From: a bacterium
GTDB lineage: Bacteria > Patescibacteriota > Minisyncoccia > UBA6257 > GWB1-50-10
Assembly (NCBI GenBank): GCA_030647415.1
Contig: JAUSKB010000016.1
Location: 1 to 59,843, forward strand
Length of the DNA: 59,843 nt
Direction of reading: 5' to 3'
Shown here: positions 1-59,843 of the stretch, piece after piece
Numbering within the stretch: position 1 is the first letter of the stretch
How the letters are laid out: every line of letters begins with the position of its first letter
The notes under the pieces: generated by a model
Told to the model about the DNA's origin: nothing
What the model saw: the letters and a program-made list of their open reading frames with translations, nothing else
Databases searched by the model: none
Position numbers and translations under genes: made by a program

Positions 1-2
1 CC

Positions 3-134
3 AAAGGTACTGATTTCACTACCATACCAGAGAGGGAGCTCGCGTTTGTCGAGCGCGAGCTGAACACGCGACCCCGGAAACGACTGGGATACAAAACGCC
101 GCTTGAAGCTATGAGTGTTGCACTTCAGGGTTGA
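3..134 (+). mobile_element. IS30-family transposase, C-terminal fragment (5' part outside window)
   Basis: The frame is open from the window edge and reads ...TIPERELAFVERELNTRPRKRLGYKTPLEAMSVALQG*. The LNxRPRKxLGYKTP tail is the conserved C-terminus of IS30 transposases. Confidence 0.7.
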
Positions 135-225
135 ATCTACCTTGACAATACTTGACATTTTTATAGCTATATATTATGATGAAACAAGAATTTACCCGAA
201 TTTTCATTCACAACAGAGGTGGAAA

Positions 226-603
226 ATGGACTATCACAAGTTTTTCTGGGGAATGCTCGTACTCCTCGTTTTCTTCATGGGAAAATATTTCTTCACCCTC
301 AAAGAAAGGGAGAATCTGAGGAATGAGCGGGATTCCGCGAGAGCGCGTTTCACCGTACTCGCCGAAGGGCTGCGTCTAGCAAGTAATTCTACTCCAGAAA
401 CTGGAGTTGAATTGCCGCCAGCAAACGACAGCACGTTCCGGGTACTCCTTCTAAGGGATTGCCCCGGATCCATGACGGACCGGACATACCTTGAAGTAAC
501 AACGGTCCGACTGAAAAATGGATCGTTTGAGGGGCAATTTTGGACCGGTTCTGGATACAGACAAATTGTCGTCCGAAAGGACGACGTGGAAAGATATTTC
601 TGA
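226..603 (+). CDS. hypothetical membrane-anchored protein
   Basis: The ATG at 226 is preceded by agaggtgg. The N-terminus has a hydrophobic helix (FFWGMLVLLVFFMG). A terminator follows at 614-647. The tracked start at 115 lies in AT-rich, non-coding-looking DNA. Confidence 0.5.
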   Translation: MDYHKFFWGMLVLLVFFMGKYFFTLKERENLRNERDSARARFTVLAEGLRLASNSTPETGVELPPANDSTFRVLLLRDCPGSMTDRTYLEVTTVRLKNGSFEGQFWTGSGYRQIVVRKDDVERYF

Positions 604-613
604 AGAAATGCCG

Positions 614-647
614 AGCGAGGGCGCACAACGCCCTCGCTTTTCGTTTT
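614..647 (+). terminator. rho-independent terminator candidate
   Basis: Stem-loop agcgagggcg-cacaa-cgccctcgct, followed by tttcgtttt. Confidence 0.7.
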
Positions 648-666
648 CAGACATAACATTAAAGCG

Positions 667-692
667 AAGCCCCGATATTATTCGGGGCTTTT
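667..692. terminator. bidirectional stem-loop between convergent ORFs
   Basis: Stem-loop aagccccg-atattatt-cggggctt, flanked by A/T runs. It lies between 226..603(+) and 698..889(-). Confidence 0.55.
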
Positions 693-697
693 GATAC

Positions 698-889
698 TCA
701 TCGAAATCCGAGCATCCGCAGACTTTCGCCCGACCGGGCGAGGAAAAGGCAGATAACGAGGAAGACTATGCCTGTGCAGAGCGTGGCAACAACCTTCCAC
801 CTGGGCCAGTATGCAGACTTCGGAATGTCTCTCCGTGCCCACCCGATGCCAAAACAAAGAACTACAAATCCTAAAACTGTCGTAAACAT
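698..889 (-). CDS. small two-helix membrane protein (hypothetical)
   Basis: 63-aa ORF with two hydrophobic segments (FTTVLGFVVLCFGIGW, VATLCTGIVFLVICLFL). A stem-loop lies just downstream. Confidence 0.35.
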   Translation of the reverse strand: MFTTVLGFVVLCFGIGWARRDIPKSAYWPRWKVVATLCTGIVFLVICLFLARSGESLRMLGFR

Positions 890-1030
890 ATTACCTCCTA
901 TGTTGTACTACTTCAGTTCAAGCATATCTGTCGCGCGGCGTCAAGCACACAGGCACCATATGTCGGACATTCGATGTCCGGCTTTTGCCCTCGGGTAGGC
1001 CACACGATTGAGGTCTATGTATGTAATCCG

Positions 1031-1531
1031 CTACAGTCCGCTGCCATTCTTCAGCATCAGCTGAAGCACAAGCCCGATGAGGAGACTCGCCGCATTCGCC
1101 GCGATGACAACACCCGCGACCCAACGCCACCCGACCAGCCGCCGGTTCAGGAAGTAGAGGGTCGAACTTTCAAAAAGAATTGCAAACAGTTCAATGGCTA
1201 CCAGGCTTGCCCAAAAACCGGAGACTGAGAACGCCTCCCAAACCACAAACCAGGCAATGGGAAGCGAAAACACGTTCGCGAGCACATCATGCCATACGAG
1301 ACGGCGCGGAATGTTCCCCCGCTTGCAGAATGCCCTAACGACCATAGCCTCCACGAGCACCGAAATCAGAAAGAGCGGTATCACGATCATAAGAACCCCG
1401 GCCCTGCCATGAATGAGGTAGTTCCATCCGTCGCACTCCTGGTACGGACAGGGAGGATTCGCGCTCGCAAGGAACGGCGTCACGAAGACCAGTAACCCGA
1501 CCACAAACAGCCACAAGGTTGACCGTTTCAC
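1031..1531 (-). CDS. hypothetical polytopic membrane protein
   Basis: 166-aa ORF with a signal-like N-terminus (MKRSTLWLFVVGLLVFVTPFLASA) and three or more further hydrophobic helices. Confidence 0.5.
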   Translation of the reverse strand: MKRSTLWLFVVGLLVFVTPFLASANPPCPYQECDGWNYLIHGRAGVLMIVIPLFLISVLVEAMVVRAFCKRGNIPRRLVWHDVLANVFSLPIAWFVVWEAFSVSGFWASLVAIELFAILFESSTLYFLNRRLVGWRWVAGVVIAANAASLLIGLVLQLMLKNGSGL

Positions 1532-1582
1532 CTCATCAGTATACCACTTGGCGGCGCGCCCTGTATCCGAAATCCAGAAAAC

Positions 1583-2689
1583 CTACATCTCCCCTTCTAG
1601 TTCCTCGAGGAGCCGCTTCGCCTTCGTCGAGAGGTGCTTCGGGGTCCTCACAGAAAGCGAGATGAGGAGGTCCCCGCGATGCTTCGGCGAGCCGAACCGC
1701 GACATCCCCTTCCCCGAGACCCTCACCGGATTCTCCAGCCGATGACCGCCCGGCACCGCGACCTCGAGCATCTCGCCGTCCACGCCCACGATGCGCACCG
1801 GCCGCTCGCGAAGAATGTCTCCCAGTTTCACCTCGACGTTCGTATGCAAATCCTCACCGTGGCGCGCAAAACGACCGTGCGGCGCCACGCGGACCGCAAC
1901 GTAGAGGTCGCCGGACGCCTCGCCGCGCTCGCCCGCCTCGCCCTGACCCACGAGCTTCACCACCTGTCCGTCCTCGATGCCCACAGGAATCGAAACGGTG
2001 ACCTCCCGCATACCGGAAATCCTTCCCGTACCCTTGCAGTGCGTGCAGGGCGCGTTCGGTTTCTCGCCGCTTCCCTCACAATCGGTGCAGGCGACGCGAT
2101 GCGGAATGGAGCCGAATATCGTCCGCACCTCGCGCGCTACCGACCCGGTGCCGTGGCAGACTCCGCACGTGGCAACTCCCCTCGCCTTGTCGTACCCCGC
2201 ACCGCCGCAAGCCATGCAGGAAACGTGCGTCCGGACGCTCGCCTGCCGCCCAACGCCGTGGAACGCCTCCTCGAGCGAGAGCTTCGCCTCGAGCTCGATG
2301 TCCGAACCGCGCGAACGTTTCCGGCGGACCGTGGCGCCACCCGTGAACTGGTCGAAAATGGTCTCGAAGATGTCCCCCATGTCGCCGCCCATGTTCACAT
2401 TCCACCGCGCGCCGCCGGGAAATCCTCCCACGCCGGCAACATCCTCCCAGCGGAATCCTCCAGCTGGCGGACTGCCGCCATCGAACGTTTGTCCAAATTG
2501 GTTATACTGCGCCCGCTTCTCCTTGTTCCCAAGCACCTGGTAGGCCTCGTTCAGCTCTTTGAACTTCGCCTCGTTCCCGCCTGATTTGTCGGGGTGGTGC
2601 TGGTGCGCGAGCTTCCGGAACGCTTTTTTAACCTCCTCGTCGGAGGCGTTTTTATCAATGCCGAGTATCTTGTAGTAGTCTTTGGCCAT
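1583..2689 (-). CDS. dnaJ: molecular chaperone DnaJ
   Basis: J-domain MAKDYYKILGI...HHPDK, a G-rich linker, and four CxxCxGxG repeats (CMACGGAG, CGVCHGTG, CTDCEGSG, CTHCKGTG). Confidence 0.96.
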   Translation of the reverse strand: MAKDYYKILGIDKNASDEEVKKAFRKLAHQHHPDKSGGNEAKFKELNEAYQVLGNKEKRAQYNQFGQTFDGGSPPAGGFRWEDVAGVGGFPGGARWNVNMGGDMGDIFETIFDQFTGGATVRRKRSRGSDIELEAKLSLEEAFHGVGRQASVRTHVSCMACGGAGYDKARGVATCGVCHGTGSVAREVRTIFGSIPHRVACTDCEGSGEKPNAPCTHCKGTGRISGMREVTVSIPVGIEDGQVVKLVGQGEAGERGEASGDLYVAVRVAPHGRFARHGEDLHTNVEVKLGDILRERPVRIVGVDGEMLEVAVPGGHRLENPVRVSGKGMSRFGSPKHRGDLLISLSVRTPKHLSTKAKRLLEELEGEM

Positions 2690-2797
2690 GGGTAGGGATT
2701 AGCCACTAGGGTCGAGCCATTAGGGTAGATGGGGAGGGCTTGATATACCAGGTGCCGAGTGGCTATACCCTAGACCCTAAATCCCAATGGTCATCCC

Positions 2798-3844
2798 CTA
2801 CGGGACGCTCACAAACTCGTGTGAGCGCATCTCGACATTCATCTTCGCAAAACCGGTGAGGAGGAGAAATTTAAATATAAGAAACGCGATGCCCTCCACG
2901 ACCCAGTACGTGAGTGACGCGAAGCTCTTCAGTGTCCCAAAAATAAGGAGCGCACATATAACACCTAAGAGCCACATAGCACTCGTGGGTAGGGTCGCCA
3001 CATACCGCTCAAGCGCCGTTGCGAGCGCATCGCGCATCGGCAGACGCTCGTCGAGCGGACCCGCAAACCGCTCGAACGACTTCTGAATCTGGACCGCGGC
3101 TTCCGCTATAAGCTGCTCCTGCGCCGGGGGCGGCAATGCGAGAAATCCATCCGTGAGCTGCCCAGAGACTTCCCCGGTAATCGTTTTCGGGTACAGATGC
3201 TTAAGCTCTGCCGCCGCCGTGGCGCGGAAAAACTCCGTACCAGTCATCTCGAATGAAACGCCGGGGAACCAGAGCTGGAGCACCGGGTCGGCCGTACTGG
3301 CGGTGGCGCGTACCAGCGTCCCACGGAGCTCCGGCGTAAAGCCGCCCCACACCGTATAGTTCAGATAGACGAGGAGGGAGGCAAAAAGTAGCGCCGCAGT
3401 GGCGAGCCGAGGCAGGACCGTCCGGGCAATCGCGAAGAAGCGGACCCGAACGCTGTTTTTCACCGCTCCCGCCGCGCGAACGAAGGCGCGGAGAACGAGT
3501 GTGGCATACACGATGAACCCAATGACGAGCACCGTGGGAAATTCAGCTCCCGTGAAGCGACTCGCAAACCCGACGACCGGCAAAAGGCACGCCACGAGTG
3601 CCGCCATAGCGAGGACACTCCGGTTCTTTACGAGGAACGGAACGAGGGTACCAATCACCCCAAAACAGACGAGCGCGGCGAGCGCAAGCCACGCGCGGCC
3701 CGCGCTCGGCGCACTCATGAGCGCTTGTGCACGCGTAACGACGAGGAGTCCGCTCGCGGCGAAGAGAATTGCAACCGCGCCTATCTTCCACACGTTCGTG
3801 TCTTCATTCGGGACTCGGGACTCACTGATTATTTGTGGTTCCAT
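2798..3844 (-). CDS. hypothetical polytopic membrane protein embedded in the heat-shock operon
   Basis: 348-aa ORF with many hydrophobic helices. Its ATG overlaps the dnaK stop (TAATG at 3842-3846). Confidence 0.6.
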   Translation of the reverse strand: MEPQIISESRVPNEDTNVWKIGAVAILFAASGLLVVTRAQALMSAPSAGRAWLALAALVCFGVIGTLVPFLVKNRSVLAMAALVACLLPVVGFASRFTGAEFPTVLVIGFIVYATLVLRAFVRAAGAVKNSVRVRFFAIARTVLPRLATAALLFASLLVYLNYTVWGGFTPELRGTLVRATASTADPVLQLWFPGVSFEMTGTEFFRATAAAELKHLYPKTITGEVSGQLTDGFLALPPPAQEQLIAEAAVQIQKSFERFAGPLDERLPMRDALATALERYVATLPTSAMWLLGVICALLIFGTLKSFASLTYWVVEGIAFLIFKFLLLTGFAKMNVEMRSHEFVSVP

Positions 3845-5778
3845 TATGGTTTGGGGTCTGGCGCTCCACCAGCTGGCGGACCCGACGGACTCTGCGTATC
3901 CGTCGGCGGTGTTTCGCCGGCTGGCGGAGCACCGGTCGTCTTCGGTTCTTGATACATCGCGGCGCCAACCTTCTGAAGTTCTCGGGAAAGCTCTTCTGTG
4001 GCAGTCGTGAGCGCTATTCGGTCGGCTCCTTCTTGTGCCTTTTTGACCTTCTCGATAGCGGCCGTCACCGTCGCCTTCGCGTCCACCGGCGCCTTCTCGC
4101 CGGCGTCCCGGAGCGTCTTTTCCGCGAGGTAGACGAGCGATTCAGCCTGGTTCTTCGCCTCGATGGTCGCCCGCTTCTCCGCATCCTCGGCGGCATGCAC
4201 GGTCGCCTCCTGTTTCAGGCGCTCGATCTCCTCCTTCGAGAGCGCGGTCGAAGCTTCGATACGGACCGACTGCGACTTGCCACTCGCCTTATCCTTCGCC
4301 GACACGTTCAAAATGCCGTTTGCGTCGATGTCAAAGGTCACCTCAATTTGCGGGACGCCGCGCGGCGCGGGCGGAATGCCATCCAAAATAAACCGCGCAA
4401 GCGTCTTCACGTCCGCCATGAGCGCCCGCTCCCCCTGGCCGATATGGACCTCCACGGACGTTTGGCTGTCCGCTGCCGTGGAGAAGGTTTGCGTCTTCGA
4501 GGTCGGCACCGTCGTGTTCTTCGAAATCATCGGCGTCGCAACGCCACCGAGGGTCTCGATGGAAAGTGAGAGCGGCGTAACATCCAAGAGGAGAATGTCC
4601 TTCACGTCTCCCTGGAGGATGCCGGCCTGAACGGCCGCCCCGGCGGCCACCACCTCATCCGGGTTGATGCCCTGATGCGGCTCCCTGCCGAAAAGCTGCT
4701 TCACCGCCTCCTGGATCATCGGCATGCGCGTCTGGCCGCCCACCAGCAACACCTCACGGATGTCCGAGAGCGCGAGGCCAGCGCCTTTCGGCGACGCGCC
4801 GGTCACCGCCTCCCGGGTGAGGTCGATGGAGCGCTCAACGAGGTCCCGCACAAGGTCCTCGAGTTTGGCGCGCGTGAGCTTCATTAGGAAGTGTCTGGGT
4901 CCCGAGGCGTCTGAACTGATGTACGGGAGATTCACCTCGGTCTCCATTGCCGTCGAGAGCTCATGCTTTGCGCGCTCCCCCGCCTCCTTGAGGCGCTGGA
5001 GGGCGAGCGGGTCCTTCGAGACGTCGATGCCATCCTGCTTCTTGTACTCGAGGACCAGATACTCGATGATTCGCTTATCGATGTCGTCGCCGCCAAGGTG
5101 CGTGTCGCCGCCCGTCGCTTTGACCTCCACGGTCTGCTCCTTCGTATCCGCATCGTAGCCGATTTCGAGGACCGAGATATCAAAGGTTCCTCCACCGAAG
5201 TCGTAGACGGCCACCTTTTCATTCTTCATCTGGTTCGCGCCGTACGCGAACGCGGCTGCAGTCGGCTCGTTGATGATGCGCCGGACCTTGAATCCTGCGA
5301 TCTCCCCGGCATTCTTCGTCGCCTGCCGCTGACCATCATCGAAGTAAGCGGGAACGGTGATGACCACCTCCTCGATCTTCTCCCCAAGCTTCGCCTCCGC
5401 ATCCGCCTTGAGCTTCTGGAGCACCATGGCCGAGATCTCCTCGGGCGTGTGCCACCGGTCCCCCATCTTTATTTCCACGCCGCCCTGCGAGGACGCGCGG
5501 AGCTCAAATGGCAGCCACGCGCGGTCGTGAGCAACCGCCGCATCGCTGAACTTACGGCCGATGAGCCGCTTCACGGAGAAAATCGTGTTCTTGGGGTTCA
5601 CGACCGCCTGCCGTTTCGCGAGGAGACCGACGAGCCGTTCGCCCGCCTTGCTCTGCGCGACGATTGACGGGGTGGTCCGGTTCCCCTCGCTTGATTCGAG
5701 TATCTTGGGTTCTCCGCCCTCGATGATTGCCATCGCCGAGTTCGTGGTCCCGAGGTCGATTCCGAGTATCTTTGGCAT
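3844..5778 (-). CDS. dnaK: molecular chaperone DnaK (Hsp70)
   Basis: [17 protein letters not shown]..., [10 protein letters not shown], and the full Hsp70 architecture (644 aa). Confidence 0.98.
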
Positions 5779-5808
5779 AAATGTTTGTTGTTTGTTTGTT
5801 GGTTTGAG

Positions 5809-6435
5809 TTAGTTGTCTGCAGTTCGTTGTGGGTCGTCGGTTGTTTGCTCGCCTCGCCCGCCTCGCCGAGACGTCGAGTCGAGGCTGGGCTGAAGCTCTG
5901 GCGAAGCGGGTTGTCGGTCACCCACCAACATCACCCGCGCGGGCCGGAGCACGTTGCCATGGAAGAGGAACCCAGCGCTCACCTCCTCCGCGACCGTCCC
6001 CGGCGGATCTCCGCCGGTTGGCGGACCCGCGGCCTCGCCGACCGCCTCATGCCGCGCGGGATCGAATGGAGTGCCGGGCGGCACCGTGAGGCGTTCGAGC
6101 CCCCGACGGGCGAGTACCGATTCGAGCTGGGACCGCACGAGCACCATCCCCTGCAATGCCCCCGCGTCATCCTTCACCGCCTGGACCCCGAGGTCAAAGC
6201 TGTCGACGACCGAGAGAAGGTCGCGCACCAGGTCCTCCGTCGAAAACTTCGCGAAGCGCTCGAGTCGCTCCGCCTCCTCCCGCTTGTGGTTTACGAGGTC
6301 GGCTTTTGCGCGCTTCCATCCGTCGAGGTACTCATCGCGCTCGGCGCGACACCGGGTGAGGTCGTCTGGCGTGACAGGCTCGCTACCGCCATTCGTAGCC
6401 GGTTCAGGATTCATATTTTGATCATCAGTAGGCAT
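5809..6435 (-). CDS. grpE: nucleotide exchange factor GrpE with an about 35-aa repeat-derived C-terminal tail
   Basis: GrpE core (...DLVRDLLSVVDSFDL...GNVLRPARVMLVG). It sits between hrcA and dnaK. The tail QPASPELQPSLDSTSRRGGRGEQTTDD... is encoded by repeat A1 plus spacer-like DNA. Confidence 0.9.
   Translation of the reverse strand: MPTDDQNMNPEPATNGGSEPVTPDDLTRCRAERDEYLDGWKRAKADLVNHKREEAERLERFAKFSTEDLVRDLLSVVDSFDLGVQAVKDDAGALQGMVLVRSQLESVLARRGLERLTVPPGTPFDPARHEAVGEAAGPPTGGDPPGTVAEEVSAGFLFHGNVLRPARVMLVGDRQPASPELQPSLDSTSRRGGRGEQTTDDPQRTADN
5848..5910. repeat. GC-rich palindromic element family A, truncated copy A1
   Basis: The core cctcgcccgcctcgccgagacgtcgagtcgaggctgggctg.agc...gcgaagcggg is shared with 16461-16519 and 40232-40290. 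Confidence 0.85.
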
Positions 6436-6521
6436 ATGTAATAGGTAATAAGTAACTGGTAAGAGGCAATTGAAAATTCAGTTTACGATATCGTTTCCTA
6501 TTACTGGTTACCAATTACTAA

Positions 6522-7223
6522 CTACCCTTCCTCTATCGACCGCTCGAGCGCACGGAAGAGCGAGAGGGATTTCCGGTAATCCATGCGTTTCGGCCCCACA
6601 GCGATAAGGAGGAATTCACCGGCGGGACCGGCGAGCCGGTCGGCGACCACCGCGAGGTGCCCGCTCGTCGTGAAGGGACTCTCACCGATGAACACCTGCG
6701 GCCACTCGTCTGTCGTTTCCCACCGGTCCCGGCACGCGGCAATTCGGTCCGGCAGTTCCTCAAAATCCCGGACGACCTCAAGGAGGTCGCGCTTCTCCGG
6801 AAGCTCGAGGTGCGTGAGAAGGCTCCCTAAGCCGCTCTCGTACATCGCGCCATGGTCCGTCTCGTAGCCAATGCCCAGGAGGTCGAGGTAGCCCGCGACC
6901 TCGTCCACAAACGACTGCGGGTTACCGCTCGAGAACTCGCCAAGAAACGCCGCGGCACGGCGCGGCACGGTGTCCGCGTCGCCCCGCGAAACGAGCTCGC
7001 GAACAAAGAACCGGTATGCTTTGTCGGTGGGCAATCGGCCGCCCGACGGGTGCATCTGGCGGAGGTAGCCACTGTCAGCAAGTTCCTGCAGCTCCCAGCG
7101 GATCATGGCCGGCTTGATGCCAAAATCGAACGACTCGTAGAGACGCTCGGATGTCACCGGAAGCCCTTCAGCGATGAATCGCGCAACCGATGAAAAAAGG
7201 ATGTTCCGTGTCCGGTCTGTCAT
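6522..7223 (-). CDS. hrcA: heat-inducible transcription repressor HrcA (short form)
   Basis: Winged-helix N-terminus (ILFSSVARFIAEGLPVTSERL...) and the motif GYLRQMHPSGGRLPTDKAYRFF. First gene of hrcA-grpE-dnaK-dnaJ, with a CIRCE-like site upstream. Confidence 0.8.
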   Translation of the reverse strand: MTDRTRNILFSSVARFIAEGLPVTSERLYESFDFGIKPAMIRWELQELADSGYLRQMHPSGGRLPTDKAYRFFVRELVSRGDADTVPRRAAAFLGEFSSGNPQSFVDEVAGYLDLLGIGYETDHGAMYESGLGSLLTHLELPEKRDLLEVVRDFEELPDRIAACRDRWETTDEWPQVFIGESPFTTSGHLAVVADRLAGPAGEFLLIAVGPKRMDYRKSLSLFRALERSIEEG

Positions 7224-7235
7224 AGCTATTCCTTA

Positions 7236-7269
7236 GGCGAAACCTCTGTGGGTTACCGGAGGTTTCGCC
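7236..7269. repeat. hairpin family B, copy B1 (ggcgaaacctc/gaggtttcgcc)
   Basis: Perfect 11-bp stem ggcgaaacctc...gaggtttcgcc. The same arms recur at 27153, 27400, 50584 and 52892. Confidence 0.85.
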
Positions 7270-7280
7270 TCATGATAAGA

Positions 7281-7307
7281 TTAGCACTCAAGGAAGTCAA
7301 GCGCTAA
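7281..7307. promoter_or_regulatory. CIRCE-like HrcA operator (right arm degenerate)
   Basis: ttagcactc-N9-aagcgctaa compared with the consensus TTAGCACTC-N9-GAGTGCTAA. It lies 58 nt upstream of the hrcA ATG. Confidence 0.7.
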
Positions 7308-7428
7308 TCCCTCACCCTTGGACGATTTCTTTCGGAAAATCTCGTTAAATCTGGGTGCACATTTGGTGGCAATCCTGGCGAAACTGCTGAATTTGTCCTG
7401 TTAGAACCAATCGTCCAAGGGTGAGGGA
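7308..7428. repeat. 121-bp element with perfect 20-bp terminal inverted repeats
   Basis: tccctcacccttggacgatt (7308-7327) and aatcgtccaagggtgaggga (7409-7428). It fills the gap between the pilin-like stop and CIRCE. Confidence 0.85.
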
Positions 7429-7434
7429 CTACGA

Positions 7435-8280
7435 CTACCACGAGGCGGGACAGGTGGCCGTCGAGGTGGTAATCGTTCCGGCATTTGAAACGCCGATGCG
7501 GTAACACGTGCCGTTCGGCGATGTGAGCACGATGCCGGCGGCCGAGGTCGTGACGCCGATATCCCCCGCCGAACGGAGTTTCGCGGTACCCGCGGGGGCC
7601 ACGGTGCCGATACCGACACCGCCGTCCGTGGAAATGGTGCCCGAGAGGAAGAGGTCCTGCCATTTGCGGAGTGCGGTGCCGATGCCGCGGTTCGGCCCGA
7701 TGTCGCTCACCGGAAGCAGATTGGAATCAAACGTCGCCGCAGACACTTTCGCGATGGCGCTTTGCCATGACCGCGCGACCTGGGCACCTTGTTTCCCTGA
7801 AGAGCTGACGAGTGTCATATTAACCTCCACGACCGCGGTGCCACCGGGGTTTTGAAATGGCGTCACGAGGAACTGACCAACGGTCACCCTATCATCCGTG
7901 AGCGCCACCGGCGTCCCGGCCGCCTGACCATCCGGAATCTCCTCCACATATATCGCCGTACCCTCGCTGTTTACATATATCTTCACGCGGTCATTCACGG
8001 TGGCGGTGGACATTCGGAGCACTAAGGTGCTTGTGGGAACGCCCAATATGCTTTCCACGGCGCTCGCCGCGCGGACATAGCGCTGAATCGTGTCCGCGAC
8101 GAAGGTAATCTCCCGGGTGACATCGTTCGCTGATGCCTGCCGGACCTGCGTGCGAGTGACCGTCGTCAAGATGGAAATTAGAAATACCGCAGCCATCGAG
8201 AAGATGGCGATGTAGACCAGGAGCTCGACTAGTGTGAACCCTGTTCGAGTTTTGCAAACATTCTGGTTCTCGTGAAACAT
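7435..8280 (-). CDS. type IV pilin-like protein (prepilin N-terminal cleavage/methylation motif)
   Basis: From the ATG at 8280 the protein reads MFHENQNVCKTRTGFTLVELLVYIAIFSMAAVFLI, the classic G/FTLxE plus hydrophobic helix. The tracked ORF extends to 8367, but that part looks like a repeat arm. Confidence 0.75.
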   Translation of the reverse strand: MFHENQNVCKTRTGFTLVELLVYIAIFSMAAVFLISILTTVTRTQVRQASANDVTREITFVADTIQRYVRAASAVESILGVPTSTLVLRMSTATVNDRVKIYVNSEGTAIYVEEIPDGQAAGTPVALTDDRVTVGQFLVTPFQNPGGTAVVEVNMTLVSSSGKQGAQVARSWQSAIAKVSAATFDSNLLPVSDIGPNRGIGTALRKWQDLFLSGTISTDGGVGIGTVAPAGTAKLRSAGDIGVTTSAAGIVLTSPNGTCYRIGVSNAGTITTSTATCPASW

Positions 8281-8402
8281 CGTTGTATCCGGGACCGCCT
8301 GTGTTCGAGGTTCGGATTGCACGAAAAACTCAAACAGGGTAAACCCAGTGCGCGGATTGAGACTCATGAATACGCTATAATCATACCATACTATTTCGCC
8401 CG

Positions 8403-10325
8403 ATGACCCGACACTGGCCGACCATAGTTGCGGTACTGCTTACCGGAGGGGCTACGGTATTCATGGGCTACGCCGCATGGACTGATACGGCGGTCATGGA
8501 TGAGCTGCCACATATCCCCGCAGGATACAGCTACGTGCGGTTCCTCGATTATCGCCTGAACCCGGAACATCCGCCGCTCCTCAAGGCCGCGGCGGCGCTC
8601 CCGCTCCTCGCAGTCCAACCGAAATTTCCGACCGAGAGTAAAAACTGGACGACCGAGGTGAACGGGCAGTGGGAAATCGGCCGCGAGTTCTTCTACCGTG
8701 TGGGGAACAACGGCGCGATACTCGTACAGCTCGCCCGCATCGTGCCCATTCTCCTGACGCTCGTGCTCATCATGCTCATCTTCCGCTGGGGCACGGAGCT
8801 CCTCGGGGCGCGGTGGGCGCTCATCCCCACGGCGCTCGCGGCGCTCTCGCCCACCCTCCTCGCGCACGGCCACTACGTGACCACTGACCTCGGCGCCGCC
8901 TTCGGGGTCTTCCTTGCCACCATGACCTTCGTGCGCTATCTCATGAACCCAACTGGCGGCCGTCTTCTCGCCGCCGGCATCTCGTTCGGCGTCGCCCAAC
9001 TGTTGAAATTTTCGCTTTTTCTCCTCGTCCCCTACTTCGGATTACTCGGCATCATCTGGTGGCTCGGAACAACCATTCGGAACCAGCCGAGCGACCACCG
9101 GATGTGCGCAGCCATCCGAGGCCTTTGGCTCACCGTCCGCCGATACCTCGCAGTGCTCGGTATCGGCTACCTCCTCGTCTATGCAATCTACGCCATTTTC
9201 ACGCTCGGGTACCCGGCGGCGAAACAGCTCGCAGATACGGAGAGTATATTGCGGTCATTTGAATCGTCGCAGTGGGTCGCGCCGTACCTCACCCCGCTCA
9301 TCGGAAACCCCATCACGCGGCCCTTCGCGCAGTACCTCCTCGGGCTCTCCATGGTCTTTGTGCGGGCGGCGGGCGGAAACACCGGGTACCTCTTCGGCAC
9401 CGTGACAAACGCCGGCTGGTGGTTCTACTTCCCGCTCATGTTTCTCATGAAGGAGACACTCGCATCGCTCCTCATACTCGGGGGCGGCGCTGTCGTGGCC
9501 ATCACCGCCTTCCTAAAGGCGCTCCGCGGACGCCGGCCGGTCCGCCGCTTCGCGGAATGGCTCGGGACGCACTTCCCCGAGTTCGCGATGGGCGGATTCG
9601 TCGCGCTCTATTGGACGGCGAGCATCTCGAGCCCCTTGAACATCGGCGTACGCCACCTCCTGCCCGCCATCCCCTTCATGTACCTCCTCGCCGCGGCGGC
9701 ATGGAAGTGGTGGGTGAACCGCCCGCCAACTCCGACCATGGACCTCACGGCGCCCGCATCGCCCGTACCGCCGCTTCTTATGCGGCTTCGCGCCGACCGG
9801 AGCGCACGGTGGACGGCTGTGCTCGTTGCCCTCCTCGTCTGGCTCGGCGCAGAGACCGCGTTCGCCTCGCCATACTTCCTCTCATACTTCAATGAACTTT
9901 CGGGCGGGACGAGGAGCGGCTACCGATACGTCGTGGACTCGAACTACGACTGGGGGCAGGACCTCGGCAGATTGCGTGAATGGCTTGCCACGTACAATCG
10001 GGAACATCCAAACGAGCCCGTGAAGCAAATCGCAATGGACTACTTCGGGGGCGGCGACCCGGGAACCGCGCTCGCCCCACTCGGCGTCACGGTAGTAAAT
10101 TGGTGGCCCGCAAAGGGAGATCCGAGAGGAGAGAACATCGAATGGCTCGCAGTCTCCGTGAACTCCCTCCAGGGGGGCTTGGGCGAACCGGTCCGCGGAT
10201 GGCAACGGCCATCACAAGACAGCTATGCGTGGCTCAAGGATTTGAAGCCCGTGCCATCCGGCGTGGGCCAGGTCCCGACCCCCACTGCCCGCGCTGGTAC
10301 CTCAATATTTATCTACCACCTCTAG
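8403..10325 (+). CDS. GT-C fold glycosyltransferase (PMT/ArnT-like, family 39/83-type)
   Basis: 640 aa with more than 10 TM helices. The first loop carries a DE motif (AVMDELPHIPAGYSY) and then NPEHPPLLK. The C-terminal domain is soluble. Confidence 0.65.
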   Translation: MTRHWPTIVAVLLTGGATVFMGYAAWTDTAVMDELPHIPAGYSYVRFLDYRLNPEHPPLLKAAAALPLLAVQPKFPTESKNWTTEVNGQWEIGREFFYRVGNNGAILVQLARIVPILLTLVLIMLIFRWGTELLGARWALIPTALAALSPTLLAHGHYVTTDLGAAFGVFLATMTFVRYLMNPTGGRLLAAGISFGVAQLLKFSLFLLVPYFGLLGIIWWLGTTIRNQPSDHRMCAAIRGLWLTVRRYLAVLGIGYLLVYAIYAIFTLGYPAAKQLADTESILRSFESSQWVAPYLTPLIGNPITRPFAQYLLGLSMVFVRAAGGNTGYLFGTVTNAGWWFYFPLMFLMKETLASLLILGGGAVVAITAFLKALRGRRPVRRFAEWLGTHFPEFAMGGFVALYWTASISSPLNIGVRHLLPAIPFMYLLAAAAWKWWVNRPPTPTMDLTAPASPVPPLLMRLRADRSARWTAVLVALLVWLGAETAFASPYFLSYFNELSGGTRSGYRYVVDSNYDWGQDLGRLREWLATYNREHPNEPVKQIAMDYFGGGDPGTALAPLGVTVVNWWPAKGDPRGENIEWLAVSVNSLQGGLGEPVRGWQRPSQDSYAWLKDLKPVPSGVGQVPTPTARAGTSIFIYHL

Positions 10326-10375
10326 CGGCTTCGTTCTGCGATAAATATTAGGAGACGAAAATTCATATCTGCATA

Positions 10376-10399
10376 GGTGGTATGACATGTCATACCACC
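10376..10399. repeat. 24-bp perfect palindrome, family P copy 1
   Basis: ggtggtatgacatgtcataccacc. Related copies lie at 31812-31833 and 33895-33915. Confidence 0.85.
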
Positions 10400-10471
10400 A
10401 CCGTACAGCGTGGTGCCGAAGAAAGGCCAAGCCTCCAAGATGAGGTTCTTGCTCCGTAGTTTTTTGGCGAT

Positions 10472-10500
10472 CAAAAAGCCGGCCACGCATGTGGTCGGCT
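10472..10500 (-). terminator. rho-independent terminator of 10507..10950
   Basis: On the minus strand: agccgaccac-atgc-gtggccggct followed by TTTTT, 6 nt after the stop. Confidence 0.7.
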
Positions 10501-10506
10501 CTTGCT

Positions 10507-10950
10507 TTAGAACCAGAAGAGAAGTATCGGCGTGTCGGGCGGCATGCTCTGGACGAACAGGAGCACCGCCCAATCCATGCGGGAGAAACCGCGGGGCGGG
10601 ATAAACGAACTGAAGGCGCCCGAGTACAAGAACCGAATGTGGTTCCCGCAGAGGTCCAGTGGAGCAGCATTGCACTCTCGAAGTAGCGTCTCGGTGCGCT
10701 TCGGAAGCGGCTTCGATTCCAACAATTCAAAAGTGATGTTCGCCGACGAGAAATCGCGCTTTCGAAGCAGTACTTTCACACCCTCTGGTAGCGGCTTCGA
10801 TTCCAACCGCTCGATGCTCCCCGCGAGGTCATCCGAATCAACCTCGGCGGAGAAGCTGACCCGATCGCGACAGAAAAGCACCTCACTTTGCTCGAAGAAA
10901 TCCCTTCCCTCAACGACTGGAATCAGCGCCAAACGACGTCTATTACTCAT
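10507..10950 (-). CDS. hypothetical protein with an internal 28-aa repeat
   Basis: 147-aa ORF with LESKPLPEGVKVLL / LESKPLPKRTETLL repeats (agcggcttcgattccaac at 10706 and 10790). It has its own terminator. Confidence 0.4.
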   Translation of the reverse strand: MSNRRRLALIPVVEGRDFFEQSEVLFCRDRVSFSAEVDSDDLAGSIERLESKPLPEGVKVLLRKRDFSSANITFELLESKPLPKRTETLLRECNAAPLDLCGNHIRFLYSGAFSSFIPPRGFSRMDWAVLLFVQSMPPDTPILLFWF

Positions 10951-11030
10951 ACCATCCTCCTTCTTATTTACTGCCTCAACCCTACGCCCGAGCGATTCGC
11001 GCTGTCAATCGCAAATTATCGAAGCGCAAA

Positions 11031-11053
11031 TTATCGAAGTCCGACTTCGATAA
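11031..11053. repeat. hairpin family H copy 1 (ttatcgaagtc.gacttcgataa)
   Basis: Palindrome just downstream of the stop of 11076..11972. It is preceded by the tandem gcaaattatcgaag x2. Confidence 0.8.
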
Positions 11054-11075
11054 ATTTAGGACTATTCCGCAACAC

Positions 11076-11972
11076 TCACCGGTAATAGAGCCGGCCGGGG
11101 ATACGAAAATCAATGGTAGTGAGCTTCTCGAATAAGACCTCGGTCTTGAGCTTCCGGAGGGTCGCGGCGAGGTCCTGCGGCACGAAATCAAAGCTGAAGA
11201 GCAATGTCGGACCCGAGGTGCCAGTGCTGAGCTTTGTCGAAGCAAGCGTCGCCTCCCATTCGTGGAGCCCCTGCTCACGGATCATGACCCGAAGAACCTG
11301 TTCACCGCTCTCCGTGATTGCCTGGAGCGTTTCGTCCATGCGACCGACCCATGCGGGATTCGGCATAATGCGCTGGCCCAGGACGCGCTGCGTACCGCTC
11401 TCGTCCGTGATGACCAAAATGAGTGACCCTTCGGTGCGCGGCACCTGGGCGAGCAGAATACCCTCTTCATCAAACCCAAAGCAATTGTTGGCCGTACCTG
11501 CACTCGGCGAAGTCGAAGTGCTTGCCGCACACCAAACCCCCGCGATAGTACGGACCGTCGCCGTAATGGTGACCCGCCGGTCCCAGAATAAAAGTTTCGA
11601 TGTCGCCGCAATGAGCATGGTGTCCACGCGGACGCGAACCTCGGCGTTGTCCGCACCCATCCATACGAAGAGGTGGTCGGGACCGAGCACCGCGAGCACC
11701 GGCGACTTCGCCACCGCGAGCGCGGAAAGCGCCGAGATTAACCGCTCGTGCGCCGCGGGCGGCGCGCCAACGACCTCGAATGAGACCCGGAGGAGCGGTG
11801 AGGTCATAACAAACCACGCAACACCGATTACAGCGAGCGTAACCGCGACCCCGAGTATCGCCCACAAGACCCCCGAGCGTTTTTGCGAAGGCCTGACGGT
11901 GCGGCGTCTGCCCAAACCATCGGGCACCGTCGCTTCCGTCTCGGGCGGTCCGTTTGATCTCTTCCGCTTCAT
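11076..11972 (-). CDS. single-pass membrane protein, possibly FtsQ/DivIB-like
   Basis: Basic N-terminus, one TM helix (VLWAILGVAVTLAVIGVAWFV), then a POTRA-like beta-rich region. The assignment is by architecture only. Confidence 0.35.
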   Translation of the reverse strand: MKRKRSNGPPETEATVPDGLGRRRTVRPSQKRSGVLWAILGVAVTLAVIGVAWFVMTSPLLRVSFEVVGAPPAAHERLISALSALAVAKSPVLAVLGPDHLFVWMGADNAEVRVRVDTMLIAATSKLLFWDRRVTITATVRTIAGVWCAASTSTSPSAGTANNCFGFDEEGILLAQVPRTEGSLILVITDESGTQRVLGQRIMPNPAWVGRMDETLQAITESGEQVLRVMIREQGLHEWEATLASTKLSTGTSGPTLLFSFDFVPQDLAATLRKLKTEVLFEKLTTIDFRIPGRLYYR

Positions 11973-11978
11973 TGGTAC

Positions 11979-12608
11979 CTAGTCCGAAAATACTCGAACC
12001 GGGAACGAAATAGATGACGCCGGGGCGTCCGGAATCGTAACGGTGACGTTCACGGTATAGTCGCCCGGTTTTTTCCACGCGTGCCTGACCAGCCGGACCG
12101 CCCCCTGACCGACAGTCCCGCGATCGGCAGCAGCGTCACCCCACTGCACCTCATAGGTGCCGCCGGGCGCGATCGAAAGCACGAGCTCGTTGCCTACGGT
12201 AACCGACAGCGCGGAGAGTGGCGCGGGCACGGTGAACCCGGCGCCGGTCGGGAGCAGCACCGAGGATTGTTCAAGCACCGTGCCCTTTGAAATGGTGCCG
12301 GCGGTGGTCACAATCTTTTCACCAAGCCCAGCGAGCGTCTCGCCCGCCTTCTGCTTCGCGTACCGGACGACGCCGCCCTCTGCCTCTTCCACCACCCGGT
12401 CGGCATACGCCGATACCTCCTGCTTCGCGGTCTCCACGGTCATGCTGGTTACCTTCCGCTTCGCCGCCTCGTACGTTTCCACCGCTTGGTTTTTTGCGTT
12501 CTCCCAGGTGAACGGCCCCTCCCACCAGCTCGTAGCGGCCCAGTACACGCCGTACCCGATTGCGACGACGAACAGGACCCAGAGGAGCTTCCGAAGTATC
12601 ATGCCCAT
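11979..12608 (-). CDS. membrane-anchored protein with a PKD-like C-terminal domain
   Basis: N-terminal TM helix (LLWVLFVVAIGYGVYWA). The C-terminus YEVQWGD...HAWKKPGDYTVNVTVT resembles a PKD fold signature. Confidence 0.45.
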   Translation of the reverse strand: MGMILRKLLWVLFVVAIGYGVYWAATSWWEGPFTWENAKNQAVETYEAAKRKVTSMTVETAKQEVSAYADRVVEEAEGGVVRYAKQKAGETLAGLGEKIVTTAGTISKGTVLEQSSVLLPTGAGFTVPAPLSALSVTVGNELVLSIAPGGTYEVQWGDAAADRGTVGQGAVRLVRHAWKKPGDYTVNVTVTIPDAPASSISFPVRVFSD

Positions 12609-12697
12609 GTATCTATTCTACACCAACAGCAATATCAAATCTAAAAAATCAAATATCAAATATAGGACTCGCGCGGTGAACTCTTGAGATGCACGAT

Positions 12698-13981
12698 TCA
12701 GCTTTGATTTTTGAGGTCTGATTTTTGATTTTCTCCGACGATTTCCTTCTTCCCCACGTATTTTTGGAGCGCCTTCGGCACCCGCACCGTCCCCCTTTTG
12801 GTCTGATAGTTCTCGAGGATGGCGAGGATTGGCCGCTGGGAAAAGGCGGTTGCGTTCAAGAGGTGGAGGTACCCCTTCTCGCCCCCTGCCGTGAATTTCG
12901 CATTGATGCCGCGCGATTGGAAGTCCGTCGTGTTGGAGCACGAGTGTGTCTCGCGGTAGCATCCCTCCGCCGGGAACCAAATATCCACATCGAACTGCCG
13001 AAAGTCGGTCCACCCCATGTCACCCGTGCACATCTCGACGACGCGGTACGGGAGCTCGAGCGCCGCAACGAGCTCCTCCTGCAGTGAGAGGAGAAACCGG
13101 TGTTCTTCTTCAGACTTCTCGGGATGACAGAAGGAGAAAAGCTCCACCTTGTCAAACTGATGGACCCGCAGGATGCCTTTCGTGTCCTTGCCGTACGAAC
13201 CTGCCTCGCGCCGGAATGAGGTCGAGAAACCTACGTAGCGTTTCGGGAGTCTGTTTTCATCGAGCGTTTCCCCAGCGTGGAATGGACCCATGGAATGTTC
13301 GGCGCTCCCCACAAGATAGAGGCCGTCCTTTTCGAGAAAGTAGCGCTCCTCTTTTTGGTCCGCCGCGAGCCGCCCCATCCCCTCGAGCATCTCGGGGCGC
13401 ACCATGACGGGCGGGATGACCGGCACGAACCCGTGCGGCAAAAGCGTGTCGAGCGCGAGACGCTCAAGCGCAAACTCGAGGAGGGCGCCCTCGCGGAGCA
13501 GGTACCCGAACCGGGACCCCGAGACCTTCGCGGCGCGTTTCACATCAATGAGGCCGAGGCGTTCGCCGATTGAGAGGTAGTCCTTGACCGGGAAGTCGAA
13601 CACCGGGCGCTCCCCTACCTCGCGGAGGACACGGTTCGCCGATTCATCGGGACCGACCGGCACGTCGGGTGCCGGCACATTCGGCAGACGGTTCAGAAAA
13701 CCGGTCCGCTTCGCGGCAAGGTCCGCCACCTCCTTTTCGAGCTGTCCGATGCGCGTTTTCAAGAGCGTCGCCTTGCTCACTAAATCGTCTTTCTGACCTC
13801 CCGCGAGCTCCTTCGAGATGACGTTCTGCTCGCGGCGCAGCTCATCGATCGCCGCGACCTTCGCCTTCCACATTTCGTCTGCACGAAGGAACTTGTCGAC
13901 CAACTTCGGGTCGACCTTCTTCTTCTCCACGCCCGCCTTCACGAGGTCGGCGTGCTCACGGATGTATTGGATGTCAAGCAT
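12698..13981 (-). CDS. serS: seryl-tRNA synthetase
   Basis: MLDIQYIREHADLVKAGVEKK coiled-coil arm plus class II motifs (FRREAGSYGKDTKGILRVHQFDKVE; GGEKGYLHLLNATAFS). Confidence 0.96.
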   Translation of the reverse strand: MLDIQYIREHADLVKAGVEKKKVDPKLVDKFLRADEMWKAKVAAIDELRREQNVISKELAGGQKDDLVSKATLLKTRIGQLEKEVADLAAKRTGFLNRLPNVPAPDVPVGPDESANRVLREVGERPVFDFPVKDYLSIGERLGLIDVKRAAKVSGSRFGYLLREGALLEFALERLALDTLLPHGFVPVIPPVMVRPEMLEGMGRLAADQKEERYFLEKDGLYLVGSAEHSMGPFHAGETLDENRLPKRYVGFSTSFRREAGSYGKDTKGILRVHQFDKVELFSFCHPEKSEEEHRFLLSLQEELVAALELPYRVVEMCTGDMGWTDFRQFDVDIWFPAEGCYRETHSCSNTTDFQSRGINAKFTAGGEKGYLHLLNATAFSQRPILAILENYQTKRGTVRVPKALQKYVGKKEIVGENQKSDLKNQS

Positions 13982-13986
13982 GGAAT

Positions 13987-14085
13987 GATACCAATATGCT
14001 AATGGTACGAATGATGCGAATCATACGAATGGAAACGGATTAGTATTATTCGTATCATTCGCATGAATTCGTATATTAGCATCAC
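13987..14085. repeat. spacer-filling palindrome family C (cgaat words), copy C1
   Basis: Arms gataccaatatgctaatggtacgaatgatgcgaatcatacgaatgg / ttagtattattcgtatcattcgcatgaattcgtatattagcatc. It fills the gap between the serS start and the lysS stop. Confidence 0.85.
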
Positions 14086-14086
14086 A

Positions 14087-15529
14087 CTACGCATTCCGCA
14101 TCGGCGGGAAGAAGACCGTCTCGCGGATGGGTTTGTCGGCCATAACGGCGAAGAGCCGCTCGGAAAGCCCGAACCCGGCGGTCGGCGGCATACCGTACTC
14201 CAGGGCCTCGATGAAATCCTCGTCAATGCGTTGTGCCTCCTCGTCCCCCGCCTCGCGGAGCGCCATCTGCTCCTCGAACCGCTTCCGCTGTTCGTCCGGG
14301 TCGTTCAGCTCCGCCCAGCCGTTCCCTACCTCCGTACCTGCCGCGAGCACCTGGAACCGGAGTGCCCGGCCCGGCCGGTCGGGGTCCGCTTTTGCGAGCG
14401 GCGAGATGATGAGCGGGTGGCCGACGAGAAAGCATGGTTCTATAAGCGTCGGTCGGACGGTCTTTTTGTATATCAAATCGATGAGCCGCCCCGTTCCGAG
14501 CGTCGGGTCCACGGGGAGCGCAAGCTTCGCGGCGACCGCGGTAAGCGCCTCGCGGTCCGCAGTCAGGGGGTTGACGCCTGTCGCCGCGGCGAATGCGTCC
14601 ACATAGTCTACCTCACGCCACGTCCCGCCCCACTCGAGGATGACATCGCCGAACGTGGTGACGGTCGAACCCCAGGTCGCCTCGGCCACATGACAATAGA
14701 GGCCGGCGACGAACGCCATCATCTGCTGGTGGTCCCAGTAGGCGGCGTAGCACTCCATCTGCGTGTAGTCCTGTAGATGGTCGCGGTCGATCCCTTCATT
14801 CCGGAAGATGCGCCCGATCTCGAAGACCTTCTCGAACCCTCCCACGAGGAGTTTCTTAAGCGGCAGCTCGAGCGAGATGCGGAGAAAGAAGTCCTGGTCG
14901 AGGGCATTGTGGTGCGTCACGAATGGCGTCGCGTCCGCACCGCCGGGCACTTGCTCGAGCACCGAGGTCTCCACCTCAAGGAACCCCGCATGAACAAGCT
15001 CCTCGCGCATGGCGCGCCAGAACGAACTCTTCTTCCGGAACAGCTCCCGAACACCCGGGTCGGCGATAAGGTCGAGGTACCGCTTCCGGAGCCGGAGTTC
15101 CGTGTCGGAAAGTCCGTACCAGGTCGTCGGCACCGGCCGGAGGCTTTTTGCCGCAATCGTGGCCGCCACCGCCGCGATACTCGGCTCGCCTCGTTTCGTC
15201 GTGAGCGGGTTCCCGGTCACCGAGAGGAAGTCACCAACATCCACCGTCTCCACGAGGTGGGAAAACATTTCCGAGCCCAGCTCATTCGCGTCGAGAATCA
15301 CCTGAAGTTTTCCCGTACCGTCATCAAGGTCCGCGAAGATTATCTTGCCTTGGTCGCGCCAGGAAACGACGCGGCCGGCAACCGACCGCGCGTCATGCTG
15401 CCCGGCGAGGACCGCCGCGCGCGCCGCCGCGAGCGTCTCGGTGCGGGCGACGGTGGCAGGGTACGGATCGGCGCCCGCACGCACTCGTGCGAGCTTTCGA
15501 CGTCGTTCTTCTATGAGCTCGTCAAGCAT
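14087..15529 (-). CDS. lysS: lysyl-tRNA synthetase (class II)
   Basis: OB-fold N-domain (GRVVSWRDQGKIIFADLDDGTGKLQV) and class II core (FRNEGIDRDHLQDYTQMECY; GMPPTAGFGLSERL). Confidence 0.96.
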   Translation of the reverse strand: MLDELIEERRRKLARVRAGADPYPATVARTETLAAARAAVLAGQHDARSVAGRVVSWRDQGKIIFADLDDGTGKLQVILDANELGSEMFSHLVETVDVGDFLSVTGNPLTTKRGEPSIAAVAATIAAKSLRPVPTTWYGLSDTELRLRKRYLDLIADPGVRELFRKKSSFWRAMREELVHAGFLEVETSVLEQVPGGADATPFVTHHNALDQDFFLRISLELPLKKLLVGGFEKVFEIGRIFRNEGIDRDHLQDYTQMECYAAYWDHQQMMAFVAGLYCHVAEATWGSTVTTFGDVILEWGGTWREVDYVDAFAAATGVNPLTADREALTAVAAKLALPVDPTLGTGRLIDLIYKKTVRPTLIEPCFLVGHPLIISPLAKADPDRPGRALRFQVLAAGTEVGNGWAELNDPDEQRKRFEEQMALREAGDEEAQRIDEDFIEALEYGMPPTAGFGLSERLFAVMADKPIRETVFFPPMRNA

Positions 15530-15534
15530 TCTGA

Positions 15535-15608
15535 GATACTAATATACGAATTCATTCGAATGATACGAATAGTACTAATGCACCCCTATTCGTATCATAT
15601 ATTTTATC
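15535..15608. repeat. palindrome family C, copy C2 (right arm truncated)
   Basis: gatactaatatacgaattcattcgaatgatacgaatagtactaatg ... ctattcgtatcatat. It fills the gap between the lysS start and the greA stop. Confidence 0.8.
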
Positions 15609-16068
15609 AGGTGATGGACAGGATCCGGAGCGAGGCGGCGCCGCGCGGCGTCGTCACGTGCACCTCGTCCCCCACCCGCTTGCCGAGCAGGCTCCGCCCA
15701 ATCGGGGACTCGTTCGAAATCAATCCGCGGCCCGGCTGGGCCTCACTCGAGCCGGTGATCGTATAGGTCACCGTATCCCGGTCTCGTTCCGCCGTCACCG
15801 TGGAACCGATCTTCACCATGCCCGCAGCGCTCCCCGCCGACGTTATGATCGAGGAGGTGCGAAGAATGTCATCCAGCTGGCTGATACGCTGTTCCAAATT
15901 CGCCTGTTCGTCCCGCGCGGTCTGGTAATCGAAGTTTTCCGAAAGGTCCCCGAGGTCCTTCGCCTGCTTCAAGCGTTCAGCGATACGTCGCCGACCATCG
16001 GTTTTTAGCTCCCGGACCTCCTTTTCGATCTCCTCGAACCGTTCTTTGGTGAGATATGCGTGTTTCAT
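15607..16068 (-). CDS. greA: transcription elongation factor GreA
   Basis: 153 aa; LTKERFEEIEKEVRELK...DLSENFDYQTARDEQ coiled coil plus a C-terminal globular domain. Confidence 0.93.
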   Translation of the reverse strand: MKHAYLTKERFEEIEKEVRELKTDGRRRIAERLKQAKDLGDLSENFDYQTARDEQANLEQRISQLDDILRTSSIITSAGSAAGMVKIGSTVTAERDRDTVTYTITGSSEAQPGRGLISNESPIGRSLLGKRVGDEVHVTTPRGAASLRILSIT

Positions 16069-16080
16069 CGTGTGTAAAAA

Positions 16081-18036
16081 TCAGGTGCGCGGCTCGGTCG
16101 CCTGAGGCGACCGATCACGCATCCGGTGCTCATAGTACCACAGAAATACGTCGCGTGCTACCGGCGTGGTATTCATACTCCCTTCCCGTGAGTTTTCAAT
16201 GAGAATGAGCAGCGCGAGCTCCGGACGGTCCGACGGCGCGAATCCCACGAAGAACGCGTTGGTTCGCTGATTGTTCTCAATTTGTGCCGTCCCCGTCTTC
16301 CCGGCGACCGGGATCGGCAGGTCGTGGAGCGCGTACGAGGTGCCGTACGGCTGCCGAACGCCGTCCCGCATACCTTGCCGAACGACCTCGAGTGCCGGTC
16401 CCAATGTCGAACTGGAATCCTGTAGGATGATCGGCCCGCCTCGACTCGCTCGCTCGCTCGCCTCGCCCGCCTCGCCGAGACGTCGAGTCGAGGCTGGGCT
16501 GGAGCTCCGGCGAAGCGGGTCGGGCGAGGCGGGCCCGCCGACCGACTGGACGATCCGCGGCTGGTACCATATGCCGCCGTTCGCAACCGCGGCAATGTAG
16601 TTCAAGAGCGCGATGGGCGTGACCCCAAGGTCTCCCTGCCCGATTGAGACGTGATACGTGTCGCCGATGCGCCACGGGCGGTCGAAGGTGCGCTCGAACC
16701 ACTCCGGGTCCGGCAAAAAACCTTTCTCCTCCTCGTCAAGGTCGATGCCGGTCGGCTGGTCGAGACGGAACACCTGCCACCACCGCTTCAATGCCACGAT
16801 GCCCAACCCCCGCTGGGATTCGAATCCCCCGCCGACCTCGTAGAAGTAGACATTCGACGACCGCGCGAGCGCGCTCCGTACATCGACCCAACCGTGCGGT
16901 TTCCAGTCCGGGAATATGCTCGGCTGGTCCGGCACATACGGATTGGGAAGCTCAAGCTTTCCAGAAGAAAATATACTCGTGTCAGGGGTTACGATGCCAT
17001 CGGTCAGGGCTGCAGTCGCCATGAGCGGTTTGATGGTCGAGCCGGGACTGTACACACCGCTAACCGCGCGATTGAACAGGGGTTTCGTCGGGTCCGAGAG
17101 GTAGGAGGCGATCTTCCCGGGGTCGTACCCCGGCACGCTCGCGAGCGCGAGCACCTCGCCGTTCTGGGGATTGAGCGCAATCGCCGCGCCGCTCGTTCGG
17201 CCGAGCTCGGCGAGTCCCTGGCTCAACCGGTCAGAGAGGTACGTCTGAAAATCGGCATCGATGAATGTCCGAAGGTCCCCGCCGGCCGCCGAGTCCTGCG
17301 CCGCGCGTTCGCCGCGGACCTCGCCCCGAGCATCCCGGAGCGTCACCCGTTCGCCGTTCACCCCGCGGAGCACCGAGTCGTAGGAACCCTCGAGCCCTAC
17401 GCGACCGACCACATCGTTCACGATGAGCCGGTCATCAGCGTGGAGGTCGGCGTCGTTCGCAAGCCCCACATACCCGATGAGGTGCGAGAATGCGAGCGGG
17501 TTCGCGACTACACGGTTGAACGACGGGACCACGGAGACGCCGGGGAGCTTCGCGGATGCGACGGCGACCAACACATCCTGCGATGGATTCGTGGTAAGCA
17601 CCAGTTCGTCGGCCACGTTCCAGTTCTTTTTGGCGACGGTGTCGAACAGCGTCTGCTGGTCGCTTCCGAGGGCCTCACCAAGGCGCGTGAGTGTGGCCCG
17701 CCGCTCCTCCGGACTGGTCGGCAGATACCGAGGCGCAAGGATGATGTTGAACGACGGGACATTCTTCACGAGCGGCACGCCATACCGGTCATAGATGACG
17801 CCGCGCGGCGCAAGCTCCACGCGCGAATCGCTCATATTCGCGAGCGCACGCGCCGCAAACGCCTCATGTTCGACGAGTGAAAAATATCCGACTCGAATAC
17901 CGACGCCGACAACGACGAATATGCCGACAAGAAGCAGTCGCCGAAACAGGCGGTCCGTCACCGGAACCTCAAGGAGGTCGTCCTCGACAACTCGGTCGGT
18001 CAGAATATCTTCGAGGTTCAGCGGTTCTCGGGACAT
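16081..18036 (-). CDS. mrdA: penicillin-binding protein 2 (elongasome transpeptidase) carrying an in-frame repeat insert
   Basis: N-terminal TM helix, a PBP dimerisation region, and transpeptidase motifs (SPGSTIKP, SSN, KTGTA). Downstream of mreBCD. The insert ...GGPASPDPLRRSSSPASTRRLGEAGEASERASRGG... is element A2. Confidence 0.9.
   Translation of the reverse strand: MSREPLNLEDILTDRVVEDDLLEVPVTDRLFRRLLLVGIFVVVGVGIRVGYFSLVEHEAFAARALANMSDSRVELAPRGVIYDRYGVPLVKNVPSFNIILAPRYLPTSPEERRATLTRLGEALGSDQQTLFDTVAKKNWNVADELVLTTNPSQDVLVAVASAKLPGVSVVPSFNRVVANPLAFSHLIGYVGLANDADLHADDRLIVNDVVGRVGLEGSYDSVLRGVNGERVTLRDARGEVRGERAAQDSAAGGDLRTFIDADFQTYLSDRLSQGLAELGRTSGAAIALNPQNGEVLALASVPGYDPGKIASYLSDPTKPLFNRAVSGVYSPGSTIKPLMATAALTDGIVTPDTSIFSSGKLELPNPYVPDQPSIFPDWKPHGWVDVRSALARSSNVYFYEVGGGFESQRGLGIVALKRWWQVFRLDQPTGIDLDEEEKGFLPDPEWFERTFDRPWRIGDTYHVSIGQGDLGVTPIALLNYIAAVANGGIWYQPRIVQSVGGPASPDPLRRSSSPASTRRLGEAGEASERASRGGPIILQDSSSTLGPALEVVRQGMRDGVRQPYGTSYALHDLPIPVAGKTGTAQIENNQRTNAFFVGFAPSDRPELALLILIENSREGSMNTTPVARDVFLWYYEHRMRDRSPQATEPRT
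16433..16535. repeat. GC-rich palindromic element family A, full-length copy A2 (inside mrdA)
   Basis: 11-bp perfect termini ggcccgcctcg / cgaggcgggcc. The core is identical to A1/A3 (cctcgcccgcctcgccgagacgtcgagtcgaggctgggctg). Confidence 0.88.
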
Positions 18037-18058
18037 GGTTTCGGAGGCATCGGGGGCA

Positions 18059-18169
18059 GTTTACCCTGTTAGAGATTTACATGCACGCCTTTCAAAATAT
18101 ACCTGTTTGTACTAATACCAGCAGGTATACATCCAAAATGATTCTCTGTAAATCTCTAACAGGGTGAAC
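18059..18169. repeat. 107-bp-class TIR element family F4, copy 1
   Basis: Arms gtttaccctgttagagatttaca / tgtaaatctctaacagggtgaac (1 mismatch). It lies 23 nt upstream of the mrdA ATG. Confidence 0.88.
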
Positions 18170-18237
18170 CCAAACAATTTCCCCCACAAAAGTGGTGCGG
18201 GGTGCACCTCGAGCGCTCGAGCACCGCAATCCGCTCC

Positions 18238-18726
18238 CTACCCTTCGCCGCGAACACGGTGGAGCGCGTACCAGACCGCGAGCACAAGCACAGCGTCGAG
18301 AACAAACCCGATGCCGACGGTGCGAAGCTGTATGAAAAACGGGTCACTAACCCGCCAGGTCGCGAGCCCCCAGAAGACCTCGGTGCTAGCGAGCGTGAGG
18401 TACGTATCGGCGAACGACCGGCCGGTGAAAAATGGTGCGAACACGGCGACGAGGAGCGTGATGCCGACCACGAGTGCCACCGACCCGACATCGAACGGGG
18501 TCCAGAGGAACGAGGCCGCAAGTATGAGGCCGCCGACCACGACGGGCACCCAAAATCGTGGGGCGAGAGCGGCGATGCACACCAACAGCACGAGGATAAG
18601 ATTCGGGTTCACCGAGCCGATTGCAAGCACACGGCTCACCTGGACAAGGTAGAGTGCGACTCCGGCCACGCCGAGCGCGAGCGCGAGCGGCACTGAAACT
18701 GTCCACCGGGGAGGACGCACGCGCAT
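18238..18726 (-). CDS. mreD: rod shape-determining protein MreD (by position and topology)
   Basis: Polytopic small membrane protein. Its ATG at 18724-18726 is 1 nt after the mreC stop. Gene order is mreB-mreC-X-mrdA. Confidence 0.6.
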   Translation of the reverse strand: MRVRPPRWTVSVPLALALGVAGVALYLVQVSRVLAIGSVNPNLILVLLVCIAALAPRFWVPVVVGGLILAASFLWTPFDVGSVALVVGITLLVAVFAPFFTGRSFADTYLTLASTEVFWGLATWRVSDPFFIQLRTVGIGFVLDAVLVLAVWYALHRVRGEG

Positions 18727-18727
18727 A

Positions 18728-19426
18728 TCAGGGAAACTCGGTCGGCAGTAGGACCTGCTCCAATGAATCAATGTGATACCCGACGGCCACGAGCGCCGTT
18801 TGCCAGGCGTTCTGCATCGCCGGCTCCACCGTTGCGATGGTCCCGATGACCGCCCCCAGAGGAAAGCCGGGGTCGATGCTCATCACGATGTCGCCCACCT
18901 CGAGCACGTCTGTTTGTGGAATGAGCTCGAGCCGTGGCGGGTTTCCACCCACGAGGACGGCCTTCACGCGGTGCGTGCCTACGCTCACGCTCGACCGCCA
19001 CCCGGGGTCAAAGATGGTTTGAGCGACCGCTTGGGTGCGGCGAACCTCCCGCACTGCCCCGAGAAGCACGTCCGCGGCGGCAAATATCGGCGTTCCGATC
19101 GCGAGGCCACCAACGCTCCCCCGAGCAATCGTGAGTCGATCGCGGTCATTAAATGGGTACCGAGAATACAGCGCCACCGGCACATAGCCGGCGCGCCAGG
19201 ACGTGTTGCCTGACGGCGTTTCAGAAACCGCACGCGCGAGCGCCGCACGGAGCGTTTCGTTCTCCAGTGTAAGGGTCGTAATCGTCCGATCAGTGGCGTC
19301 TGTCAGGAGTAATCGAAGCGTAGTGAGGATCGGGGCACGAAACACAATGAGGAGCGCAAGTGCAGTGAGCGCCGTGACGCCAAACGCGAATGCGCGGATG
19401 GATCTCATAATAGTCGAATTCCGCAC
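18728..19426 (-). CDS. mreC: rod shape-determining protein MreC
   Basis: N-terminal TM helix, a coiled coil (LENETLRAALARA), and a beta-barrel C-domain. Immediately downstream of mreB. Confidence 0.8.
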   Translation of the reverse strand: MRNSTIMRSIRAFAFGVTALTALALLIVFRAPILTTLRLLLTDATDRTITTLTLENETLRAALARAVSETPSGNTSWRAGYVPVALYSRYPFNDRDRLTIARGSVGGLAIGTPIFAAADVLLGAVREVRRTQAVAQTIFDPGWRSSVSVGTHRVKAVLVGGNPPRLELIPQTDVLEVGDIVMSIDPGFPLGAVIGTIATVEPAMQNAWQTALVAVGYHIDSLEQVLLPTEFP

Positions 19427-19462
19427 GCCGGCCCGTTCTCACCGTGGTCCGTTCGTAGTGAA

Positions 19463-20503
19463 TCACCGGAGATGCAGCCCCGGCATGACGGAAAAGTTGT
19501 TGAGTAGCGACTCGAACTGGTCGAACTGCTCGCACACCATGCCGGTGCCGCGAACCACGCAGGTGAGCGGTTCCTCAACGATGCTCACCGCGACACCAAT
19601 CTCCTTCTCAATGATTGCGTCGATACCGCGCAAGAGGCTCCCCCCGCCGCAGCAGTGCACCCCGTTCTTGTACACGTCGCCGACCAACTCCGGCGGGGTG
19701 CTCTCGATGAGGTCCTTCAGGGCCTCGGTGATGACTTTAAGCGGTCGGACGAGCCAGGTCCGCACCTGCACGTCTCGGACCGGGACCTCGCGGGGAAGCC
19801 CGCTCGTGAGGTCGCGGCCACGAATCACGATCTCGAGGCGCTCGCCCGCGACCGGCGCGGCCGTTCCCACCGCGAGCTTGATCTCCTCTGCGGTCGGCTC
19901 GCCGATGTGGAGCTTCAGCTCGTCCCGCGTCGCCCGGATGATTTCCTGGTTCAGGTAATCCCCGGCGATCTTCAGCCGCCGGGAGATGACGATGCCGTTC
20001 ATGGAAATGACCGCCATGTCGGTGGCACCAGCGCCCAGATCGACAAGGAGGTAGGCGGTCGCCTGCTGGATGTCGAGGTGGCTCCCGAGGGCCCCCGCGA
20101 GCGGCTGTTCGATGAGAAACACCTCGCTTGCCCCCACCTCGCGGAGCAGGTCCTCGACCGATTTCCGCTCCACCTCCGTCAGGTTGGTCGGGACCGACAC
20201 GATGGCGCGCGTGAGCCAGGACCACGGCAGATGCTCGCGCCGAAGGAACCGCTCGAGGAGCTCCCGCGCCATGTCGAAATCGGCGATTACCCCGTGACTT
20301 ATCGGCCGGAGCGCGGTGATGTGGGTCGGCGTCCGCGCGAGCATGCGCTTCGCATCAAGACCGACGGCGATGGTTCGGTTCGTCCGGTTGTTGAAGGCGA
20401 TGATGGACGGCTCGTTCACCACGATGCCGGTGCCCTTCAGGTAGATACGGGTGGTGTCCGTCCCGAGGTCGATGCCGATGGTTTTGCGGAAATTGAAGGC
20501 CAT
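19463..20503 (-). CDS. mreB: rod shape-determining protein MreB
   Basis: Actin-fold motifs IGIDLGTDTTRIY, VDLGAGATDMAVIS, GGGSLLRGID (346 aa). Confidence 0.95.
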   Translation of the reverse strand: MAFNFRKTIGIDLGTDTTRIYLKGTGIVVNEPSIIAFNNRTNRTIAVGLDAKRMLARTPTHITALRPISHGVIADFDMARELLERFLRREHLPWSWLTRAIVSVPTNLTEVERKSVEDLLREVGASEVFLIEQPLAGALGSHLDIQQATAYLLVDLGAGATDMAVISMNGIVISRRLKIAGDYLNQEIIRATRDELKLHIGEPTAEEIKLAVGTAAPVAGERLEIVIRGRDLTSGLPREVPVRDVQVRTWLVRPLKVITEALKDLIESTPPELVGDVYKNGVHCCGGGSLLRGIDAIIEKEIGVAVSIVEEPLTCVVRGTGMVCEQFDQFESLLNNFSVMPGLHLR

Positions 20504-20504
20504 A

Positions 20505-20653
20505 AGAGTAATCGCGAATAATGCTAATTATTGCAAATAATGCGAATGAATGCGCACTCCATTCGCATCAGTATACCTGCTATTCGCATTATTCGCGATT
20601 ACTCTTTTCATTCGAATTATTACCTTTGCTATTCGAATTATTCGCGATTACTC
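20505..20653. repeat. 149-bp complex palindrome family C-prime, copy 1
   Basis: Left arm gagtaatcgcgaataatgc. Two alternative right arms: attcgcattattcgcgattactc and attcgaattattcgcgattactc. It overlaps the last codons of proS. Confidence 0.85.
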
Positions 20654-21897
20654 CCGAGGAGCGCGGGCAGGTCCTTCAGCGCGACGAGCTCAGGCTTCCC
20701 GTTCTTGCGCTCTTTTACCTCCACCTTGTTGTGCGCGAGGGTCTTTTCGGAAACGACGAGGCGTGCGGGGATACCGATGAGGTCGGCGTCCGTGAACTTT
20801 TCCCCTGCCGACATTTCGTGCCGGTCGTCGAAGAGGACCTCCATGCCTTTTTTCGTCAGCGCCTCATACACCTTCTCGGCGTAGGCACGAACCTTTTCAT
20901 CCTCACCGAGCACAACGAGGTGCGCGGCGGCGGGCGCGACACTCCGGGGCCAGACGATGCCCCTATCGTCGTGGTGCACCTCTACGATGGTCCCCACGAG
21001 CCGGTCTACCCCGATACCGTAGGATGCCATGATAACGGGGTGGAGCGCACCCGCCGCATCGCGGTAGCGGAGATTCAGTGGCTCCGAGAACCGCGTGCCG
21101 AGCTTGAAAATATTCCCCACCTCGCTCGTCGCGACGTGCTCCACGACGCCGCCGGGGCATTTGGGGCAGGTGGCGCCGGACTTGAGCTTCGATATCTCCT
21201 TGTTCTCCGCATAGCCGCAGAGCCGGCAAAGCACCGTCTCGTCCTCGCCGGCAGACGTTTCCACCATGAACTCATGCGAGTGCTCCTTAGAGAAGTCGCC
21301 GCCCGATGCCTCCGTGACGAACGCGGTGAGCTCCATGCGCTTGAAAACCTTGAGGTAGGCGTGCTTCACCACTTCGTAAAACTCCGCAAGCGATTGCTCA
21401 TCCGCGTGGAAGCTGTAGAGGTCCTTCATGGAAAACTCCCGCCCGCGCATGAGGCCGGACTTCGCGCGCGCCTCGCTCCGGAACTTCGTCTGTATCTGAT
21501 AGGTCGAAATCGGCAGGTCGGCGTAGGAGAAAATGATATGCGTGCCGATCGCGGCGACAATCTCCTCGTGCGTGGGACCCAGGCCGTACTCCTTCCCTTG
21601 CAGGTCCCTAAACTGGTACATCACGCTCTTCATGCTCTCCCATCGGCCGGTCGCGTCCCATGCGGCGCGGGGATGGAGGGCAGGCATGAGGAGCTCCGAG
21701 GCGCCAAGCGCGTTCATCTCCTCGCGGATGATGCCGATGACCTTCTCGCGGACGCGAAATCCCAAGGGCAGGAAGGTGTGGACGCCCGCCATAAGCTTCG
21801 AGATGAACCCACCCCGCGCAAGGAGCTGCGCGTTCACCGAGACCTCATCCTTCGGGGCCTCTTTGAGCGTGCGGGAGAATAATTTTGACTGCCTCAT
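20638..21897 (-). CDS. proS: prolyl-tRNA synthetase, short form without INS editing domain
   Basis: MRQSKLFSRTLKEAPKDEVSVNAQLLARGGF..., motif 2 FRSEARAKSGLMRGREFSMKDLYSF, motif 3 SYGIGVDRL. Only 419 aa. Confidence 0.92.
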   Translation of the reverse strand: MRQSKLFSRTLKEAPKDEVSVNAQLLARGGFISKLMAGVHTFLPLGFRVREKVIGIIREEMNALGASELLMPALHPRAAWDATGRWESMKSVMYQFRDLQGKEYGLGPTHEEIVAAIGTHIIFSYADLPISTYQIQTKFRSEARAKSGLMRGREFSMKDLYSFHADEQSLAEFYEVVKHAYLKVFKRMELTAFVTEASGGDFSKEHSHEFMVETSAGEDETVLCRLCGYAENKEISKLKSGATCPKCPGGVVEHVATSEVGNIFKLGTRFSEPLNLRYRDAAGALHPVIMASYGIGVDRLVGTIVEVHHDDRGIVWPRSVAPAAAHLVVLGEDEKVRAYAEKVYEALTKKGMEVLFDDRHEMSAGEKFTDADLIGIPARLVVSEKTLAHNKVEVKERKNGKPELVALKDLPALLGSNRE

Positions 21898-22046
21898 GGA
21901 GTAATCGCGAATAATGCTAATTTAACTCAAATAATGCGAATAAATGCGCTCTATTCGCATTATTACCTCTACAATTCGCATTATTAGCGATTACTCTCTT
22001 CATTCGCATTATTATATCTGCAATTCGCATTATTAGCGATTACTCC
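21898..22046. repeat. 149-bp complex palindrome family C-prime, copy 2
   Basis: Same organisation and orientation as 20505-20653, and roughly 80 percent identical by eye. It abuts the proS ATG. Confidence 0.85.
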
Positions 22047-22047
22047 T

Positions 22048-22079
22048 TATAGTACCCAAATTTCCGCATTCGGCAACTT
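22048..22079. repeat. 32-bp direct repeat, left flank of the hicAB cassette
   Basis: tatagtacccaaatttccgcattcggcaactt; matches 22814-22845 at 30/32 positions. Confidence 0.85.
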
Positions 22080-22092
22080 ACCACAAATGGAC

Positions 22093-22338
22093 CTAAAGTT
22101 GCCGCCGGATGTCATCCCATGTCACCCCGCTGTACCGCTCGATTTCCTTGAGCACGTATGAGAGAACCTCCTTCGGGAGCTTCTGCGGTATAGTGACCGA
22201 TTTTTGGGTCGGCGGCCAGGTAGTTTTGTAGTGGCTGCCGTCCCCGCCCCGCTCGTCGATCAAAAACCCAAGACGCCGGAGCGCCTTGATGAGTTTCCTC
22301 CGCTTCAATTCCCCGGGTAATTCGCTATGCGGCGGCAT
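22093..22338 (-). CDS. hicA: HicA/YcfA-like toxin (type II TA)
   Basis: 81 aa from the ATG at 22338: ...KRRKLIKALRRLGFLIDERGGDGSHYKTTW...VTIPQKLPKEVLSYVLKEI. It overlaps the upstream antitoxin ORF by 14 nt. Confidence 0.6.
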   Translation of the reverse strand: MPPHSELPGELKRRKLIKALRRLGFLIDERGGDGSHYKTTWPPTQKSVTIPQKLPKEVLSYVLKEIERYSGVTWDDIRRQL

Positions 22339-22684
22339 ACGCTTCCCCCCGGTCGGTCTCACGGCGAATCGCCGCTTCGGGAGCGTATGCGGACGGCACG
22401 CTGAACGCCGTAAGGATGCCGTCTTTAACACTCCGGTCAAGTTCCTCTGGCGTGCGGCCGTGAGCGACGATGCTGCCGTACGTAAAGTTCGCGCTCACCG
22501 AGACGAGTGTGTCGCCCTCGCGGTGATGTTCGAACCGAATCGGGCCGAAGTTCTTGAAGTACCGGTGCAGGTCGAGCAGACCGCTCGGGACGGTCGAGGT
22601 ACCCAAGATGAACTTCCCAACCCGGTCCTTTGCAACTTTGAAGATGTTCATGGGACTTTTAGATTTATTCTCCTGCCACAGCAT
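22325..22684 (-). CDS. hicB: HicB-like antitoxin (UPF0150-type fold)
   Basis: ...VSANFTYGSIVAHGRTPEELDRSVKDGILTAF resembles the HicB N-domain. It is paired with and overlaps hicA. The start could be 22684 or 22651. Confidence 0.5.
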   Translation of the reverse strand: MLWQENKSKSPMNIFKVAKDRVGKFILGTSTVPSGLLDLHRYFKNFGPIRFEHHREGDTLVSVSANFTYGSIVAHGRTPEELDRSVKDGILTAFSVPSAYAPEAAIRRETDRGEAYAAA

Positions 22685-22698
22685 CCGTCAACACGTTG

Positions 22699-22707
22699 AT
22701 TATACCA
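22699..22707 (-). promoter_or_regulatory. extended -10 box candidate for hicBA
   Basis: The minus strand reads TGGTATAAT about 15 nt upstream of the 22684 ATG. Confidence 0.35.
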
Positions 22708-22758
22708 CATGGTCAGCCGATTTCCTTTCACGCCCATCCACCGCCTACTCACTCGTTA

Positions 22759-22780
22759 TTATCGAAGTCGGACTTCGATA
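22759..22780. repeat. hairpin family H copy 2
   Basis: ttatcgaagtcggacttcgata. With its flanks (ctcgttatt...gattc) it matches 25371-25408. Confidence 0.85.
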
Positions 22781-22813
22781 GATTCAAGAGTTTTGACTGG
22801 CGCATTGCCTCTC

Positions 22814-22845
22814 TATACTACCCAAATTTCCGCGTTCGGCAACTT
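22814..22845. repeat. 32-bp direct repeat, right flank of the hicAB cassette
   Basis: tatactacccaaatttccgcgttcggcaactt. Confidence 0.85.
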
Positions 22846-22953
22846 TCAGGAATCTCCCCGAGTGGGACGAAGTTGGTGATGTGTGCCGGGAAATAGAGAA
22901 GGTTGCCTGAGAATGAAAACACAAAGTCGCCTCATACCGAGGCGACTCCTTAC

Positions 22954-23712
22954 TCACTCTACCCATTCCACATGCTCACCGACAGAGACCCACTTTCTAT
23001 CGGCGCCTTTCTCATAGGAAACAATCCTACCTCCGTAGCCGACTCTGAAGTGAACCTCAACCCTGTCGAACTTCGGGTTGAACACGAAGGTCATCGTCGG
23101 CATCGTCATCAAATGCCAATATCCGCCCCAATGCCCATGGAGAATCGGGAGAAACTTTTTCACGAGCGCCTCGCGCTCGGCGCTCGTGCCTGTGGCCCGT
23201 GAAGGGCGCATGATACCGGGGGAACCGAACTTCGTCGATTTGCTACCGAGAAACCGCTTGAGCAGGGTGTCGTACTTCAAGGTCAGATAGAGGACCCTGA
23301 CCGTGTCTCCAAAGTCGAGCTTCGGCCTGAAGCTTTTGATGACGAACTTCGTGGCTCCATTGCGGTCGTCCCACTTCCCGTTCTCGCTGATGTAGTACAT
23401 GAACGATCCCGGGACCACGACGTTCCGATACCCGTCATTGATCGCACCATCGGAGTTGAACGACACTTTGTCCTTGAGATCGAACGGAGTGAATAATTGC
23501 CGATACAGGCCATAGACCACCCCCGCCGTATCGCTCTCTTTCTTGGTGTCTCTAGGTGCGTATTCTTTTCCCCACCGATCCAGAAATCCCGAGAAATTCC
23601 ACTCGTGATCGCTGGTCGCATAAACTATCTGTTCCAATGATTTCTGGGCCTGCAAGGTTACTGGAAACAGAAGCACAAGCAACACTATAGATATATGAGA
23701 CTTTAACCTCAT
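22954..23712 (-). CDS. secreted hypothetical protein
   Basis: Signal peptide MRLKSHISIVLLVLLFPVTLQAQ, a good SD (aaggaaggag N6 ATG), and lower GC than the surroundings. Confidence 0.6.
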   Translation of the reverse strand: MRLKSHISIVLLVLLFPVTLQAQKSLEQIVYATSDHEWNFSGFLDRWGKEYAPRDTKKESDTAGVVYGLYRQLFTPFDLKDKVSFNSDGAINDGYRNVVVPGSFMYYISENGKWDDRNGATKFVIKSFRPKLDFGDTVRVLYLTLKYDTLLKRFLGSKSTKFGSPGIMRPSRATGTSAEREALVKKFLPILHGHWGGYWHLMTMPTMTFVFNPKFDRVEVHFRVGYGGRIVSYEKGADRKWVSVGEHVEWVE

Positions 23713-23904
23713 AACCGACTCCTTCCTTATTGATTGTGAATACTCTCGAAACTCTGGTTTAGAGATAACACTGATGGCGTTCTCCTGTCAAACCTCGTCG
23801 CTCCCCTTGCTGGACGCGTTGAGCCTCGCCCGTAGGCTACGGCCGAGGGAACGGTGGATTGGCCCCTAGTTAAACAAGAAATGGAGCTTATGCCTATATT
23901 TGTA

Positions 23905-23939
23905 TAAAAAGTTTGAAGCCCTGGGTTCGCCAGGGCTTC
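23905..23939 (-). terminator. rho-independent terminator of 23960..24478
   Basis: Minus strand: gaagccctgg-cgaac-ccagggcttc, then aaacTTTTTat. Confidence 0.6.
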
Positions 23940-23959
23940 GGTTTGCCTCCACCTCCTGT

Positions 23960-24478
23960 CTAAAACTGTTTTTGCAGCTCGATCCACGCTAACTCCCACG
24001 AAGATGATTTGTCCTTCGTCACGTACTCCTCAAGCCGATGACGTTTAGCTTCGTTATTCACAGAAGCTAAAATCCTAAGCCGATGCTCGGCGTCATAATC
24101 ATCTTCCTTTAAACGGAGGGCTTCTTCGCAGATCTCCTTGTTTTCGAGGGTGATGAAGAAGTTGGAGGTGCCGTGATTCGTGAACATCAACCGTGGTATC
24201 CCCATGACGACCGCCTGTGCCAAAAGATCGTATCCATTCCTTTCCAACAGCACCTTGTAGTCATTATCACGCTTAAGGTTCGAATAGCTACCAATGCTGT
24301 CGGTGGAAAGAAACGGCATTGACCGATCAGTCAGGAGGGCGTCCGCCACAGGCAACAGCTCCTGCGCCTCCTTTCTGCTGGTCGCGTACATGAACTCAAA
24401 GCCCTTAACCGTCGAGAAGAAGCTTTTGGCCGCCTGCAGGTTTTCTTTGGTGTCTTCAACTATAAGAATTTTTTTCAT
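23960..24478 (-). CDS. orphan receiver (REC)-like domain protein
   Basis: MKKILIVEDTKENL...ALLTDRSMP resembles a CheY-like acidic pocket and phospho-acceptor Asp. SD gggag N7 ATG. No output domain was recognised. Confidence 0.45.
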   Translation of the reverse strand: MKKILIVEDTKENLQAAKSFFSTVKGFEFMYATSRKEAQELLPVADALLTDRSMPFLSTDSIGSYSNLKRDNDYKVLLERNGYDLLAQAVVMGIPRLMFTNHGTSNFFITLENKEICEEALRLKEDDYDAEHRLRILASVNNEAKRHRLEEYVTKDKSSSWELAWIELQKQF

Positions 24479-24590
24479 TAATTTCTCCCAATATTGGTTT
24501 ATGAATGATTCCTTACTTTTCTATTGAAATTATAGCACTATTGTATGCTTTTTGTCAAATTTATCTGCTCCCCCCAGTTGGACTCAAACC

Positions 24591-24627
24591 CACAGCAATT
24601 TCCCCACATCCTGCACCGTGACGATGG
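24591..24627 (-). pseudogene. relic copy of the rseP 3' end
   Basis: cacagcaatttccccacatcctgcaccgtgacgatgg matches 25421-25457 at 33/37 positions. It would encode ...TIVTVQDVGKLL, compared with rseP ...AIVTVQDVGKLL*. Confidence 0.8.
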
Positions 24628-24643
24628 TACGGCGGCCCCGTGT

Positions 24644-24952
24644 TTACCCTACGAGGCCGACCTGCTTATCAAATACATTCGCAATCTTGTGCAGTGTTGC
24701 GATCGAGAAACTGTGTGTTCCTGACTCAATCCGGGCAATGACCGACTGGGGCATGTCGGCTTTGGCCGCAACCTCCTTTTGGGTCATCTTCCGTTCCTGG
24801 CGCAATGTTTTGATTTCGTGCGCCAATTGTAATCTGCTCATTTCTTCGGAAAATGTTTTGCGAAATCGCTCACTCTTGAGCTTTTCTTTAATAACCGCAT
24901 CGAGAGAAATTGAATTGTATTTTTTGGCGATTTTTTTCATCTTTTTATGCAC
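24644..24952 (-). CDS. higA: XRE-family HTH antitoxin (HigA-like)
   Basis: ...RQERKMTQKEVAAKADMPQSVIARIESGTHSFSIATLHKIANVF, a Cro/C1-type HTH. Located downstream of the toxin gene. Confidence 0.75.
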   Translation of the reverse strand: MHKKMKKIAKKYNSISLDAVIKEKLKSERFRKTFSEEMSRLQLAHEIKTLRQERKMTQKEVAAKADMPQSVIARIESGTHSFSIATLHKIANVFDKQVGLVG

Positions 24953-24963
24953 GCGATAGATAG

Positions 24964-25257
24964 TCAGCGAGTTATGTCTTTATAGATTTTCTCTGCTCGT
25001 TCGATAATTCGCTTGGGTGTTTTCTGGCTCTTTTTCCTGAAGGCATCTACAACATACCCCGTTGATCCCACGAAGAAAAATACGATTCGATACTGTTTCA
25101 CCACCATTTCCCTAATTTTCCCTTTCAGTGGTTTAATAAGCAATCCTTCTGTGCGATTTTCCTGAAGCGACTTAAGGTGAGCAATAATCTTTGCGGTATC
25201 ATCTTCGGGAATCCTTTCGAGAAAATCGGAGGTGTCATCAAGGATCCGTATATTCAT
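24964..25257 (-). CDS. higB: RelE/ParE-superfamily toxin, Gp49/HigB-like
   Basis: ...GKIREMVVKQYRIVFFFVGSTGYVVDAFRKKSQKTPKRIIERAEK, the typical Gp49-like signature. The toxin-first gene order is as in higBA. Confidence 0.75.
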   Translation of the reverse strand: MNIRILDDTSDFLERIPEDDTAKIIAHLKSLQENRTEGLLIKPLKGKIREMVVKQYRIVFFFVGSTGYVVDAFRKKSQKTPKRIIERAEKIYKDITR

Positions 25258-25381
25258 AGCTTGCGCGCGCTATTTTGTCGACCTTTATACACTAACACCA
25301 ACAGTATAGCAATATTGCTATACTTGTAAAGAGGTGTTGTTCCGTCAGTTTTTGTCTCGTGTTTCGTGTCTCGTTATTATA

Positions 25382-25403
25382 TTATCGAAGTCGGACTTCG
25401 ATA
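25382..25403. repeat. hairpin family H copy 3
   Basis: ttatcgaagtcggacttcgata, 17 nt downstream of the rseP stop. Confidence 0.85.
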
Positions 25404-25419
25404 GATTCGATTTCTACTA

Positions 25420-26481
25420 CTACAGCAGTTTCCCCACGTCCTGCACGGTGACGATGGCCATGAGGAGAAGGAGGGCGGCGAACCCGACGCCGTTTATGGC
25501 TATCTGTACTCGGCGCGGGATGGGGCGCCGAATGAGCTTTTCAACAAGCAACACGAGGACCCGGCCGCCGTCCAAGGCCGGAAACGGAATCAGGTTCAGG
25601 ATGACCAGGTTCAGCGAGATGAGGGCGAGGAGCTGGAAAAAGTAGACCGCGCCGAGCTCGCCCGTGCGGACGGCAAAGCTCACAATACCGACCGGCCCGC
25701 TCACCTTCTGGAGCACGCCGGGCTCCGTAAAAACATTTGTGAGGAGGTACCAGAAGCTCGATGCCACCTCCCCGAGCGTCCGGAAGGTCTGGAAGAAGGC
25801 CTCGGCAATCGCCTGGTGAATCGGGAGGGCCGGAAACCCGATGGAGGTGAGCGCAATACCGAGTGAGCCCTCGCCCGGCGGCGGGGTCGCCCGCCCGACG
25901 AGCGTGACGGTGCGCGTCCCGCCCGCACCGGTGAGTTCAAGCGAGAGCGTCTTCCCCGCCGCGGACCTGGCGAGCGCGACGAATGCGTCGGCGTCTATTG
26001 GGTCCGCGAGCGCCGTCTCTCCCCATGTGGCGCGGGCGATGACATCACCCTGCACGATGCGTGCTTCAGCCGCGGGCGAACCGGACGAGACGCCACCCAC
26101 GATGAGATGCTCCGGCGCGCCGGCGGCGAAGACACCCGTCAAAATTACAAATCCGAAGAGGACGTTCATCGCTACACCCGCAAGGAGAATACCGATCCGC
26201 TTCCAGAGTGGTTTCGCTCCAAAGCGCCGTTCCGGCTCATCGCCCACCTCCTCTTCCGACTTCCCAGCCGGCTGTTCCCCGTGGATGCGCACGAACCCGC
26301 CAAACGGCAGGGCGTTCACGCTGTATGTCGTCTCGCCCACCGTCCGGCTCCAGAGCCGCGGCGGGAACCCGATACCAAACTCGTCCACGCGCACTCCGGC
26401 CGCCTTTGCCGCCAAAAAATGGCCCAGCTCATGGACCAGGATGACGAGCGACAAACCGATGATGGATAAAAAAATAATCAT
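25420..26481 (-). CDS. rseP: RIP metalloprotease RseP (site-2 protease, M50)
   Basis: HELGHF zinc motif in the first TM helix, a PDZ-like middle region, and the C-terminal motif LNLIPFPALDGG. Confidence 0.92.
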   Translation of the reverse strand: MIIFLSIIGLSLVILVHELGHFLAAKAAGVRVDEFGIGFPPRLWSRTVGETTYSVNALPFGGFVRIHGEQPAGKSEEEVGDEPERRFGAKPLWKRIGILLAGVAMNVLFGFVILTGVFAAGAPEHLIVGGVSSGSPAAEARIVQGDVIARATWGETALADPIDADAFVALARSAAGKTLSLELTGAGGTRTVTLVGRATPPPGEGSLGIALTSIGFPALPIHQAIAEAFFQTFRTLGEVASSFWYLLTNVFTEPGVLQKVSGPVGIVSFAVRTGELGAVYFFQLLALISLNLVILNLIPFPALDGGRVLVLLVEKLIRRPIPRRVQIAINGVGFAALLLLMAIVTVQDVGKLL

Positions 26482-26482
26482 A

Positions 26483-26572
26483 ATTCCTAATTTCTAATTA
26501 CCAATTTCTAATTACCAATCACAAACCAGAAATCCCCATTGGATATTAGAAATTGGAAATTAGTAATTTTAT
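26483..26572. repeat. spacer-filling imperfect palindrome (ctaat/attag words)
   Basis: ctaatttctaattaccaatttctaattaccaat ... attggatattagaaattggaaattag. The arms are colinear. It fills the gap between the rseP start and the frr stop. Confidence 0.75.
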
Positions 26573-26574
26573 CT

Positions 26575-27123
26575 TTACTCTCTAATCTCCCCTTCCTTCT
26601 TCTCGACCAGCGAGTCAATGAGCTTGTTCGCCGTATCCACCGCCTCCTGGATCTGGTCCTTGAACATGAACTTCCGATCCTCAGGCACCTCGCCATCGGA
26701 GAATCCCTGCTGGACCGACTTATTCGCCTCATCGCGCGCGTGCCGGATCTGGATGCGGTGGTCCTCCGCGAGCCGTTTCGTGTGCTTCACAAGCTCCTCG
26801 CGCCGCTCCTCGGAAAGTTCCGGGAGCCGCACCCGGACGGTAAGCCCATCCGCGGTCGCGCTCACATGGAGTGAGGAGGTTTCGATCGCCTTTATGATGC
26901 CCGGTATCGCTTCTTTATCCCACGCTTGGATGACGATGTCCCGCGGCGGCATGACGCCAACGGAGGCAACCTGCTTCAGGGGCAGGAGCTCCCCGTAGTA
27001 CATGACCCTCAGGTCCTCCACCAGCCCCGGCGAGGGCCGCCCCGTGCGGATTCCGGCAAACTCCTTCGTGAGACTGTCAGTGATGGGCTTCAGTGCGGCT
27101 CGAAAATTTTCGATGCTAAACAT
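26575..27123 (-). CDS. frr: ribosome recycling factor
   Basis: 182 aa; ...EFAGIRTGRPSPGLVEDLRVMYYGELLPLKQVASV... Confidence 0.93.
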   Translation of the reverse strand: MFSIENFRAALKPITDSLTKEFAGIRTGRPSPGLVEDLRVMYYGELLPLKQVASVGVMPPRDIVIQAWDKEAIPGIIKAIETSSLHVSATADGLTVRVRLPELSEERREELVKHTKRLAEDHRIQIRHARDEANKSVQQGFSDGEVPEDRKFMFKDQIQEAVDTANKLIDSLVEKKEGEIRE

Positions 27124-27152
27124 GTGTGTTTATATTACTTCATCCGAGCCCT

Positions 27153-27190
27153 CAAGGCGAAACCTCAGAATTCCCCGAGGTTTCGCCTTG
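27153..27190. repeat. hairpin family B, copy B2 (contains the holB stop codon in its loop)
   Basis: caaggcgaaacctc-agaattcccc-gaggtttcgccttg, a 14-bp perfect stem. Confidence 0.88.
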
Positions 27191-28019
27191 GGAGCCGCCC
27201 CAAACGCTCCCGGATTGCCCGCTCCTGAAGCACCGGATTCACATTGAACCGGCGGACCAGCTCGAGCCGTTCCGCAAGCCACGCAAGTCTGCCCGGCTGG
27301 CCCGCCCGACCGGACGACTGCGGTCGTTCGGGCAGGTACCCCCGAAATCCGTTCGCGTGCGCCTCGACGAGCATCCGCTCGATCTCGGCGCCAGGATCTC
27401 GAGGCGAAACCTCGGAATCTCCTAGAGGTTTCGCCTCCGGCTTCGACAGCTCGAGCGCACAACCGATGCTTCCGAACGACCGCGCGGCGATGCGGGAAGC
27501 TGCCGCGGGTGAACAGCTACGATGCTGAAGTAAAAATCGCTCCACATGAGCCGCAGGTAGCCGCGGCACGTACACGACGGAAAGCCGTGAACGGAGCGGC
27601 GGAGTGAGTAGGTCTGCCTGGCTCGTCACGACAAGGAGCAGCGCATGTGGCGGTGGTTCCTCGACAATCTTCAAGAGCGCGCCCTGCGCCTCGGGGGTGA
27701 GCGCCTCGGCACCGTCGATGACCACAGTCCGGCGCGGAGACCGAAACGGCGTCTGCCAGAGGAACCTACGGATGTCACGGATAGCATCGATACCAATCGT
27801 CCTATTTTCTCCTGGTGCGGTCGTTGTGATATCCATGAGCGCTGCCGCACCGAACTCGAAGCTACCACACTCAAGGTACGCGGCAAACGATGCCGCGAAT
27901 GTTGCCTTCCCGATACCGCGGTCGCCGACAAAACAGTAGGCGTGCGTTAGCGTGCCCTCCCGCGAGAGGCGGGCGAATATCGCAGTAAGTTTATCGTACC
28001 CTACTAGAGTGGATGACAT
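27165..28019 (-). CDS. holB: DNA polymerase III delta-prime subunit (clamp-loader AAA+)
   Basis: HAYCFVGDRGIGKATFA P-loop, VVIDGAEALTPEAQGALLKIVEEPP. The C-terminus runs through two B hairpins. Confidence 0.8.
   Translation of the reverse strand: MSSTLVGYDKLTAIFARLSREGTLTHAYCFVGDRGIGKATFAASFAAYLECGSFEFGAAALMDITTTAPGENRTIGIDAIRDIRRFLWQTPFRSPRRTVVIDGAEALTPEAQGALLKIVEEPPPHALLLVVTSQADLLTPPLRSRLSVVYVPRLPAAHVERFLLQHRSCSPAAASRIAARSFGSIGCALELSKPEAKPLGDSEVSPRDPGAEIERMLVEAHANGFRGYLPERPQSSGRAGQPGRLAWLAERLELVRRFNVNPVLQERAIRERLGRLPRRNLGEF
27400..27436. repeat. hairpin family B, copy B3 (in-frame inside holB)
   Basis: gaggcgaaacctc...gaggtttcgcctc; translated as EAKPLGDSEVSPR. Confidence 0.85.
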
Positions 28020-28020
28020 A

Positions 28021-28150
28021 AAATCCTAAATCCTAATTTCTAAACTCTAAACAAATTCGAAACTCTAAATCTCAAACAATGCGAAGGGCTCTGAATCCGT
28101 TTCGAATTTCGTGCTTGGGATTTGTTTAGAATTTAGGATTTAGTGCTTAG
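28021..28150. repeat. spacer-filling imperfect palindrome (ctaaa/tttag words)
   Basis: aaatcctaaatcctaatttctaaactctaaacaaattcgaaac ... gtttcgaatttcg..gatttgtttagaatttaggattt. It fills the gap between the holB start and the mreB2 stop. Confidence 0.75.
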
Positions 28151-28153
28151 AGT

Positions 28154-29161
28154 TTACCTTTTAGAGAGCAGTGTCCGCTTGTAGACATCGAGGTGGTTTA
28201 AAATGGTGGCCGTCCCCTTCGCCACGCATAAAATCGCGTCTTCCGCCACATAGGCGGCGACGCCGAGCGAGCGCTTGAAGAACTCCTGAAGGTCACGGAG
28301 CTGGGCGCTACCGCCGGACAGGATAATCCCCTTCTCCATGATGTCGGCGGCGAGCTCCGGCGGCGTCACATTGAAGACGGACTGGACCGCGTTCATGATC
28401 TCCACGAGGTGGGGATTGATGGCCTCCGAAACCTCGTTCGACGTGATGGTAAGGTCTTTCGGGAGCCCCGAGGGGAGGTCTCGGCCGCGCACCTTCATCT
28501 CGATCTTCGAGCGGTTCGAAAGCGCCGTCCCCACCCCAATCTTCACGTTCTCCGCCGTCGTGTCCCCGATGGCAAGCCCATATTTCTTCCGGATATAGTC
28601 GCTGATGGACTGGTCGAACCGGTTTCCGGCGACCCGAAGCGAGGACCAGGTCACGATGCCGCCCAGGGAGATGACGGCAACCTCCGTCGTGCCGCCACCC
28701 ATGTTCACAATCATATTCCCCTCCGCCGAGTGGATGGGGATGCCCGCGCCGAGTGCCGCGAGGAGCGGCTCCTTCACGAGGTAAACCTCGCGCGCACCCG
28801 CCTCCTTCGCCGCGTTCATCACGGCGCGGTACTCGGTCGAGGTAATGCCCGCCGGCACCGAGATGACCACCTCGGGCCGGAACAGGTTCAGGGAGCCGAT
28901 GCTCTTCGCAATGAAGTACTTCAGCATCGCCCGCGTGATGTAGTACTCGGCGATGACACCATCTTTCAGGGGCCGGTAGGTCACGATGTTGTCCGGCGTG
29001 CGGCCGACCATCTCCTTCGCCTCGGTGCCCACGGCGAGCACGGTGTTGTCGGGCAGTCGGAGTGCGACGGCCGTCGGCTCGTTGATGACGATACCCTTGT
29101 CCGGCAGGAAGACAATCGTGTTCGTCGTGCCGAGGTCGATGCCAATCTTGCGGATGAACAT
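28154..29161 (-). CDS. MreB/Mbl paralogue (second actin-like rod-shape protein)
   Basis: [18 protein letters not shown]..., NMGGGTTEVAVISLGG, SGGSAQLRDL. Confidence 0.93.
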   Translation of the reverse strand: MFIRKIGIDLGTTNTIVFLPDKGIVINEPTAVALRLPDNTVLAVGTEAKEMVGRTPDNIVTYRPLKDGVIAEYYITRAMLKYFIAKSIGSLNLFRPEVVISVPAGITSTEYRAVMNAAKEAGAREVYLVKEPLLAALGAGIPIHSAEGNMIVNMGGGTTEVAVISLGGIVTWSSLRVAGNRFDQSISDYIRKKYGLAIGDTTAENVKIGVGTALSNRSKIEMKVRGRDLPSGLPKDLTITSNEVSEAINPHLVEIMNAVQSVFNVTPPELAADIMEKGIILSGGSAQLRDLQEFFKRSLGVAAYVAEDAILCVAKGTATILNHLDVYKRTLLSKR

Positions 29162-29318
29162 GAGTGGAGGAGAGTAATCAGTAATTGGTAAAAGGTAATT
29201 GGAGGCTCAAAACCAACATACGCGAGTTCCTATTACCTATTACTTGCTACTTATTACCTGTTACCAAGTACCTATTTCTATCCACCCCACTTTACCGCCA
29301 TAGCGCCGTTTTCGCAAG

Positions 29319-29349
29319 CAAAAAGCCGCCATATACTGAAATGGCGGCT
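29319..29349 (-). terminator. rho-independent terminator of 29372..29584
   Basis: Minus strand: agccgccat-ttcagtat-atggcggct followed by TTTTT. Confidence 0.6.
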
Positions 29350-29371
29350 CCCTCCTTAAAACCCCCCCCAC

Positions 29372-29584
29372 CTATCCAGATACGAAGGTTATATACAGGA
29401 ATGCCTCAACAATGCGCCGGGGAATTCCACAAGAATGCATATTTCGGGCGATGTCCGACGGCTTCTGACCAACGAACGAATGGCAGAACTTTCGAGCGGC
29501 AGTATCAATCTCCGATTGACGAGAAGATCCCGTTGGTCGATACATTCCATTCCAAAGTAATTTCACATCACTCTGATCGATCAT
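29372..29584 (-). CDS. small hypothetical protein (possible HTH)
   Basis: The ATG at 29582-29584 has a perfect AGGAGG 5 nt upstream, and the gene has its own terminator. Sequence MIDQSDVKLL...GQKPSDIARNMHSCGIPRRIVEAF. Low GC. Confidence 0.5.
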   Translation of the reverse strand: MIDQSDVKLLWNGMYRPTGSSRQSEIDTAARKFCHSFVGQKPSDIARNMHSCGIPRRIVEAFLYITFVSG

Positions 29585-29697
29585 ACTTCCTCCTAAGATG
29601 TTTGAAATTCTTAACACTGAGAAACATAATACTTTGTAATCTAATTTTTGTCAATAATGCGCGGCGCGCGGCGAAGTCGTAAACTGAACCCTGACAC

Positions 29698-31125
29698 ATG
29701 CCCCTCCGGCTCCGGAAAACCTTCTTCTACCTCTGCCTCGTCGCCTTCCTCGCCGTCGGCGGCTACCTCGTACTCTTCACGCGGGGGCTCGTCTTCGACC
29801 TGCGGCACTTTGAGCTCGTCCCCACGGGCGCGCTCTACCTGAAATTCACCCCGTCCGACGCGACACTCCTCGTGAACGGCAAGGAGCGGCCGGCCGGCGC
29901 CAACATCCTCTCCCCCGGCACATTCGTGGACAACCTCGCGCCCGGCACATACACAGTCACCGTGACCCGTCCGAATTTTTCGACGTGGACAAAGGCGCTC
30001 ACGGTATCTTCGACAATGGTGACCGCCGCAAGCCACATCCGACTCTGGCCCACTCACGCCCCCGCCACACCCGTCGCCATCGATATCGCGAATTTTTGGC
30101 TCACCGGGGAAGGTGCGGTGCTCCAAGATGCCTCGGGGACGTTGCGGCTCGCGCGTCGAACCATTCGCGGCTCCACAGTCGTTGAAAGCGACCAGGGTTC
30201 ATCACGACTCCTGACTGAGGGGCAGGGCCAGTTCTACCTCATGGATCTCTCGGCGCCGGACACCACAACAAATATTTCGGCACTCTTCGTCTCCCTCCGT
30301 AGCAGGACTATTTCACCAGTTGGTCCTGTTGCAACCGGCACACTGGTACGGTCGGGTTCGACTACCTCAACAAACTTATTGCAAGCAAGCTCGCCGCAAG
30401 CCGAACACGTCCGCGCCGTCCTCCTGCATCCCTTCAGCGGACAGAAGCTTATTGTCGGCACCGATGCTGGCCTCTACGAGCTCGACACAAAAAAGGTTTC
30501 ACTCGAACGGCTCGCGAGCGTGGACCGATTCACCGCGCTCGCAAAGAGCGGCGGTGATGCGTTTATTATGAACGGTTCGAGCACGATGACAGTGGTGAAT
30601 CTTATCCTCCATACCAGCGTCACCTACGCGTTCCCGCTTTCTTCCGGGCTTCGGTCGCTCATCGCTTCGCCAAACGGGAGCTACCTCGCGGCGATTTCCG
30701 ATACCGGCGTCCTGTCGGTGCTGGACCGGACCGCCGGGACATTCACGCCCGTCGCGCACAACGTCGTAACTGCTACCATCGCCCCGGATAACACAGCGCT
30801 CATCTTTCTCTCAACCGACGGGCGCTTGAACCTGTACTACCTCTCGGACGTCGCCGGGGACGAGCTTTTCACTGCGGGGCAGCTCACGGCGAGCGCCGGC
30901 CCGCTGCCGGTGCCGCCGGCGGGAACGCTCACCGCGCTTCCAAGTTTCTCCGGAACGGTGCTGGTACAAGCCAGCGGCACGTTGCTTGCCGCGGAGACCG
31001 ACCTCCGCGGACAGGTCAACAGCACCGCCCTCGCCGCGCACGTCCGTTCGTTTGCGATTCGCGACACCACCCTCTACCTGCTCTCGACCGACGGTACCTT
31101 GAGCTCCATGAACCTCGCGCCGTGA
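29698..31125 (+). CDS. membrane-anchored PEGA-domain / beta-propeller-like protein
   Basis: N-terminal TM helix (FFYLCLVAFLAVGGYLVLF), a PEGA-like segment (ATLLVNGKERPAG...LAPGTYTVTVTRPNFSTW), and repetitive beta-rich sequence downstream. Confidence 0.6.
   Translation: MPLRLRKTFFYLCLVAFLAVGGYLVLFTRGLVFDLRHFELVPTGALYLKFTPSDATLLVNGKERPAGANILSPGTFVDNLAPGTYTVTVTRPNFSTWTKALTVSSTMVTAASHIRLWPTHAPATPVAIDIANFWLTGEGAVLQDASGTLRLARRTIRGSTVVESDQGSSRLLTEGQGQFYLMDLSAPDTTTNISALFVSLRSRTISPVGPVATGTLVRSGSTTSTNLLQASSPQAEHVRAVLLHPFSGQKLIVGTDAGLYELDTKKVSLERLASVDRFTALAKSGGDAFIMNGSSTMTVVNLILHTSVTYAFPLSSGLRSLIASPNGSYLAAISDTGVLSVLDRTAGTFTPVAHNVVTATIAPDNTALIFLSTDGRLNLYYLSDVAGDELFTAGQLTASAGPLPVPPAGTLTALPSFSGTVLVQASGTLLAAETDLRGQVNSTALAAHVRSFAIRDTTLYLLSTDGTLSSMNLAP
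31023..31125. repeat. 103-bp direct repeat, copy 1 (functional 3' end of 29698..31125)
   Basis: caccgccctcgccgcgcacgtccgttcgtttgcgattcgcgacaccaccctctacctgctctcgaccgacggtaccttgag... recurs at 31838-31940. Confidence 0.9.
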
Positions 31126-31151
31126 GCTACGGCCGGGGTACCCATGCATCT

Positions 31152-31745
31152 ATGAAAAACTATCAGAATATAAAAGCGATTGCATTTGATTTCTGGGACG
31201 TCTTTGCAACTATGAATCCCCCCATGAACCATTACCTGGAAGAACGTGGCGTCTCAATTAAAAAATACTTAGACAAAATTCACAATCTTATCGTATCCCA
31301 CGACCTTGGAAAGATAGACGAAAAGCAGTTCCTTCAGGCATGCTCTCGAATAGTGGGGGTGGAAATCCCGTACGACCAGTGCCGGTACATATACCGAGAT
31401 GGGACCTTGAACGCGCCGCTAATTGAGATTATAAAAAAACTGAAGGCGAGATATAAAATCGCGCTTCTCTCGAATAATAATAGAGAATATGTCCAAGAGC
31501 ACATTTACAAGCCCGGCTTGGATAAACTTTTCGACGTAATGGTCGTTTCCTACGAAGCGGGCTACCAAAAACCTGCCCCTGAAATATACAAAAGCCTCAT
31601 TCAGAAGCTGCAAGTAGAACCAAGCGAGATACTGTTTCTTGATGACGACACAGGAAAGTTAGGAGCGGCAGAGGTGCAAGGAATCCAAACGCTTGCTTAC
31701 AAAGGAGAGGAAACAGATAAAATCCTGGAACACTTTTCTAGTTAG
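31152..31745 (+). CDS. HAD-superfamily hydrolase
   Basis: Motif I AFDFWDVF, motif II LLSNNN, motif IV FLDDDTGKLGAAE. Low GC relative to neighbours. Confidence 0.7.
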   Translation: MKNYQNIKAIAFDFWDVFATMNPPMNHYLEERGVSIKKYLDKIHNLIVSHDLGKIDEKQFLQACSRIVGVEIPYDQCRYIYRDGTLNAPLIEIIKKLKARYKIALLSNNNREYVQEHIYKPGLDKLFDVMVVSYEAGYQKPAPEIYKSLIQKLQVEPSEILFLDDDTGKLGAAEVQGIQTLAYKGEETDKILEHFSS

Positions 31746-31811
31746 AAAGTCCTGCCTACCAGTAGGCAGGCTCGGTTCGTTCCACCAACAGGCGGACCTG
31801 TCTTGGGGAGT

Positions 31812-31833
31812 GTGGTATGACATGTACCACCCC
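31812..31833. repeat. family P palindrome, degenerate copy 2
   Basis: gtggtatgacatgtaccacc. Confidence 0.6.
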
Positions 31834-31837
31834 TTTC

Positions 31838-31940
31838 CACCGCCCTCGCCGCGCACGTCCGTTCGTTTGCGGTTCGCGACACCACCCTCTACCTGCTCTC
31901 GACCGACGGTACCTTGAGTTCCCTGGATCTCTCGCCGTAG
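31838..31940 (+). pseudogene. 103-bp direct repeat, copy 2 (orphaned 3' end of 29698..31125)
   Basis: Near-identical over the first approximately 80 bp, diverging in the last approximately 20 bp. It ends in its own in-frame stop (tag at 31938-31940). Confidence 0.85.
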
Positions 31941-32229
31941 ATACGAGCTTGAGCGTCAAAGGGGGGTTATAAAGGAAGCGAGTTGAAAAAACTTGCGTTT
32001 TCTTTATATTTATGTTTCCATGAAAACAGTTAAAATCCCATTCACAAAATAGGAGAGGAAGTTGGAAGAAACCATTGGGCGTGTCTCTGGACTCATCGTA
32101 GTCCTGAGCGTCGTGCCCTATGCCATTCGGACATGGCAAGGGAAGGTACACCCGAACCCCACAAGCTGGTTCCTCTGGACTCTCATAGGGTTCGTGCTTC
32201 TTGTTACCTACCGTGACTCCGGCGCAACG

Positions 32230-33311
32230 GGGTTAAGGAAACTTTCGTGTGGGTAAGGACAGGCAAAAGCGCTTGATGTCGTCGAGCTCTTTTGCCTGTT
32301 TTGACAGCAAGATAGACATACGCAAGTCTATCTTGCATGAAACACCCATACTGCCCAGGCTGTTCGCGTCGCATGGAGCGCCACGGAAAAACAGCGGCGG
32401 GTACCGAACGGTACCGCTGTCCAAAGTGTCGGAAGACCACTGTCATCCACCGAACGGACACCCGGAAGCGGCATCTCCGCGACCACTTTGTCGACTGGCT
32501 CACCGGCACGGACTCAAAGCAAAAGATCGCCGAGAAGCTCGGCGTTTCCCGTCAGGCATTATCTAAGGAGTTCCAGCAGTTCTTCGGCGTTGGCCTCGAG
32601 CCGCCGATTCCCACCGAACTCACGGCGAGGATCCTCATCGTGGACGGCACGTACATTGAGGGGCGGGCACTCTGCGCTCTGGTCGCCGTGACGGAGCGGG
32701 ACCGGATCTTTTGGCGGTTCGCCACAGAAGAGCGCTACGGCACCTGGCTCGCCTTCCTCGAGTCGTTCCCGCCACCGAAGGTTGTTGTGGCCGACGGTCA
32801 GAAAGGCATGCAGCGCTTCGTGAAACATCACTGGCCTCAAACCGCCTTCCAGCGCTGTCACTTCCATCTGGTCATGCTCGTCACCCACTATCTCACCCGG
32901 AATCCCTCGGAAGAGGTGGGGCGAGACATTCTCGACCTCGTGCATCGTCTTAAGTATGTGAAAGCGCCTGCAGAGCGCGACCGGTGGCTCCTACTCCACC
33001 GAATCTGGGAAAAACGGTACGAAAAGGTTTTCGCCGAACGAACCGCAGGAGGAGTATACGCACATCGGAAGCTACGAAGCGTACGGTCGGTGCTCCGCCG
33101 CGCCACACCCCAGCTCTTCACGTATTTGGACTACCCAGGGTGCCCAAACACGACCAACCTCGTTGAGGGATGGGTGAATACCGCGATTGCGGAAGGCATC
33201 GGCAGGCACCGGGGACTCACCCTGGAAAAGAAGAAAACGCTCGTGTCGGTTATCCTCTCGAATTTGAAGCGGCCGACGAGAGAAAAACCCACACGAAAGT
33301 TTCCTTAACCC
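32230..33311 (+). mobile_element. IS1-family insertion sequence (single-ORF type), 1082 bp
   Basis: Perfect 25-bp TIRs gggttaaggaaactttcgtgtgggt (32230-32254 / 33287-33311). 8-bp TSD gcgcaacg (32222-32229 / 33312-33319). Confidence 0.9.
32337..33308 (+). CDS. IS1-family transposase
   Basis: The N-terminal zinc ribbon CPGCSRRMERHGKTAAGTERYRCPKCRKT mirrors IS1 InsA (CPSC..NGKSTAGHQRYLCSHCRKT). DDE-like region ILIVDGTY...VVADGQKG...TNLVEGW. Confidence 0.75.
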   Translation: MKHPYCPGCSRRMERHGKTAAGTERYRCPKCRKTTVIHRTDTRKRHLRDHFVDWLTGTDSKQKIAEKLGVSRQALSKEFQQFFGVGLEPPIPTELTARILIVDGTYIEGRALCALVAVTERDRIFWRFATEERYGTWLAFLESFPPPKVVVADGQKGMQRFVKHHWPQTAFQRCHFHLVMLVTHYLTRNPSEEVGRDILDLVHRLKYVKAPAERDRWLLLHRIWEKRYEKVFAERTAGGVYAHRKLRSVRSVLRRATPQLFTYLDYPGCPNTTNLVEGWVNTAIAEGIGRHRGLTLEKKKTLVSVILSNLKRPTREKPTRKFP

Positions 33312-33763
33312 GCGCAACGTCAAACATATGGCCTGCGGTATTCGGGTTCACAAATCCACTCCTCATCATCATTCTCCTCATAAAGAACGGGGAACGGTGG
33401 AAGAGACTGGAGCGGTTCGAGGTGGTCTGTTTTATCCTCGGTCTTGTATCGCTCGCGGGGTGGCTACAATTCCAAGGTGAGCAACGGCTGATACAGTATG
33501 CGCTCTACACGGCGATCGTCGCGGATTCATGTGCAGCAATTCCCACGATCATGTTTGTCTGGCGCTTTCCCTTGGAGGACAGGCCGTTCGCATGGCTGCT
33601 TTTCTCGGTCGGTTACGGACTAGCGATCTTCTCCATCACAGAGCACCATGTTAGCAACTATATCCTTCCAATCTACATGGCACTTGGCTCATTTTTCGTT
33701 TCACTTCCACTCGTGCTCGAGCGTGTGAAACAGCGAGTTGTTTGGAGAGAGTGGTTGTAAGAG

Positions 33764-33791
33764 AGCCGCGAGAAAAATCTCGCGGCTTTTG
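33764..33791 (+). terminator. rho-independent terminator of the interrupted membrane gene
   Basis: agccgcgag-aaaaat-ctcgcggct followed by TTTT, 4 nt after the stop. Confidence 0.75.
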
Positions 33792-33894
33792 CATTTCCTC
33801 AAACGGTGCAACTTGTCATTCCAGACGGCCGTCTGAAATGACAAGTTATTGCAGGGACGCAATTTAGAAAGTTTTTGGTGTTTCCGCCGTGGGA

Positions 33895-33915
33895 TGGTAT
33901 GACAATGTCATACCA
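33895..33915. repeat. family P palindrome, copy 3
   Basis: tggtatgacaatgtcatacca. Confidence 0.8.
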
Positions 33916-33955
33916 CCACTCCCCATCGCCCCTCCCCCGCAACAGTGGCGCTGCG

Positions 33956-34603
33956 CTACCGCTTGCGCCACTGTTGCGGCCTTCTCGCTTTGCGGGAACC
34001 GAACTTCTTCTGTTCCACCTTCCGAGAGTCACGGGTGAGAAGACCGAGTGCCTTGAGGCGAGGACGCCAAGTTTTCTCTTTTTTGACGAGCGCCCGAGCG
34101 ATCCCCAACGAGAGCGCTTCCGCCTGCGCCTGCACGCCGCCGCCCGCCGCATGCGCCGTCACGCGAACCTCTGCGAGCGAGAGCGACGCGCCCATGAGCG
34201 GTGCGGATGCGATATGCTGGTGACGTTCAATCGGGAAGTATGCGGCAAAGGGGCGGTCGTTCACCGTGATGCCGGTTTTCACGCTCTCCGACCCCTCGTG
34301 CAATCGCACGCGCACCACCGCCGTCTTCCGTCGGCCGACCGCCTCAAAGTACCGGCCAGTGCTTTTTTGAGAAACCGCTTTCACAGCATGTCCGGCGATG
34401 CGCGGACGCCCATCCGTATCGCTGCGCACGGCGTGGTGGGCGGGCGGCGCGGCGGGACGAGCCACGTGCCGCACGGTCGGCTTCGCCGGAACTGCGATCT
34501 TCCCACCTGCCGCGTCCGCCACGCTTCGCAAGTCATGCGGGCGAACCGCGCTGTGCGTAGCACTGCGGGCAGGGTTTTTTGGCGCGGCGGGAGTTGGTGT
34601 CAT
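33956..34603 (-). CDS. rpsI: 30S ribosomal protein S9 with an about 85-aa N-terminal extension
   Basis: C-terminal 130 aa are canonical (YFEAVGRRKTAVVRVRL...SRKARRPQQWRKR). The N-terminus is Ala/Pro/Arg-rich. The ATG is 9 nt after the rplM stop. Confidence 0.9.
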   Translation of the reverse strand: MTPTPAAPKNPARSATHSAVRPHDLRSVADAAGGKIAVPAKPTVRHVARPAAPPAHHAVRSDTDGRPRIAGHAVKAVSQKSTGRYFEAVGRRKTAVVRVRLHEGSESVKTGITVNDRPFAAYFPIERHQHIASAPLMGASLSLAEVRVTAHAAGGGVQAQAEALSLGIARALVKKEKTWRPRLKALGLLTRDSRKVEQKKFGSRKARRPQQWRKR

Positions 34604-34612
34604 AGGGTTTGG

Positions 34613-35002
34613 TTATGCACGGATGAAAAGCTGGCGAAGTCGTTTGGCACGAAGACGATTCTTCGGTAGCATGTTCTGAATCGCGTGGCGGATCACCCAT
34701 CCTGGTTGCTTCCTGAACACGTCTTCAAATTTACGAACCTTGAGGTGACCGAGCTGCCCGGCGTGCTTGTAGTAGCGCTTCTGGGTCGCCTTTCGCCCCG
34801 TCACCACGACCTTCCGGGCATTCTCGATGTGCACTTCAATGGGCGCGAGGAGCCGCGGGTCGTACGTTGCCCGCCGCTTCCCCTGAAGGAGCGTTGCCAC
34901 CTCGGAGGCAATCCTGCCGAGCGGCCTTCCGGCGGCGTCGATGACATGCACTTCAGGATTTGCCGTCGCTTTCGCATTCGGTTTTCGTGGTCGTGGTGAC
35001 AT
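34613..35002 (-). CDS. rplM: 50S ribosomal protein L13
   Basis: ...HVIDAAGRPLGRIASEVATLLQGKRRATYDP...MLPKNRLRAKRLRQL. Confidence 0.93.
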   Translation of the reverse strand: MSPRPRKPNAKATANPEVHVIDAAGRPLGRIASEVATLLQGKRRATYDPRLLAPIEVHIENARKVVVTGRKATQKRYYKHAGQLGHLKVRKFEDVFRKQPGWVIRHAIQNMLPKNRLRAKRLRQLFIRA

Positions 35003-35010
35003 AAGTAGCG

Positions 35011-35361
35011 TTAGACGAATTCAATGACTGCCATTCGGGACGCATCGTGCTGCCGGGGCTTTCCGAGCTTCGTAATTTTCGTGTAGCCGCCCTTCCGGTC
35101 TTTGTATTTCGGGGCGAGGTCGTGGTAGACCGTGTACGCAACGGACTTCGGGAGCGTCTTCATGAGCAGGCGAAGCCCAGCGACGTTCTGTTTCTTGCCG
35201 TGCGTGATGTACCGCTCCACCACATGGCGGATCTCCTTCGCGCGCGCCTCGGTCGTCCGAACACGCTTGCGCGTAATGAGGTTCGCCGCGAGCCCATGCA
35301 GGAACGCACGGCGCTGACCGCGCTTTCTGCCGAATTTCCGACCGGTGGAGAGATGCCGCAT
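35011..35361 (-). CDS. rplQ: 50S ribosomal protein L17
   Basis: MRHLSTGRKFGRKRGQRRAFLHGLAANLI... Confidence 0.95.
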   Translation of the reverse strand: MRHLSTGRKFGRKRGQRRAFLHGLAANLITRKRVRTTEARAKEIRHVVERYITHGKKQNVAGLRLLMKTLPKSVAYTVYHDLAPKYKDRKGGYTKITKLGKPRQHDASRMAVIEFV

Positions 35362-35467
35362 GTTAGTTGGCTAGTTAAATAGTTGGTTAGTTTATTAGTT
35401 ATGATTCGCTTTCGTTGGACGGTACCTGTTTCAAACTACCCAACGAGTAAACGAGTCAACTGATAAA

Positions 35468-36214
35468 CTAGCGTTTCTTCTTCGTCTTCCCGCTTGGCGC
35501 TTCAAGTGAGACGGTGGGCGTCACTTCGACGCCTGCAACCTTCTCGAAATGGTCCTTTAGGATATTGCCTGCCTTATGGAGCGCTTCGGACGGCGTGATG
35601 GAACCATCCGTCTCGATCTCGAGCTGGAGCCGATTGTAGTCCGTCTGGTCGCCCACCCGCATATTCTCCACTATGAACGAGACACGGACGATTGGCGAAA
35701 AGATTGCGTCGAGCACGATGGTGCCGACCGGAAGCCGCTCAAGCCGACGCGCCTCCGCCGGGACGTAGCCGAGCCCCTTCTCGACTGTGAGCTCCACGTC
35801 GAGATCAGCCGATTTCTTGGTGAGCGTCGCGAGATGTAATGGTGTGTTGATGACCCTCGCAAACGTCGTCGATTCAATGTCTTCGGCGGTCACTGCCCGC
35901 TCGCCCTTCGCGTGGAGCGTGAGTACTTGCGGCTCGTCCGCAAAAAAGTGGAATCGAACCTGCTTCAGGTTCAGTATGAACTCGACCACATCTTCCATCA
36001 TGCCTGGAATTGTCGAGAACTCGTGGTCGACCCCCTTGACTTTGATTTGCGTGATGGCGGCGCCGGGCAACGACGAAAGCAGGGTTCGCCGGAGCGCGTT
36101 CCCCAGCGTGGTGCCGTACCCGGTGTACAGTCCTTCGATGTGGAATACGCCGATATTCTGCTCCTCGGAGACCTTTTTGATGACGACGGTGTCACTGACG
36201 TGTGTGTATTTCAT
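35468..36214 (-). CDS. rpoA: DNA-directed RNA polymerase alpha subunit, N-terminal domain only
   Basis: Canonical alpha-NTD (GYGTTLGNALRRTLLSSLPGAAIT...). The ORF ends at 248 aa (...EAPSGKTKKKR*) with no alpha-CTD. Confidence 0.9.
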   Translation of the reverse strand: MKYTHVSDTVVIKKVSEEQNIGVFHIEGLYTGYGTTLGNALRRTLLSSLPGAAITQIKVKGVDHEFSTIPGMMEDVVEFILNLKQVRFHFFADEPQVLTLHAKGERAVTAEDIESTTFARVINTPLHLATLTKKSADLDVELTVEKGLGYVPAEARRLERLPVGTIVLDAIFSPIVRVSFIVENMRVGDQTDYNRLQLEIETDGSITPSEALHKAGNILKDHFEKVAGVEVTPTVSLEAPSGKTKKKR

Positions 36215-36319
36215 CCCGTTAGAAATTTAAACATATTCGTTGATTTTTTGTATACGACTGTTTTTTGGAAACATGATTTTATTGATTCACCAATCCCGCG
36301 TAAATTTCTAACGGGATGA
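36211..36319. repeat. TIR element family F4, copy 2
   Basis: Perfect 19-bp arms tcatcccgttagaaattta / taaatttctaacgggatga. The rpoA ATG (36212-36214) lies inside the left arm. Confidence 0.9.
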
Positions 36320-36321
36320 AT

Positions 36322-36513
36322 GCGAATTTTTACTGAGCGAAGCGAAGGCTAAAAATTCAGCACCCCGCTTGATACGTTTGAAACGGAGGGCACTCCGGAT
36401 ACTCGACTGTATCCTATTTTGAGAAATATTGTCATTGGTTCGGCGATATCTAGCGGGGTAAGGTTTGATGGCTGTATTTTCTGCGCTTTCAGCTTGAAAA
36501 TCCAGACCAAGCC
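36322..36513. repeat. about 195-bp long-armed palindrome family F5, copy 1
   Basis: Left end gcgaatttttactgagcgaagcgaaggctaaaaattcagcaccccgc. Right end gcggggtaaggtttgatggctgtattttctgcgctttcagcttgaaaatccagaccaagccc. It abuts the rpsD stop. Confidence 0.85.
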
Positions 36514-36514
36514 C

Positions 36515-37114
36515 TTATCGGGCATAAAACTGGCTCACAACTGTTATGTCGAAGGGGAAATTCGTGTCGCTGGTGGTCGATGTTGCGAAAACGTTTCCGC
36601 TCATCGTGTCGGTATTGAGCTTGAGCCATGTGGGCGGCGTGAATTCTTTGAGGCGTTCCGAAAGCTCTTCAAACTGCTTCGAGTCGCGGGATTCGGGACG
36701 GATGGACACGGCGTCGCCGGGACGGAGCAGGTGTGATGCCACGCTCGAGCGGCGACCGTTCACCAGGATGTGCCCATGATTCACCAGCTGCCGCGCGATG
36801 CGCGGCGACTTCGCGAGCCCGAGCTGAAACACGACCTGGTCCAACCGATGCTCTAGCGTCTCGCGAATCGCCTGCGGCGACGGCTCGGCGAAAATCCGGC
36901 GCATCTGCCGGTCGGTGAGGCCGAAGTACCACTGAATCTTCTGCTTCTCCATGAGCTGCTTACCGTAGTCGGTTTTCGTCTGCCGCCGCTCGCCGTGCTG
37001 GCCCGGACGCGACGGCCGGCGTACCATGACGCACTTCGGTGAATTGCAACGGTCCGCCTTCACAAAGAGCTTCACGCCCAATGCCCGTTCTTGTTTTTCG
37101 GTGATTCGTTTCAT
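36515..37114 (-). CDS. rpsD: 30S ribosomal protein S4
   Basis: Zinc-knuckle N-terminus (ADRCNSPKCVMVRRPSRPGQHG) and an S4 RNA-binding domain (RLDQVVFQLGLAKSPRIARQLVNHGHILVNG). Confidence 0.95.
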   Translation of the reverse strand: MKRITEKQERALGVKLFVKADRCNSPKCVMVRRPSRPGQHGERRQTKTDYGKQLMEKQKIQWYFGLTDRQMRRIFAEPSPQAIRETLEHRLDQVVFQLGLAKSPRIARQLVNHGHILVNGRRSSVASHLLRPGDAVSIRPESRDSKQFEELSERLKEFTPPTWLKLNTDTMSGNVFATSTTSDTNFPFDITVVSQFYAR

Positions 37115-37310
37115 GCCGATTTTATTTGAGCGGAGCGAAATTTAAAATCGAGCACCCCGCACCACTTTTGCAGCAAGGTAGTGATTCAATGATGGTGTGT
37201 GTGATAGATGTCATATTTTTCAGTAATGATTCGTGAGGCAAAAGTGGTGCGGGGTAAGGTTTGGTGGCTGTATTTTCTGCGCCTTCGGCTTGAAAATCCA
37301 GACCAAGCCC
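37115..37310. repeat. long-armed palindrome family F5, copy 2
   Basis: Inner perfect 18-bp stem accccgcaccacttttgc / gcaaaagtggtgcggggt. The outer right arm is near-identical to 36453-36513. It exactly fills the gap between the rpsK stop and the rpsD start. Confidence 0.88.
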
Positions 37311-37763
37311 TTATACGCGTCGCCGCTTCTTCGGCCGTGGACCGTTGTGCGGGATGGGCGTGCAATCGCGCACCGCAGTGATATTGAAACCTTTAGCTGC
37401 GAGCGTCCGCATCGCGGAATCTCGGCCTTTGCCAATACCCCGCAACACGATTTCCACGTTCGTTGGCCCCGACCGCTTCACTTTCTCCGCAATCGCCTCC
37501 GCAACCTTCGAGGCCGCAAATGGCGTCGCCTTCTTCGGACCGGAAAACCCGAGCGACCCCGCGGACATCCATGCTACCACGCCACCCTTCAAATCGGTCA
37601 CGGTAATCATGGTGTTATTGAACGAAGTGTGGATGTAAATCTTGCCGGCGTCCAAGCGCTGCCTGGTGCTCTGCGCCGACTTGGCAGCCGCGGTTGCTTC
37701 GACCGCCTCGGATTCCTTGATGAGGTCGTCCTGGTTCTTCGTGATGGTCTTTTTCTTTCCCAT
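37311..37763 (-). CDS. rpsK: 30S ribosomal protein S11
   Basis: ...GKIYIHTSFNNTMITVTDLKGGVVAWMSAGSLGFSGPKKATPFAA... Confidence 0.95.
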   Translation of the reverse strand: MGKKKTITKNQDDLIKESEAVEATAAAKSAQSTRQRLDAGKIYIHTSFNNTMITVTDLKGGVVAWMSAGSLGFSGPKKATPFAASKVAEAIAEKVKRSGPTNVEIVLRGIGKGRDSAMRTLAAKGFNITAVRDCTPIPHNGPRPKKRRRV

Positions 37764-37777
37764 ACGTTCGTTCGGCG

Positions 37778-38161
37778 TTACTTTAGGTCGACCTTCCGCT
37801 TGCCGCTACCGGCAGTCTTTCGGACGTTCCCGCGAATTGTGCGTGAATTCGTCTTGGTGCGCTGTCCGCGAACGGGCAGTCGGCGGGCGTGTCGGGTTCC
37901 CCGGTAACACTTAATATCCTTCAAGCGGGCGACATTCTGACGGACCTGCGACCGCAACTCCCCCTCCACGGTAAGGTGCTTCTCGAGGAACGTCTGAATA
38001 CGGTTCACCTCTTCGGGCGTGAGATCCTTCGTCCGCTTCTCCGGGGCGATACCGGTTCCCACAAGAATCTCCTCGGCGCGCGTGGCGCCGATGCCGTAGA
38101 CGGAGCGGAGACTCACGGCAATCTTCTTGGTATCAGGGATGTTGATGCCGACGATTCTCAT
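37778..38161 (-). CDS. rpsM: 30S ribosomal protein S13
   Basis: MRIVGINIPDTKKIAVSLRSVYGIGATRAEEIL... Confidence 0.95.
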   Translation of the reverse strand: MRIVGINIPDTKKIAVSLRSVYGIGATRAEEILVGTGIAPEKRTKDLTPEEVNRIQTFLEKHLTVEGELRSQVRQNVARLKDIKCYRGTRHARRLPVRGQRTKTNSRTIRGNVRKTAGSGKRKVDLK

Positions 38162-38163
38162 AA

Positions 38164-38274
38164 TGATACAAATATACTAATGGTACGAATGATACTAATC
38201 ATACGAATGGGAATTCGTTGGTGTTATTAGTATTATTCGTATCATTCGCATGAATTCGTATATTGGTATCGCAC
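38164..38274. repeat. palindrome family C, copy C3
   Basis: gatacaaatatactaatggtacgaatgatactaatcatacgaatggg ... ttagtattattcgtatcattcgcatgaattcgtatattggtatc. It fills the gap between the rpsM start and the rpmJ stop. Confidence 0.88.
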
Positions 38275-38387
38275 TAGCCCTGCCTCTGCTTATGCTTCTT
38301 GTTCACACAAATAACGAAGACACGACCACGGCGTCTGACCGTTTTGCATTTCATGCAGATTTTCTTTACTGATGAGCGTACCTTCAT
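38274..38387 (-). CDS. rpmJ: 50S ribosomal protein L36
   Basis: Not in the ORF track (too short). The minus strand encodes [37 protein letters not shown], canonical L36 in its usual place between infA and rpsM. Confidence 0.9.
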
Positions 38388-38490
38388 CCTGTTAGAGTTT
38401 TACACGCAATCCAACTGCGTGTAAAAAGTTTTTCGTTTGGCAAACAAGTTTCCATAGGATTCGTGGGTTTGTAAAACTCTAACAGGATGA
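38384..38490. repeat. TIR element family F4, copy 3
   Basis: Perfect 21-bp arms tcatcctgttagagttttaca / tgtaaaactctaacaggatga. The rpmJ ATG (38385-38387) lies inside the left arm. Confidence 0.9.
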
Positions 38491-38502
38491 ATGGAACCCT
38501 TT

Positions 38503-38727
38503 CTAGAACCTGCGGACGATTCTGCCACGACGGTCGTCGTACGGGGTCATCTCGACCATGACACGGTCGCCAGGTATGACGCGAATGCGGTGCAACTTCA
38601 TCTTCCCGGCAAGGTGTGCGAGGACCTCCTTTCCGGTCTTGTCCTCGGTAATGCGAAAGAGAAGCCCAGGTAATGCTTCCTGGACAGTTCCTTCAATCCG
38701 TACTATCTGTCCTTCGTCTTTTGGCAT
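38503..38727 (-). CDS. infA: translation initiation factor IF-1
   Basis: MPKDEGQIVRIEGTVQEALPGLLFRI...KMKLHRIRVIPGDRVMVEMTPYDDRRGRIVRRF. The tracked 38760 start is probably too long. Confidence 0.92.
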   Translation of the reverse strand: MPKDEGQIVRIEGTVQEALPGLLFRITEDKTGKEVLAHLAGKMKLHRIRVIPGDRVMVEMTPYDDRRGRIVRRF

Positions 38728-38898
38728 CCTGAAGCCTCGCACCGAATACGCAATACACAATACACATAGCTAAGTATACAAATGAGGCGGGAGATGTCAA
38801 GCACAACTGCAAGTAATAGGCAAAAGGTAATTGGTACTAGGGGAACCCAGCGCTTTTCTTATTACCTATTACTCATTACCTATTTCTCTCCATGAGCG

Positions 38899-40611
38899 CT
38901 ACTCCACCACGACCGTGATTTTCCGGGAATCGTTCGGCGCCCGGCGGACCCAGAACGGCCACAGATGCACGGTTGCCTTCGAGATGCCGGGAATGTCTGA
39001 AAGCATTGAGTTGAGCTTCGTTTCATCCTTGCCCAGTATGAGCGTGGTAAGTGCAGTGCTATCGAGCACATACCGGAGCGCTACCGTGCCGGATGCCGCG
39101 ACCGTGAGTGTACCACGATCGAAGTCGACTGTTGGCACCTCGAACGACGCATCGATCGAGTCCACGGTGAGCGACGAGGACTGCTGCGCCGCCGCACGCA
39201 CCGCCCGTGCGCCAACCGCCTCCTTGAACATGCGGTCATCAAAGACAATCTGCTTGAGCGACGCCTCACCGAACAACCGAAACGTACCGGAATCGTCCCC
39301 CGACGAGCGGAGGCGGCGCAGAACGACGAACCGCGTTGCGTCACGGAGCTCCGTAAAATGCTCATTTGCGGTGAGGAGCACCAGCTCGCTCACGAGCGCA
39401 TCACGGAGCGACGCATCGAGCGACTGCACCGCCCTCGCCTCCTCTTCCTTCGTGGGCGCTGCCCGTTCGCCCATGAAACCGCCCCGGAGTGCGTCCGGCG
39501 CCGCCGCGGTGAACGTATCATATTTCGGCGTACCCTGGAATCCCGGAATCCGCCATCCGTCGCTCGCAGGGACATTATGCGCCTCCCCGGCCGCATCAGC
39601 CGTCACCGAAACAGTCGTCGTGGACGATTGGATGGTTCCCCCAGAAACCCGTGCACCGGGAATGACCGATCGCTGGTTTAAGCGGAACACCGTGCCCTCC
39701 GGCGAGACAAACCGGGTCGTTGCGACCAGCACTTGCGGTTCCGAACTGAACGCGTTCGTCACCACGAGTGTTCCCGACGCCTTCGTGGCCACACGTTCCG
39801 TCCCTGCCGTCGGGAAGGTGAGCTCCAACGTGCGCCGTGCGTCGAACGACTGTGCAGGCAGCACGATGCGCGTGCCGGTACTCTCGGGCGCAGTGACACG
39901 GACCGAGGCGTCGATCAATTCCATGAACGGGATGGGAATCCGTGCGGCGCGAATCGTGACGGTCGCGCGCGGCACCACCGCGGTCGCCACCCACCAGCCT
40001 CCCCCGAGTACCGCGGCGGCGCATACGGAAATCACCAGGACGCGGAACCAGTGCGGTGACCGCTTGGGACGCTCCGGCTCCGGCTCTGGAACCGCGGCAG
40101 GTTGTGTGTCCTTCGTCGAACGTTCGCTGTTTTCAATTTCGAGTTTTGACTCTTCGCGCTCAACTTCTTGACGTTCGATATCAGACGTTAGACGATCTGC
40201 GGCAGATTCCACCGCTTGCGCATTCAATCCACCTCGCCCGCCTCGCCGAGACGTCGAGTCGAGGCTGGGCTGGAGCCGCGACGAAGCGGACCCGACGAGT
40301 GGGCGAGTCGAGGCGGGCCGTGCGATGATATCGGAAACAGCCCGCTCCTTCGAGTGGAAGAATGCGTTGCGGGATGGGATCCCGGCGAGCGACGCGAGTT
40401 CGAGGATATGGTCGTCCGCCGACTCGATCATGAGCTCCTTCCCCGCGTGCTCGGCTTCCCGGCGCAAGAGGTGGAAATTCTGCACCGAAACGCCAATGTC
40501 GGCTCCGGACGGGATGGTAAGCATAATCCTCGTGGAATCCTCGGTAAGGATCTTTTCCACGATTGCCGGGAGGCTATCCCCGCGCGCAATGAGTATTTTT
40601 TTCTCGGTCAT
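38899..40611 (-). CDS. hypothetical bitopic envelope protein carrying an in-frame family A element
   Basis: 570 aa: a cytoplasmic N-domain, one TM helix (VLVISVCAAAVLGGGWWV), and a large beta-rich C-domain. The insert ...SASSRLQPSLDSTSRRGGRGG... is element A3. Confidence 0.65.
   Translation of the reverse strand: MTEKKILIARGDSLPAIVEKILTEDSTRIMLTIPSGADIGVSVQNFHLLRREAEHAGKELMIESADDHILELASLAGIPSRNAFFHSKERAVSDIIARPASTRPLVGSASSRLQPSLDSTSRRGGRGGLNAQAVESAADRLTSDIERQEVEREESKLEIENSERSTKDTQPAAVPEPEPERPKRSPHWFRVLVISVCAAAVLGGGWWVATAVVPRATVTIRAARIPIPFMELIDASVRVTAPESTGTRIVLPAQSFDARRTLELTFPTAGTERVATKASGTLVVTNAFSSEPQVLVATTRFVSPEGTVFRLNQRSVIPGARVSGGTIQSSTTTVSVTADAAGEAHNVPASDGWRIPGFQGTPKYDTFTAAAPDALRGGFMGERAAPTKEEEARAVQSLDASLRDALVSELVLLTANEHFTELRDATRFVVLRRLRSSGDDSGTFRLFGEASLKQIVFDDRMFKEAVGARAVRAAAQQSSSLTVDSIDASFEVPTVDFDRGTLTVAASGTVALRYVLDSTALTTLILGKDETKLNSMLSDIPGISKATVHLWPFWVRRAPNDSRKITVVVE
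40232..40319. repeat. GC-rich palindromic element family A, copy A3
   Basis: Core identical to A1/A2. The right end gggcgagtcgaggcgggcc is the reverse complement of the A2 left end. Confidence 0.88.
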
Positions 40612-40612
40612 T

Positions 40613-40717
40613 TACCCTGTTAGAGTTTTACAGACACACAAATATCTCACAAAGTTTTGTTCGCGCAATAACAAATTTTTATATGCAATGGATTATGTGT
40701 AAAACTCTAACAGGGTA
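40613..40717. repeat. TIR element family F4, copy 4
   Basis: Perfect 20-bp arms taccctgttagagttttaca / tgtaaaactctaacagggta. The left arm starts 2 nt from the ATG of 38899..40611. Confidence 0.9.
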
Positions 40718-40734
40718 GACCCTTCTGTTTTGTA

Positions 40735-40756
40735 TGTAAACTTCTAACAGGGTGAA
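40735..40756. repeat. solo F4 arm
   Basis: tgtaaacttctaacagggtgaa, an extra right-type arm 18 nt after copy 4. Confidence 0.75.
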
Positions 40757-40773
40757 TGTTCTTTATAATACAA

Positions 40774-42063
40774 CTATGGTTGCGCGATAAGCCACCGGGC
40801 GCGGCGGCGCAGAAGCTGGTTTAAGATACCATACTCGCGGCGGGCATACGGGTACATCACCGCGGCAAACGTCTCCGCAGAAAACGTAGTGCTCGCCTCG
40901 CTCCGCCATGGAGGGGCGGGGCGGGGCGGGCCTTCGCCCCGCCAAAGCGGGCTCCGGCACCGCGAAGGCGGGGCGTTCCCGACGACGGTAAACCCCCGTG
41001 CGGAACAGACCTGATCCGCCGAGATGCAGGAGATGGGCGCATGAGACAGGAGCGTCTGAAACCGCGGCACCGAGGCTCGAAAATGGACCAAGCGGTCACC
41101 CGCGGACCTATCCACCGCTGCATCATGGGCAGGTTTGCTGCCAGAAACTTTTATTGAGGTGAGCTTCCGCTTCCCGGAAAGTCCGTCAATGTACTCCAGT
41201 AGTTGCGTAGCTTTCAGCCGAAGCACCCGGTCGACCGCACGCGCAAATCGCTCTGATGTCCTGCCATGGGCGACCGCGGTGAGTAGTTCCCGTGCCACCA
41301 GCGGGGAGCTCATGAAATGTTCCGCAACCGCAGTAATGACCGAGGCGGCACCCCAGTCAAATTCGCGCAGAAACGCCAGATCTTCATCGCGCCGGATAAA
41401 CACGGTCGTTCGCTGTTCGCCGACATCGAGCAGGTACCCTCCCGAACCCTTGAGGAGGGTGCTCGCGAGGAGGCTCCCCCGCTCGGCGACGGTAAGTTCG
41501 CCGACCCAGCCGTGGAATCGATTGAACGCTTCCGCGAGCGTTCGGGGCACGAACGTACCGCGGAACCCCACCGCGAGCACACCGCCCCGGAACCCGATCG
41601 GATTCAAGAGCCGATGCCCATCAAGGGAGACGTTAATCACCTCGATTGCGGCGAGCGTGAGATCGAGGTCGGCGATGTCCATTTTTTTCGCCGCCCAGGA
41701 CCGGTACCGATTCAGGAACTCCCACAGCGCCTTAAAGACGAGCGTGTCGAGCTCCCCCTCGTCGATGGGACGCTCGATGACCTCACGCCGCACGCGCGCG
41801 ATACTCTCGACGGTCGTTGCGCGACGGCCGTCGAGCACCACGACACCTCGGTCGAATGGAAATAGTCGCCGGCGAACGCTCCGAAAGTCATTCGCGTGGT
41901 ACGGCGTCCCAAGCGCAACCCGTTGCTCCACATGGTCAACGGTCGCCGGCGTGACCGTGAATCCGCGCCCCGCCTCGTCGGAGTCCGCCTCCTCAATGAC
42001 GATAAAATGCTCCCGAGCGCGTTTCAGGATGGTCCCAATCCGTTCTCCAAGTGTCGCCATCAC
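40774..42063 (-). CDS. actin-fold FtsA/PilM-like protein
   Basis: ...GGYLLDVGEQRTTVFIRRDEDLAFLREFDWGAASVITAVAEHF... is the typical phosphate-2/adenosine region of FtsA/PilM. The C-terminus has a basic amphipathic tail. Confidence 0.55.
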   Translation of the reverse strand: MMATLGERIGTILKRAREHFIVIEEADSDEAGRGFTVTPATVDHVEQRVALGTPYHANDFRSVRRRLFPFDRGVVVLDGRRATTVESIARVRREVIERPIDEGELDTLVFKALWEFLNRYRSWAAKKMDIADLDLTLAAIEVINVSLDGHRLLNPIGFRGGVLAVGFRGTFVPRTLAEAFNRFHGWVGELTVAERGSLLASTLLKGSGGYLLDVGEQRTTVFIRRDEDLAFLREFDWGAASVITAVAEHFMSSPLVARELLTAVAHGRTSERFARAVDRVLRLKATQLLEYIDGLSGKRKLTSIKVSGSKPAHDAAVDRSAGDRLVHFRASVPRFQTLLSHAPISCISADQVCSARGFTVVGNAPPSRCRSPLWRGEGPPRPAPPWRSEASTTFSAETFAAVMYPYARREYGILNQLLRRRARWLIAQP

Positions 42064-42073
42064 CGTGCTTCTA

Positions 42074-42182
42074 GTTTACCCTGTTAGGGTTTTACACACA
42101 AATTTTTCCGGATAAAAACCTATGTTCTGACACAAAAAAAACACCAGGACGCGGATTGCTCGTAAAACCCTAACGGGGTATA
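42074..42182. repeat. TIR element family F4, copy 5
   Basis: Arms gtttaccctgttagggttttaca / cgtaaaaccctaacggggtatac. It lies 11 nt upstream of the ATG at 42063. Confidence 0.85.
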
Positions 42183-42250
42183 CCGTAGACAGTAACGCGT
42201 ATACAGTCACCATCTTCCTGTGTCTCTCGTTTCTTCTCTCTTGTCGCTGT

Positions 42251-43609
42251 CTACGCTTCCTCCGCCGCGATGAGCCGCTTTGCGGCGTCCGCGGGGATCG
42301 AGTACCGCTCCCGCGACGCATTGATGATCTCTTGCCTGAACGAGCGGTGCGGCGGCGGCAGGACTCGTAGTGTCTCCGCCGAAAACGGGTCGTAGGTGTC
42401 GCCGTCGATGGTCATCTTCACATAGAACTGCTGCATGCCGAGATTGATCATGTCCTTTGCCTTAAAGACCGGCGTCATTTCCGCCTCGAGCTCTGCGGCA
42501 TCCTGCCCGCCGACACGAAAAATGATCATAGAACCGACGTTCCCCAGAACCGCGCTCCGGACCCCCGCGATGAGTTGACCCATGTACTGGTGCGCCATCG
42601 TGAGGCACAGCCCATACTTCCGTGCCTCGGAAAGAAGGTTCTCGAACGTCTCCGTGACCAAGTTGTGGAACTCGTCCATATAGAGGTAGAAGTCGCGCCG
42701 GTCGCGCTCCGCGAGCGCGGCGCGCGCCATACCTGCCTGCTTGATCTTCGTGATGAACATAGAACCGAAGAAGCTCGCGTTTTCCTCGCCGAGCTTCCCC
42801 TTCGAAAGGTTGATGAGGATGATCTTCCTCTCGTTCATAAGTTGCTCCAGGTTCACCTTGTTCTCCTTCTGGCCAAAGATGTTCCGAAGAAGCGGGTTCG
42901 AGAGAAACTGGCCGAGTTTGTTCACCAGCGGGATGATGGCATCAGTGTCAAACTTCTCGGACCAATCAGCGAACTCGATGGCCCAGAAGCGCTTCACCAT
43001 GTCATCCTCGATGTACTCTACCACCTTCTGCCGGTAGTTCCGGTCCTTCAGGAGCATGATCATCCCCCGCATCGTCGCGTGCGGGTAGTCGAGGAGCGCG
43101 AGGCAGGCGAACCGGAAGACGTGCTCGAGCCGCGGCGTCCAGTTCGCGCCGAACTGCTTCTCCATGACCTCGATGAGCCCTTGCGTCAGCTGGTGTTTGA
43201 ATGAGGGGTCGACGTTTGCGAGCGGATTGAATGAGGCGGGGAACTCAGTGTCCGCGGGGTTAATGATGCAAACATCCCGCATGCGCTCCTCGGGAATGAA
43301 GTCGAGCATCGCGTCGATGACGTCGCCGTGCGGGTCCATAAGACAGAACCCGTGACTGTACGCAACGTCCTGCCGCATCATGAGTTCCAGGAGCTTTGAC
43401 TTCCCCACGCCGCTCTTCCCGATGACGTAGAGGTGCCGCTGCCGATCCGTGCGCTTGATACCGAAGATGAATTTCTTCTCCTCGAGCGCGGCGACGTAGT
43501 TCGTGCGCCCGATGAACGAGACCTCGGCCGGCGGCACGCGGCCGTAGACCGGCAATTCCGGTGGCGGCGGCGCGTACTTGATGAGTTGGATCTTGGAGCT
43601 ATTGGCCAT
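42251..43609 (-). CDS. VirD4/TraG/TraD-like P-loop ATPase (T4SS coupling-protein-like)
   Basis: Walker A YVIGKSGVGKSKLL, Walker B FYLYMDEFHN, and the C-terminal motif GNVGSMIIFRVGGQDA. No TM segment. Confidence 0.65.
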   Translation of the reverse strand: MANSSKIQLIKYAPPPPELPVYGRVPPAEVSFIGRTNYVAALEEKKFIFGIKRTDRQRHLYVIGKSGVGKSKLLELMMRQDVAYSHGFCLMDPHGDVIDAMLDFIPEERMRDVCIINPADTEFPASFNPLANVDPSFKHQLTQGLIEVMEKQFGANWTPRLEHVFRFACLALLDYPHATMRGMIMLLKDRNYRQKVVEYIEDDMVKRFWAIEFADWSEKFDTDAIIPLVNKLGQFLSNPLLRNIFGQKENKVNLEQLMNERKIILINLSKGKLGEENASFFGSMFITKIKQAGMARAALAERDRRDFYLYMDEFHNLVTETFENLLSEARKYGLCLTMAHQYMGQLIAGVRSAVLGNVGSMIIFRVGGQDAAELEAEMTPVFKAKDMINLGMQQFYVKMTIDGDTYDPFSAETLRVLPPPHRSFRQEIINASRERYSIPADAAKRLIAAEEA

Positions 43610-43617
43610 GCAACTAT

Positions 43618-43720
43618 GATACTAATATACGAATGGTACGAATGATACTAATGGATACGAATGGGAATCTATTGGTAGTATTCGTATCATTCGAATGCAT
43701 TCGTATATTGGTATCACGCT
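43618..43720. repeat. palindrome family C, copy C4
   Basis: gatactaatatacgaatggtacgaatgatactaatggatacgaatggg ... gtagtattcgtatcattcgaatgcattcgtatattggtatc. It fills the gap between the ATPase start and the upstream stop. Confidence 0.88.
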
Positions 43721-44224
43721 TCATTCGAGAACCCCGAGCTCCGTGAGGAACTTTTGGTACGAACGAAGCGCGTGCTTCGTGTCATGCTCAGATACATCGA
43801 AGTCCGGCGTGTGCACCAGCTCGTTCCGGAGCCGGTGCGCGCGCCACAAATTATCGAGTGTGGCGAGCTCCGCGCCGTTCAATGACTCCAGCCGATCGGC
43901 CATATGCTCGCCCGGGTACCCGATGCGCTGGAGAATGCTGTCGGTGAACTTATCTGCCTCAATGATCGCGAGCGCGTATGACTGTGGCGGATTCCGGTCC
44001 GCTTGCTCGAGTATATGAAGCCACTGCTCGCGAACCTTTGGATCACCGAGTACCGGCCGCTTCCTCGCCGCCTGCAAATTTCGGACAAACGTCGGCCGAT
44101 ACTCGAGCTCCTTCAAAAATGAGTATACGAACACCGCAAAGAGCACGAGGTCCAAAAAAATGATTACGCCCCGAATGGTGAAAATGGCGCGTCCCCAGTT
44201 GATGCTGCCGATAAATTCAAACAT
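43721..44224 (-). CDS. hypothetical single-pass membrane protein
   Basis: The ATG at 44222-44224 overlaps the upstream stop by 8 nt. MFEFIGSINWGRAIFTIRGVIIFLDLVLFAVFVYSF... Confidence 0.55.
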   Translation of the reverse strand: MFEFIGSINWGRAIFTIRGVIIFLDLVLFAVFVYSFLKELEYRPTFVRNLQAARKRPVLGDPKVREQWLHILEQADRNPPQSYALAIIEADKFTDSILQRIGYPGEHMADRLESLNGAELATLDNLWRAHRLRNELVHTPDFDVSEHDTKHALRSYQKFLTELGVLE

Positions 44225-45626
44225 AGTGTTCGATTTCCCCCTCCTCGCCGAAGATTGCGAGTCCCGACGGCGGACCAGCTTTCTTGCTCTCCACACGCTT
44301 GATGTGTGGTGCGGTGAGCACGCCCGCGGTCGGCGGATGGAAGAGTGTCGCAACACACTTCGTCGTCAAGAGAAACCGCTTCGACGCAAAGTTAAGGTTG
44401 AGGGGGGAAGACGTAACGAGTTTCCCCCACCACGTCGCTGGCGGAACCTCGCGCTGCAGGAAATTCCAAAAAAACCGCTGCCGCCGGTAACTGGTTCGCC
44501 GTCGCGCGCGCACGTGCGGCCACTTCCACGGGTTTGCCTTCACCCCCGCATTCGAGTTCGATTTGAATCCATTTAAATCGGACGCGGTGTACTGATTGAA
44601 CGCGCCAACGATGCCGCTCTTCACCACCGCGTCGTTGAATAGGCTGACGGGGGCGGCATAGAAGCAACGAATCAGGGTATCGAACGCCGGTTTCGAGAGA
44701 TTCCCCTCAACCGCCTCAAGCACTTCGAGCTGGCGCGGCGATCGAGCAACTGGCGCCTGACGCTTACTTTCGTCATCGCTGGCAACCTCGATGGTTGCCG
44801 GTTTCCGAAGGTTCGCGAGGAATGGTTCCCACCGCGTACCCCATTCTGGATCCGCCGGCGCAACGAGCAACTGCACCGCCGCAACCTCCTCACCCTTGAG
44901 TGACCCGAACACCTCGAGGAGCACCGAGATGGGGTCGAACTGCTCCTCCTCTGCCTCGCGCGCGAATGCATCATACGTCTTAATGGGGTACGCCTCCTCC
45001 CGAAGTAGGATGAGTTCGGTCCCCCAGAAGTCCCACCCCCGCGCTACCATGTCGGCATCTGATGTGGGGAGTCGGCCGAGATAGTCCTCTGTTTCGCGGA
45101 CCTCAACGTCGGTGTAGTATGAAAACAGTGCGATTTTCACCATGTGCTGCTGTTTTTTCTGGCACCGGATATAGAAATGGACCTCTCCTCCAAAACTCAC
45201 CACCTCAAGAGAGATGGGAATGACAAATTTCCCATCCCAGAATTCCTCCACGATATTGTCAGGGTCGCCACGAACTGACTGAAAGGTCTGGAGCACCTGC
45301 TCCATCGCCTGCGGACTCTTCGTAACCTCGCGCGGCATGTGAAGCTCGAGGAGCACGAATTCAAGCGAGTGCTTGAATAGCTCCTGCCGCCAATGCTTCC
45401 AGGCTCCGGCGGTAAGCGGCACGAGTAGAAAAAACGCCCATAACCACCACGTACGCAAAAGGAACCGAAACACTTCGAGGAGTACCGGCATGAGAAAAAC
45501 GTCGGGAAGCACGAACGCGCTCCCCGCCCCGGTGAGGGCAAGGAGGGCGACGAGCCACCATGCCTCCGGCTTCTGGAAAAACTCGGCAATCAGACCGAAT
45601 ATGTCGTGGAAAACACCCTTGATCAT
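44217..45626 (-). CDS. hypothetical membrane protein co-operonic with the VirD4-like ATPase
   Basis: 469 aa: three N-terminal TM helices, then a large soluble domain. No family was recognised. Confidence 0.6.
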   Translation of the reverse strand: MIKGVFHDIFGLIAEFFQKPEAWWLVALLALTGAGSAFVLPDVFLMPVLLEVFRFLLRTWWLWAFFLLVPLTAGAWKHWRQELFKHSLEFVLLELHMPREVTKSPQAMEQVLQTFQSVRGDPDNIVEEFWDGKFVIPISLEVVSFGGEVHFYIRCQKKQQHMVKIALFSYYTDVEVRETEDYLGRLPTSDADMVARGWDFWGTELILLREEAYPIKTYDAFAREAEEEQFDPISVLLEVFGSLKGEEVAAVQLLVAPADPEWGTRWEPFLANLRKPATIEVASDDESKRQAPVARSPRQLEVLEAVEGNLSKPAFDTLIRCFYAAPVSLFNDAVVKSGIVGAFNQYTASDLNGFKSNSNAGVKANPWKWPHVRARRRTSYRRQRFFWNFLQREVPPATWWGKLVTSSPLNLNFASKRFLLTTKCVATLFHPPTAGVLTAPHIKRVESKKAGPPSGLAIFGEEGEIEHYV

Positions 45627-45733
45627 GCGTGTAACGGCTGTGTACCCATTATAGACTCATTGCCCATGAAACGGAAAACTCCCTGTGGGGAGTCTTCTCG
45701 TGTTTTCCTATTACTTTTTACCTCTTACTATCC

Positions 45734-46759
45734 TTACGCCTCCTTCGTGTGGTAGCGGCCGTCCTCGAGGCGCTTGAAAAACTTCCGGTTCTGGAGCGCC
45801 AGAAGAATGGTATTTTCCTTCAGGAACCGTTCCTGGTTCACCCGCGTCACTACCTCGTGCGCCTGAAGCGGCCCGTTCTTCTTCAAGAGCCGGGCAACCA
45901 CCTCGCGGACCGTACCGGGCTGGTACCCCTGCTCGCGAAGTCCGTAGATGCCGCGACCCACCAGCACGAACCGGTCGTCCTTAATGAGCTCGTTGTGCAC
46001 CGTCTGCACGTGCGCAGTCTTCTTATCGATGCCGAGCTTCGAAATGTTTTTCGAAATGTCCTCGAAGTGAAGCGGCGAGGAACTCTTTCGGAGCACCAGG
46101 TACGCCTTGTCGCGGACCGTCTTCGGAGCGATTTCGGGCCACTCGACAAGCCCGACATCGCCGAACACGTTCACACCGAAGTGCTTGGGGATGGAGAGGA
46201 GGTGCGCCGACGCGGGGTCCTTCGCCACCGCGAGGTACACCTTCCGGTCGAAGAACTCCTGCCGGTCGGTGGTCTTGAAAACGCTCGTCGCGTGCTTCAC
46301 AAACTCCGTGAACTTCTTGTGCGCCGCATCGTCCGCATACCAGTACGCGTTCGTTGTGTCGTCCTCTTTTCGGTACGACGGCGCACCGGCCGCGAACAGT
46401 ACGAACCGAATCTTTTGGTCGAGGTGCTTCGTATTCGAGCCGGCGAAAAACTTCTGCCGGATGTCCTTGATGAATTCCACATCGCTCCGGACCCCGCCGA
46501 CCGCGGCGAGGTGCGCCACGACCAACTGCACGAACGGTCCCTCCGACACCTTCAGTGCGCCACCGAGCTTTTTCATCGCCTGCTCCTGGATCTGGCGGAC
46601 GCGCTCGCGCGTGATGCCGAGTTCGTCCCCGACGGCCTGCAGCGTCGCCGCCTTCCCGGTCTTCAGACCGAAGCGCGACAAAAGAACCTTCCGCTGGTTC
46701 TGCGTGAAGTCCGTGAAGACCGTTTCGAGAAATTGATCGACGTTCTTAATCATAGGCAT
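45734..46759 (-). CDS. sigma-70 region-4-like HTH plus HARE-HTH domain protein
   Basis: N-terminus RKVLLSRFGLKTGKAATLQAVGDELGITRERVRQIQEQAMKKL (sigma r4). C-terminus ...IKDDRFVLVGRGIYGLRE (HARE-HTH-type motif). Confidence 0.6.
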   Translation of the reverse strand: MPMIKNVDQFLETVFTDFTQNQRKVLLSRFGLKTGKAATLQAVGDELGITRERVRQIQEQAMKKLGGALKVSEGPFVQLVVAHLAAVGGVRSDVEFIKDIRQKFFAGSNTKHLDQKIRFVLFAAGAPSYRKEDDTTNAYWYADDAAHKKFTEFVKHATSVFKTTDRQEFFDRKVYLAVAKDPASAHLLSIPKHFGVNVFGDVGLVEWPEIAPKTVRDKAYLVLRKSSSPLHFEDISKNISKLGIDKKTAHVQTVHNELIKDDRFVLVGRGIYGLREQGYQPGTVREVVARLLKKNGPLQAHEVVTRVNQERFLKENTILLALQNRKFFKRLEDGRYHTKEA

Positions 46760-46977
46760 ACTGGTACGGTACTACAGATACCATATCTCCGTCAAGTAAA
46801 ACCACCGCTGTGGAAAACTATGGCCGGTTCTCGGTCCATCGTTTGCGAGAATATTACCATACATAGCACAAATGTGTCAAGTACTTGCCTCAAACAACGC
46901 CTCGGCGGCCCCCCCCGATTGTCGAATATACCGCTCATGACGCTACTTTTTGCCTTTTCAGTGCAGGTTGTAGCACG

Positions 46978-47006
46978 AAAAACAGCCGCCTCAGGCGCCT
47001 GTTTTT
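46978..47006. terminator. bidirectional terminator-like stem-loop
   Basis: aaaaacagccgcc-tca-ggcgcctgttttt (one mismatch in the stem). Confidence 0.5.
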
Positions 47007-47383
47007 CGATCCCGCTTTCCGATAATCCCGGTTAGAAACCAGGTGGGTCCCCGCAGTCCGGCACGTATGAAAACAATTGGAAAGAGTTCTCAATGATGTC
47101 GGGCAATTGGTAAGGGTCCCTATGGAAATTGCTTGATCCGGAATCAGAGAAGCGGGACATCCATACTATACACCAGGAATTTTGCCGCCAGCTCATTCGG
47201 AGGTGCATAACTCCATTGACGGAACATCCTCGATGTTGTCCTATCGATACCTGAAAACCTTTGTCTCCACCGCCGCGTTTTCCGGATCCCGTTGACAGAA
47301 ATCGGCGGAATGGATGGGAATCCGCCGTGGTGTCAACTGCATGCCGCATCCCGGCACTTGACCGATTTCGGGGAGCTCCGAAA

Positions 47384-47881
47384 TTATTTTCCGTTCACGA
47401 TGCAATCCACAGCGCGAATCTCATCCAGGATGCCGGGGATGAGTTCGTAGTTCTTCCCCTCGTCGGGCGTGATCCATGCGGAATCCGTCATGTCCTTCCC
47501 TAGCTTCACCTCGCCGCCTGCATACCGGCACCAGTAGGAGAGCACAAGCACCGGAACGTCATCCGGCCGGATGAATGTCATGTCCGTAAGGTATGAAAAA
47601 TCTTTCACGGTGAGCCCGCACTCCTCCGCAATCTCCTTCGCGAGCGTCGCGGGAACAATGTCGTACCAATGGTGCGTGCCCTCGGTCTTCGGCAGGTGCT
47701 CATACTCGTGCCGCACGAGTTTCCCGCCGGGCACCGTCCACGCGCCGGGGTACGCCACCTCGCGCTCCGAGCGCTTCAGGATGAGATATTTCCCCTCCCG
47801 TTCGATGATACCCGTCACCGTGACGATATGAAGCCGTGGGTCAGGTTTACCCTGAGCAACGTCGAAGGGTTTGTTTTCCAT
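47384..47881 (-). CDS. NUDIX hydrolase
   Basis: Nudix-box-like GGKLV...LAKEIAEECGL with an unusually long insert inside the box. Confidence 0.65.
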   Translation of the reverse strand: MENKPFDVAQGKPDPRLHIVTVTGIIEREGKYLILKRSEREVAYPGAWTVPGGKLVRHEYEHLPKTEGTHHWYDIVPATLAKEIAEECGLTVKDFSYLTDMTFIRPDDVPVLVLSYWCRYAGGEVKLGKDMTDSAWITPDEGKNYELIPGILDEIRAVDCIVNGK

Positions 47882-47884
47882 GAG

Positions 47885-48475
47885 TTATTCGTCAACTCCG
47901 AACCGCTTGTACTCGAACTTCACGAGCTTCCCGAACCAGTGCTCAATCTCGTGTCTCGCCTCCTCCGGCGTCTCCGACGCGTGCATTAGGTTCATCACCG
48001 CCCGTTTTTCCTTGTTCGCCAGCGCCGGCGAATCAATGGAATAATCGCCGCGAATCGTCCCCATGTCTGCGTTCACCGGCAATGTCACGCCGGCAATCTT
48101 CCGCACCATATCTACCGCGTGGACACCCTGCACAACCATGCGGACCAGAGGCGCCGAGTCCATGTAGTCGAGGAGCCACCCGCGCACTTTTTTCCCGATT
48201 GCGAGCGCGTCCGTCGTGCCAACCTCCGTCATGGGGTCGTACCCATACTTTTCGTACGTCGCGAGCGTCTTCCCGCCGAGACGCGCAATCCATGCCTCGT
48301 CCTTCGGGTAGTGGTCGTCGAGCTGCGAGCGGGTCGGCTTGAACATCTCGATTGCCACAACTTTCAGGTCCCGCTGCTCGATGCGGCGGATAATCTCGCC
48401 CACGAGCCCCTTCCGGACCCCGTCGGGCTTCACCATCACGAATGTGAGTTCTTCTTTCGGATGTCTTGTGTGCAT
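47885..48475 (-). CDS. ndk: nucleoside-diphosphate kinase (with an about 45-aa insertion)
   Basis: ELTFVMVKPDGVRKGLVGEIIRRIE..., NLMHASETPEEARHEIEHWF. 196 aa, longer than the usual approximately 140-150. Confidence 0.85.
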   Translation of the reverse strand: MHTRHPKEELTFVMVKPDGVRKGLVGEIIRRIEQRDLKVVAIEMFKPTRSQLDDHYPKDEAWIARLGGKTLATYEKYGYDPMTEVGTTDALAIGKKVRGWLLDYMDSAPLVRMVVQGVHAVDMVRKIAGVTLPVNADMGTIRGDYSIDSPALANKEKRAVMNLMHASETPEEARHEIEHWFGKLVKFEYKRFGVDE

Positions 48476-48506
48476 CTGTTGTTGGTCGTCGGTTGTTTGT
48501 TGTCGG

Positions 48507-49928
48507 TTATTCTTCTCCCGTCTCCACCTTGATGGAGAGTTCGTGAAGCTGAGTAAGCGTTGCCTCCGAAGGTGCGTCCATCACCGCAATCTGGCCGCTC
48601 GAGGTCGCCGGAAAGGCCATCACCTCGCGGATACTCGATTCTCCCAGGAGCACCATCATGAGCCGGTCGATGCCTGGCGCGATGCCGCCGTGGGGCGGGA
48701 CGCCGTGGCGGAACGCCGTAAGCATGTGGTCGAACTGCGCTTTTTGTGTCGCGTTGAAGCCGATGAGGTCAAATACTTTCTCCTGCACCTCCGGGCGGTG
48801 GATACGGATGCTTCCCCCGCCGACCTCGTAGCCGTTCAGGACCATGTCGTGCTGGAGGCCGCGGACCTTCGTGGGATCGGTATCGAGAAGTGGTACGTCG
48901 TCGGGGTGCGGCGCCGTGAACATGTGGTGCGACGGGGCGAACTTCGCCGCCCCCGAGCCATGAAAGAAATCCTCCTTCGACTGCTCGGTGAAGAGCGGAA
49001 AATCAATGGTCCAGGAAAATGCGAGCTCGTTCGGGTCTTTTTTGTCCTTCCGAAGGTCCGGTTTGTCCGTACCGTACGTCGCTACCGCCTCCGTATGGGA
49101 GAGCCGCGGCCACGGCTTCTTCGTGATGTGCTTCTCGGGGAAGATGGATTCGGCGAGCTTCGTGAACAGGTCTTCGGCGAGCCGGAGAATATCCTCCTGC
49201 GTCACGAACGACATCTCGAGGTCGAGCTGGGTGAACTCCCCGTACGCCCGGTCCGCGCGTGGGTCCTCGTCGCGGAAACAGCGCGCAATCTGGAAGTACC
49301 GCTCGAATCCCGCAACCATGAGGAGCTGTTTGTACTGCTGGGGCGACTGTGGGAGGGCATAAAACTTGCCGGGCTGGAGGCGGGAGGGCACGAGGAAATC
49401 GCGCGCGCCCTCGGGTGTGGTCTTCGTAAGAATGGGCGTCTCTATCTCGGTGAATCCCTCGTTCGAGAGATACTCCCGGATGAACCGGACCGCCGCATGC
49501 CGAAGCTTCAGGTTTTTCTGCATCCGCGGCCGGCGGAGGTCAAGGTAGCGGTACTTGAGGCGAAGCTGCTCGTCCACATCGTGGCCGTCGGTGTCGAGCG
49601 GGAAGGGCGGGGTTTTCGCCTCATTCAAAACCTCGATCGCGGTGACCGAAACCTCGTACGCGCCGTTCGGGAGATTCGGATTCTCCATGCCCGCCGGGCG
49701 TTTCTTCACCATACCGGTGAGCCGCACCACCCACTCGCTCCGGAGCGTCTGGCCCACCTCATGCGCCGCGACCTCCTTGGGCGTGAAGACAACCTGCGCG
49801 ATGCCGCTTCGGTCCCGGAGGTCTATAAAAACAAGCTTCCCGTGGTCGCGCCGGACATCCACCCATCCCTCGAGCGTGACCTGCTCGCTCTCATGGGCGC
49901 CGATGTCCTTTGTGAGGGTTCGTTTCAT
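48507..49928 (-). CDS. aspS: aspartyl-tRNA synthetase (short, no GAD insertion)
   Basis: OB domain (VTLEGWVDVRRDHGKLVFIDLRDRSG) and class II motifs (FRDEDPRADRAYGEFTQLDLEMSF; GGIAPGIDRL). The likely start is MKRTLTKD at 49928. Confidence 0.93.
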   Translation of the reverse strand: MKRTLTKDIGAHESEQVTLEGWVDVRRDHGKLVFIDLRDRSGIAQVVFTPKEVAAHEVGQTLRSEWVVRLTGMVKKRPAGMENPNLPNGAYEVSVTAIEVLNEAKTPPFPLDTDGHDVDEQLRLKYRYLDLRRPRMQKNLKLRHAAVRFIREYLSNEGFTEIETPILTKTTPEGARDFLVPSRLQPGKFYALPQSPQQYKQLLMVAGFERYFQIARCFRDEDPRADRAYGEFTQLDLEMSFVTQEDILRLAEDLFTKLAESIFPEKHITKKPWPRLSHTEAVATYGTDKPDLRKDKKDPNELAFSWTIDFPLFTEQSKEDFFHGSGAAKFAPSHHMFTAPHPDDVPLLDTDPTKVRGLQHDMVLNGYEVGGGSIRIHRPEVQEKVFDLIGFNATQKAQFDHMLTAFRHGVPPHGGIAPGIDRLMMVLLGESSIREVMAFPATSSGQIAVMDAPSEATLTQLHELSIKVETGEE

Positions 49929-50046
49929 TCCTTCATAGTAATATCGGAGACGTCCGACGTCCAATGGACATCGGGCGTCCGAATATTAGGTTCCATGAGT
50001 TTCTGACCACAACAAAAAAGGAGCGGTTTCCCGCTCCTTGCAACCA

Positions 50047-50283
50047 TCATCTTTGTAAAATCTCGACTTCCGGATACCTTGCGGGATCGAATCCGCGGAG
50101 CTTGATCTCCTTGAGGATTAAATCATTCACAAAAGAAGTGAAACTGTTATTTTTCGTCTTAAGGTTCTGCTGGCTAACAAAAATTTTCACATATTGCGAC
50201 AGGTTCTTAGGGAGAAAAATGGTGGTCCTTTTCTTCTCTCCATACAACATGAACACTTCCGCTTCCGGTCTGCCCCTTTTCAT
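50047..50283 (-). CDS. small ribbon-helix-helix-like protein (cassette gene)
   Basis: The ATG at 50281-50283 is preceded by GGAGG. MKRGRPEAEVFMLYGEKKRTTIFLPKNLSQYVKIF... has a beta-strand then helices, typical of CopG/RHH. Low GC. Confidence 0.45.
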   Translation of the reverse strand: MKRGRPEAEVFMLYGEKKRTTIFLPKNLSQYVKIFVSQQNLKTKNNSFTSFVNDLILKEIKLRGFDPARYPEVEILQR

Positions 50284-50420
50284 ATTTTCCTCCATTGTTA
50301 ATGTCCCATTGAAAAATGTATTTTATTGTTATCACTCTTTTATTCTCGTGTCAACCATGTTTTATTACAACATATTCGAATTTACAGAGGCGAAGCCTCT
50401 GTGTGCAAGCCTCTGTGTGC

Positions 50421-50519
50421 AACGAGTTTGCCGTGGTCGCGGCGGACATCCACCCAGCCCTCGAGCGTTATGGTCTGACCTTCGTGCGCGGTGATGTCTT
50501 TCGCGAGGGTGCGTTCCAT
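50421..50519 (-). pseudogene. orphan copy of the aspS 5' end
   Basis: Encodes MERTLAKDITAHEGQTITLEGWVDVRRDHGKLV, compared with aspS MKRTLTKDIGAHESEQVTLEGWVDVRRDHGKLV. The 89-bp DNA match is 50431-50519 against 49840-49928. Confidence 0.85.
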
Positions 50520-50583
50520 ATACAAACACATACTACCACGGCGTCGCCGAATGTAAAAAAGGGTCAGGAGCCTCGGATTCACA

Positions 50584-50618
50584 AGGCGAGACCTTAAAAG
50601 AATCCCAAGGTCTCGCCT
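50584..50618. repeat. hairpin family B, copy B4
   Basis: aggcgagacctt-aaaagaatccc-aaggtctcgcct, downstream of the 50644 stop. Confidence 0.85.
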
Positions 50619-50643
50619 CGGGGAACCGGGTTCCTAATCTTTC

Positions 50644-51522
50644 TTAACGCGCGGTGAAAACCTGCAACCCCAACCCGCCCAACCGCACCTCAATTGTCCC
50701 CCGCTCGTCCGTGCGAAAAATGGCGGCGCCCGCGGCGCGGAGCCGCGCGAGCGTTTCGGACGTCGGGTGGCCGTAGCTATTCTTCCCGACTTCAATGACG
50801 GCGACCGCGGGGCGGAGCGCGCGGAGAAACTCTTCTGATGAGGAAAACTTCGACCCGTGGTGGCCGACTTTCAGAATATCCACGGGACTTACGCCCGCGC
50901 GGACGAGTGTCCGCTCGACCGGCGCCCCAGCGTCGCCGGTGAAGAGGGCGGAAACGCCGCCGCTCTCGACGCGCGCGACGAGCGTCGTATCGTTCAGGTC
51001 ATCCGAGCGAAGCAGGTCTGGCGTCGGCGAAAGTATGCGAACCGTACCGCCGCTCGTCCGAATACGGTCGCCCGCTCCGAGCTCGACCATACGGATGCCA
51101 CGCTCCTCGATGACCCGGATGAGCTCGCGGTACGCATCGGTATCCCGCGACCGCCCCGAAGAGAGGAAGGCGCCGACATCATACTGCCGGAGTACCTCGA
51201 TAAGCCCGCCAAAGTGGTCCTCTTGCGGATGGGTCATGAGCACCAGGTCGATATAGCGGTCGGTCGGGGCGAGCGCGCGTCCCAGTTCCCGGAGCACCGC
51301 GCCGGTCGGCGGCCCGCCGTCAATGAGGAGCTGTACGCCGCCGGCCTGCCCGCCTCCGGCGGGGAATTCCACGAGTTCGCTATCCCCCTGCCCCACGTCG
51401 AGAAAGAGAAATCTCGTTTCGGCGGATGACGCAAGCACTCCCCGCCACACAACGATATCGAGCGCGAGGAGGGCGAGCGCGAGTATGAGGATTTTTTCTT
51501 TATGTTTCTCAAGTATGCGCAT
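50644..51522 (-). CDS. ComEC-type metallo-beta-lactamase domain protein (separate ORF)
   Basis: FLDVGQGDSELVEF, LVLMTHPQEDHFGGL, KVGHHGS. It overlaps the upstream comEC channel ORF by 14 nt. Confidence 0.85.
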   Translation of the reverse strand: MRILEKHKEKILILALALLALDIVVWRGVLASSAETRFLFLDVGQGDSELVEFPAGGGQAGGVQLLIDGGPPTGAVLRELGRALAPTDRYIDLVLMTHPQEDHFGGLIEVLRQYDVGAFLSSGRSRDTDAYRELIRVIEERGIRMVELGAGDRIRTSGGTVRILSPTPDLLRSDDLNDTTLVARVESGGVSALFTGDAGAPVERTLVRAGVSPVDILKVGHHGSKFSSSEEFLRALRPAVAVIEVGKNSYGHPTSETLARLRAAGAAIFRTDERGTIEVRLGGLGLQVFTAR

Positions 51523-53098
51523 TTTTGAGATGGGTTCTCGTCATCCAGACCACGAATCCGATAAGCACGGCATAGTACGCGAACGCGCCAGCCCACGAAA
51601 TGGCGGGGGCGACGGGCACGGAAATCAAGCTGAATAGCCGGATAACGCCCAACTCATACTGCGTGAGCGCCCATGCGACGAGACCGACGACTTGCGCAAG
51701 GAGAATCGACGCGGCACCGACTGCGGCGGTTAAGAACCCCACACCCATTGTAATCGGCACCGCGGCAAGGATGAGCAGGTTCGCCGCGAGCGAGGTCACA
51801 GACACCATCCCAAACTGCGCAATCAAGATGGGTGCAACCGCGAGCTGGGCTGCGGCAGTCGTGGATAGTGTGGTACGCCAGTCGAGGAAACCTTTGTTCC
51901 CCCGGGACGCCGTAAATCGCCGGAGCACGGGCTCAAGGTAGACGATGCCGAGAAGGGCGACGAAGGAGAGCTGGAACCCCACGTCGAACGCGAGCACCTT
52001 CGGGTTCACGAGAACCATCGCGAGGCCGGCGAGGACGACGGCCTGCCGAACGTCGAAGAGTCGTCCAGTCTCCTTCGCGGCGAGGGCGAGTGACCCCATG
52101 ATTGCGGCTCGAACCACCGATGCCTCCGCCCCTGCCATACACACAAACCCGAGTATCACCGCAAGCGTGACGAGGAACGCTGCTCGACGCCGTCGAGATA
52201 TGAGCCAGAGCGCCGCACCCATGACCGCCTCGCCAAGAATGGTGATGTTATACCCGGAGAGCGCGACAAGGTGCGTCGTGCCGGAGCGCTGCATGGAGTT
52301 CTTTAGCTCATCCGAAAACGCACCGCGCTCCCCCACCGTGAGGCCGGAGAGAAACGAGGCGTCCTCCGCCGGCAGGACGCGCGCGAAGACGCCGGTCACC
52401 GCATGCTTCAGGGAGAAGAGCGCGGACTGAATCGGCGAGCCCTGCCCACGCGCGACGACGGTAACCGTCGGCCGGTTCATCACGCCCGACACACGCTCCT
52501 TCGCAAGGTACCGGGCGTACCCCTCGGGCTCCGGTTGCTTCACGACGCCGGCGAGTGAAACCTCGTCCCCGTACCGGACCGCCGGGTACGGCGGGAGGTT
52601 CGCGATGACCCGCCCGACCGGACGCCAGCCCGACAAAGCCGTTCTGGCGGGGTCGTTCGGGCGGGCCCGCCCTGCTGCGGCTCCGTGAGCTGGCGGATCG
52701 AGCCGGATGAATGCTGAACGGTACCCATCCCGAAGCACCGGATCATTCACCACAACGCCGCGCAACGTCTGGGTTCCCAGTGACACCGCAGAGGCACGGA
52801 ATCGCATGTCGTCGAAGTGGTAGTACACCGACCCCGCGATGATGAGCGGCGCGAGCGCCGCAAGCACAAAGCACCGGCGTCGCATCGCGCCCCAAGGCGA
52901 GACCTCAAGAATCCCCGAGGTCTCGCCTTGGGGCGCGAGTACTGAAATGAAACGTGGCGCAAAGAATCCAACAATAAGCAACACCGCGGCGAGCGCGGCG
53001 ACTATAAGAAGCACCTGATAGGTCAACCCAAGACTCGCGAGGAGGACCCCGAGGAGGAATGTGAGCGCTCCGTAGAACAGCACGCTCGGTGCAGGCAC
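51509..53098 (-). CDS. comEC: DNA internalisation competence protein ComEC/Rec2, channel part
   Basis: N-terminal OB/DUF4131-like region and a polytopic competence domain (...SGTTHLVALSGYNITIL...). It contains in-frame hairpin B5. Confidence 0.85.
   Translation of the reverse strand: MPAPSVLFYGALTFLLGVLLASLGLTYQVLLIVAALAAVLLIVGFFAPRFISVLAPQGETSGILEVSPWGAMRRRCFVLAALAPLIIAGSVYYHFDDMRFRASAVSLGTQTLRGVVVNDPVLRDGYRSAFIRLDPPAHGAAAGRARPNDPARTALSGWRPVGRVIANLPPYPAVRYGDEVSLAGVVKQPEPEGYARYLAKERVSGVMNRPTVTVVARGQGSPIQSALFSLKHAVTGVFARVLPAEDASFLSGLTVGERGAFSDELKNSMQRSGTTHLVALSGYNITILGEAVMGAALWLISRRRRAAFLVTLAVILGFVCMAGAEASVVRAAIMGSLALAAKETGRLFDVRQAVVLAGLAMVLVNPKVLAFDVGFQLSFVALLGIVYLEPVLRRFTASRGNKGFLDWRTTLSTTAAAQLAVAPILIAQFGMVSVTSLAANLLILAAVPITMGVGFLTAAVGAASILLAQVVGLVAWALTQYELGVIRLFSLISVPVAPAISWAGAFAYYAVLIGFVVWMTRTHLKNAHT
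52892..52931. repeat. hairpin family B, copy B5 (in-frame inside comEC)
   Basis: ccaaggcgagacctc-aagaatcccc-gaggtctcgccttgg, a 15-bp perfect stem translated as QGETSGILEVSPW. Confidence 0.88.
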
Positions 53099-53160
53099 TA
53101 TTTAGTTATAGCACAACTATATCTCCGAACGGATCCAGATTAATCGCGCAACAACTTTAC

Positions 53161-53475
53161 TTATTTGTTTGCTACAAGTCTGTGGAGCTTGCGAGATAAT
53201 ATACATGCCGCCAACTCGGGAATAACACTCATCATAAGTTGCTTTGTTTCATCGTCAAAATTGTCCCAATAATCAACAATCTTATCCAACTCTGCGGGTT
53301 TCTGCCATATTTCTCCACTCTCATTGCTGTATTTTTTTTCAATCAAACAGAAAATTCGGTGGGCAACAACCACCACGTCTTCATGAATCCCATCGACGGA
53401 AATGAATTCTCTTACCACCCCCTCCGCCCTATTGGATCCCTCCGGCCCGGGCTGGTAGCCAGGTTCGCTTTTCAT
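53161..53475 (-). CDS. hypothetical protein
   Basis: 104-aa ORF, AT-richer than its neighbours. No family was recognised. Confidence 0.4.
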   Translation of the reverse strand: MKSEPGYQPGPEGSNRAEGVVREFISVDGIHEDVVVVAHRIFCLIEKKYSNESGEIWQKPAELDKIVDYWDNFDDETKQLMMSVIPELAACILSRKLHRLVANK

Positions 53476-53547
53476 ATCCCCATCCTACCCCCCCCGCAGG
53501 GGCGTCAAGCCCGCACGGCGGGTTGTCCACAACTATGCAGCACATGA

Positions 53548-53886
53548 TTATTGCGACGAAAAGGCGCGTGCCGCGAGGGCGAACTGGTCAAAGTACTTCT
53601 GGATTCCCGCGAGCGAGCTCCCGTACAAGCGTCCCCCGTACACGGCATCGCAGAACACCTCGCGCGCACGGGCAATCTCCCACCGCCTTCCCGCCCACCG
53701 AGGGTCCGCGAGCGTCAAGTCAAAGAGATCGAGCGCGCGGTCGACGGCGCCACGGAAACGCGCCTCGTCCCGCTCCTGCCACCGGGCGGCGCGGGAAACC
53801 TCGCTGCCGATATTCCCCAGTTGGGATTTGAGCGAGAGCGCATACCACGCGCCGCCCGCGAGTTCAGCGTGTAACGGGCGCATCAT
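53548..53886 (-). CDS. hypothetical helical protein, downstream partner of a 2-gene module
   Basis: 112 aa. The start overlaps the upstream stop (ATGA at 53883-53886). No family was recognised. Confidence 0.5.
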   Translation of the reverse strand: MMRPLHAELAGGAWYALSLKSQLGNIGSEVSRAARWQERDEARFRGAVDRALDLFDLTLADPRWAGRRWEIARAREVFCDAVYGGRLYGSSLAGIQKYFDQFALAARAFSSQ

Positions 53887-54230
53887 GAAAGAATGAGTCG
53901 CTCGATGACCGCGAGAATCTTCCCGCGAATTTCAGCGTTCTCAACACCTCGGGACCGGTTACCGAGCGAGGGCTTCAAGTTAATCATGGAATCGAACTCA
54001 ACCCAATCCTCCTCCTGCTGGGGATACAGGTTTATTCCCCAGGTGTCTTCCCGCACCGACCCCGCCTCCTCGGTCAGCAACACCTCTTCGTCCGCGTGGA
54101 GCTCGCCGCCGACTGCCATGATGCCCTGCCGCACGTCTACGACCACTTTCACCACATCACCGAACTCTTCGGAGGCAATTTCTGCAAGCTCCGATCGTGT
54201 GATGGGTGTTCGAATGATTCGAATGGCCAT
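53883..54230 (-). CDS. small conserved protein (recalls the DUF5674-type sequence pattern)
   Basis: MAIRIIRTPITRSELAEIA...GGELHADEE...TWGINLYP...FDSMINLKPSLGNRSRGVENAEIR. The family assignment is from memory and needs an HMM check. Confidence 0.5.
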   Translation of the reverse strand: MAIRIIRTPITRSELAEIASEEFGDVVKVVVDVRQGIMAVGGELHADEEVLLTEEAGSVREDTWGINLYPQQEEDWVEFDSMINLKPSLGNRSRGVENAEIRGKILAVIERLILS

Positions 54231-54409
54231 TGCGATACAAGTGTAGCTTGAATCTACTCATATCGCCACCGCGCTGGGTACCGCTACACAATCACCCCCC
54301 TACCGTCGCTCGTATTCACTCGCTCCCACAACACCCCCGGTTTTGTGTCCGCTTCACTCATTCCAACTCGGTCCGACCTAGGTCGAACCGATCCCCTTTA
54401 GCGGCGTGG

Positions 54410-55783
54410 TCATGTGATAATGCCCCCGCCGAGCATTTCCCCGTCCTCGGAATACCAGACCGCGGACTGGCCGGGGGCGATGAATTTGACAGGAGCAGTA
54501 AAAAGTAAGCAGTAATTGTCCCGACTTTGTCGTGGACTCACGACTCTGTCGGAGGTAATAGGTAATGAACTCCCAGTTACCTCTTGCGTATTACTTATTA
54601 CCAGCTCTCCCCTCACCAACGGCTGCCGGTACCGCACCCGGGCGAGGACGGACATGCTAACATTCTGCAGAATGTTAGCATGTTGCAGCGTGTCATTGCC
54701 ATCGCTTGGCAAATCCGTCATTCTAACATTCTTAAGAATGTTAGAATGACTTCCGTTGATAAAATTTACATTTGCAAGCGTCACCTCCGTGCGGAAGAGC
54801 GCGGGATTGTCAGTGCCCTCGGCGACCATGACGACATTCTTCTCCACATCGATTGCCGAGATGTAGTATGGCGGCGTTTCTGCGTTTCCTTTTTCTTTTG
54901 TCTTTTTTCCTAAGTTGAGCCCATGCCGCTGCCCGATGGTGTACAGATGCGTGCCGCGGTGCTCCCCTACTTTAGTACCATTAGTCGCAATGACGTCCCC
55001 CGGACGGTCAGGGATGTGCCTCGCGACGAAGTCGGCGAGCGCGACGTCGCCCAGGAAGCAGATGCCCTGCGAGTCTTTTTTGTCTGCCGTAGGCAGACCA
55101 GCTTTCCGCGCGATGTCCCGTACTTCGGATTTCAGGAGGTCGCCGACAGGGAAGAGCGCGTGCGCGAGCTGTTTCTGCGTGAGCGTCCACAGGAAATAGC
55201 TCTGATCTTTGTTCTTATCCTTCGCCTCAAATAACGAAAAAGAGGGTGCGGCACCGCGCTTTTGTGAGGGGTAAGACTTGGGCGTCGCCCCGGAGACACC
55301 CCGAACGGAAGCGCGGTGCCGCACCCGTGCATAATGCCCCGTCGCCACATACTCCGCCCCGAGCGAGAGCGCCTTTTCCATGAACAGCCCGAACTTTATT
55401 TCGCGATTACAGACCACGTCCGGATTCGGCGTGATGCCGCGCCGGTACCCGTCAATGAGGTACTCCACCACACGCTGCCGGTACTCCTCCTCGAAGTCGA
55501 ACACGTAGAACGGGATGCCGAGGTGGTTCGCGACGCGCCGCGCGTCCTCCGCGTCTTTTTCCGATGGGCACTCGCCAGCCACGCCGAGCTCGTCAAGCCG
55601 CGCCTGGCTCCAGCACTTTAAGTACACCCCCGTCACGTCGTAGCCCCTAAACCCCTCCGGGGTCGGGCGACCAAACAATTTTTCGAAATTGTTTGGTGTA
55701 GCCCGCTTGAGCAACAACGCCGCAACGGAGCTATCTACCCCGCCCGACATACCTACGAACACTTTTTGTCGTTTGATTGACAT
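54410..55783 (-). CDS. mnmA: tRNA 2-thiouridine(34) synthase MnmA, about 95 aa longer than usual
   Basis: PP-loop VFVGMSGGVDSSVAALLL, DKNKDQSYFLW, and the C-terminal FIAPGQSAVWY. The extra length maps to palindromic DNA inserts. Confidence 0.9.
   Translation of the reverse strand: MSIKRQKVFVGMSGGVDSSVAALLLKRATPNNFEKLFGRPTPEGFRGYDVTGVYLKCWSQARLDELGVAGECPSEKDAEDARRVANHLGIPFYVFDFEEEYRQRVVEYLIDGYRRGITPNPDVVCNREIKFGLFMEKALSLGAEYVATGHYARVRHRASVRGVSGATPKSYPSQKRGAAPSFSLFEAKDKNKDQSYFLWTLTQKQLAHALFPVGDLLKSEVRDIARKAGLPTADKKDSQGICFLGDVALADFVARHIPDRPGDVIATNGTKVGEHRGTHLYTIGQRHGLNLGKKTKEKGNAETPPYYISAIDVEKNVVMVAEGTDNPALFRTEVTLANVNFINGSHSNILKNVRMTDLPSDGNDTLQHANILQNVSMSVLARVRYRQPLVRGELVISNTQEVTGSSLPITSDRVVSPRQSRDNYCLLFTAPVKFIAPGQSAVWYSEDGEMLGGGIIT
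54497..54602. repeat. word-type (taat/ggta) palindromic insert inside mnmA
   Basis: agtaaaaagtaagcagtaattg ... ggtaataggtaatgaactcccagttacctcttgcgtattacttattacc. The same vocabulary occurs in intergenic spacers at 6437-6522, 29172-29272 and 38810-38886. Confidence 0.7.
54654..54749. repeat. two perfect AT-rich palindromes inside mnmA (28 bp and 32 bp)
   Basis: atgctaacattctgcagaatgttagcat (54654-54681) and tcattctaacattcttaagaatgttagaatga (54718-54749). The 96-bp block equals 32 codons. Confidence 0.9.
55243..55325. repeat. GC-rich inverted-repeat insert inside mnmA
   Basis: Perfect 18-bp arms gggtgcggcaccgcgctt / aagcgcggtgccgcaccc, separated by 47 nt. Confidence 0.85.
55670..55697. repeat. 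12-bp-stem hairpin insert inside mnmA
   Basis: accaaacaattt-ttcg-aaattgtttggt; translated as TPNNFEKLFG between the PP-loop and the next conserved block. Confidence 0.8.
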
Positions 55784-55832
55784 GATGTATGTTTAGTAGT
55801 AATACGATACTAGGTTCATTTCACAACCACAA

Positions 55833-56222
55833 ATGGAGATTTTTATGAGAAACCATGGCTTTACCCTGGCCGCTGTACTGGGCTTCGTCCTGCTTGTCGT
55901 CACGCTCGTCTGGAGGATCGTAGGAACAGGCCCATCGCCAGTCGAGATCTTTGCGGGCGCCATCGTCAGCCCCACGCTGATCTGCATCGGTCTCGCGGGT
56001 GGCGGCATCGTGCCGACCCCCAGAGTGCGGACATGGATGTTCATTATGCTCATGGTGGCAGGTCTGGGTATCATTGGGCTGGCGACGGCGGTAAGGGTCG
56101 GGTATCCCGCCGGGATGCACGAGCGGGAGATTGCTGACCTTCTGGCACTACTCGGCGCGAGCTTTATAATCACCGCATTGACGACCGTGGCGGTCGCAAA
56201 AACGCCCGCCCAAAAACAGTGA
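55833..56222 (+). CDS. small four-helix membrane protein (hypothetical)
   Basis: 129 aa with four hydrophobic helices. Preferred over the overlapping minus-strand ORF 55793..56413. Confidence 0.45.
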   Translation: MEIFMRNHGFTLAAVLGFVLLVVTLVWRIVGTGPSPVEIFAGAIVSPTLICIGLAGGGIVPTPRVRTWMFIMLMVAGLGIIGLATAVRVGYPAGMHEREIADLLALLGASFIITALTTVAVAKTPAQKQ

Positions 56223-56306
56223 GAAGCAGCGCGCCATCCGTCAATCGACGGAGGCACGCTTCGTTTTTTCGCATGCACCTTTTGTACCGATTCAGAGCGC
56301 CGACGT

Positions 56307-56348
56307 CGAATATACCATAATCGACGGCCGTCGATTATGGTATATTCG
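56307..56348. repeat. 42-bp perfect palindrome between convergent genes
   Basis: cgaatataccataatcgacgg|ccgtcgattatggtatattcg. Confidence 0.9.
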
Positions 56349-56433
56349 GTGAATAGCCAGATTGTACGCTGGAAAAAGAGGGAGCTACTGTGAGGTGCGG
56401 CCTTCCTTCGCACGAGCCTGCCGACAAGCGGAG

Positions 56434-57789
56434 CTACGGGCGGGCGCGGAGCAGGTCGAAGACGCGGTACGCCTCCCCTGCCCCCATCGTGATGACCACA
56501 TCCTTCGGACGGAGCGAACGGCGAAGTTCGCTAGCGATTTTTTTGAAACTTCCAACGTACGAAGCATCGGTCTGTACAGCCATTGCAACGGCAAGGTCAC
56601 GCGCATGCACTGTGCCGTCGTCCCGCTCCCGTGCCGCGTAGATATCTGCGAGGAGCACGTGGTCGGCATCGTTGAAGGCGGTCGCGAACTCACTCATGAG
56701 GAGTTTCGTCCGTGAGTAGAGGTGGGGCTGGAAAACGACCCAGATGCGCCGACGGGAACCAAAGTGTTCCCGCGCGGCCTTGAGCGCCGCGCGAATCTCC
56801 GTCGGGTGATGGGAGTAGTCGTCGTAGAAGCGGACGCTGTTCCAAGTTCCCTTGTACTCGAACCGGCGACCGACACCACGAAATGAACGAAGCGACTTTC
56901 GGATTATGGTGTCCGGGATGCCGAGAAATTTCCCGACCGCATACGCCGCCTGCGCGTTCCGGATATTGTGGTCGCCAATAACATTTAAATCTTTCAATCT
57001 TGGTGACTTTGAATAGTCCACGACCTTCGACCCGCGGATGACTTCGCGAATGTGCGGCGCCTTCGGGTCACAAATTACCGCCCCATTTCTCCCGAGTTTC
57101 GCCACAAACTCACGGAAGGCGCGTTTGATGTTCCCGATGTTCTTGTAGTAATCGAGGTGGTCGTTGTCGATGTTGGTGATGACAATGACGCTCGGGTGGA
57201 TATCGAGGAAGGACTTTTTGTACTCGCACGCCTCAGCGACGAGGTAAGGCCCTGTACCGCCAATAAAATTAGTCGCCATCCCGTTAGAAGCCACCCTGCC
57301 CGCAACACGGCTACGGCTGCCACGGGGCGGCCTGCTTCTAACGGGACTCATCATGCCGCCGACGATGACGGTGGGATCGAGTTTCGCATCTCGCAGGAGC
57401 TTCCCTACCATCGCCGTCGTGGTCGTCTTCCCGTGCGCACCTGCAACCGCGATGGTGAACTTCTCGCGCGAAATGATGCCGAGCATCTCGGCGTAAGAAA
57501 GACATGGGATTCTCTTTTGGCGTGCGGCAACAAGCTCGGGATTCGTGTCCGACACCGCCTTCGTGTACACCACCAAGTCCGGCTTCCCAATATCGGACAT
57601 CCGATGTCCGACATGGACGCGGATTCCCTCGCGGATGAGCGCGTCTGTTATGGACGACCGACCGGAGTCCGACCCGGTCACCCGCTTCCCCATGCGTGCG
57701 AGCATCCGTGCGATGGCGGATACCCCCACGCCACCAATGCCGACGCAGTGCACGCTTCGGACCTCCTCAAGTTTTATCCGCTTTAGCAT
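56434..57789 (-). CDS. murC: UDP-N-acetylmuramate--L-alanine ligase with an in-frame palindromic insert
   Basis: VHCVGIGGVGVSAIARMLARMGKRVTGSD, GAHGKTTTT, EACEYKKSF, DDYSHHPTE. The insert is ...SPVRSRPPRGSRSRVAGRVASNG.... Confidence 0.93.
   Translation of the reverse strand: MLKRIKLEEVRSVHCVGIGGVGVSAIARMLARMGKRVTGSDSGRSSITDALIREGIRVHVGHRMSDIGKPDLVVYTKAVSDTNPELVAARQKRIPCLSYAEMLGIISREKFTIAVAGAHGKTTTTAMVGKLLRDAKLDPTVIVGGMMSPVRSRPPRGSRSRVAGRVASNGMATNFIGGTGPYLVAEACEYKKSFLDIHPSVIVITNIDNDHLDYYKNIGNIKRAFREFVAKLGRNGAVICDPKAPHIREVIRGSKVVDYSKSPRLKDLNVIGDHNIRNAQAAYAVGKFLGIPDTIIRKSLRSFRGVGRRFEYKGTWNSVRFYDDYSHHPTEIRAALKAAREHFGSRRRIWVVFQPHLYSRTKLLMSEFATAFNDADHVLLADIYAARERDDGTVHARDLAVAMAVQTDASYVGSFKKIASELRRSLRPKDVVITMGAGEAYRVFDLLRARP
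57279..57346. repeat. F4-type arms flanking a GC-rich centre, inside murC
   Basis: Perfect 13-bp arms tcccgttagaagc / gcttctaacggga (compare the F4 copy 2 arm tcatcccgttagaaattta). Confidence 0.85.
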
Positions 57790-57924
57790 ATTGTACTATA
57801 GTGTACACGAACCCCGCTGTAGCACTACTGGCGCTTGCTAGAGAGCTCCGCTTTTGATATCCTCCTGAACGCATAGTGTTTTACTTGTTACCTGTTACTT
57901 TTTACCCGTTACCTCTTACCACCC

Positions 57925-58500
57925 ATGCTCGACTACAACGAACTGAAAATCGGCACCATTTTCACGAAGAACGACGACCCGGACCCGTACGTCGTCCTCG
58001 AGTACGCCTTCATCCGCATGCAGCAGCGGAAACCGGTGACGCAACTGAAGATCAAAAACCTCCTCTCCGGCAAGGTGCAGGATTATGCCGCGCACCAGAA
58101 CGAGTCGTTTTACGAGGCGGAGATCGAGAAGCAACCAGTCACCTTTATCTACCACCGAAGCGACGAGTACTGGTTCCATGAGGTCGGGAAGCCCGGCAAC
58201 CGATTCAAGCTGCCCGATAGCATCGTGGGAGACGCCGGAGAGTACCTAAAGAGCGGCACCGAGGTAAAGGCGTTCCGCTTCGATGATAAGGTCATTAACA
58301 TCGAGCTCCCCGTGAAGGTGGACCTGAGAGTCGCAGAGGCGCCGCCGGGCGTGAAAGGCGACACGGCGACCGGCGGCACAAAGGTGGCGGTCACGGAGAC
58401 CGGCGCGAAGGTGAACGTTCCCCTCTTCATTAATGAGGGCGACATCATTAAAGTCAGTACGGCTACCGGCCAGTACGTGGAGCGTGTCGAAAAAGCATAA
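57925..58500 (+). CDS. efp: elongation factor P
   Basis: 191 aa with three-domain EF-P layout: ...KIKNLLSGKVQDY..., ...VAEAPPGVKGDTATGGTKVAVTETGAKVNVPLFINEGD... Confidence 0.9.
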   Translation: MLDYNELKIGTIFTKNDDPDPYVVLEYAFIRMQQRKPVTQLKIKNLLSGKVQDYAAHQNESFYEAEIEKQPVTFIYHRSDEYWFHEVGKPGNRFKLPDSIVGDAGEYLKSGTEVKAFRFDDKVINIELPVKVDLRVAEAPPGVKGDTATGGTKVAVTETGAKVNVPLFINEGDIIKVSTATGQYVERVEKA

Positions 58501-58517
58501 GAATGGCCACTAGACAC

Positions 58518-58552
58518 ACCAATCTCACGACGTTCCACGTCGTGAGATTGGT
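58518..58552. terminator. bidirectional stem-loop between convergent efp and 58560..
   Basis: Perfect 15-bp stem accaatctcacgacg-ttcca-cgtcgtgagattggt. Confidence 0.75.
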
Positions 58553-58559
58553 TCTGTTA

Positions 58560-59843
58560 TTACTCCACAAACCTCTGAAGCGATGCACGGAGCGCGGCTC
58601 GAAGGTCTTCGATGCTCGGTTCCTCCTTCTCCGTCGCGAACTGCTTTTGCCGATGGTGCTCTTCCTTTGCACGGTCCTCGTCAACTTTCGCGGCCAATGC
58701 CGAAAGGCCGAGCTCCTCACCGGGCGGCACATCGGACGCCGCAAAGCCCGCTCCCTCGAGTATCAAACGGCGACGGGGCGCGGCAGAAGATGATTCGCCG
58801 GCTGGCGAAGGCTGTGGGACGGATGATTGTGTGCGTTGCCCCGACACAGGCGCCGGCTCGGAAACGGTTGCGCGCGACGGAATGGGGGCCTGTGCTTTCG
58901 GTTGCTGACCGACCGCCGCGCTGTGCGCCGCCCGGACGAGCTGGGTCACCTTCGCGATGATAGGCTTCAGCGGCCGCGCGATGAATGGCCGGCCCACCAG
59001 CTGGCTTGAAGGTGTCGCCGGGACGGGCGCAGTCATTGGTACGCGCGAAGGGGTAGATTTTACTGGGGCTAGTCCCGCAGCTGGCGGATGCGGCACAGGA
59101 ACTTGTCGGGCCGATGCGCCGGCTGGCGGAGGAGTCGGACTGGATGGACGCGCTGACTCGCTCCCCGACCGAGTAACTGACGCCGGTGCTGGGCGGGGAG
59201 ACCGAGGGGCATACCCGCCACTCTCCTCGAATTCGATGCCGAGACCCGCGAGATCGTCCGTGCTCCCCCGGCGCGGCCCTCCTTCGCCAGAGGCTTCGGA
59301 CAGGCGCGGCAGTTCATCCACCGTCGGGCCTTGCGGCATGCCGCGAACTGGCTGGAGCTCGCCGGACTTAATCTTGTTCAGACAGTCGAGGCAGTACACC
59401 GGGCGGCCGGGCATCGGCTCGAACGGTACCGTCGTATCCTTGCCGCAGGATGAGCAAACCGCCGGGAACTTTCCGGAAGCTGACGCGCGTGAAGAGCTCG
59501 TCCCCATAGAGCTCGCGCCCGCCCAATTTTGGATTTCGTCCTCGACAACAGCACGAGACCGCGCGTACCGTTTCCGGGAAGATTCAATAACCTCCTTCGC
59601 GGTGTGCTTCGACTCCTGCACCTTGAAGGGAGGAAGTGTCGAGGCGGAGAATGGGCGCGAGGTCATGCCGTTCACCATGAGTTTGAGGTAGATGTTGGCG
59701 TTCGGGAGCCCCACCATATCCGCGATGGTGAGCTCCGGTTCAAACTCGTTTTCCAGGAACTCAGCGTCTGCGGCCCCCACCCGAAACACAATCATGGTGC
59801 CGACGTTCCCGAACACGGCGTCGCGGACCTTCGTTGAGGTGTC
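58560..59843 (-). CDS. VirD4/TraG-like ATPase paralogue, C-terminal part (N-terminus outside window), with a CxxC-x17-CxxC tail
   Basis: ...VFGNVGTMIVFRVGAADAEFLE... parallels GNVGSMIIFRVGGQDAAELE of 42251..43609. Then CSSCGKDTTVPFEPMPGRPVYCLDC and a long Pro/Ala/Ser-rich tail. The frame stays open to the window edge. Confidence 0.65.
   Translation of the reverse strand, partial: DTSTKVRDAVFGNVGTMIVFRVGAADAEFLENEFEPELTIADMVGLPNANIYLKLMVNGMTSRPFSASTLPPFKVQESKHTAKEVIESSRKRYARSRAVVEDEIQNWAGASSMGTSSSRASASGKFPAVCSSCGKDTTVPFEPMPGRPVYCLDCLNKIKSGELQPVRGMPQGPTVDELPRLSEASGEGGPRRGSTDDLAGLGIEFEESGGYAPRSPRPAPASVTRSGSESARPSSPTPPPAGASARQVPVPHPPAAGLAPVKSTPSRVPMTAPVPATPSSQLVGRPFIARPLKPIIAKVTQLVRAAHSAAVGQQPKAQAPIPSRATVSEPAPVSGQRTQSSVPQPSPAGESSSAAPRRRLILEGAGFAASDVPPGEELGLSALAAKVDEDRAKEEHHRQKQFATEKEEPSIEDLRAALRASLQRFVE

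What the first reader, a model, noticed from the sequence alone, without database searches (positions are those of the whole stretch)
52892..52931. Family B hairpin (15-bp perfect stem) translated inside comEC
ccaaggcgagacctc-aagaatcccc-gaggtctcgccttgg encodes QGETSGILEVSPW in the N-terminal region of ComEC.

The same arms and loop consensus occur in several other places: intergenically at 7236-7269 and 50584-50618, at the holB stop (27153-27190) and inside holB (27400-27436).

Between copies, A/G in one arm is matched by T/C in the other (gaaacctc/gaggtttc versus gagacctc/gaggtctc). This is compensatory change that preserves pairing.
Basis: seen in the sequence. Interest (0 to 1): 0.72.

Follow-up and report, generated by a model that had tools for sequence, protein, structure and literature searches.

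The report
Mobile REP-doublet hairpin inside comEC
The hairpin is one copy of a small selfish palindromic DNA repeat (a REP doublet, or REPIN, the kind associated with RAYT tyrosine transposases) that sits in frame in a floppy loop of the ComEC gene of a candidate-phyla-radiation bacterium. The kind is known, but this hairpin type and its frequent residence inside essential genes of these tiny genomes were not found described in the searches run here.

Summary
**Observation: confirmed.**
- 52885-52938 is a perfect 22-bp stem with a 10-nt loop, longer than the 15 bp reported.
- It lies in frame in a 529-aa ComEC ORF on the minus strand.
- Four more copies exist at the stated places; shuffles give none.

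**What it is.** The unit is a small hairpin: a variable stem of about 4-8 bp, then GAGG-CGARA-CCTC, then the complementary stem. It occurs alone or as inverted doublets, so this is a REP/REPIN family.
- In public contigs fetched by the hairpin alone, the units bracket a Y1 HUH transposase gene. That gene hits Pfam Y1_Tnp, has the class-2 Y---NP motif, and its model's best fold match is the E. coli REP-associated transposase 4ER8.
- The reciprocal search, starting from the transposase, finds GARG-N5-CYTC hairpins at fixed positions around and inside the gene.
- That transposase clade is mostly from CPR bacteria.
- No transposase gene is in the window.

**The ComEC peptide** is not conserved and lies in a low-confidence loop between two transmembrane helices.
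- About half of the family doublets lie in long open frames, in all three frames, including ValRS, SecA, UvrD and LigA.

**The A/G-T/C "compensation"** is real covariation. However, that base lies in the loop of the single unit, and both arms are copies of one unit. It therefore does not prove selection on the long stem.

**Verdict:** new member of a known kind, moderate interest.

The parts
52885..52938 (.). REPIN (inverted REP doublet): perfect 22-bp stem and 10-nt loop, 54 nt = 18 codons. It is in frame in comEC and encodes about residues 54-72 (LAPQGETSGILEVSPWGA).
   Evidence: about 51-54 nt extra compared with L030; model pLDDT below 50 at residues 55-65
51509..53098 (-). comEC ORF (529 aa; orthologues are usually 480-490 aa) that hosts the REPIN in the loop between the second and third N-terminal helices
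27148..27195 (.). REPIN overlapping the 3' end of holB. It supplies the last ~9 codons and the TGA stop (27165-27167).
27401..27437 (.). REPIN in frame inside holB, in the variable linker (EAKPLGDSEVSPR). The sister genome L153 keeps the same copy with a 15-nt in-frame central deletion.
27165..28019 (-). holB (DNA polymerase III delta'), 284 aa against about 254-257 aa in most CPR orthologues
50574..50628 (.). REPIN (arms GGCGAGACCTT/AAGGTCTCGCC) 16 nt downstream of the stop of the metallo-beta-lactamase-fold gene 50644-51522. The sister genome has an ordinary terminator-like hairpin there.
7230..7275 (.). More divergent REPIN between two minus-strand genes. Its 3' foot lies 7 nt before the ATG of ORF 6522-7223.
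50384..50402 (.). Solo REP-like unit with a variant loop (minus strand acaGAGGCTTCGCCTCtgt), at the edge of an inserted small-gene module

Best explanation
The hairpin is a REPIN: two inverted copies of a short REP unit. The unit is a variable stem, then GAGG, then the pentaloop CGARA, then CCTC, then the complementary stem.

**Proposed mechanism**
- *Shown:* this REP class goes with a RAYT-like Y1 HUH tyrosine transposase clade that is mostly found in CPR bacteria.
- *Inferred, by analogy with E. coli TnpA-REP and IS200/IS605:* the transposase binds the folded hairpin in single-stranded DNA, cuts and rejoins it, and so spreads REP units and doublets in trans around the genome.
- *Inferred:* copies persist where they do no harm. 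That means downstream of genes, and in frame in variable loops of proteins.
- *Shown:* the core has no stop codon in any frame on either strand.

**The comEC copy**
- *Shown:* it added 18 codons to a variable, poorly modelled loop between two N-terminal transmembrane helices. The frame is kept.
- *Inferred:* it is translated through.

Any role of the 3'-end copies as RNA hairpins (transcript end or stability) is possible but secondary and untested.
For: **1. Unit and doublets**
- About 1.03 Mb of public loci were fetched only by the hairpin pattern. They hold 98 inverted doublets and 37 solo units with the same 13-nt core.
- The outer stem differs between genomes but stays complementary. The covariation score is 0.281 against 0.149 in shuffles (0 of 500 reach it), and slid controls give 0.05-0.15.

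**2. Transposase link, from the hairpin**
- A Y1_Tnp gene lies in 12 of those loci, several of them duplicate records. It hits Pfam PF01797 at 32.8 bits (cut-off 23) and carries the motifs HFH and YIHLNP.
- REP units bracket it within 14-176 bp of both ends in L001, L007, L046, L050, L121, L188 and L223, and on the one end present in the truncated L099.
- L223 (Saccharibacteria) has the same cccc/gggg stem as the window copies.

**3. Transposase link, from the protein**
The best 80 are nearly all CPR.
- 21 of those 80 carry GA[AG]G-N5-C[CT]TC hairpins with at least 3 extra stem pairs: 52 units against 0.1 in shuffles.
- The hairpins sit at stereotyped positions: upstream, inside at about aa 55-63 and aa 153-165, and downstream.

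**4. Fold**
- The transposase model has pLDDT 85. Its best PDB match is 4ER8, the REP-associated tyrosine transposase bound to a REP hairpin (E 5e-7). That is ahead of IS608 and ISDra2 TnpA.

**5. Insertion polymorphism**
- The comEC peptide is absent from 39 orthologues. L030 lacks about 51-54 nt at that spot.
- L153 has the holB copy with a 15-nt in-frame deletion.

**6. Nucleotide-level, not peptide-level, element**
- 44 doublets lie in open frames of at least 150 aa. They use all three frames (16/17/11) and both strands.
- Hosts include ValRS (two), SecA, UvrD (two) and LigA.

**7. Tolerated site**
- The ComEC model has pLDDT 87.8. One of its two segments below 50 (55-65, 140-142) is residues 55-65, a coil between helices 28-54 and 68-82.
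Against: - No RAYT gene is in the 59.8-kb window, and the rest of this genome could not be reached. The link to a transposase is therefore by family, not by this genome.
- Only 3 of 80 RAYT-selected loci carry the exact CGARA-loop core. The specific pairing of this REP subtype with its transposase rests on about 8 loci.
- The proteins score below the NCBIfam REP_Tyr_transpos cut-off (44 and 37 bits against 80).
- The hairpins lack the GT[AG]G foot of canonical REPs.
- No transposition, cleavage or translation was observed; all are inferred.
- Three of five window copies lie just 3' of a gene's coding end. That also fits an RNA-level role.
Confidence: 0.85

Rival explanations
1. The hairpins are primarily host cis-acting RNA elements, acting as transcript 3'-end, stability or translational-control hairpins. 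They would be kept for that function rather than spread as selfish DNA.
For: - Three of five window copies lie at or just after the coding end of a minus-strand gene, and all five fold strongly as RNA.
- At 50622-50604 the small hairpin followed by ATTCTTTT scores as terminator-like.
- In the sister genome an ordinary terminator-like hairpin occupies the same spot.
- REPs are known to be mostly downstream of ORFs and are thought to act as RNA (PMC3733652).
Against: - About half of the family doublets lie inside long open frames, in any frame and on either strand.
- Most copies have no T tract.
- No Rfam family is matched.
- The units bracket and invade a Y1 transposase gene.
- The two readings are not exclusive: REPs can be both.
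Confidence: 0.08
2. The elements are mobile, but something other than the RAYT-like enzyme moves them. They might be a TIR-type MITE of a DDE transposon, or palindromes made locally by template switching.
For: - No transposase gene is in the window.
- Most RAYT-selected loci (59 of 80) show no hairpin of this class under the strict criterion used.
- A different palindrome family occupies the same sites in the sister genome. This could point to a site-driven process.
Against: - No direct target-site duplications were seen beside the five window copies (inspection of the flanks; not tested systematically).
- Complementarity runs beyond the conserved core instead of ending in TIRs.
- The association with Y1_Tnp holds in both search directions, far above chance.
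Confidence: 0.05
3. The inserted peptide is a selected, functional addition to ComEC, so conservation is at the protein level.
For: - The frame is kept through 54 nt.
- The same peptide words (GETS...EVSP) recur in other proteins.
Against: - The peptide is absent from orthologues, and the closest one has an unrelated palindrome-encoded peptide at the same spot.
- The recurring words are simply the three translations of one DNA core, used about equally.
- The segment is modelled as a low-confidence coil.
Confidence: 0.02
4. It is a chance palindrome or an assembly artefact.
For: - Some hits of the loose pattern in unrelated GC-rich or A/T-flanked contexts look like ordinary terminators that match by chance.
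Against: - No shuffle of 100 gives any match in the window, against 4 observed.
- The copies share loop and flanks.
- The same family is found in more than 150 public contigs from independent assemblies.
- The holB copy is shared with an independently assembled sister genome.
Confidence: 0.005

Closest known systems
REP / REPIN - RAYT (TnpA-REP) systems of Proteobacteria (E. coli REP/BIME and REPtron; Pseudomonas REPINs)
   Same: - Short hairpin units occur singly and as inverted doublets that form a long hairpin.
- They are dispersed in many copies.
- The units flank a Y1 HUH transposase gene with the class-2 Y---NP motif.
- The transposase model's best fold match is 4ER8.
- Each transposase lineage has its own hairpin subtype (PMC6006769, PMC3116915).
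   Different: - There is no GT[AG]G (or CGTC) foot. The conserved part is the apical 4 bp, and within a subtype the pentaloop; the foot varies between genomes.
- The protein scores below the NCBIfam equivalog cut-off.
- The hosts are about 1-Mb CPR genomes, whereas class-2 genes were reported to favour large genomes (PMC6006769).
- About half of the doublets are intragenic.
Intragenic REPs and Rickettsia palindromic elements (RPE)
   Same: - Palindromic repeats are inserted in frame in known proteins, often replication and repair proteins.
- They sit in tolerant loops or at protein ends (PMC3733652). Here the hosts are holB, comEC, UvrD, LigA, ValRS and SecA.
   Different: - The sequence family and host phylum are different.
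- The intragenic share seen here appears large, but it was not compared quantitatively with the share in those families.
REP insertions inside tnpA-REP genes (subclass 2.4 of Quentin et al. 2018)
   Same: REP units lie inside the transposase ORF without breaking the frame (PMC6006769).
   Different: [quoted passage not shown]
- Here they lie at two fixed sites: about 12-20 residues before HuH, and after the Y motif.
- They are found in either orientation and in different frames.
IS200/IS605 insertion sequences and their non-autonomous derivatives (PATEs)
   Same: A Y1 HUH enzyme recognises subterminal DNA hairpins, and the fold is related.
   Different: - The transposase has the class-2 Y---NP motif rather than Y----Q.
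- The hairpin is a dispersed 20-55-nt unit, not the two ends of a gene-carrying element.
Intrinsic terminators
   Same: A GC-rich hairpin lies just after a gene at three of the five sites.
   Different: - Most copies have no T tract.
- Copies also lie inside coding sequence.
- The core sequence is shared across phyla.

Membership tests
REP/REPIN-RAYT | Short palindromic unit (about 20-40 nt) present in many dispersed copies, far above chance | tested here: met
   - The window has 5 doublets and 1 solo-like unit in 59.8 kb, with 0 expected.
- Fetched loci hold multiple copies per contig.
- The genome-wide count for this organism was not obtainable.
REP/REPIN-RAYT | Units paired in inverted orientation at short distance, forming a larger hairpin (REPIN) | tested here: met
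   - All exact arms in the window are paired.
- There are 98 doublets against 37 solo units in the fetched loci.
- Four window copies share an asymmetric spacer, so the doublet behaves as the unit copied.
REP/REPIN-RAYT | A Y1 HUH transposase gene of the RAYT type, flanked by the same units (REPtron) | tested here: inconclusive
   - Met for the family: the units flank the gene in L001, L007, L046, L050, L099, L121, L188 and L223, and the reciprocal test agrees.
- Not met in the window itself. The rest of the genome was unavailable.
REP/REPIN-RAYT | Transposase has the HuH motif and the class-2 Y---NP motif, with a RAYT-like fold | tested here: met
   - HFH and YIHLNP are invariant in alignment A6.
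- Pfam Y1_Tnp is above its cut-off.
- The best PDB fold match is 4ER8.
- NCBIfam REP_Tyr_transpos is only 37-44 bits against a cut-off of 80.
REP/REPIN-RAYT | Conserved GT[AG]G (or CGTC) tetranucleotide at the foot of the hairpin | tested here: not met
   - No conserved foot was found. Only weak T(-2) and C(-1) preferences appear next to the GAGG core.
- Atypical REPs without this foot are already accepted for subclass 2.6 and class 3 (PMC6006769).
REP/REPIN-RAYT | Extragenic location | tested here: not met
   - Two of five window copies are inside coding sequence and one overlaps a stop codon.
- 51 of 101 family doublets lie in open frames of at least 120 aa, against 81% of random positions.
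- Intragenic REPs are a known exception (PMC3733652).
REP/REPIN-RAYT | The transposase binds and cleaves the hairpin as single-stranded DNA | not testable with these tools
   This needs biochemistry.
Rfam structured RNA families | Match at or above a family's gathering score | tested here: not met
   - No match in the whole window.
- Around the comEC copy there are only sub-threshold generic-hairpin matches.
Intrinsic terminator | GC-rich stem followed at once by a T run, downstream of a gene | tested here: not met
   - No T run follows the long hairpin in any copy.
- Only the inner small hairpin of the 50574-50628 copy scores as terminator-like.

The most novel reading that the evidence does not exclude
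The GARG-N5-CYTC hairpins and their CPR-dominated RAYT clade may form a pan-CPR system that inserts into pre-existing hairpins or palindromes.

**What this would explain**
- Different palindrome families would replace one another at the same sites.
- At two of three comparable sites the sister genome carries an unrelated AT-rich palindrome exactly where the window has a REPIN.
- At the holB site the window keeps a remnant of that other element beside the REPIN.

**Consequences if true**
- The system would be a regular source of lineage-specific peptide insertions in essential CPR proteins.
- The hairpins kept at two fixed sites inside the transposase gene would act as an autoregulatory handle.
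Probability: 0.15. Interest if true: 0.6.

Novelty: new member of a known kind. Interest (0 to 1): 0.4.

Why it matters
CPR (Patescibacteria) genomes are about 1 Mb, streamlined, and thought to be poor in mobile DNA.

**What this finding shows**
- A REPIN family with a cognate RAYT-like clade is widespread in these genomes.
- Copies sit in frame in essential genes: holB, comEC, ValRS, SecA, UvrD and LigA.

**Why that is useful**
- It gives a concrete source for some of the unexplained lineage-specific insertions in CPR proteins.
- It is a caution for annotation and for alignment-based phylogeny of these proteins.
- It adds a hairpin type to REP biology in which the conserved part is apical rather than at the foot. 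This makes a clear prediction about how the enzyme reads its substrate.

The finding does not change what is known about how such elements work.

Tried and rejected
- **Known RNA family.** Rfam at gathering thresholds over the whole window, and at E-value thresholds around the comEC copy, gave nothing meaningful. No tRNA or tmRNA is present.
- **Ribozyme, attC, boxB, CRISPR repeat, DNA uptake sequence.** I compared these with the core from memory. None fits: there is no CUGAUGA, no R''/R' boxes and no arrays, and the arms occur almost only as hairpins.
- **Literature search for the core sequence.** It returned only primer coincidences. Searching CPR terms together with RAYT/REPIN returned, among the 15 top-ranked papers shown, none that contain RAYT or REPIN.
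- **Wrong ORF call, with ComEC starting at Met72 after the hairpin.** Rejected. The two helices upstream are conserved with orthologues, are in frame, and are modelled with pLDDT 82-97 (residues 1-50).
- **Sequence search of the transposase against PDB.** The single sequence and the profile both gave nothing significant. Only the fold search linked it to 4ER8.
- **Exact CGARA core next to RAYT-selected loci.** It was found in only 3 of 80. This forced a generalisation to GARG-N5-CYTC with lineage-specific loops.
- **Finding the window's own genome in the public collections.** The exact-pattern scans did not return it, so no genome-wide count or cognate transposase could be obtained.
- **Scan with CCCRAGGCGARACCTYGGG.** Most hits in GC-rich genomes are single and look like chance. 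Only the CPR hits were informative.
Full report
**1. Observation**

The quoted sequence is present. The inverted repeat is larger than reported. Its arms are 52885-52906 and 52917-52938, 22 nt each and 100% complementary, with a 10-nt loop. On the coding strand it folds as RNA at -57.1 kcal/mol (z = -10.2). As DNA it folds at about -33 kcal/mol.

The repeat lies in the minus-strand ORF 51509-53098 (529 aa). This ORF hits Pfam Competence at 5.6e-45 and DUF4131 weakly. It reads LAPQGETSGILEVSPWGA through the hairpin.

A fifth copy with one changed base per arm is at 50574-50628.
- 7230-7275 is intergenic.
- 50574-50628 lies 16 nt after the stop of the metallo-beta-lactamase-fold gene.
- 27148-27195 contains the holB stop codon and supplies its last residues, RLPRRNLGEF*.
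- 27401-27437 is inside holB and reads EAKPLGDSEVSPR.

**2. Organism and orthologues**

ComEC and holB homologues are all from Patescibacteria (CPR). The named ones are closest to Jorgensenbacteria and Paceibacterota. The nearest relative is at 72-73% identity and comes from a groundwater metagenome.

In an alignment of 40 ComEC proteins the peptide is unique to the window. It sits in a loop of variable length between the second and third N-terminal helices. The contig of a 55%-identical orthologue (L030) lacks about 51-54 nt there.

A ComEC model (pLDDT 87.8, pTM 0.86) has one of its two segments below pLDDT 50 at residues 55-65. This is a coil between helices 28-54 and 68-82. The two upstream helices are conserved and in frame. 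An alternative start at Met72 is therefore unlikely.

In holB, the sister contig L153 has the same internal copy but with a 15-nt central deletion that keeps the frame.

**3. What the unit is**

Most hits share more than the searched bases. GA precedes the first arm and TC follows the second arm. The flanks and the loop form further complementary segments. The repeated unit is therefore a small hairpin:
- a variable stem of about 4-8 bp,
- then GAGG,
- then the pentaloop CGAAA or CGAGA,
- then CCTC,
- then the complementary stem.

In about 1.03 Mb of fetched DNA there are 98 inverted doublets and 37 solo units. The outer stem differs between genomes (tggtc, tacc, cccc, tata, tttcg and others) and covaries. 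The covariation score is 0.281 against 0.149 in shuffles (0 of 500 reach it), and slid controls give 0.05-0.15. No conserved foot tetranucleotide exists.

**4. Link to a transposase**

*From the hairpin.* Next to hairpin clusters in L050 and L007 lies a 224-238-aa ORF with the motifs ...MPNHFHFLL... and ...RYIHLNP.... It hits Pfam Y1_Tnp at 32.8 bits (cut-off 23). It hits NCBIfam REP_Tyr_transpos at 37-44 bits, below that model's cut-off of 80.

A tblastn search finds homologues in 12 hairpin-selected loci, and none in the window. REP units bracket the gene within 14-176 bp on both sides in L001, L007, L046, L050, L121, L188 and L223. L099 is cut by the contig end and shows them on one side. 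In five loci there is also an in-frame unit at about residues 57-68. The Saccharibacteria locus L223 has ccccGAGGTTTCGCCTCgggg, the same stem as the window copies.

The best 80 are nearly all CPR, with some Omnitrophota and a few others.

Only 3 of those 80 have the exact CGARA core. However, 21 of 80 carry GA[AG]G-N5-C[CT]TC hairpins with at least 3 further stem pairs. That is 52 units against 0.1 in shuffles. Each lineage has its own loop and outer stem. The hairpins sit at stereotyped positions: 40-100 bp upstream, inside at about residues 55-63 and 153-165, and just downstream.

*From the fold.* The transposase model (pLDDT 85.3) best matches 4ER8, the E. coli REP-associated tyrosine transposase bound to a REP hairpin (E 5e-7, TM 0.65 on the target). 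This is ahead of IS608 and ISDra2 TnpA.

The Y---NP signature is that of class 2 (TnpA-REP) in the classification of Quentin et al. (PMC6006769).

**5. Genic copies**

Of 101 family-like doublets, 51 lie in open frames of at least 120 aa with 15 codons to spare on each side. For random positions in the same loci the figure is 81%. With a 150-aa threshold and duplicates removed, 44 remain. They use the three frames 16, 17 and 11 times, on either strand.

The core has no stop codon in any frame. Its translations (EAKP, GETS, RRNL, EVSP, GFAS, RFRL) recur for that reason. Hosts checked include two ValRS, SecA, two UvrD-type helicases and NAD-dependent DNA ligase. Conservation is therefore at the DNA level, and the insertions are tolerated rather than selected as peptides.

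Intragenic REPs, often in replication and repair genes, and REPs inside tnpA-REP genes have both been described before (PMC3733652, PMC6006769).

**6. The "compensatory change"**

The A/G position is the fourth base of the pentaloop of the single unit. Both variants occur as solo units in several genomes. A doublet is two inverted copies of one unit, so its arms match without any compensatory event.

The search pattern allowed mixed arms. Only one distinct mixed doublet was found among about 140 (L094/L137). This shows that the arms are kept alike. It does not show why.

**7. Mechanism**

*Shown:*
- the anatomy of units and doublets;
- the two-way association with a RAYT-like Y1 enzyme;
- insertion polymorphism;
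- frame-neutral residence in variable protein loops.

*Inferred from E. coli TnpA-REP and IS200/IS605:*
- the enzyme recognises the folded hairpin in single-stranded DNA, then cleaves and rejoins it;
- it acts in trans on REPINs;
- disruptive insertions are removed by purifying selection.

*Untested:*
- translation through the hairpin;
- any RNA-level effect of the copies at gene 3' ends. One inner hairpin followed by ATTCTTTT scores as terminator-like.

**8. Limits**

The window has no transposase gene, and I could not reach the rest of the genome. The pairing of this exact REP subtype with its enzyme rests on about eight loci.

**9. Verdict**

The feature is a new member of the REP/REPIN-RAYT kind. 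It has an apically conserved hairpin, is spread through CPR genomes, and is often found inside genes. Interest is moderate.

Noticed in passing
L028:4464-4495; L153:~1535-1640; window 27100-27147: At two sites where the window has a REPIN, the sister genome carries an unrelated AT-rich palindrome of the TACGAAT/ACATTCT type. The sites are the comEC loop and the holB 3' end. At the holB site the window keeps a stretch (TCGGATGAAGTAATATA) homologous to the right end of that other element, just beside its REPIN. Either the same permissive sites are hit repeatedly, or one palindrome family inserts into or replaces another.
   Followed up: partly
window 54652-54683 and 54717-54750 (inside mnmA, ORF 54410-55783, minus strand); also 15560-15598, 21930-21964, 56307-56348: Perfect AT-rich palindromes of that second family lie in frame in the C-terminal part of mnmA. 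The Pfam tRNA_Me_trans_C match is interrupted there. The sister genome has ACAA-rich low-complexity filler at the same place.
   Followed up: partly
RAYT genes in L001, L007, L046, L050, L099, L236, L264, L265, L270, L271, L279 and others: REP hairpins sit in frame at two fixed places inside the transposase gene itself, about residues 55-68 (before HuH) and 153-165. They occur in either orientation and in different frames, so the same protein position reads EAKP, EVSP, GFAS, GLAS or GETS in different homologues. The first site coincides with the low-pLDDT segment of the model.
   Followed up: partly
window 49923-50560: A module has been inserted between the beta-lactamase-fold gene and the Asp/Asn-tRNA synthetase gene. 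It holds a diverged duplicate of the synthetase 5' end (about 50516-50418, MERTLAKDIT...). Then come a direct repeat GCACACAGAGGCTT x2 and a solo REP-like unit (50384-50402). Last are an AT-rich promoter-like stretch and an 82-aa ORF (50047-50295) with its own terminator. A homologous small ORF is present in L028 but absent from L030.
   Followed up: partly
window 53099-54409: About 1.3 kb holding three small minus-strand ORFs, one of them DUF5674 (53883-54230), lies between comEC and mnmA. In the sister contig L028 these two genes are 20 nt apart.
   Followed up: no
window 33810-33847; L028:2569-2588: A palindrome containing TTCAGACGGCCGTCTGAA includes the 10-mer GCCGTCTGAA, which I recognise from memory as the Neisseria DNA uptake sequence (not checked with a tool). 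A similar TTTCAGACGGCCGT occurs in the sister contig. This is probably coincidence or a terminator.
   Followed up: no
window 27295-27330 (holB) and comEC residues ~131-160: holB of the window and of L153 share a 12-aa insert (LPERPQSSGRAG) that other CPR holB proteins lack. ComEC has a second low-confidence Ala/Pro/Arg-rich stretch, with pLDDT 58-73 for residues 131-160.
   Followed up: no
window 7223-7235: The 3' foot of the intergenic copy at 7230-7275 overlaps an AAGGA Shine-Dalgarno-like sequence (7231-7235) a few nt before the ATG of ORF 6522-7223. Folding of the hairpin could therefore mask that ribosome-binding site.
   Followed up: no

What the first reader, a model, noticed from the sequence alone, without database searches (positions are those of the whole stretch)
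54654..54749. Two perfect AT-rich palindromes (28 and 32 bp) translated inside mnmA
The palindromes are atgctaacattctg|cagaatgttagcat and tcattctaacattctt|aagaatgttagaatga. They lie 36 bp apart in a 96-bp block, which is exactly 32 codons.

The block reads HSNILKNVRMTDLPSDGNDTLQHANILQNVSM. It sits between LANVNFING and VLARVRYRQ, where MnmA homologues are contiguous as far as I recall.

Because the DNA is palindromic, both strands encode the same NIL(K/Q)NV peptides. The block is strongly AT-rich within a GC-rich gene.
Basis: partly seen in the sequence, partly recalled or inferred. Interest (0 to 1): 0.8.

Follow-up and report, generated by a model that had tools for sequence, protein, structure and literature searches.

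The report
Dispersed regulator-site palindromes translated inside mnmA
The two palindromes are real, in-frame copies of a 30-bp palindromic repeat found across many ultra-small (Patescibacteria) bacterial genomes, where it normally flanks a tiny DNA-binding regulator gene, and here it sits, translated, in a tolerant surface loop of the tRNA-modifying enzyme MnmA.

Summary
Two perfect palindromes (32 bp at 54652-54683, 34 bp at 54717-54750) lie in frame in a 457-aa mnmA gene on the minus strand.

They are not an MnmA feature. They are two copies of a dispersed palindrome, CATTCTAACATTCT-NN-AGAATGTTAGAATG. It occurs in at least 119 stretches of species-representative genomes, mostly Patescibacteria and mostly intergenic.

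In about 30% of loci it flanks an 88-99 aa ArsR/SmtB-fold winged-helix gene on both sides. The upstream copy supplies a -35-like TTGGAA, and a -10-like hexamer follows 17-18 bp later. I infer that it is this protein's operator.

Variants keep perfect symmetry, the arms extend with variable sequence, and the central dinucleotide is genome-specific.

About 10% of copies lie in ORFs, and the seven clear in-gene cases all use the HSNILQNVRM frame. More than half of 120 Patescibacteria MnmA proteins carry some palindrome family at this same loop. ComEC has a similar hot-spot loop.

The structure model keeps the MnmA core intact and gives the inserts low confidence.

The closest analogues are Rickettsia palindromic elements, REP elements and ArsR 12-2-12 operators. 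It is a member of none of them. How the copies spread is unknown. Interest is moderate to high.

The parts
54410..55783 (-). The mnmA gene (tRNA 2-thiouridine synthase, 457 aa) that hosts the palindromes.
   Evidence: ORF. Pfam PF03054, PF20259 and PF20258. PDB MnmA matches at E 1e-73. Residues that are invariant across 22 homologues, including the SGGVDS P-loop, C125 and C242, are all present. AlphaFold2 pTM is 0.79.
54717..54750 (.). Palindrome copy with a TA centre, the first copy in gene sense. It is 34 bp and perfect. Its inner 30 bp (54719-54748) match the family consensus CATTCTAACATTCTTAAGAATGTTAGAATG at 30 of 30 positions. It encodes H346-M355, HSNILKNVRM.
   Evidence: (I16). Residues 344-351 are modelled as a short helix.
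54684..54716 (-). Spacer of 33 bp between the two palindromes. Together with the outermost palindrome bases it encodes T356-Q367, TDLPSDGNDTLQ. It is probably the native loop of this MnmA lineage.
   Evidence: It resembles the loop of relative P0005 (GMLPSESRQ). It has no significant similarity to the winged-helix gene modules: score 18 against a shuffle mean of 18.9. pLDDT is 45-54.
54652..54683 (.). Palindrome copy with a GC centre, the second copy in gene sense. It is 32 bp and perfect. Its 30-mer (54653-54682), CATGCTAACATTCTGCAGAATGTTAGCATG, differs from the consensus by one symmetric change (T to G, mirrored A to C). It encodes H368-M377, HANILQNVSM.
   Evidence: (I17).
54640..54762 (-). 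The whole block with short flanks. As a single strand it folds into two 15-bp hairpins closed by a 5-bp ACGGA/TCCGT stem.
   Evidence: RNA folding energy -52.4 kcal/mol, z -8.6. DNA folding energy -34.4 kcal/mol, z -9.8.

Best explanation
**What it is.** The 96-bp block is two separately acquired copies of a dispersed 30-bp palindromic repeat. The consensus is CATTCTAACATTCT-NN-AGAATGTTAGAATG, which is four ATTC/GAAT-containing octamers arranged 14-2-14. The two copies lie on either side of the native loop residues of MnmA.

**Home context (shown).** In Patescibacteria, and in MAGs labelled as several other phyla, the usual setting of this palindrome is a compact site-gene-site module. One copy sits about 30-45 bp upstream of an 88-99 aa ArsR/SmtB-fold winged-helix gene. 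A second copy overlaps that gene's TAA stop codon.

**Role of the palindrome (inferred).** I infer that the palindrome is the operator bound by dimers of this protein. The upstream copy overlaps the -35 element of the gene's own promoter, which would give autorepression.

**Dispersed copies (shown).** Extra copies are scattered through genomes in the manner of REP elements or Rickettsia palindromic elements. Most are intergenic. About one in ten is inside a gene.

**Why in-gene copies survive (inferred).** They persist only where the stop-free frame, HSNILQNVRM, falls in a tolerant surface loop. The linker before the C-terminal beta-barrel of MnmA is such a loop and is colonised again and again by different palindrome families. 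The mnmA copies are therefore translated passengers, modelled as a low-confidence loop. MnmA does not need them.

**Why the symmetry stays perfect (inferred).** Perfect dyad symmetry, symmetric variants and outward growth of the arms are what intrastrand template switching (quasipalindrome correction) would produce. Binding by a symmetric dimer may reinforce this.

**Unknown.** The means of dispersal is not known. I found no transposase and no target-site duplication.
For: **Repeat family.**
- Arms almost never occur alone: 258 of 270 arm occurrences are inside exact palindromes.

**Partner gene.**
- The winged-helix gene is the only recurrent neighbour: 32 loci at a median distance of 8 bp. 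No transposase recurs.
- About 30 loci have palindrome pairs 310-355 bp apart flanking the gene. The upstream copy is a CCAAC/GTTGG variant, and the downstream CTAAC copy contains the stop codon.
- The upstream arm gives TTGGAA, and a -10-like hexamer follows at a spacer of 17-18 bp in 11 of 15 modules.
- The protein scores above the Pfam HTH_5 (arsR family) cut-off for 4 of the 5 proteins scanned; the fifth scored 21.4 bits against a cut-off of 22.
- NCBIfam ArsR/SmtB is the best family.
- The model (pLDDT 88.8) is closest to SmtB, HlyU, CadC and CzrA, but also to MarR-type regulators (MepR, BpsR) and the centromere-binding protein AspA.
- The recognition helix NFKTISQHT is invariant across 29 members.
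- Paralogous winged-helix genes are flanked by different palindromes that share the ATTC-N4-GAAT core.

**Symmetry.**
- 30 of 34 variants with two mismatches, and 11 of 15 with four, are still perfect palindromes.
- The orthologous MnmA copies in L120-L123 show four different symmetric states.
- Arms extend at least 4 bp beyond the 30-mer in 33 copies, against 0.43 expected.
- Template switching is known to homogenise inverted-repeat arms (PMC7202029, PMC8794818, PMC8604942).

**In-gene copies.**
- They occur in TruB-like, GlcD-like, YchF, triosephosphate isomerase, a GT-like membrane protein and another membrane protein. With MnmA these are the seven clear cases, and all use frame 0.
- About 24 of 120 MnmA homologues have this family at the loop, about 27 have the ATTCGCGCGAAT family, and others have further families. 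The distribution on the tree is patchy: 51 Fitch steps.
- ComEC has an analogous hot-spot loop.

**Tolerance.** The AlphaFold2 core is confident, and low pLDDT falls on the inserts.

**Independence of the two window copies.** Their centres differ, TA against GC. Within a genome, centres normally agree: 179 of 201 pairs.
Against: - Binding of the winged-helix protein to the palindrome is inferred from adjacency, promoter overlap and covariation between protein subfamily and site. It was not measured.
- No winged-helix homologue is present in the 60-kb window. Whether this genome has the partner is therefore unknown.
- Symmetric changes away from the consensus would weaken, not restore, binding by a dimer. 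The symmetry itself therefore needs a second explanation.
- The frequency of palindromes at the MnmA loop (over 50% of homologues) is far above what random insertion into about 1000 genes would give. That could mean a position-specific function.
- In YchF and in single-copy MnmA the palindrome replaces native residues with no net change in length. That fits simple insertion poorly.
- No target-site duplication, transposase, phage or plasmid vehicle was found.
Confidence: 0.55

Rival explanations
1. The palindromes are a selected intragenic regulatory device at this particular position in mnmA. They could be a roadblock-type binding site for the winged-helix protein, or an mRNA or DNA hairpin that pauses translation at the domain boundary or tunes expression of mnmA or downstream genes such as comEC. 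On this view each lineage keeps a palindrome that matches its own regulator.
For: - More than half of 120 Patescibacteria MnmA proteins have an ATTC-N4-GAAT-type or other palindrome at exactly this loop.
- The consensus copy is 30 of 30 perfect in a 56-60% GC genome.
- The RNA fold is very stable, -52.4 kcal/mol with z -8.6.
- The gene order mnmA-comEC recurs in L121, L122, L123, L125 and the window.
Against: - The closest relatives lack the element.
- Many lineages hold decayed copies, for example L124, L127 and L128.
- L124 has a B-type winged-helix module nearby but a decayed A-type copy in mnmA.
- Unrelated GC-rich elements occupy the same loop in P0004, P0014 and P0026.
- A second gene, comEC, shows the same hot-spot behaviour with unrelated hairpins.
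- No promoter-like arrangement lies around the window copies.
- The downstream gene differs in L124, L126 and L128.
Confidence: 0.2
2. The palindrome is not a transcriptional operator. It is instead a site for DNA organisation or recombination. One version is an AspA/TubR-like centromere or nucleoid-organising site, on which the small winged-helix protein nucleates and spreads. Another is a symmetric core site used by a recombinase encoded elsewhere to move cassettes, in the way of Xer/dif modules or integron attC sites.
For: - The winged-helix model superposes best on the pNOB8 centromere-binding protein AspA: rmsd 0.8-0.9 over 66-67 columns, TM 0.77-0.78.
- The gene is bracketed by two sites, like a cassette.
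- The central dinucleotide is shared by the two sites of a module and by all copies in a genome, as an overlap region would be.
- In the Phycisphaerae MAG WFQY01 the palindrome joins three kinds of conserved flank in different combinations.
- Winged-helix genes often sit on very short contigs.
Against: - No ParA, ParB or recombinase gene recurs next to the palindromes.
- The sites are fully symmetric, so they carry no directionality.
- The upstream copy has a canonical -35/-10 relationship to the gene, which an operator explains directly.
- The fold similarity to AspA is shared with all ArsR-type proteins.
Confidence: 0.12
3. The inserted peptide is a functional, protein-level addition to MnmA, for example an extra tRNA-binding or partner-binding loop. 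On this view the DNA palindromy is incidental.
For: The frame is preserved, and the HSNILQNVRM-type peptide recurs in about 20% of the homologues examined. Residues 344-351 are modelled as a short helix.
Against: - The same DNA element is mostly intergenic.
- It encodes the same peptide in unrelated proteins.
- Codon changes are mirrored in both arms, which is a DNA-level constraint.
- Unrelated peptides fill the loop in other lineages.
- Solved MnmA structures and the closest relatives lack the segment.
- pLDDT is low, 45-54.
Confidence: 0.03
4. The block is an assembly or amplification artefact, such as a hairpin chimera.
For: Perfect palindromes can arise from library artefacts. The doublet arrangement was not found anywhere else. 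The window's MnmA protein cluster has a single member on a single contig.
Against: - Both flanks are collinear mnmA, and the frame is kept over 96 bp.
- The same element sits in frame at the orthologous site in independent JGI, NCBI and ENA assemblies.
- It occurs in at least 119 further genome stretches.
- The two copies differ at four positions, so they are not a simple fold-back duplication.
Confidence: 0.02

Closest known systems
Rickettsia palindromic elements (RPEs)
   Same: Both are palindromic repeats in several families. They are inserted in frame into unrelated housekeeping genes, translated, and judged compatible with the host protein's fold (PMC10969869). Here copies sit in MnmA, YchF, TruB-like, triosephosphate isomerase and GlcD-like proteins, always in the stop-free frame and in loops.
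   Different: RPEs are about 150 bp and specific to Rickettsia, with no associated DNA-binding gene reported. Here the unit is a perfect 30-bp palindrome found across Patescibacteria and in MAGs labelled as several other phyla. It is mostly intergenic, and it brackets a winged-helix gene.
REP / REPIN elements with their RAYT transposase
   Same: Both are 20-40 bp palindromes dispersed mainly between genes, often at gene ends. In both, a small gene is flanked on both sides by the repeats. Copies are homogeneous within a genome.
   Different: The flanked gene here is an 88-99 aa ArsR-fold winged-helix protein, not a Y1/HUH transposase. The palindrome lacks the GTAG or CGTC head typical of REPs (PMC3733652). 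About 10% of copies are intragenic and translated.
ArsR/SmtB-family 12-2-12 operators
   Same: Both are N-2-N inverted repeats that overlap the promoter of an arsR/smtB-type gene and are bound by dimers for autoregulation (PMC8790569). Here the layout is 14-2-14, the upstream arm provides the -35 element, and a -10 element follows at 17-18 bp.
   Different: The symmetry here is perfect rather than imperfect. A second copy overlaps the gene's stop codon. Many extra copies are scattered genome-wide, including in coding sequence. No effector-binding or metal-binding site was evaluated, and binding was not shown.
[quoted passage not shown]
   Same: In both, coding DNA with dyad symmetry gives the same peptide from both strands, and the distribution suggests horizontal spread (PMC2996958).
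   Different: PARCELs are 25-residue units in long tandem arrays within surface proteins of unknown function. Here 10-residue units occur singly, or twice in this window, in loops of housekeeping enzymes.
Short protein-binding sequences tolerated inside genes (DNA uptake sequences; parS and AspA-type centromeres)
   Same: These are conserved short DNA sites found both between and within genes, and they are accommodated in particular reading frames (my own knowledge). The AspA fold is similar to the winged-helix model.
   Different: The arms here never occur singly, and the density is low: 2 copies in 60 kb. No partition genes lie adjacent.

Membership tests
MnmA (tRNA 2-thiouridine synthase), host gene | HUP/PP-loop domain, PRC-barrel and C-terminal beta-barrel, with the SGGVDS P-loop and the two catalytic cysteines. 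| tested here: met
   Pfam PF03054 (249 bits), PF20259 and PF20258. PDB MnmA matches at E 1e-73. S13-S19, C125 and C242 are invariant in the alignment.
Rickettsia palindromic elements | A palindromic repeat inserted in frame in unrelated protein-coding genes and translated. | tested here: met
Rickettsia palindromic elements | Elements of about 150 bp belonging to the ten RPE families of Rickettsia (PMC10969869). | tested here: not met
   The units are 30 bp, the block is 96 bp, and the hosts are Patescibacteria and MAGs labelled as other phyla. Sequence comparison with RPE consensus sequences was not run because none was on hand.
REP/REPIN-RAYT | Short (20-40 bp) palindromes in many dispersed, mostly extragenic copies. 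| tested here: met
   At least 119 stretches carry it. 15 of 129 copies lie inside ORFs and the rest are intergenic.
REP/REPIN-RAYT | A GTAG or CGTC tetranucleotide at one end of the palindrome (PMC3733652). | tested here: not met
   The conserved ends are CATT...AATG, and neither GTAG nor CGTC is present.
REP/REPIN-RAYT | A RAYT (IS200/IS605-like Y1 transposase) gene flanked by the repeats. | tested here: not met
   The flanked gene is an 88-99 aa winged-helix protein. No transposase recurs among the neighbours.
MITE | Terminal inverted repeats plus a target-site duplication, with a related autonomous insertion sequence. | tested here: not met
   No direct repeat flanks either window copy. 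No related insertion sequence or transposase was found. The internally-deleted-module idea failed.
ArsR/SmtB operator | An N-2-N inverted repeat (classically 12-2-12). | tested here: met
   The palindrome has 14-2-14 architecture with a variable central dinucleotide.
ArsR/SmtB operator | The site overlaps the promoter of an arsR/smtB-type gene. | tested here: met
   The upstream copy ends 27-47 bp before the ATG. TTGGAA is followed by a -10-like hexamer at a spacer of 17-18 bp in 11 of 15 modules.
ArsR/SmtB operator | The partner protein belongs to the ArsR/SmtB winged-helix family. | tested here: inconclusive
   Pfam HTH_5 scores are above the cut-off for 4 of 5 proteins. NCBIfam NF033788 is the best family but scores 37-50 bits against a cut-off of 55. 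The fold is closest to SmtB, HlyU, CadC and CzrA, but also to MarR-type regulators and AspA.
ArsR/SmtB operator | The protein binds the site, and an effector releases it. | not testable with these tools
   This needs EMSA, DAP-seq or ChIP.
DNA uptake sequence (DUS/USS) | A short motif present singly and at high density, in one preferred orientation per strand. | tested here: not met
   258 of 270 arm occurrences are inside full palindromes. The 60-kb window has only 2 copies.
AspA-type centromere-binding system | A small winged-helix protein with a palindromic site upstream of its gene, in an operon with parB and parA. | tested here: not met
   The fold similarity is present, and so is the upstream palindrome. 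No ParA or ParB gene recurs next to the modules.

The most novel reading that the evidence does not exclude
The 30-bp palindrome and its roughly 89-aa ArsR-fold partner may form a previously undescribed system that is most common in Patescibacteria and also appears in MAGs labelled as other phyla. It would be either a self-propagating repressor-operator element or an AspA-like DNA-organising system.

On this reading its sites are actively planted, or positively selected, at fixed loops of housekeeping genes. The mnmA copies would then be functional intragenic binding sites rather than passengers. The MnmA and ComEC hot-spot loops would be conserved docking points whose sequence co-evolves with each lineage's winged-helix paralogue.
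Probability: 0.25. Interest if true: 0.8.

Novelty: new variant of a known kind. Interest (0 to 1): 0.62.

Why it matters
- **A candidate regulatory system.** It points to what may be one of the few widely conserved pairs of DNA-binding protein and site in Patescibacteria. The family has at least 2191 protein clusters at 75-85% identity across candidate phyla, and its site is conserved to the base. No function has been assigned, and I found no description in the searchable literature.
- **Protein evolution.** It gives a second, independent case beside Rickettsia of palindromic repeats remodelling housekeeping proteins in reduced genomes. Here there are clear hot-spot loops and visible symmetric evolution of the coding sequence.
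- **Practical use.** Such palindromes appear to break assemblies: many winged-helix genes sit on contigs of 0.5-2 kb, and several palindromes lie at contig ends. They also inflate gene calls (P0215). They account for much of the length variation, 363-574 aa, among Patescibacteria MnmA proteins.

Tried and rejected
1. **Block as an internally deleted winged-helix module.** I tested whether the 96-bp block is a MITE-like remnant of the site-gene-site module. The spacer shows no similarity to 30 modules: score 18 against a shuffle mean of 18.9.
2. **Doublet as a recurrent unit.** A metagenome scan for AGAATGTTAG-N30-60-CTAACATTCT gave 52 hits, but none is a pair of full palindromes.
3. **Phage or plasmid vehicle.** There were 0 hits in 2.9 million viral contigs for both the CTAAC and CCAAC variants. 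BLAST found nothing in phage or plasmid collections.
4. **Known RNA family.** Only sub-threshold matches to generic miRNA-precursor hairpin models turned up near the block. Nothing reached gathering score anywhere in the window.
5. **Promoter at the mnmA copies.** No sigma-70-like site was found in 53800-55900.
6. **Uptake-sequence model.** The arms never occur alone.
7. **Transposase or partition gene next to the palindromes.** None recurs.
8. **Partner gene in the window.** There is no winged-helix homologue.
10. **Simple vertical inheritance of one ancestral MnmA palindrome.** The distribution on the tree is patchy, with 51 Fitch steps on 118 tips. The tree is a rough neighbour-joining tree, so this test is weak.
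11. **Terminator role.** Only 47 of 129 copies have a run of four T or four A next to them. Copies are only mildly depleted from head-to-head intergenic regions.
Full report
**1. The observation**

The sequence at 54652-54750 holds two perfect palindromes:
- 54652-54683: ACATGCTAACATTCTG|CAGAATGTTAGCATGT, 32 bp.
- 54717-54750: GTCATTCTAACATTCTT|AAGAATGTTAGAATGAC, 34 bp.

They share the core CTAACATTCT-NN-AGAATGTTAG. This core occurs twice in the window and never in 100 shuffles. The 10-nt arm occurs nowhere else in the window.

Both palindromes lie in a 457-aa ORF on the minus strand, 54410-55783. Pfam and PDB identify it as MnmA.

The codon-aligned block is 54653-54748, covering H346-M377. 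That is 96 bp and reads HSNILKNVRM-TDLPSDGNDTLQ-HANILQNVSM. That includes the same peptides on the other strand and the low GC, 0.40 against 0.56.

Against solved MnmA structures, the stretch between residue 342 and residue 424 is 82 aa, where the structures have 33.

**2. The host and its relatives**

The best MnmA homologues are all Patescibacteria (Candidate Phyla Radiation): Jorgensen-, Lipton- and Wolfebacteria and Paceibacteria. They are 47-63% identical (one partial match at 48% over 61% of the query) and 363-574 aa long.

The three closest relatives, P0002, P0003 and P0005, lack the block. More distant ones, P0097, P0099, P0009 and P0008, carry one HSNILQNVRM-like unit at exactly this position. 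P0032 has a decayed one.

Their DNA confirms this. All copies are in the same frame:

| Locus | 30-mer at the orthologous site | State |
|---|---|---|
| L120 | CATTCTAACATTCTGCAGAATGTTAGAATG | consensus |
| L121 | CATTCTcACATTCTGCAGAATGTgAGAATG | symmetric change, still perfect |
| L122 | CATTCcgACATTCTGCAGAATGTcgGAATG | symmetric change, still perfect |
| L123 | CATTCTAAtgTTCTTAAGAAcaTTAGAATG | symmetric change, still perfect |
| L124 | CATCCTTACATACTGGAGAATGTGAGAATG | decayed |

These independent assemblies make an artefact unlikely.

**3. A widespread repeat**

Most are Patescibacteria, including MAGs labelled Saccharibacteria. Several copies also occur in MAGs labelled Phycisphaerae, Gammaproteobacteria and Rickettsiales.

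The full consensus is CATT-CTAACATTCT-NN-AGAATGTTAG-AATG. The centre is GC, TA, AT or TG/CA.

Arms almost never occur alone: 258 of 270 are inside exact palindromes.

Most copies are intergenic, and 15 of 129 lie inside ORFs of at least 80 aa.

I found no copy in 2.9 million viral contigs and none in the phage or plasmid collections. No Rfam family matches. The searchable literature does not contain the sequence.

**4. The partner gene**

The only gene that recurs next to the palindrome is an 88-99 aa winged-helix gene. It appears in 32 loci at a median distance of 8 bp.

About 30 loci have the layout palindrome, gene, palindrome, with the two sites 310-355 bp apart.
- The downstream CTAAC copy contains the gene's TAA stop codon (...PYGKxFxKFMKTF*).
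- The upstream copy is usually the symmetric variant CATTCcAAC...GTTgGAATG.

That upstream variant turns the right arm into TTGGAA. A -10-like hexamer follows at a spacer of 17-18 bp in 11 of 15 modules, and the ATG comes 27-47 bp after the palindrome. The upstream copy therefore overlaps the gene's own -35 element. This is the classic geometry of an autoregulated repressor.

Evidence on the protein family:
- Pfam HTH_5 (arsR family) is above its cut-off for 4 of the 5 proteins scanned.
- NCBIfam ArsR/SmtB is the best family, though below its cut-off.
- The model has pLDDT 88.8 and the topology alpha1 to alpha4, a beta wing, then alpha5.
- Its best structural matches are SmtB, HlyU, CadC and CzrA. 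MarR-type proteins also match, and the centromere-binding protein AspA gives the lowest rmsd.

The family is large and very conserved: at least 2191 clusters, at 75-85% identity across candidate phyla. The recognition helix is invariant.

Paralogous winged-helix genes carry different palindromes in the same two positions:
- L124: CATACTTTCTTATTCGCGCGAATAAGAAAGTATG.
- L073: GAACAATTC-CATA-GAATTGTTC.

All share the ATTC-N4-GAAT core. Protein subfamily and site therefore vary together.

This N-2-N layout at the promoter of an arsR-like gene matches the known 12-2-12 operators of the family (PMC8790569). Binding itself is inferred, not shown.

**5. How the palindromes evolve**

Three patterns stand out.
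- Variants stay symmetric. 30 of 34 copies with two mismatches to the consensus, and 11 of 15 with four, are still perfect palindromes.
- The arms continue with non-conserved but complementary sequence. They extend at least 4 bp beyond the 30-mer in 33 copies against 0.43 expected, and at least 6 bp in 14 copies against 0.03 expected.
- The central dinucleotide is specific to each genome. 179 of 201 within-genome pairs are identical. The per-genome mean is 0.76, against a permutation mean of 0.32.

Mirrored changes that move away from the consensus are not what selection for dimer binding predicts. They are what intrastrand template switching at quasipalindromes produces (PMC7202029, PMC8794818, PMC8604942). 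Homogeneity within a genome points to amplification or gene conversion inside each genome.

I found no transposase, no target-site duplication and no vehicle. The way the copies spread is unknown.

**6. Copies inside genes**

In-frame copies occur in a TruB-like protein, a GlcD-like oxidase, YchF, triosephosphate isomerase and two membrane proteins (one GT-like). All use the frame HSNILQNVRM. None uses the other open frame, ILTFCRMLE. Seven independent genes all using one of the two open frames has a probability of about 0.008 by chance. This argues that the copies are translated and then filtered at the protein level.

In YchF the unit replaces native residues with no net change in length.

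A survey of the 120 best MnmA homologues at this loop gives:

| Content of the loop before RVRYRQ | Approximate number of 120 |
|---|---|
| This family (HSNILQNVRM-like) | 24 |
| ATTCGCGCGAAT family ((H/P/Y)SLIRANRRI-like) | 27 |
| IIHNSKFIIP-like | 8 |
| FANSIELANEG-like | 6 |
| GC-rich SGATPKSYPSQ | 3 |
| SNVFAKAKTWASPRRQPE | 3 |

For the second family, L126 has CTTTCTTATTCGCGCGAATAAGAAAG, which is the core of the L124 winged-helix palindrome.

States are patchy on a rough neighbour-joining tree: 51 Fitch steps on 118 tips, against a permuted mean of 62. Copies range from perfect to decayed.

ComEC behaves the same way. Its N-terminal loop holds a GC-rich hairpin in the window and an unrelated AT-rich palindrome in the relative L125.

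The window itself has further dispersed inverted-repeat families with in-gene copies:
- The GGTAATAGGTAAT family, with one copy in mnmA at 54554-54602.
- The AAGGCGAGACCTC hairpin family, with one copy in comEC.
- GC-rich inverted repeats in mnmA at 55244-55326 and in murC at 57279-57346.

The picture is a high flux of palindromic repeats, retained only in a few tolerant loops.

**7. The window's block**

The two copies differ in centre, TA against GC, and at one mirrored position. This is unusual within a genome.

The spacer resembles the native loop of relatives: LPSDGNDTLQ against LPSESRQ in P0005. It is not related to the winged-helix module.

The best reading is two separate acquisitions, one on each side of the native loop.

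The AlphaFold2 model keeps a confident MnmA core, with pTM 0.79. Low confidence falls on the inserted segments: 160-176, 294-301, 355-357 with 363-373, and 401-420 (a three-residue dip at 239-241 is the only low-confidence stretch not on an insert). The conserved P-loop and cysteines are intact.

No promoter-like arrangement surrounds the copies. No winged-helix gene lies in the 60-kb window.

As RNA or single-stranded DNA the block would form two 15-bp hairpins.

**8. Verdict**

The finding is real, and it belongs to a larger pattern. Its kind is known: palindromic repeats translated inside genes, as in Rickettsia (PMC10969869), and REP-like dispersal. It fails the defining tests for RPE, REP/RAYT and MITE membership.

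Its link to a small ArsR-fold gene bracketed by its own sites appears undescribed.

Two rivals remain open:
- A selected, position-specific regulatory role at the MnmA loop.
- A DNA-organising or recombination role for the site.

Noticed in passing
window 55244-55326 (inside mnmA, residues about 153-180): A GC-rich inverted repeat (29-nt arms, 86% complementary) is translated as RGVSGATPKSYPSQKRGAAP. The same peptide occurs at this site in P0003, P0014 and P0016. It also occurs at the other (C-terminal) loop in P0004, P0014 and P0026, so it is a second mobile in-frame element. pLDDT is below 50 for residues 160-176.
   Followed up: partly
window 54536-54610 (inside mnmA, residues about 392-416); also 6437-6470, 29187-29265, 38819-38887, 45710, 57908: An AT-rich inverted-repeat family is built on GGTAATAGGTAAT, with 16 matches against 0.3 expected. 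One copy is translated inside mnmA (ISNTQEVTGSSLPITSD), next to a SPRQSRD motif that also appears in P0043.
   Followed up: partly
window 52885-52938 (inside comEC, 51509-53098); also 7234-7271, 27154-27189, 27401-27437, 50583-50619: This is a hairpin family, AAGGCGAGACCTC-N10-GAGGTCTCGCCTT, with five copies. The perfect 22-nt-arm copy is translated in an N-terminal loop of ComEC. The orthologous loop of the relative L125 instead holds an AT-rich palindrome, CATTCGTACATTCTATAGAATATACGAATG.
   Followed up: partly
window 57279-57346 (inside murC, 56434-57789): A GC-rich inverted repeat (24-nt arms, 79% complementary) is translated as SPVRSRPPRGSRSRVAGRVASNG inside the MurC ligase.
   Followed up: no
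window 14010-14090 and 38190-38275: Two copies of an AT-rich dispersed repeat of about 75 bp, rich in ACGAAT/ATTCGT. Both contain ATTCGCATGAAT. The window has 5 ATTC-N4-GAAT sites against about 1 expected.
   Followed up: no
window 56307-56348 and 33810-33847: Two long palindromes (42 bp perfect, 38 bp at 96%) share the centre GACGGCCGTC. The second contains GCCGTCTGAA, which is identical to the 10-mer that, from memory, is the Neisseria DNA uptake sequence. This is probably coincidence.
   Followed up: no
L012, L021, L034, L036, L072, L083, L094, L118 (Phycisphaerae MAG WFQY01): The same palindrome, with a TA centre in all 11 copies, lies in long intergenic regions. It joins three kinds of conserved flanking segment in different combinations (X-Y, X-Z, Z-Y). 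This could reflect recombination at the palindrome or modular repeats.
   Followed up: partly
L124 1264-1297 and 1590-1601; L073 262-283 and 601-622: Paralogous winged-helix genes of about 90 aa are bracketed by their own, different palindromes: CATACTTTCTTATTCGCGCGAATAAGAAAGTATG in L124 and GAACAATTC-CATA-GAATTGTTC in L073. All share the ATTC-N4-GAAT core.
   Followed up: partly
proteins P0121-P0240; loci L010, L022, L024/L055: Many winged-helix genes sit on contigs of only 0.5-2 kb, and several palindromes lie at contig ends, so the palindromes seem to break assemblies. Some gene calls run through the upstream palindrome, for example P0215, which starts MKQHSNILQNVGM.
   Followed up: no
whole window: No Rfam family reaches gathering score anywhere in the 59.8 kb, not even a tRNA.
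   Followed up: no
L129-L180 (metagenome contigs): Other elements have AGAATGTTAGAA...TTCTAACATTCT as distant inverted arms separated by 30-60 bp. Recurrent spacings are 57 and 72 bp, and some come from human-gut assemblies. These are a different arrangement of the same octamer motif.
   Followed up: no

What the first reader, a model, noticed from the sequence alone, without database searches (positions are those of the whole stretch)
55243..55325. GC-rich 18-bp-armed inverted repeat in frame inside mnmA
gggtgcggcaccgcgctt (55243-55260) and aagcgcggtgccgcaccc (55308-55325) are perfect reverse complements, 47 nt apart. The segment encodes ...ASVRGVSGATPKSYPSQKRGAAPSFS..., just before the conserved DKNKDQSYFLW block.

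This is a third class of palindromic insert in the same gene.
Basis: seen in the sequence. Interest (0 to 1): 0.62.

Follow-up and report, generated by a model that had tools for sequence, protein, structure and literature searches.

The report
Hairpin repeat translated inside mnmA
The inverted repeat is real: it is one copy of a previously undescribed hairpin-forming repeat family scattered through the genomes of tiny groundwater (CPR/Patescibacteria) bacteria. Here it sits in frame in a surface loop of the tRNA-modifying enzyme MnmA, much like the palindromic elements known from Rickettsia.

Summary
The repeat exists, 1 nt to the right of the stated coordinates: perfect 18-nt arms at 55244-55261 and 55309-55326, 47 nt apart, far beyond chance.

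It lies in frame in mnmA (54410-55783, minus strand). It adds about 25 residues at the tip of a beta-hairpin that is short in some orthologues and in solved MnmA structures.

The diagnostic part is the centre, not the arms. A 33-45 nt core (GGTGTCTCCGGGGCGACGCCCAAGTCTTACCCC) recurs in at least 27 Patescibacteria genomes, with up to 15 or more copies in one 805-kb genome.

- Copies lie between genes and in frame in mnmA, uvrC, recG and a rarA-like gene, in five of six reading frames.
- Each copy has its own arms, which remain complementary (strong covariation).
- Copies read in the mnmA frame carry TAC where the family consensus has TAG, with a compensating change on the paired side. This indicates the element is translated and the hairpin is kept.
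- The core is far more conserved than synonymous sites of the flanking gene (0.86 against 0.46).

Best reading: a new, RPE-like (Rickettsia palindromic element) structured repeat family, tolerated in a permissive loop that is an insertion hot spot. How it moves is unknown.

The parts
54410..55783 (-). mnmA (tRNA 2-thiouridine(34) synthase), 457 aa, the intact host gene
   Evidence: ORF listing. Pfam finds tRNA_Me_trans HUP, PRC-barrel and C-terminal domains. Orthologues named MnmA. PDB relatives 9hlv, 2hma and 2der.
55244..55326 (-). The 83-nt hairpin element: second base of codon R153 to last base of codon P180; peptide (R)VRHRASVRGVSGATPKSYPSQKRGAAP
   Evidence: Covariance model R1 matches 55245-55329(-) at 82.3 bits; this copy was in the seed alignment.
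55309..55326 (-). 5' arm in mRNA sense (GGGTGCGGCACCGCGCTT). It overlaps codons RVRHRAS, of which 'RV(R)' aligns with host residues of orthologues.
55244..55261 (-). 3' arm in mRNA sense (AAGCGCGGTGCCGCACCC), codons KRGAAP
55262..55308 (-). Central 47 nt: inner imperfect stem, internal loops and apical stem-loop GGGC-GAC-GCCC
   Evidence: Fold; family structure.
55268..55300 (-). Family core GGTGTCTCCGGGGCGACGCCCAAGTCTTACCCC, encoding GVSGATPKSYP. It is the 'TAC' variant, which is open in this frame.
55277..55297 (-). The 21-nt stretch GTCTCCGGGGCGACGCCCAAG. It served as the search pattern for the genome copies, so it is identical in them by construction. It is also nearly identical in the 8 mnmA copies found through protein similarity.

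Best explanation
The repeat is one copy of a dispersed, hairpin-forming repeat family of Patescibacteria (class Paceibacteria and relatives).

**Anatomy of a typical copy (about 85-95 nt)**
- An almost invariant apical core: GCTCAGG(C/G)TGTCTCCGGGGCGACGCCCAAGTCTTA(G/C)CCTTCGC.
- About 12-bp arms specific to each copy, differing mostly by transitions, always complementary.
- Often the outer ends GCTCGCC...GGCTCGCT.

**Where copies sit.** They lie in short intergenic spacers and, in frame, inside housekeeping genes.

**This copy.** It sits at the tip of a beta-hairpin of the N-terminal catalytic domain of MnmA. The ribosome reads through it, adding about 25 largely disordered residues. It is kept because the loop tolerates insertions.

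**Shown**
- Family membership.
- Multi-copy, multi-genome distribution.
- Genic copies in several reading frames.
- Covarying arms.
- Stop-codon avoidance with a compensatory change.
- Nucleotide-level conservation of the core.
- Loop location.

**Inferred**
- The element arrived by some form of transposition or recombination (mechanism unknown).
- The perfect 18-bp arms here come from arm-to-arm homogenisation (intrastrand template switching or repair) or from selection for pairing.
- The element has no specific role for MnmA.
For: **Insert.** Alignment of 30 and then 120 orthologues shows short loops in P0066, P0070, P0099 and P0100 and in the PDB MnmAs.

**Family.**
- The 21-nt core pattern returned 81 stretches from the genome collection. 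All but two were Patescibacteria MAGs, from 27 genomes: 15 copies in the 805-kb genome OY970216.1, 11 in JAMCYI01, 9 each in JAKAID01 and JBEKSI01.
- Every copy folds as a long hairpin.

**Covariation.**
- 85.6% of cells are paired against 72.5% in shuffles, and 29-54% when partners are slid.
- 310 double-change cells against 123 in shuffles (0 of 500 shuffles reach it).
- All 14 outer pairs show compensatory changes.

**Genic copies.**
- mnmA in 13 ORFs, uvrC in 3, recG in 1, a rarA-like AAA gene in 1.
- Five of six frames are used.
- In uvrC both orientations occur at the same site.

**Translated, not removed.** All 16 copies read in the GVSGATPKSY frame have TAC or CAC where the family has TAG, and G or A on the paired 5' side. 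Copies in other frames and between genes mostly keep GGCT...TAGCC.

**Core conservation.** Across 8 mnmA copies found through protein similarity, third-position identity at same-residue codons is 0.86 in the core against 0.45-0.47 in the flanks. Overall nucleotide identity is 0.90 against 0.71-0.72.

**Structure.** The AF2 model (pLDDT 81) puts residues 158-180 in coil with pLDDT 49-59, between strands 152-157 and 181-186.

**Mobility or turnover.**
- P0004 has an extra copy at a second mnmA site (74.5 bits, not in the seed) that is absent from its close relatives P0003 and P0005.
- P0071 carries a copy at the same site in another reading frame (37.8 bits).
- Bearers are scattered over at least 8 clusters of an MnmA tree.

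**Context.** A 2026 survey found the highest perfect inverted-repeat density of all phyla in the CPR phyla Ca. Campbellbacteria and Ca. Kaiserbacteria (PMC13155455).
Against: - **Single copy here.** There is only one copy of this family in the 59.8-kb window, so repetition within this organism is not shown.
- **No mobility signature.** No target-site duplication, conserved terminal inverted repeats or parent transposase were found.
- **Divergence is not uniform.** The core is nearly invariant while the arms are strongly diverged. Passively decaying selfish copies should not look like this. The pattern points to selection on each copy, or to a mutational process confined to the arms.
- **Bias towards mnmA.** 12 of the 27 genomes carry the element in mnmA, and in 7 it is the only exact-core copy. 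Mere tolerance does not explain this.
- **No expression data.** No RNA or protein data exist for this organism.
Confidence: 0.65

Rival explanations
1. The hairpin, and especially its invariant apex, is a functional cis-acting nucleic-acid element kept in mnmA by selection. Candidates are a protein- or RNA-recognition site, an mRNA stability or processing signal, or a translation-coupled attenuator, since the hairpin is followed by a U-rich tract. On this reading it is not a merely tolerated selfish insert.
For: - Third-position identity in the core is 0.86 against 0.46 in the flanks.
- The arms differ between orthologous copies in the window, L001 and L005, yet stay paired.
- mnmA site 1 is the most widespread address of the family: 12 of 27 genomes, and the sole exact-core copy in 7.
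- In the mRNA the -62 kcal/mol hairpin is followed by UCUUUUUCGUUAUUU.
Against: - The same core sits between genes and in frame in unrelated genes, in both orientations. A role specific to mnmA is therefore not required.
- About 85% of orthologues lack it and carry other inserts or none.
- The U-tract consists of the Phe/Leu codons of the conserved strand FSLFE. It is absent in half of the mnmA copies.
- The terminator scan does not call it, and the T-bias across the family is weak.
Confidence: 0.2
2. The insert is selected at the protein level: the peptide GVSGATPKSYPSQ is a functional module of MnmA, for example a tRNA or partner contact.
For: - The peptide is shared by 17 of 120 orthologues at the same site.
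- At mnmA site 1 the copies are nearly always read in the same frame.
Against: - Synonymous positions are conserved as strongly as the rest.
- The same DNA is read in four other frames in other genes.
- P0071 reads it in another frame at this very site.
- The segment is predicted to be disordered.
- Most orthologues have unrelated sequence or nothing at this position.
Confidence: 0.05
3. The hairpin is an intervening sequence removed from the RNA (intron-like, or cut and religated), so it never reaches the protein.
For: It is a very stable, self-contained hairpin. CPR genomes are known for insertions in rRNA genes (own knowledge).
Against: - All genic copies keep the frame open.
- Copies in the frame where the consensus has TAG have lost the stop. 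This would be unnecessary if the element were excised.
- At 83 nt, the hairpin as delimited is not a multiple of three, so removing it would shift the frame.
- No Rfam intron or ribozyme matches.
Confidence: 0.03
4. It is a locally generated palindrome (chance, or a template-switch duplication of host sequence) with no relation to any repeat family.
For: - The perfect arms are unique to this locus.
- The outermost arm bases overlap codons that align with host residues RV(R).
Against: - The central 33-45 nt match a family found in at least 27 other genomes.
- Chance expectation for the repeat is negligible.
Confidence: 0.01

Closest known systems
Rickettsia palindromic elements (RPEs)
   Same: - Short palindromic repeats dispersed in small genomes of host-dependent bacteria.
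- Many are inserted in frame in unrelated housekeeping genes and add a peptide without destroying the protein.
- They are also found outside genes.
- The mechanism of spread is unknown.
(Properties as summarised in PMC10969869. Surface location and compensatory changes in RPEs are from my own knowledge of Ogata et al. 2000.)
   Different: - A different phylum, with no sequence relation tested or evident.
- Shorter: about 85-95 nt against about 100-150 nt.
- Here the apex is nearly invariant while the arms are specific to each copy.
- One loop of one gene (mnmA) is hit again and again across lineages.
REP/BIME elements and their RAYT transposases
   Same: GC-rich imperfect palindromes present in many copies, often just downstream of genes, thought to act at DNA or RNA level in supercoiling, termination or mRNA stability (abstract of PMC3733652).
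   Different: - REPs are 20-40 nt, carry a GTAG or CGTC head at one end, and are extragenic.
- Here the element is 2-3 times longer and the conserved part is the loop region.
- No such head is seen at the ends.
- A fifth of the copies lie inside validated genes.
- No RAYT gene was looked for.
Bacterial MITEs (for example ERIC, Correia, Chunjie, QMITE)
   Same: Small non-coding repeats with inverted-repeat ends that fold as hairpins, sit mostly between genes and are occasionally fused in frame to genes (PMC10969869).
   Different: - MITEs are defined by conserved terminal inverted repeats inherited from an IS, plus target-site duplications.
- Here the arms are not conserved.
- The one filled-versus-empty comparison shows replacement of 21 nt and no duplication.
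PARCELs (palindromic amphipathic repeat coding elements of Mollicutes and others)
   Same: Palindromic coding repeats that can be read in either orientation and are spread among small-genome microbes (title and abstract of PMC2996958).
   Different: PARCELs are intragenic tandem repeat modules of surface proteins. Here the copies are single, in housekeeping enzymes and in intergenic DNA.

Membership tests
Paceibacteria hairpin repeat family defined here (model R1) | Conserved apical core GTCTCCGGGGCGACRCCCAAG with flanking GG(C/G)T...TA(G/C)CC stem | tested here: met
   The exact 33-nt core lies at 55268-55300(-). Model R1 scores 82.3 bits, though this copy was in the seed. Independent copies score 60-98 bits.
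Paceibacteria hairpin repeat family defined here (model R1) | Copy-specific arms that pair to give one long hairpin | tested here: met
   18/18 perfect arms at -62 kcal/mol. Family-wide covariation.
Paceibacteria hairpin repeat family defined here (model R1) | Outer ends GCTCGCC ... GGCTCGCT | tested here: not met
   The window copy, like L001 and L005, has GTGCGGC...GCCGCAC instead. It is a diverged sub-lineage.
Rickettsia palindromic elements (as a kind) | Many copies of a palindromic repeat within one genome | tested here: inconclusive
   Related genomes hold 9 to 15 or more copies, but only one copy lies in this 59.8-kb window. The rest of this organism's genome was not available.
Rickettsia palindromic elements (as a kind) | In-frame insertion in unrelated protein genes, with the gene left intact | tested here: met
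   mnmA, uvrC, recG and a rarA-like gene, each with complete Pfam domains on both sides of the insert.
Rickettsia palindromic elements (as a kind) | Insert lies in a surface loop | tested here: met
   In the AF2 model the insert is coil at pLDDT 49-59 between strands 152-157 and 181-186. Solved MnmAs have a short turn at this position.
Rickettsia palindromic elements (as a kind) | Sequence homology to RPE-1 to RPE-10 | not testable with these tools
   No RPE models or sequences were on hand. Rfam gave only sub-threshold chance hits.
MITE | Terminal inverted repeats conserved among copies | tested here: not met
   The arms differ in every copy. This copy's arm 18-mer occurs nowhere else as an inverted pair.
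MITE | Target-site duplication | tested here: inconclusive
   Only one filled-versus-empty pair was available (P0004 against P0003/P0005, site 2). There, 84 nt replace 21 nt with no duplication. A direct CTCGC at both ends of many copies could be either a target or part of the element.
MITE | Parent IS or transposase with the same ends | tested here: inconclusive
   No transposase lies between paired copies. None appears among the 25 commonest Pfam families of 97 neighbouring ORFs. Whole genomes were not scanned.
REP/BIME | 20-40 nt palindrome with a GTAG or CGTC head, extragenic | tested here: not met
   The element is 83-95 nt, with no such head at the ends of the consensus, and this copy is intragenic.
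Intrinsic terminator | GC-rich stem-loop directly followed by a U-run | tested here: inconclusive
   The hairpin is followed by UCUUUUUCGUUAUUU in the mRNA. The scan tool does not call it because its loop limit is exceeded. Across the family, tails average 3.4 T in 10 nt.
Any Rfam family | Score at or above the gathering threshold | tested here: not met
   Best hit was mir-1225 at 31 bits against a threshold of 91.5, a generic hairpin match.
Intervening sequence removed from RNA | No constraint to keep an open reading frame through the element | tested here: not met
   16 of 16 copies in the frame with the consensus TAG have replaced it, with a compensating change on the paired side.

The most novel reading that the evidence does not exclude
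The near-invariant apex is a sequence-specific recognition site, on DNA or RNA, for a trans-acting factor of Paceibacteria. It is under purifying selection at every copy, which would explain an invariant core, covarying arms and synonymous sites frozen inside mnmA. The family would then be a host-level or element-level functional signal (protein-binding, processing, uptake or homing site) rather than decaying junk. The mnmA beta-hairpin loop would be its oldest address or a preferred homing target, and the many other hairpin families piled into the same loop would follow the same logic.
Probability: 0.22. Interest if true: 0.75.

Novelty: new member of a known kind. Interest (0 to 1): 0.55.

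Why it matters
CPR/Patescibacteria have some of the smallest, supposedly streamlined bacterial genomes. Yet this window and its relatives are full of hairpin repeats that sit inside essential genes.

A documented RPE-like family in this radiation bears on several points:
- It would help explain the very high inverted-repeat density reported for Parcubacteria-type phyla (PMC13155455).
- It would help explain the frequent unexplained insertions in CPR proteins.
- It warns annotators and structure predictors that such segments are repeat-derived.
- It gives a natural map of permissive loops in conserved enzymes.
- The contrast between a frozen core and fast, compensating arms offers a tractable case for asking whether such repeats are selfish, structural or recognised signals.

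Tried and rejected
- **Rfam scan of the region:** only sub-threshold hairpin look-alikes such as miRNA precursors.
- **Arm 18-mer searches.** In the window it has no other copy. In metagenome contigs there were 42 single-arm chance hits in unrelated GC-rich DNA.
- **Model R1 on the whole window, filters off:** no second family member. The other hits are generic hairpins from other palindromes.
- **Core pattern in viral contigs:** none.
- **RNA evidence:** no RNA run is listed. The DNA runs are Logan contigs from a groundwater metagenome and show no allele without the insert.
- **Target-site duplication:** not found in the only close filled/empty comparison.
- **Transposase next to or between copies:** none seen.
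- **Bias towards DNA-repair genes, as for uptake sequences.** The genic hosts include uvrC, recG and a rarA-like gene. The 97 neighbouring genes are ordinary housekeeping genes with no clear enrichment. This was not pursued with a background set.
- **Terminator role:** weak and inconclusive.
- **TIGR-Tas arrays:** the paper surfaced in a literature search, but I judged it irrelevant because these copies are single and dispersed, not tandem arrays.
- **P0090 and P0103:** their peptides looked like other frames of the element, but model R1 did not confirm them.
Full report
**1. The observation**

They lie at 55244-55261 and 55309-55326, one base to the right of the stated coordinates. The pairing stops exactly at the outer ends. 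Inward it continues imperfectly to 29-nt arms.

- An 18-mer with up to three mismatches is expected 0.09 times per window.
- The mRNA strand folds at -62.2 kcal/mol, against -39.1 +/- 3.5 for dinucleotide shuffles (z = -6.5, 0 of 200).
- The repeat lies in a 457-aa ORF on the minus strand (54410-55783) that is a complete MnmA: three Pfam domains, orthologues named MnmA, and solved relatives 9hlv, 2hma and 2der.
- The hairpin runs from the second base of codon R153 to the last base of codon P180 and encodes (R)VRHRASVRGVSGATPKSYPSQKRGAAP, just before the invariant DKNKDQSYFLW block.

**2. It is an insert, in a loop**

- In the alignments of 30 and then 120 orthologues, a few proteins have only GHYVRIKNEKLYEAKD-type sequence here (P0066, P0070, P0099, P0100). 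The solved Bacillus-type MnmA has ARVARDEDGTVHMLRGVD. The window protein is 20-25 residues longer.
- An AlphaFold2 model built on the alignment (mean pLDDT 81) places strands at 152-157 and 181-186. Residues 158-180 between them are coil with pLDDT 49-59, so the insert sits at the tip of a beta-hairpin.
- The other low-confidence stretches (292-301, 364-372, 402-420) coincide with further lineage-specific inserts of the same gene.

**3. The repeated part is the centre, not the arms**

The peptide GVSGATPKSYPSQ recurs at the same site in 17 of 120 orthologues that are only 48-63% identical to the window protein. It also recurs at a second mnmA site in P0004.

At the DNA level these orthologues share a 33-45 nt core, GGGTGTCTCCGGGGCGACGCCCAAGTCTTACCC. 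Their arms differ in sequence, yet each pair is complementary.

A scan of one genome per prokaryotic species with the 21-nt pattern GTCTCCGGGGCGACRCCCAAG returned 81 stretches. All but two (an Aminobacter and an Acidimicrobiaceae contig, taken as chance) come from Patescibacteria MAGs, mostly Paceibacteria/Minisyncoccia, Jorgensen-, Wolfe- and Brennerbacteria.

| Genome | Exact-core copies |
|---|---|
| OY970216.1 (805 kb) | 15 |
| JAMCYI01 | 11 |
| JAKAID01 | 9 |
| JBEKSI01 | 9 |

The 88 distinct copies have a common anatomy:
- often GCTCGCC at the 5' end;
- an arm of about 12 nt that varies mostly by transitions;
- the core GCTCAGGCTGTCTCCGGGGCGACGCCCAAGTCTTAGCCTTCGC;
- the complementary arm;
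- GGCTCGCT at the 3' end.

Each copy folds into one long hairpin of -37 to -75 kcal/mol.

**4. Covariation**

The test used an alignment of 73 copies and a 25-pair structure.

| Measure | Observed | Control |
|---|---|---|
| Cells forming standard pairs | 85.6% | 72.5% (column shuffles); 29-54% (partners slid) |
| Cells changed on both sides | 310 | 123 (0 of 500 shuffles reach it) |
| Outer-helix pairs with compensatory changes | 14 of 14 | - |
| Apical helix | invariant | - |

The model built from this alignment (R1) finds no second member in the 59.8-kb window with filters off. It recognises independent copies at 60-98 bits in other loci.

The arm 18-mer of the window copy occurs nowhere else as an inverted pair. 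The 42 hits in metagenome contigs are single arms in unrelated GC-rich DNA without the core. The arms are therefore private to this locus and the core is the family signature.

**5. Where the copies sit**

About half lie in short ORFs only, that is, probably between genes. Examples are the copies on both sides of uvrB in L014 and after pcm in L027.

Of 27 ORFs that contain a copy, Pfam validates 18:
- 13 in mnmA;
- 3 in uvrC;
- 1 in recG;
- 1 in a rarA-like AAA gene.

The element is read in five of six frames: GVSGATPKSYPSQ, SGCLRGDAQVLAF, LRLSPGRRPSLSLR, RLRLGRRPGDSLS and AKAKTWASPRRQPER. In uvrC the same inter-domain site holds it in sense (L011, L066) and antisense (L076) orientation.

**6. 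Translated, with the hairpin kept**

The family consensus has TCT TAG CC in the frame used in mnmA.
- All 16 copies in long ORFs read in that frame have TAC or CAC instead.
- On the paired 5' side they have GGGT or GAGT instead of GGCT. The base pair is therefore kept while the stop is removed.
- Copies in other frames and between genes mostly keep GGCT...TAGCC.
- The extra copy at site 2 of P0004 avoids the stop as CAG.

This is hard to reconcile with removal of the element from the RNA. It indicates that both an open frame and the pairing matter, or that only a pre-existing G/C-swapped subfamily survives in that frame.

**7. The core is conserved at the nucleotide level**

Eight mnmA copies were found through protein similarity rather than through the DNA pattern.

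| Region | Third-position identity at same-residue codons | Overall nucleotide identity |
|---|---|---|
| 13-codon core | 0.86 | 0.90 |
| 43 conserved codons on either side | 0.45-0.47 | 0.71-0.72 |

The three most similar copies (window, L001, L005) share the outermost GTGCGGC...GCCGCAC but differ in the rest of the arms. Each keeps its own pairing.

Three readings fit this: the core is under nucleotide-level selection in each copy, it is repeatedly refreshed (re-insertion or conversion), or the arms mutate unusually fast and are re-paired by intrastrand templated repair. I cannot separate these.

**8. Turnover and hot spot**

- In the close trio P0003/P0004/P0005 (about 88% column identity), P0004 has an additional 84-nt copy at a second mnmA site, where the other two have 21 nt of other sequence. 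This is a replacement without a target-site duplication.
- At site 1, P0004 and P0005 carry what looks by eye like a strongly diverged copy plus a nested hairpin. R1 does not score it.
- P0071 carries a family copy at site 1 in a different frame (37.8 bits).
- On a rough neighbour-joining tree the element-bearing MnmAs fall into at least 8 separate clusters.
- Only about 4 of 120 orthologues have an empty site 1. The rest hold 10-60 residues of diverse sequence, and several recurring peptide types are also scattered over the tree.
- Other small hairpins are nested inside the core itself in L009, L013 and L026.

I read this as a permissive loop that acts as a sink, or possibly a target, for the many hairpin repeat families of these genomes. 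Whether insertion is targeted is not shown.

**9. What I could not find**

- No Rfam family and no copy in viral contigs.
- No RNA data for this organism. The window comes from a groundwater metagenome.
- No transposase beside or between copies.
- No clear terminator signature.
- No paper describing in-frame palindromic repeats in CPR bacteria.
- A 2026 survey reports that Ca. Campbellbacteria and Ca. Kaiserbacteria have the highest density of perfect inverted repeats of all phyla (PMC13155455). That fits what is seen here but does not describe these elements.

**10. Comparison with known systems**

The closest known kind is the Rickettsia palindromic elements. These are dispersed palindromes frequently inserted in frame in unrelated housekeeping genes and also present outside genes (PMC10969869).

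The present family works like an RPE in those respects. It differs in these:
- it comes from another phylum;
- it is shorter;
- it has an invariant apex with copy-specific arms;
- it shows a striking persistence in one loop of mnmA: 12 of 27 genomes, and the only exact-core copy in 7.

It does not meet the definitions of a MITE (no conserved terminal repeats, no duplication seen) or of a REP (length, no GTAG/CGTC head, intragenic copies).

**11. Verdict**

The thing itself is a copy of a new RPE-like structured repeat family of Patescibacteria. It is translated as a disordered loop extension of MnmA. Its mechanism of spread and any function of its conserved apex remain open.

Confidence in this reading is about 0.65. 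The main rival, at about 0.2, is that the apex is a functional recognition element maintained by selection.

Noticed in passing
window 55670-55697, 54652-54683, 54717-54750, about 54516-54600 (all inside mnmA): mnmA holds other, unrelated palindromic inserts.
- A repeat with 12-nt arms in the segment encoding ATPNNFEKLFGRPTPEGFRG.
- Two perfect 32- and 34-nt palindromes encoding HANILQNVSM and HSNILKNVRM.
- A further lineage-specific segment (..SPRQSRDNY..).
The same peptides recur in scattered orthologues, so they probably represent other repeat families.
   Followed up: partly
window 52885-52938 (inside the comEC-like ORF 51509-53098, minus strand): Inverted repeat with perfect 22-nt arms and a 10-nt spacer, in frame in a Competence/DUF4131-type membrane protein, encoding ..APQGETSGILEVSPWGA...
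   Followed up: no
window 57279-57346 (inside murC, 56434-57789, minus strand): Inverted repeat with 24-nt arms (79% complementary) inside murC, in a segment (..SRPPRGSRSRVAGRVASNG..) that looks like another in-frame insert.
   Followed up: no
window 56307-56348: Perfect 42-nt palindrome CGAATATACCATAATCGACGG|CCGTCGATTATGGTATATTCG between a small membrane-protein ORF and murC.
   Followed up: no
window 18059-18169, 36210-36320, 38383-38491, 40609-40758, 42074-42183: Five copies of an element of about 110 nt with conserved 20-23-nt terminal inverted repeats (TTCATCCTGTTAGAGTTTTACA ... TGTAAAACTCTAACAGGATGAA). It looks more MITE-like than the mnmA element.
   Followed up: no
window 20504-20653, 21881-22063, 38186-38248; also 26468-26575 and 28021-28155: Further AT-rich inverted-repeat families, such as GAGTAATCGCGAATAATGCTAAT and its complement, in several copies.
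   Followed up: no
L009 (7135-7254), L013 (4818-4937), L026 (6554-6639): A second small hairpin (for example CCCCGTACTACAACTTCGTTGTAGTACGGGG) is nested inside the core right after CCCAAG, possibly with a duplicated CAAG. The peptide of P0092 shows the same kind of nesting in mnmA.
   Followed up: partly
L011 and L066 versus L076 (uvrC): The same inter-domain site of uvrC, between the UVR motif and the RNase H-like domain, carries the element in opposite orientations in different genomes. This could be independent insertion or in-place inversion between the arms.
   Followed up: partly
MnmA orthologues P0001-P0120, loop between GHY and KDQSYF: Only about 4 of 120 orthologues have a short loop. 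The others hold 10-60 residues of diverse, recurring peptide types (for example RNTKNIRKYEKEIKPISYIRKKFVFRS, ELRIKDKKPSFIIRHS, KNCKIKILKNF..NNQQSSNLSIFQS). This makes the loop an insertion hot spot for many families.
   Followed up: partly
window 55227-55243 (mRNA sense, directly 3' of the hairpin): The hairpin is followed in the mRNA by UCUUUUUCGUUAUUU (the codons of SFSLF), giving a terminator-like arrangement inside the coding sequence. It is probably a by-product of Phe/Leu codons, because half of the other mnmA copies lack it.
   Followed up: partly
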